In this document: piece by piece, positions 1 through 8,226 of the stretch
How the letters are laid out: the number at the start of each line of letters is the position of its first letter
Position numbering within the stretch: position 1 is the first letter of the stretch
The notes under the pieces: generated by a model
Told to the model about the DNA's origin: nothing
Database searches by the model: none
Seen by the model: only the letters and a program-made list of their open reading frames with translations
NCBI GenBank assembly: GCA_000004985.1
Contig: GG739079.1
Strand: one strand, 5' to 3'
DNA: 8,226 bases
DNA from: Naegleria gruberi
Taxonomy: Eukaryota
Made by a program: the position numbers and the translations under genes

Positions 1-1008
1 CAACTTTCTTTCTGGATGGTTTTCACTCCATTTCTTGATGAATGGAATAAAATCTCTATCATAAAGCCAATCCAATCCACCCTGTGGTATGCTCCAAGAT
101 TTTGTGAGATTATCGTAAATTTCACCACTGTTAGGATAGAGAATGATGGAAATATCCTTTCTGAGATGAGTGTGAATATTTTCAATTAAAATTGGAACTA
201 TAGATGGAGAAATACAGTTAGCCCCAACAGCAAAAATCTCAAATAATGATGGATTAAACCTATCTTGATTGACATACTCGACACATTTCTCAATACTTTC
301 TCCATGTCCAGTGTGTAAGCCATCTTTACAATAGAATGATATCATCACTTTGATACCTTTCTTATTCAACTCCTTCAAAATATCTGGAATGACTCGATCA
401 CATAAAATTTCAACTTCCTTCAAAACAGGCATTGTCTCCAACAAGATAAAATCTGGCTCAGCCAATATCAATTCTCTCACTCTTGGATAGTGAAAATCAT
501 AAATTACTTGTTCCATTCCAGATTTTTCCAAAGTTTCACCCAATTTTTCACTCAATTGTTTCACAAACTTGTGAACATAATGTCCACTATTTGAATCAAC
601 ATCCTTATCCAAATAATCACCAAAATATTCCTTTGCCTCTCCAAGTAAATTTGAAATTGATGCTCCAAAACAACTAACACTTGCAGCCACCAATTTCTCC
701 TTCTCTCTAACAACTTTTCTAGCAATCTGAACAGAATCCCGAAACATCCTACTGGCCAATTCAATTCTTTCCTCCTCCTTCATTGAAACATGATCAGCAG
801 CAAGTCCCTCCTGAGAAATTTGATAACTACTACTTGTGCAAATATCACACAATCCCTCATGAACATAATCGGAATGTACCTTCGCGATGGCTTTCGGATT
901 TTCCAGTAAATAATTTGCTCCCCACAAGGAACCATTCAATTCTAGTCCTAATTCTGTCATGTATGTAGAAATACCTCCATCGAGTATTAGAATTTTCTGT
1001 AATTTCAT
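1..1008 (-). CDS. Homocysteine S-methyltransferase (Hcy-binding domain, Pfam S-methyl_trans-like); 5' complete (ATG at 1006..1008), 3' end beyond window edge; no introns over 336 codons
   Basis: Hand translation of the minus strand from ATG 1008 to position 1 is uninterrupted (MKLQKILILDGGISTYMTELGLELNGSLWGANYLLENPKAIAKVHSDYVHEG...YPNSGEIYDNL...). Signature motifs of the Hcy-binding domain are present in the right order: DGG (973..981), DFILLETMP (427..453, cf. D-x-x-x-FET-x-P), GANC (214..225, zinc-ligand Cys motif GxNC) and YPNSGE (121..138). The C-terminal CC zinc ligands would lie beyond position 1. The track did not list this ORF because it has no stop inside the window. Confidence 0.85.
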   Translation of the reverse strand, partial: MKLQKILILDGGISTYMTELGLELNGSLWGANYLLENPKAIAKVHSDYVHEGLCDICTSSSYQISQEGLAADHVSMKEEERIELASRMFRDSVQIARKVVREKEKLVAASVSCFGASISNLLGEAKEYFGDYLDKDVDSNSGHYVHKFVKQLSEKLGETLEKSGMEQVIYDFHYPRVRELILAEPDFILLETMPVLKEVEILCDRVIPDILKELNKKGIKVMISFYCKDGLHTGHGESIEKCVEYVNQDRFNPSLFEIFAVGANCISPSIVPILIENIHTHLRKDISIILYPNSGEIYDNLTKSWSIPQGGLDWLYDRDFIPFIKKWSENHPERKL

Positions 1009-1117
1009 TATTAAAGAGTAAGAATATTAAATAATTTTAATATATTATTAAAACAAGATGATATTAAAGTTTCTTAAAATAAATTGGAAGGAAATTTACT
1101 TGATTGCTTTCAGACAT
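1009..1117 (-). promoter_or_regulatory. AT-rich 5' flank of the methyltransferase gene; TATA-like TATATTAAAA and A-run before the ATG; possible core promoter / 5'UTR
   Basis: Sequence immediately upstream (minus orientation) of ATG 1008 is >80% AT with TATA-like strings (..taataatatattaaaattatttaatatt..). This is a position-based inference only. Confidence 0.25.
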
Positions 1118-1143
1118 TTTTTTTTAAATGTAATTTTTGATTT

Positions 1144-1354
1144 TTTCAATTACAGATTTTTATTAAATTATTGAGATTTAAGTCAAGAGAATCAAAAATC
1201 TTACGGAATCTAATGAAATTGCGTTTCAATACTTAGTAAAAAACCTTGAGATTTGAAAGATCCATTTCAACAGTTTTCAATAGACTCAATGAAAGTTCAA
1301 TTTGGAAACAAAATTCAAATATTGGAAACCACAAGTTAAAACAACTTTTTCAAT
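1144..1354 (+). repeat. Dispersed cluster of ~7 TTCAAT/TTCAAC heptamer-like motifs (ATTGAA on the gene strand) in the intergenic region between two tandem minus-strand genes
   Basis: TTTCAAT at 1144, 1224, 1275, 1348; TTTCAAC at 1265; GTTCAAT at 1295; CTCAATG at 1286; ATTCAAA at 1313. They all sit on one strand within ~210 nt. Even for AT-rich DNA, a hexamer would be expected less than once in that span. Confidence 0.3.
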
Positions 1355-1526
1355 AAAACTAATCGAGTAGATGATGAGTTTAATCATTCAGTAGCAATCA
1401 TACAGCAAATAAATACGACGACGCCGAAAGCTGCAGGCCAGGATCATGGATGGTGATTGCTGTGAAAACCCTGAAGTGTTCTCTGCAGTTTTATCTTTTT
1501 TGGATGTAAATATTACATAATCTTGT

Positions 1527-1532
1527 TTTATT
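1527..1532 (-). promoter_or_regulatory. Canonical polyadenylation signal AATAAA, 16-21 nt downstream of the stop codon at 1548..1550
   Basis: Minus-strand reads taa agtgtccaaagatgc AATAAA acaag. Position relative to the stop is typical of a eukaryotic poly(A) signal. Confidence 0.4.
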
Positions 1533-1547
1533 GCATCTTTGGACACT

Positions 1548-1702
1548 TTAAAAAGAAACAAGATCAGTAAATTCCACAACTTTTGGATCTAAATTGTAAG
1601 CTACTCTCACAATTTCTGGATTATTTCTCAGAGTTTCACTTGCAAATTCTAATGCCATGGGCGTTGTCTTGATGCATTGAAGAACAATTTCCTCATCATT
1701 TC
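1548..1702 (-). CDS. C-terminal fragment (50 aa + stop) of an unidentified protein, truncated upstream by the assembly gap: ...NDEEIVLQCIKTTPMALEFASETLRNNPEIVRVAYNLDPKVVEFTDLVSF*
   Basis: The minus-strand frame that is open for all 51 codons from the gap edge to TAA (1548..1550) is not the frame reported in the track. The track frame terminates after 18 codons at TAG 1649..1651. The longer frame has protein-like composition and is followed by AATAAA. It may or may not belong to the same gene as the fragment on the other side of the gap. Confidence 0.45.
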
Positions 1703-4700
1703 NNNNNNNNNNNNNNNNNNNNNNNNNNNNNNNNNNNNNNNNNNNNNNNNNNNNNNNNNNNNNNNNNNNNNNNNNNNNNNNNNNNNNNNNNNNNNNNNNN
1801 NNNNNNNNNNNNNNNNNNNNNNNNNNNNNNNNNNNNNNNNNNNNNNNNNNNNNNNNNNNNNNNNNNNNNNNNNNNNNNNNNNNNNNNNNNNNNNNNNNNN
1901 NNNNNNNNNNNNNNNNNNNNNNNNNNNNNNNNNNNNNNNNNNNNNNNNNNNNNNNNNNNNNNNNNNNNNNNNNNNNNNNNNNNNNNNNNNNNNNNNNNNN
2001 NNNNNNNNNNNNNNNNNNNNNNNNNNNNNNNNNNNNNNNNNNNNNNNNNNNNNNNNNNNNNNNNNNNNNNNNNNNNNNNNNNNNNNNNNNNNNNNNNNNN
2101 NNNNNNNNNNNNNNNNNNNNNNNNNNNNNNNNNNNNNNNNNNNNNNNNNNNNNNNNNNNNNNNNNNNNNNNNNNNNNNNNNNNNNNNNNNNNNNNNNNNN
2201 NNNNNNNNNNNNNNNNNNNNNNNNNNNNNNNNNNNNNNNNNNNNNNNNNNNNNNNNNNNNNNNNNNNNNNNNNNNNNNNNNNNNNNNNNNNNNNNNNNNN
2301 NNNNNNNNNNNNNNNNNNNNNNNNNNNNNNNNNNNNNNNNNNNNNNNNNNNNNNNNNNNNNNNNNNNNNNNNNNNNNNNNNNNNNNNNNNNNNNNNNNNN
2401 NNNNNNNNNNNNNNNNNNNNNNNNNNNNNNNNNNNNNNNNNNNNNNNNNNNNNNNNNNNNNNNNNNNNNNNNNNNNNNNNNNNNNNNNNNNNNNNNNNNN
2501 NNNNNNNNNNNNNNNNNNNNNNNNNNNNNNNNNNNNNNNNNNNNNNNNNNNNNNNNNNNNNNNNNNNNNNNNNNNNNNNNNNNNNNNNNNNNNNNNNNNN
2601 NNNNNNNNNNNNNNNNNNNNNNNNNNNNNNNNNNNNNNNNNNNNNNNNNNNNNNNNNNNNNNNNNNNNNNNNNNNNNNNNNNNNNNNNNNNNNNNNNNNN
2701 NNNNNNNNNNNNNNNNNNNNNNNNNNNNNNNNNNNNNNNNNNNNNNNNNNNNNNNNNNNNNNNNNNNNNNNNNNNNNNNNNNNNNNNNNNNNNNNNNNNN
2801 NNNNNNNNNNNNNNNNNNNNNNNNNNNNNNNNNNNNNNNNNNNNNNNNNNNNNNNNNNNNNNNNNNNNNNNNNNNNNNNNNNNNNNNNNNNNNNNNNNNN
2901 NNNNNNNNNNNNNNNNNNNNNNNNNNNNNNNNNNNNNNNNNNNNNNNNNNNNNNNNNNNNNNNNNNNNNNNNNNNNNNNNNNNNNNNNNNNNNNNNNNNN
3001 NNNNNNNNNNNNNNNNNNNNNNNNNNNNNNNNNNNNNNNNNNNNNNNNNNNNNNNNNNNNNNNNNNNNNNNNNNNNNNNNNNNNNNNNNNNNNNNNNNNN
3101 NNNNNNNNNNNNNNNNNNNNNNNNNNNNNNNNNNNNNNNNNNNNNNNNNNNNNNNNNNNNNNNNNNNNNNNNNNNNNNNNNNNNNNNNNNNNNNNNNNNN
3201 NNNNNNNNNNNNNNNNNNNNNNNNNNNNNNNNNNNNNNNNNNNNNNNNNNNNNNNNNNNNNNNNNNNNNNNNNNNNNNNNNNNNNNNNNNNNNNNNNNNN
3301 NNNNNNNNNNNNNNNNNNNNNNNNNNNNNNNNNNNNNNNNNNNNNNNNNNNNNNNNNNNNNNNNNNNNNNNNNNNNNNNNNNNNNNNNNNNNNNNNNNNN
3401 NNNNNNNNNNNNNNNNNNNNNNNNNNNNNNNNNNNNNNNNNNNNNNNNNNNNNNNNNNNNNNNNNNNNNNNNNNNNNNNNNNNNNNNNNNNNNNNNNNNN
3501 NNNNNNNNNNNNNNNNNNNNNNNNNNNNNNNNNNNNNNNNNNNNNNNNNNNNNNNNNNNNNNNNNNNNNNNNNNNNNNNNNNNNNNNNNNNNNNNNNNNN
3601 NNNNNNNNNNNNNNNNNNNNNNNNNNNNNNNNNNNNNNNNNNNNNNNNNNNNNNNNNNNNNNNNNNNNNNNNNNNNNNNNNNNNNNNNNNNNNNNNNNNN
3701 NNNNNNNNNNNNNNNNNNNNNNNNNNNNNNNNNNNNNNNNNNNNNNNNNNNNNNNNNNNNNNNNNNNNNNNNNNNNNNNNNNNNNNNNNNNNNNNNNNNN
3801 NNNNNNNNNNNNNNNNNNNNNNNNNNNNNNNNNNNNNNNNNNNNNNNNNNNNNNNNNNNNNNNNNNNNNNNNNNNNNNNNNNNNNNNNNNNNNNNNNNNN
3901 NNNNNNNNNNNNNNNNNNNNNNNNNNNNNNNNNNNNNNNNNNNNNNNNNNNNNNNNNNNNNNNNNNNNNNNNNNNNNNNNNNNNNNNNNNNNNNNNNNNN
4001 NNNNNNNNNNNNNNNNNNNNNNNNNNNNNNNNNNNNNNNNNNNNNNNNNNNNNNNNNNNNNNNNNNNNNNNNNNNNNNNNNNNNNNNNNNNNNNNNNNNN
4101 NNNNNNNNNNNNNNNNNNNNNNNNNNNNNNNNNNNNNNNNNNNNNNNNNNNNNNNNNNNNNNNNNNNNNNNNNNNNNNNNNNNNNNNNNNNNNNNNNNNN
4201 NNNNNNNNNNNNNNNNNNNNNNNNNNNNNNNNNNNNNNNNNNNNNNNNNNNNNNNNNNNNNNNNNNNNNNNNNNNNNNNNNNNNNNNNNNNNNNNNNNNN
4301 NNNNNNNNNNNNNNNNNNNNNNNNNNNNNNNNNNNNNNNNNNNNNNNNNNNNNNNNNNNNNNNNNNNNNNNNNNNNNNNNNNNNNNNNNNNNNNNNNNNN
4401 NNNNNNNNNNNNNNNNNNNNNNNNNNNNNNNNNNNNNNNNNNNNNNNNNNNNNNNNNNNNNNNNNNNNNNNNNNNNNNNNNNNNNNNNNNNNNNNNNNNN
4501 NNNNNNNNNNNNNNNNNNNNNNNNNNNNNNNNNNNNNNNNNNNNNNNNNNNNNNNNNNNNNNNNNNNNNNNNNNNNNNNNNNNNNNNNNNNNNNNNNNNN
4601 NNNNNNNNNNNNNNNNNNNNNNNNNNNNNNNNNNNNNNNNNNNNNNNNNNNNNNNNNNNNNNNNNNNNNNNNNNNNNNNNNNNNNNNNNNNNNNNNNNNN

Positions 4701-5595
4701 NNNNNNNNNNNNNNNNNNNNNNNNNNNNNNNNNNNNNNNNNNNNNNNNNNNNNNNNNNNNNNNNNNNNNNNNNNNNNNNNNNNNNNNNNNNNNNNNNNNN
4801 NNNNNNNNNNNNNNNNNNNNNNNNNNNNNNNNNNNNNNNNNNNNNNNNNNNNNNNNNNNNNNNNNNNNNNNNNNNNNNNNNNNNNNNNNNNNNNNNNNNN
4901 NNNNNNNNNNNNNNNNNNNNNNNNNNNNNNNNNNNNNNNNNNNNNNNNNNNNNNNNNNNNNNNNNNNNNNNNNNNNNNNNNNNNNNNNNNNNNNNNNNNN
5001 NNNNNNNNNNNNNNNNNNNNNNNNNNNNNNNNNNNNNNNNNNNNNNNNNNNNNNNNNNNNNNNNNNNNNNNNNNNNNNNNNNNNNNNNNNNNNNNNNNNN
5101 NNNNNNNNNNNNNNNNNNNNNNNNNNNNNNNNNNNNNNNNNNNNNNNNNNNNNNNNNNNNNNNNNNNNNNNNNNNNNNNNNNNNNNNNNNNNNNNNNNNN
5201 NNNNNNNNNNNNNNNNNNNNNNNNNNNNNNNNNNNNNNNNNNNNNNNNNNNNNNNNNNNNNNNNNNNNNNNNNNNNNNNNNNNNNNNNNNNNNNNNNNNN
5301 NNNNNNNNNNNNNNNNNNNNNNNNNNNNNNNNNNNNNNNNNNNNNNNNNNNNNNNNNNNNNNNNNNNNNNNNNNNNNNNNNNNNNNNNNNNNNNNNNNNN
5401 NNNNNNNNNNNNNNNNNNNNNNNNNNNNNNNNNNNNNNNNNNNNNNNNNNNNNNNNNNNNNNNNNNNNNNNNNNNNNNNNNNNNNNNNNNNNNNNNNNNN
5501 NNNNNNNNNNNNNNNNNNNNNNNNNNNNNNNNNNNNNNNNNNNNNNNNNNNNNNNNNNNNNNNNNNNNNNNNNNNNNNNNNNNNNNNNNNNNNNN
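1703..5595. other. Assembly gap: 3,893 consecutive N; true length and content unknown
   Basis: Uninterrupted run of n from 1703 to 5595. All ORFs spanning it (1649..6670 -, 1677..5675 +) are artefacts of X translation. Confidence 0.99.
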
Positions 5596-6595
5596 TTCTT
5601 ACTCTATCTACTAATACCAATATAACTGAAAGCTTATCAAGTTCAATTAAAGTATTCATTGAATTAGGACCATAACCTTGCTGTTCTAATTGTTTACTAA
5701 TATTAGGAGTGTTATCTGTTAATTTCACTACATATACCTTCTTGGATCTATTTTTTAAATAGTTAATCAGAGAAGAAGACAACATATCAGCATGGTCTTT
5801 GCTTTTCAAACGAATTACACCCATAACTGGCTCTTCAGAAAGGTAAATATTTCTAATTATTTCAGCTGAAGTTGTCTTACTTTCATTGATTTTGTTAATT
5901 GCCTCCTCGTACTCTTTAACAACTGCATTGGACGCTTCTTTCATGGTATTAGTATTACCAATGATCTTGTCTTGTTTAAACTCAAGTTCTTCAATAGATC
6001 TATAACTGGGAGTTCCATAGCGTTCTGGAGAGGTTGTCCTAAGATGATTCCAGTCAACATTATTTTCTATTCTAAAGTCATAGTTGCCAAACAGGAGAAC
6101 ATTTGCAGTTGCAGTGACTAACAATATTCCTAAATAAAGTTTTTTTCCTTTTTGTAAAACTTTCTTCCTCTTCTCGTTGATTTGTTTTAAGAAATCATTG
6201 ATGGTACTGTTTTTAGCAATGCCCCAGTGTGCTTCATCATGAACCAAAAGGTGTAACTCATTTTCATTGTCAAATCTTTCAATGAATGAATTAGTTTTTT
6301 CTTTACCAACATTGTCGCTGTTAACAATAACACTAGTGAATGCTGATAGTCCAATGGCCTCTTTAAATAATTCAAAGTCGTCAGAGGTTTGGTTTCTTAG
6401 TGCAGTAAATGTTGGGCCTATTATACACAAGTTAATGGATTTGAATTTTGTTTCCTTATATCCAGCAAGAGAAGATTGCAACCATTTTTCTACAACTTTT
6501 AAAGCAATATTGTATTGTGAACGGTAGATTTTAAGACTTTGGAAGGACAACAATTCAGAGTTGTCTGGTGTAATTACTTCAGGTGCAACCAACAT
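5596..6595 (-). CDS. N-terminal 333 codons of an SF2 (DExH-type) helicase-like protein, 3' end lost in the gap; motif II DEAH and motif III TAT present, canonical Walker A not visible
   Basis: Track ORF frame is open from 6670 to the gap. First ATG at 6593..6595 (MLVAPEV...) follows an A-run (aaaaaaaATG). The track's own M is a TTG. LHLLVHDEAHWG (DEAH at 6227..6238) is followed 38 aa later by LGILLVTATA (TAT at 6107..6115), the classic motif II-III spacing. The distal part (PVMGVIRLKSKDHADMLSSSL...KVYVV...SVILVLVDRVR) resembles helicase domain 2 motifs IV/V. Where a P-loop would be expected, the sequence is IIGPTFTA (6401..6418) instead of GxGKT. No exact family can be assigned from sequence alone. 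Confidence 0.65.
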
Positions 6596-6783
6596 TTTTT
6601 TTAAATATTTTTTAACATTGACTTGTTTATTACAACAGATTTTTGTGTTTTTTTTGGACCAATCTCTCAAAACAGTACATTACGCAACACTTTTAACATT
6701 TTATTTCAGTTAGGATTTGATTATTTATGATTCTTATGGATTAGTTTGTTGGAGACAGGATATTTTTCCTGCTGGTCCAGTAA

Positions 6784-7091
6784 TACAATGGAAACAATTG
6801 TGATCAACCAATTTGTTACAAGAAGAATGCCACCGATGCTTGTAGCTATCATGGTAAATGTGTTTCGTATAATAATGGTGTTTGTAATGATGGTATGGAA
6901 ATAAATGTGAAAGTTTTGTTAATTGTTTTGGCAAGTTGAAGAATGATTCAATGGTTTGTTCAGGCAATGGTAATTGTTCTTCTCCAAACAATTGCACATG
7001 CTCGCAAGGTTTTCTTGGCTATGATTGTAGTATTCATACTTGTTCTGGACTTTCGTATAATAATTCTCAAGTATGCTTAGCAAAATCATAG
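6784..7091 (+). CDS. Cysteine-rich EGF-like (tenascin-type EGF) coding region in two frames; needs a short intron (6893..6963, 71 nt, or 6884..6963, 80 nt) or a +1 frameshift; no start codon identified (partial exon(s) or pseudogene)
   Basis: Frame A (6784..6892) reads YNGNNCDQPICYKKNATDACSYHGKCVSYNNGVCNDG, then a stop at 6937. Frame B (open 6891..7091, stop TAG 7089..7091) reads ...MVCSGNGNCSSPNNCTCSQGFLGYDCSIHTCSGLSYNNSQVCLAKS*. C-S-G-x-G-x-C-x5-C-x-C-x2-G-F-x-G-x-D-C-S is the tenascin/teneurin-type EGF consensus, and C-S-x-H-G-x-C is its first half. GTATGG at 6893 or GTAATG at 6884, joined to the acceptor ttgttCAG at 6961..6963, restores a single frame. Frame A has a TAA at 6781..6783, no ATG and no upstream YAG, so the 5' boundary is unresolved. 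Confidence 0.5.
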
Positions 7092-7485
7092 ACAGAAAAT
7101 CAAGATGAAGATTGTCACCATATTCCTCTCATTATTAAACTAATACAGAAGATATGGATAATTAATACTTTTGGAAGTTAATCCCAAATCTCAAATGGAA
7201 GGTATGTTTTTTACAATAATTTTGAATTCAATATTTTTGTCAAAAAAATTGAATATTCAAGAGAAATGCTTCAAGATAAGAATAGAGTAATTGTCAGACC
7301 ACGCGTCTAGTAATCCAATTGGAAGTTTCTTTGGAGTTCCATATAATAAATCCAAAGCATTTGATATTATGACTATTGATATTCATACAGTTGAGAATAA
7401 TCAAATTGAAACTATTTATCACGAAGAAGAATGGACTCTTACCATTACACAATTATCTGGAAAGTAAATATTAACATGATTGACT

Positions 7486-7824
7486 TCATAAATTAATGAC
7501 ATCTCTTTTTGGACAATCAGTGACCAACCATTGATAGTAGAATGCTTGTGGTGATAATGGCACATTACCTTCCTCTAATACAATGGCAAGCTTTGGCCTT
7601 TGAGAAATTAGTGTTTCTAATAGTTCAAGTTTAGGCTCAGTTTGTAGATTTAGATATTCAAGTTGCGGCCAGCAATTAATGTTTTCTAGTAAAAAATTAA
7701 AGAGACCTAAATGAGTGCTTTCAATAACTTTCAAGTTGGGAAATGATTCTGTGAGAATTGAATACATTCTTTTAGAATCTCTGTAATTGGATCCAATCAA
7801 ATTTCCCACCCAAATCCTTTCCAT
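7486..7824 (-). CDS. 112-aa ORF with RNI-like leucine-rich-repeat character (F-box/LRR-type C-terminal region?); may be the 3' exon of a longer gene
   Basis: ATG at 7822..7824, TGA at 7486..7488. The sequence ...FPNLKVIESTHLGLFNFLLENINCWPQLEYLNLQTEPKLELLETL... fits the LxxLxLxxCxxL pattern of RNI-like LRRs. 112 stop-free codons is unlikely by chance in this AT-rich window. Product assignment is pattern-based only. Confidence 0.5.
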   Translation of the reverse strand: MERIWVGNLIGSNYRDSKRMYSILTESFPNLKVIESTHLGLFNFLLENINCWPQLEYLNLQTEPKLELLETLISQRPKLAIVLEEGNVPLSPQAFYYQWLVTDCPKRDVINL

Positions 7825-8077
7825 TTGTCTTTTTCCAACAAATATTTAATTTGCCGATGAAAACAAACCTCAATGCATTCACTATTGACCATTCTTTGAT
7901 TATTACATTTCTGGAGTACTTTTTTGGATGTTCTTTCACATGGGTAAATATTGAATAATGACAGTCCATTGTCAACTTCGTTAATCACTTGATTAGTTCT
8001 TAATTCTAATTTTATTTAACAATATCACTAAGTTAGGATTTTAACTGATTAATATTTATCAATTTAAGATATTGAAT

Positions 8078-8196
8078 GGCTACGGCCATATCACGATGAA
8101 TGCACCTCATCCCGTCCGATTTGAGAAGTTAAGCATCGTCGAGCCACATCAGTACTGAGGTTGGAGACAACTTGGGAACCTGTGGTGCTGTAGTCT
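8078..8196 (+). rRNA. 5S ribosomal RNA gene (eukaryotic, RNA polymerase III transcribed), complete
   Basis: GGCTACGGCCATATCACGATGAATGCACCTCATCCCGTCCGATTTGAGAAGTTAAGCATCGTCGAGCC...AGTACTGAGGTTGGAGACAACTTGGGAACCTGTGGTGCTGTAGTC. Universally conserved 5S blocks are present: CCAUA, CCCGUCCGAU, AAGUUAAGC, AGUAC and GGGAA. The 5' GGCUACGGC pairs with the 3' GCUGUAGUC to form helix I. Length is ~119 nt. Confidence 0.9.
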
Positions 8197-8200
8197 TTTT
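8196..8200 (+). terminator. RNA polymerase III terminator T-run (TTTTT, followed by GCTTTT) immediately after the 5S gene
   Basis: tagtc TTTTT gc TTTT at the 3' end of the 5S gene. A run of at least 4 T is the canonical Pol III terminator. Confidence 0.6.
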
Positions 8201-8226
8201 GCTTTTATTACTTTATTACTAGTGTA

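Follow-up and report, generated by a model that had tools for sequence, protein, structure and literature searches.

The 1,673-aa open reading frame (ORF) at 1649..6670 (-) of the analysed window, an 8,226-nt stretch of Naegleria gruberi contig GG739079.1 (assembly GCA_000004985.1), is an assembly-gap artefact in which two unrelated frames are joined by X residues. The real sequences on the two sides of the gap very probably belong to two separate minus-strand genes, both truncated by that one scaffold gap. The upstream gene opens with a circularly permuted SF2 (cpSF2) helicase domain, and the downstream gene ends with a DUF4116 repeat.

The gap and the mechanical reading frame

The scaffold gap is one uninterrupted stretch of 3,893 N at 1703..5595 in a window that otherwise comprises 4,333 real bases with a GC content of 32%; the host DNA is AT-rich and intron-poor. 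The listed ORF consists of 358 real codons followed by ~1,298 X, the short tail EMMRKLFFNASRQRPWH and a stop, and it stays open solely through the translation of N as X. The single N run and the arithmetic of the ORF thus agree with the initial annotation, which had attributed the giant ORF to the gap. The TTG start listed for the ORF stems from a bacterial-code ORF caller; the first ATG of the right-flank frame is at 6595. As the length of the run is not round, it is reasonable to regard 3,893 as a mere estimate. The run leaves a remainder of 2 when divided by three, and the frame relation across it carries no information. Its length may be wrong, and so may the scaffold join itself.

The helicase domain of the right flank

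The segment 5597..6595 (-) comprises the first 333 codons of a cpSF2 helicase gene, counted from the ATG at 6595. PF20692 (cpSF2-GREB1) is the sole Pfam family that it passes, with 38 bits against a cut-off of 26.2 (E = 1e-9), and the match spans profile positions 3-268 of 716. The genuine helicase-like N-terminus claimed for this flank is therefore borne out by the Pfam family, the homologues and the fold prediction, and can be specified as a cpSF2 helicase domain of the GREB1 type. A motif scan located an intact helicase motif II, DEAH, at residues 120-123 (6227..6238 (-)), the D and E of which hardly vary across the family alignment. Alignment and motif scan place motif III at residues 161-163 (6107..6115 (-)), where the sequence reads TAT and most relatives have SAT. 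The 333 residues contain one cysteine only and no GK[TS]; the absence of the latter from the visible part of the protein is consistent with circular permutation.

The AlphaFold model of the right flank has a pLDDT of 86.4, and its best Foldseek matches are DHX36, MrfA, RecQ/RECQL5 and Brr2, with probabilities of 0.96-1.0 and TM-scores of 0.28-0.43. These canonical SF2 helicases resemble the right flank in the DEAH motif and the fold. In contrast, motif I of the cpSF2 family is not N-terminal, which reflects the circular permutation. Used alone as a query, the right flank gave no meaningful match among PDB sequences.

The relatives of the right flank were found by exhaustive HMMER search only, and a protein word-index search returned no match. 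At E ≤ 1e-3 there are 47 homologues; 30 of these reach E ≤ 1e-10, and the best has E = 2e-51. The closest is 38-39% identical, and most share 24-39% identity over the aligned part. A scan of JGI metagenomes added just two distant relatives (28-31% identity) and a viral scan none. The alignment begins at about residue 20 after the ATG and is colinear with the relatives, with no breaks or frameshifts, through the final residue at the gap edge, where it ends just short of a conserved block (MGERIP..DVRSRY..QDVGRCAGH).

The relatives also indicate what may follow beyond the gap edge. Full-length members end in an Rrp8-like methyltransferase, which occupies the final portion of the sequence in the 21 full-length relatives. 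Where a homologue continues for more than 250 aa beyond the edge of the gap (21 cases), the part after the edge measures 319-562 aa (median 386), and a displaced P-loop, QxGKTG (QIGKTG), is found 95-126 aa past the edge in 20 relatives. The C-terminal 200 positions of the family profile match human RRP8 (2zfu) with E = 1.2e-13. RRP8/nucleomethylin (PDB 2zfu; Pfam Methyltransf_8) is thus similar to the C-terminal domain of the relatives, a domain that is seen in the relatives only; RRP8 itself has no helicase domain. By comparison with these proteins, the 3' two-fifths to one-half of the gene would be missing in the gap: the remaining helicase sequence, the P-loop and, probably, the Rrp8-like methyltransferase.

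GREB1 and GREB1L occur in animals, and GREB1-like proteins have been found across eukaryotes, including Naegleria-like Heterolobosea (PMC7968844). The cpSF2 helicase domain PF20692 is common to GREB1/GREB1L and the right flank. Unlike GREB1, the right-flank protein opens directly with the helicase and its DEAH is intact; its relatives likewise differ from GREB1 in that they keep an intact QIGKTG and have a methyltransferase at the C-terminus where GREB1 has a glycosyltransferase. GREB1 combines an inactive helicase of the same type with a C-terminal Fringe-like glycosyltransferase, two domains that were reportedly first described by Iyer et al. in 2013. The N-terminal Zn-binding domain of GREB1 proper is absent from the right flank, in which the helicase starts at about residue 20 and a single cysteine is present. 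Assignment of the right flank as a GREB1 orthologue was rejected because of the missing Zn-binding N-terminus, the intact DEAH and the methyltransferase of the relatives.

The closest architecture is that of uncharacterised proteins with cpSF2 and Rrp8-like methyltransferase domains, which are homologous to the right flank and have the same motif order. Examples are Cavenderia fasciculata DFA_05436 (XP_004361155.1), named in UniRef as 'GREB1-like circularly permuted SF2 helicase domain-containing protein', Lithocolla globosa EP00732_P001381 and Adineta ricciae CAF1423178.1. The window differs from these in that the first 333 aa alone are visible, the P-loop and methyltransferase halves falling in the gap. 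The combination of cpSF2 and methyltransferase is a sister architecture to GREB1.

The DUF4116 repeat of the left flank

On the left flank, the frame of the giant ORF (1649..1702 (-), EMMRKLFFNASRQRPWH and a stop) does not share the reading frame of the DUF4116 repeat and is non-coding; its 17 meaningless residues gave no match. The initial annotation was right that this frame ends early, its 18 codons being made up of 17 sense codons plus the stop. The alternative frame it favoured, described as 51 codons long, is indeed open to a TAA at 1548..1550 (-) and consists of 50 sense codons (1551..1700 (-)) plus that stop, preceded by a partial codon of 2 nt at 1701..1702.

The segment 1551..1700 (-) contains one DUF4116 repeat (PF13475), with 47.6 bits against a cut-off of 24.9 (E = 1.2e-12), and covers profile positions 1-43 of 49, nearly end to end. 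The coding end of the left flank comprises a complete repeat and a 6-residue tail. At 32% GC, a frame would stay open for 50 codons or more by chance with a probability of ~0.015 per frame; it is the DUF4116 match that is decisive for reading the segment as the final 50 codons of a gene for a DUF4116-repeat protein, and with it the choice of this frame as the better C-terminus holds. DUF4116-repeat proteins are predicted alpha-solenoids (PMC8078820). The left-flank frame fits their repeat model and differs in showing a single repeat outside the N run, the last of what would be a tandem array of ~49-aa repeats.

An AATAAA at 1527..1532 (-), 15 nt past the TAA, is a possible poly(A) signal. It was discounted as support for the C-terminus since the hexamer is common in AT-rich DNA, occurring seven times per strand in the 4,333 real bases, and is weak evidence.

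The initial annotation had proposed to look for resemblance of the 50-aa fragment to the C-termini of helicase-family proteins. A protein word-index search with the fragment gave no match at all, and a local phmmer search was equally negative.

Two genes or one

The initial annotation had left open whether the flanks form one gene of ~1,600 aa or two genes. The evidence favours two. A single gene would have to continue for ~1,347 aa past the gap edge, versus the 319-562 aa observed in the relatives. Furthermore, the DUF4116 repeat is absent from all 52 sequences scanned with Pfam models, a set that comprised the window fragment, the 47 homologues and four further members of the homologue clusters. 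In the same set, 49 sequences match cpSF2-GREB1, many match methyltransferase models and none matches a glycosyltransferase model. Homologues on longer contigs are stand-alone genes, and none of the genes adjoining them matches DUF4116.

The upstream gene would accordingly start at the ATG at 6595, its visible 333 residues forming the front of the cpSF2 helicase with DEAH and TAT intact. Homology predicts a motif VI-like GRxAGH 33 to 38 aa past the gap edge, then the Walker A motif Q(I)GKTG in its displaced position (+95 to +126 aa), and finally a SAM methyltransferase of the Rrp8/nucleomethylin type, the DxGCG of which would lie at +181 to +251 aa. The presence of this methyltransferase, in the region within the gap, is probable by reference to the relatives. 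Translation would stop between +319 and +562 aa, a distance of ~1.0-1.7 kb from the gap edge. Most of the downstream gene would lie in the gap; visible are its closing alpha-solenoid repeat (1551..1700) and its stop codon, TAA (1548..1550). The only intergenic spacer that can be measured in the window is ~540 nt long (1009..1547), and the helicase remainder, a spacer and a DUF4116 gene of 700-850 aa together fit 3.9 kb. Judging from its domains, the upstream protein may couple ATP-driven binding or remodelling of nucleic acid, probably RNA, to base methylation.

It is unlikely that the flanks belong instead to one gene of ~1,600-1,700 aa, running from the cpSF2 helicase through the methyltransferase and a long DUF4116 solenoid to the TAA at 1548..1550, with the frame difference between the flanks due to an inexact gap length only. 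Both flanks are coding on the same strand, with the N-terminus on the right and the C-terminus on the left, and no stop or start is visible between them in the window. Since the closest homologue is just 38-39% identical, a lineage-specific C-terminal DUF4116 extension is conceivable. Members of the family do gain extra domains, although the known extensions are N-terminal (an OTU domain in P0138 and 400 aa in P0122). Against this stand the missing DUF4116 repeats, the short C-terminal remainders and the position of the methyltransferase in the final part of the 21 full-length relatives. If a single gene were present, it would combine a cpSF2 ATPase that is predicted to be competent with an Rrp8-like methyltransferase and a DUF4116 solenoid, an arrangement absent from the 52 scanned sequences, and would provide the first functional context for DUF4116.

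More improbable still is that the flanks are not true neighbours, owing to a wrong join, a gap much larger than 3.9 kb or a dead gene fragment on one side, in which case no valid conclusion on the gap content could be drawn; an EGF-like coding remnant that needs a 1-nt frame correction near 6880, overlapping out-of-frame ORFs at 7486..7975 and the solitary DUF4116 repeat would suit draft quality or gene decay, but both flanks read cleanly and without interruption as far as the N run and exceed curated Pfam cut-offs, the right flank aligns with its relatives without frameshifts, and the specific, non-round gap size suggests a paired-read estimate.

Public data did not supply the gap sequence, which was recovered neither from public contigs nor from the JGI metagenome and viral scans. 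The sole near-identical public contig, ENA ERZ929261 (99%), overlaps only 1..1293 of the window and does not cover the gap, and an exact look-up of the complete neighbouring ORF found no record. In Naegleria fowleri, the homocysteine S-methyltransferase (HMT) locus is flanked by a peptidase and an LSM gene, and a JGI contig compared for synteny carries an unrelated 429-aa gene upstream; neither has DUF4116 or cpSF2 nearby.

The two-gene interpretation bears mainly on annotation, the biological point being minor, and the flank genes are further members of already known families. The 1,673-aa "helicase" that an N-tolerant ORF caller or gene predictor would report is not a real protein in that form. 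Two partial genes are the better annotation here, a 5'-partial DUF4116 gene at 1548..1702 and a 3'-partial cpSF2 gene at 5596..6595. No functional study of the family with cpSF2 and methyltransferase domains was found. The right flank is a probable heterolobosean addition to this patchily distributed eukaryotic family, in which an apparently active SF2 ATPase is joined to an Rrp8-like methyltransferase.

The assembly gap and its flanking reading frames

The window contains a single run of N (1703..5595; 3,893 N), and the six-frame ORF list extends a 1673-aa ORF, 1649..6670(-), across it. The right part of this ORF comprises 358 real codons (6670..5597), the middle consists of one codon straddling the gap edge and 1,297 all-N codons, and the left part adds 17 sense codons (EMMRKLFFNASRQRPWH) and a stop. 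As the N run supplies ~1,298 of the 1673 residues, all X, the ORF is an assembly-gap artefact, in agreement with the initial annotation. Its TTG start at 6670 was assigned under the start-codon rule for bacteria; reading on, the first ATG lies at 6595. The length of the N run is not a round number and does not divide by three; the simplest reading is that a scaffolder estimated it.

Three minus-strand frames enter the left flank, below 1703, from the gap. The frame of the long ORF, entering at 1702, ends after its 17 codons, and frame 1701 has just one codon before its stop; frame 1700 is open for 50 codons, ending at TAA 1548..1550. The 50-aa peptide encoded by frame 1700, NDEEIVLQCIKTTPMALEFASETLRNNPEIVRVAYNLDPKVVEFTDLVSF, is a near end-to-end DUF4116 repeat (Pfam, 47.6 bits versus a cut-off of 24.9, E=1.2e-12, covering profile positions 1-43 of 49), a repeat type whose published model is an alpha-solenoid (PMC8078820). 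Therefore the alternative frame, rather than that of the long ORF, is the real left-flank coding frame, as had been proposed. The AATAAA noted earlier after this stop is indeed present, at 1527..1532(-), and constitutes weak evidence in DNA of 32% GC. A protein-database search with the 50-aa fragment, suggested in order to reveal a helicase C-terminus, returned no candidates, and local phmmer comparison with the 47 helicase relatives described below gave no matches.

The right-flank helicase and its relatives

On the minus strand, 333 codons run without interruption from the ATG at 6595 to 5597, at the edge of the gap. The product matches Pfam PF20692, the circularly permuted SF2 (cpSF2) helicase of GREB1 proteins, over profile positions 3-268 of 716 (38 bits against a curated cut-off of 26.2, E=1e-9). 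A word-index protein search gave no matches; searched exhaustively with HMMER, 1.84 billion representatives yielded 47 relatives, of which 30 have E<=1e-10 and the top ones reach E=2e-51 with 38-39% identity. The product aligns colinearly with these relatives from about residue 20 through the final residue before the gap, and the alignment ends directly before a strongly conserved block, MGERIP.TC.YFDVRSRY...QDVGRCAGH. The fragment contains DEAH (residues 120-123), TAT (161-163) and a single cysteine, and no GK[TS]. An AlphaFold model based on a 52-sequence alignment is confident (pLDDT 86.4, pTM 0.76), and its closest PDB matches are the SF2 helicases DHX36, MrfA, RecQL/RECQL5 and Brr2 (Foldseek probability 0.96-1.0, TM-scores 0.28-0.43). 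Taken together, the profile match, relatives, motifs and predicted fold substantiate the "helicase-like N-terminus" previously assigned here, which is more exactly a GREB1-type cpSF2 domain.

Pfam scans, first of ten relatives and then of 52 sequences (the window fragment, the 47 homologues and four further cluster members), detected the cpSF2 helicase in 49 of the 52, and neither a glycosyltransferase nor DUF4116 in any. C-terminal of the helicase, a SAM methyltransferase recurs, most commonly Methyltransf_8, and the last 200 positions of a 13-sequence family profile match human RRP8/nucleomethylin (PDB 2zfu, E=1.2e-13). In the 21 relatives that reach more than 250 aa past the position corresponding to the gap edge, GRxAGH lies at +33 to +38 aa from that position, the displaced Walker A motif QxGKTG at +95 to +126 aa, the SAM-binding DxGCG at +181 to +251 aa and the C-terminus at +319 to +562 aa (median 386). 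This position of the P-loop, C-terminal of motifs II-VI, is the circular permutation.

Named family members are Lithocolla globosa, Cavostelium apophysatum, Cavenderia fasciculata and the bdelloid rotifer Adineta ricciae, with the remainder from metagenome and Logan contigs. The spread is patchy: besides Amoebozoa and a bdelloid rotifer it takes in Lithocolla, a nucleariid-related amoeba, and numerous metagenome contigs. An N-terminal OTU protease domain is present in one member, P0138.

Gene number and neighbouring features

For a single fused gene, ~1,347 residues would have to separate the gap edge from the stop at 1548, against 562 in the longest relative, and no relative contains DUF4116; such a fusion is unlikely. 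The ~3.9-kb gap has room for the rest of a helicase-methyltransferase gene (1.0-1.7 kb), a spacer and a 700-850-aa DUF4116 part, the sole measurable intergenic spacer in the window being ~540 nt (1009..1547). Relatives on longer contigs are stand-alone genes, and no DUF4116-matching neighbours were found on those examined. Two genes are therefore probable, an estimate made with a nearest relative just 38-39% identical and the gap sequence not recovered. A faulty join or dead fragment is more doubtful still than a fusion. On the preferred two-gene reading, the locus is two ordinary partial genes.

The window start truncates a homocysteine S-methyltransferase gene (1..1008(-), Pfam E=1e-39), a copy of which, ~99% identical in the coding part, lies in ENA metagenome contig k127_87960 of ERZ929261. 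This contig overlaps the window only at 1..1293, and indels (72 and 26 nt) set it apart in the spacer upstream of the gene. Given this coding identity and these indels, the same or a sister species inhabits the environment sampled. The closest named relatives of the methyltransferase are in Naegleria fowleri (47%) and N. lovaniensis (46%), which hints at a heterolobosean host other than these two species. No synteny with the window was seen at the N. fowleri locus or on a JGI contig carrying a 53%-identical methyltransferase. As for recovering the gap, a metagenome scan gave two relatives, both distant, and a viral scan none.

On the other side, a stand-alone, full-length 5S rRNA gene (8078..8196(+), Rfam RF00001, 105 bits) is surrounded by protein-coding genes, outside any rDNA unit. 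A Cys-rich EGF-like coding remnant occupies ~6790..7091(+), where a 1-nt shift near 6880 joins two frames into a 100-aa piece matching Pfam EGF_2 in two stretches (E=1e-7); it has no clear start codon, and a sequencing error, a short intron or decay into a pseudogene could account for it. A 112-aa ORF, 7486..7824(-), with no Pfam matches and no exact records in public assemblies, overlaps a 67-aa ORF (7772..7975) in another frame, and 7486..7975(-) could represent a gene with a frameshift or an intron.

Comparison with GREB1

According to published work (PMC7968844), GREB1-like proteins occur widely among eukaryotes, Naegleria-like Heterolobosea included, and the helicase of animal GREB1 lacks catalytic activity. 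In contrast, the P-loop is intact in relatives of the right-flank protein and DEAH is intact in the window. The helicase domain is the sole feature shared with GREB1-like proteins: the N-terminal Zn-domain of GREB1 is lacking from the right-flank protein, and in the relatives a methyltransferase takes the place of the GREB1 glycosyltransferase. The right-flank protein is best assigned, as a new and partial member, to a cpSF2 plus Rrp8-like methyltransferase group, already named automatically in UniRef, for which no functional study was found. Its homologues (P0121-P0176, loci L007-L009) fuse an Rrp8-like methyltransferase to an apparently active cpSF2 ATPase that has DEAH and a displaced QIGKTG. 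Judging from domain content only, the cpSF2 part is likely an ATP-dependent nucleic-acid-binding module that would deliver or expose a substrate base to the fused methyltransferase.

Follow-up and report, generated by a model that had tools for sequence, protein, structure and literature searches.

The whole stretch of DNA analyzed here, 8,226 bases long and called the window, has a GC content of ~31% and contains protein-coding stretches on both strands, a 5S rRNA gene and a long run of N (Table 1). The N-run is 3,893 bases long and accounts for 47% of the window. Its length is not a round number, and it represents either a deliberate mask or a scaffold gap of estimated size. Exact 42-mers from the window had no match in the genome, viral and metagenome contig collections. 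A helicase-like open reading frame (ORF) on the minus strand remains open until it reaches this run. The visible frame ends precisely where the N-run begins, and no stop codon lies there. Only the N-terminal part of the helicase protein is visible because its ORF enters the N-run. The original prediction described a clean DEAH helicase without a recognizable Walker A motif and did not mention the N-run; the protein it described is truncated. All of the peptide stretches that it quoted are present in the ORF. A 1,673-residue ORF in the ORF listing was rejected as an artifact of translating N as X.

Table 1. Features of the window and of the visible helicase ORF
Feature	Position	Strand	Residues	Evidence or remark
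Homocysteine S-methyltransferase exon	1-~996	-		PF02574, E 9e-40; runs off window
DUF4116 repeat, NDEEIVLQCIKTTPMALEFASETLRNNPEIVRVAYNLDPKVVEFTDLVSF then stop	1550-1700	-		PF13475, E 1e-12; emerges from N-run
N-run (assembly gap or mask)	1703-5595			Conceals remainder of helicase gene
Visible helicase ORF	5596-6595	-	1-333	ATG at 6595; 333 codons open; meets N-run at 5596
Visible part of second RecA-like lobe	5597-5827	-		Strands listed separately
Motif V strand, SVILVLVDRVR	5597-5629	-	323-333	
Second-lobe strand, VYVVKL	5720-5737	-		
First strand of second lobe, VMGVIRLKS	5801-5827	-	257-265	
Motif III, LGILLVTATANV	6098-6133 (TAT 6107-6115)	-	155-166	Family alignment
Motif II (Walker B), LHLLVHDEAHWGI	6218-6256 (DEAH box 6227-6238)	-	114-126	Family alignment
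Motif Ia, strand and helix start, INLCIIGPTFTALRNQT	6386-6436	-	54-70	Family alignment, DDX1 alignment
Cys-rich EGF-like coding stretch	~6790-7090	+		EGF_2 22.5 bits, at cutoff; teneurin-type EGF 22.9 bits
112-residue ATG-to-stop ORF	7486-7824	-		Leucine-rich-repeat-like pattern
5S rRNA gene, complete, eukaryotic-type	8078-8196	+		Rfam RF00001, 105 bits, E 6e-23

The neighboring features were annotated from the same window. The homocysteine S-methyltransferase exon begins directly after a probable intron acceptor, ttacag, at ~1000. Its protein and DNA are ~99% identical to an ENA metagenome contig (L003; ERZ929261/ERR1078381, PRJEB11402) that differs from the window by a 26-nt indel inside an intron of this gene, and its best named relatives are from Naegleria fowleri and N. 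lovaniensis at 46-47% identity. These matches point to an AT-rich amoeba resembling the Heterolobosea as the source of the window. The DUF4116 repeat is read in a different frame from the helicase ORF and is part of either a second masked gene or a downstream exon. The EGF-like stretch reads through only with a one-base frameshift near 6895 (gatggt^atggaaataaatgtgaa) and lacks an obvious start codon and signal peptide; a sequencing error, an unrecognized intron or a pseudogene fragment may be the reason. The 112-residue ORF had no Pfam match and no exact record in the protein collection. The 5S rRNA gene is a single dispersed copy beside protein-coding genes, and directly after it comes a T-run of the kind seen at pol III terminators.

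Family membership and visible motifs of the helicase protein

Pfam profiles were used to assign the visible protein to a family. Residues 23-294 matched PF20692 with 38.0 bits (curated cutoff 26.2) and an E of 1e-9, and the match covers positions 3-268 of the 716 in the profile. PF20692 is the family named "Circularly permuted SF2 helicase found in GREB1 proteins". The families originally put forward for checking the protein, DEAD, ResIII, Helicase_C and SNF2, had no match even at E ≤ 10. An NCBIfam scan of the protein gave no match, and a PDB sequence search with the single protein returned nothing relevant. One further match was to the mad4 model of PADLOC, part of the candidate defense system 'mads', at residues 75-144 (~6164-6373, minus strand; E 6e-6) around the DEAH box. 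This match may reflect the shared context of helicase motif II only.

At E ≤ 1e-3, no relative of the window protein came out of a word-indexed homology search, and exhaustive phmmer against 1.84 billion cluster representatives recovered 47. No representative more than 50% identical to the window protein turned up. The best relatives are P0001 (668 residues, 38% identity, E 2e-51) and P0002 (1,083 residues, E 2e-47). All 47 appear to come from protists or environmental eukaryotes, and the named ones are from Acrasis kona (Heterolobosea), Amoeboaphelidium occidentale (an aphelid) and Lithocolla globosa (a nucleariid, from EukProt). Across its full visible length, the query is collinear with the relatives. 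PF20692 was detected in 18 of the 19 full-length relatives scanned, with E values from 1e-13 to 1e-24, and the remaining one, P0040, scored just under the cutoff (24.9 bits, E 1e-5). A metagenome search for related loci returned two distant loci only, at 28-31% identity.

The visible residues have the two-lobe RecA-like fold of a helicase. The clean DEAH and TAT motifs that were read from the sequence at the outset are borne out both in the ORF and in the family alignment. In motif II, D120 and E121 never vary across the family and H123 and G125 hardly do, and a strand is predicted at residues 113-120. Motif III is TAT in the window protein and SAT in most relatives, with A162 and T163 invariant, a predicted strand at residues 154-160 and an alignment to the SAT of DDX1. 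The downstream stretches that had been assigned to helicase domain 2 do belong there: one is the strand that opens the second RecA-like lobe, and the other is the strand of motif V. The N-run cuts motif V at VDRVR, right before the family-conserved MGERIP. Every conserved family residue is retained in the visible 333 codons.

Upstream of these motifs lies GPTFTA, which the original prediction had taken for a stretch in the position of a P-loop. It falls within a conserved GPxxxxLxxQT element that is present in 33 of the 47 relatives, and most of the others are fragments that start further downstream. The P, L, Q and T of this element are nearly invariant in a 22-sequence family alignment, and a set of 18 sequences shows no variation at P, L and Q. 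A strand (residues 53-60) followed by a helix (residues 64-81) is predicted at this site.

Position of the Walker A motif and probable circular permutation

A Walker A pattern, [AG]x4GK[ST], is absent from the ORF and from all six frames of the visible window, so the earlier observation that none precedes the DEAH box stands. One explanation offered for this absence was a true start in an unrecognized upstream exon encoding a canonical Walker A. The organism has introns, as in the neighboring methyltransferase gene with its probable acceptor, but the 150 nt before the ATG hold five stops in frame. The spacer beyond it is 195 nt, close to the ~190 bp first reported, and then the EGF-like coding stretch begins on the opposite strand. 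The relatives align from query residue 2-20, mostly with ~10-55 residues before that point, and no upstream Walker A occurs in any of them, those with long N-terminal extensions included. The 5' end of the gene needs no extra exon because the relatives align from so close to its start and have equally short N-termini. A hidden upstream exon is thus extremely improbable.

A motif table was built over all 47 relatives to locate their ATP-binding motif. The order is GPxxxxLxxQT, hhhHDEAHWG, LLVSAT, the second lobe (MAVIRL, hhVhDxhxMGERIP and QDVGRCAGH), a spacer of 62-93 residues and then hhhLDAEPQIGKTGAhLS. Eighteen relatives were informative, having motifs Ia, II and VI plus enough downstream sequence. 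In all 18, [AGS]x4GK[ST], mostly AEPQIGKT, occurs 62-93 residues past motif VI and 286-397 residues (median 331) after the DEAH box; in none of the 18 does it occur before the DEAH box. The G, K and T of this motif are nearly invariant family columns. The homologs' Walker A, whose possible alignment with GPTFTA had been raised as a check, instead follows motif VI, and GPTFTA aligns with motif Ia. Relatives that depart from the pattern are truncated (P0007 and P0015) or visibly broken or chimeric (P0039 and P0042).

In PF20692, positions 658-708 of 716 are matched by the Walker A regions of P0027 (residues 470-528), P0023 (548-589) and P0040 (592-641), which places these regions at the C-terminal end of that model. 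The possibility that the GKT belongs to an independent second P-loop domain was considered and rejected. The GKT sits in a single strand-loop-helix, with helices and then a methyltransferase fold after it, and it lies inside the Pfam helicase model. The closest genomic relative is locus L001 on an AT-rich JGI metagenome contig, where the ORF that follows the P0003 ORF carries ILDAQQQIGKTGAM and then ADCGCG methyltransferase motifs. The helicase ORF and the Walker A/methyltransferase ORF of L001 overlap by 4 nt (5305-5308) in different frames. A frameshift, programmed frameshifting or a short intron that prokaryotic gene-calling software got wrong could account for this overlap.

An un-permutation test was performed with the 18 relatives. 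The Walker A unit, from 14 residues before the motif to 20 after it, was moved ahead of the Ia-III core (A1), and a shuffled Walker A segment placed ahead of the same core served as the control (A2). Searched against the PDB, the A1 profile matched DDX1 (8tbx_A) with a modest E of 1.2e-3 and DDX19 with an E of 0.12, whereas the A2 control gave no helicase match below an E of 0.8. Pfam DEAD was matched by 9 of 18 members in A1 (best E 6e-6) versus 6 of 18 in A2 (best E 1e-4), and ResIII by 8 of 18 versus 2 of 18. The DEAD alignment of member 1 spans profile positions 17-161 in A1 and 102-161 in A2. A1 and DDX1 are collinear at motif I (AEpQiGKTGA/AETGSGKTGA), motif Ia (lgPsfvdLknQt/VEPS-RELAEQT), motif II (ihDEAh/VLDEAD) and motif III (vSAT/CSAT), and INLCIIGPTFTALRNQT of the window protein aligns with LIVEPSRELAEQT of DDX1 in this profile search. 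ResIII alignments of the relatives in their native order start at position 50-52 of the profile, just past the Walker A of that model. The Walker A unit of P0001 grafted onto the Ia-III core of the window protein raised the cpSF2 score from 28.9 to 50.9 bits. The graft gave no DEAD or ResIII match in Pfam, and the test therefore works at the profile level only. The collinearity of the un-permuted profile with a DEAD-box protein therefore assigns GPTFTALRNQT to motif Ia, equivalent to PTRELAxQ, and not to an eroded P-loop.

These data bear on the other explanation offered at the outset, a degenerate pseudo-helicase, taken here as a dead enzyme whose P-loop decayed in place to GPTFTA and which only binds nucleic acid. 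The permuted helicase of animal GREB1 is described as catalytically inactive (PMC7968844, PMC6163654), the visible window contains no GK[ST], and family motif VI, QDVGRCAGH, has no counterpart of the final arginine in the canonical QxxGRxxR. Nevertheless, GPxxxxLxxQT is conserved among the aligned relatives and matches motif Ia, not motif I. An intact AEPQIGKT is found elsewhere in 18 of 18 relatives together with the invariant D and E, the near-invariant H and S-A-T, which is unexpected for a dead enzyme. Decay of a P-loop in place is accordingly a very improbable account of GPTFTA.

The ORF very probably encodes the N-terminal 333 residues of a circularly permuted GREB1-type SF2 helicase (PF20692) from a sparse protist subfamily that has its ATP-site unit at the C-terminal end. 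In this family, the strand, P-loop and helix that open the N-terminal RecA-like lobe (motif I) have shifted to the C-terminal end of the helicase module. The linear order is then Ia, Ib, II (DEAH), III (SAT/TAT), the second lobe with IV, V and VI, and finally I (AEPQIGKT). The protein therefore begins with motif Ia. The ATP site would be complete only once the C-terminal strand-loop-helix folds back beside the DEAH strand. The apparent lack of a Walker A very probably comes from a circular permutation that was already known, together with the cut made by the gap, and a clean DEAH helicase without a P-loop is explained without a dead enzyme or a hidden exon. Circularly permuted domains defeat reasoning from motif order; here, truncation by a gap was added.

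The permuted arrangement predicts what the N-run conceals. Among 24 relatives, the Walker A lies 91-127 residues (median 102) after motif V, and the C-terminus lies 319-611 residues (median 386) after it. The window gene would thus have its own Walker A ~100 codons into the N-run, predicted at ~5215-5323 if the gene is intronless, with the gene ending at ~4440 (range 3760-4640). The N-run should also contain the rest of motif V, a motif VI resembling QDVGRCAGH, and an Rrp8-like methyltransferase domain. These predictions extrapolate from relatives just 23-39% identical to the window protein. The prediction of a complete gene competes with a truncated or decayed copy, either a pseudogene or an assembly-broken fragment, that would have neither Walker A nor methyltransferase. 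Such a copy would fit with the end of visible sequence at residue 333, the frameshift required in the neighboring EGF-like stretch, the broken or chimeric state of some database relatives (P0039 and P0042) and the lack of any >50% identical cluster representative. It does not fit with 333 clean codons in DNA of 31% GC that keep all conserved family residues, or with a cut that falls exactly at the N-run start and not at a stop codon. A decayed copy is therefore improbable.

Methyltransferase fusion in the relatives and possible function

The long relatives continue past the Walker A with hADCGCGxxG, GxDh, VGDM and FCLSLFE. Methyltransf_8 was detected at E ≤ 0.01 in 13 of the 19 relatives scanned and some SAM-methyltransferase model in 16 of the 19; no glycosyltransferase domain was found in the 19. 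By analogy with the relatives whose C-terminal region is present, the helicase of the window protein would be followed by an Rrp8/nucleomethylin-like SAM-dependent methyltransferase. Other accessory regions were also seen. An OTU-like cysteine protease domain (PF02338, 22.5 bits; cutoff 23.3) occupies residues 76-193 of P0018, N-terminal to the permuted helicase and methyltransferase. P0048 from Amoeboaphelidium has an uncharacterized C-terminal extension of ~300 residues, and in P0039 a leucine-rich-repeat-like tail replaces the Walker A and methyltransferase. The permuted helicase module seems to combine with varied accessory domains.

Conservation of motifs I, II and III and of the GR in motif VI makes it probable that the protist subfamily has ATPase activity, in contrast to animal GREB1, which is described as inactive. 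This activity may still fall short of full competence, as the family motif VI is without the last canonical arginine. In the most likely mechanism, the ATP site would be completed by the C-terminal P-loop unit, and an ATP-driven nucleic acid translocase or remodeler would present a base to the fused methyltransferase. Rrp8 makes m1A in rRNA, and for this reason RNA is the more plausible substrate. This specific role, a translocase or remodeler feeding a methyltransferase, is speculation from domain content and is put forward tentatively. A broader proposal is held with similar reserve. The clade of Heterolobosea, aphelids, nucleariids and environmental eukaryotes might possess an active permuted GREB1-type helicase with a split ATP site closed by a C-terminal P-loop unit that tethers an Rrp8-like methyltransferase. 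The result would be an ATP-coupled machine for nucleic acid base methylation, possibly near the ancestral active state behind the inactive, glycosyltransferase-linked GREB1 of animals.

Such a base-methylating machine, if this reading is true, would be undescribed so far, and a literature search for a permuted SF2 helicase joined to a methyltransferase gave nothing relevant. The permutation itself was already known; new here is a protist clade that looks catalytically competent and methyltransferase-fused, unlike animal GREB1. Human GREB1 is a cancer-related protein. Confirmation would provide a tractable, probably active counterpart of a domain deemed inert in the human protein, and would hint that amoebae may methylate RNA or DNA in an ATP-dependent way.

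Comparison with known systems

The permuted helicase domain of GREB1 was reportedly defined by Iyer et al. in 2013. One paper describes GREB1 as having a circularly permuted SF2 helicase and reports proteins like GREB1 from Heterolobosea and other protists (PMC7968844). The window protein, taken together with its relatives, shares the permuted order of the cpSF2-GREB1 domain (PF20692), whose model starts at motif Ia/II and ends with a Walker-A-type strand-loop-helix. Canonical SF2 helicases of the DExH/DEAD-box and RIG-I/Dicer-like types (for example DHX37, Dhr1, Prp22, DRH-1 and DDX1) differ in two respects: motif I precedes Ia, whereas it comes after VI in the family of the window protein, and they have the final motif VI arginine that this family does without. 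The collinear I-Ia-II-III order of canonical DEAD, DEAH-box and ResIII proteins was not found in the window protein, which has no match to their Pfam models and no motif I in the canonical place.

Animal GREB1 and GREB1L differ from the window protein at the N-terminus and in the motifs themselves, and from its relatives at the C-terminus. They have an N-terminal Zn-binding domain, whereas the ~20 residues ahead of the conserved helicase region in the window protein contain neither a Cys/His cluster nor a Pfam match. Their motifs are described as inactive (PMC7968844), whereas DEAH and TAT are intact in the window protein and the relatives keep GKT, DE, SAT and GR. They carry a C-terminal TAGT/Fringe-like glycosyltransferase in place of the Rrp8-like methyltransferase of the relatives. 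The window protein is not a strict GREB1 ortholog because no scanned relative shows the glycosyltransferase domain. Rrp8/nucleomethylin (Methyltransf_8, PDB 2zfu), an rRNA m1A methyltransferase, is in turn without a helicase fusion, unlike the relatives of the window protein whose C-terminal region is present.
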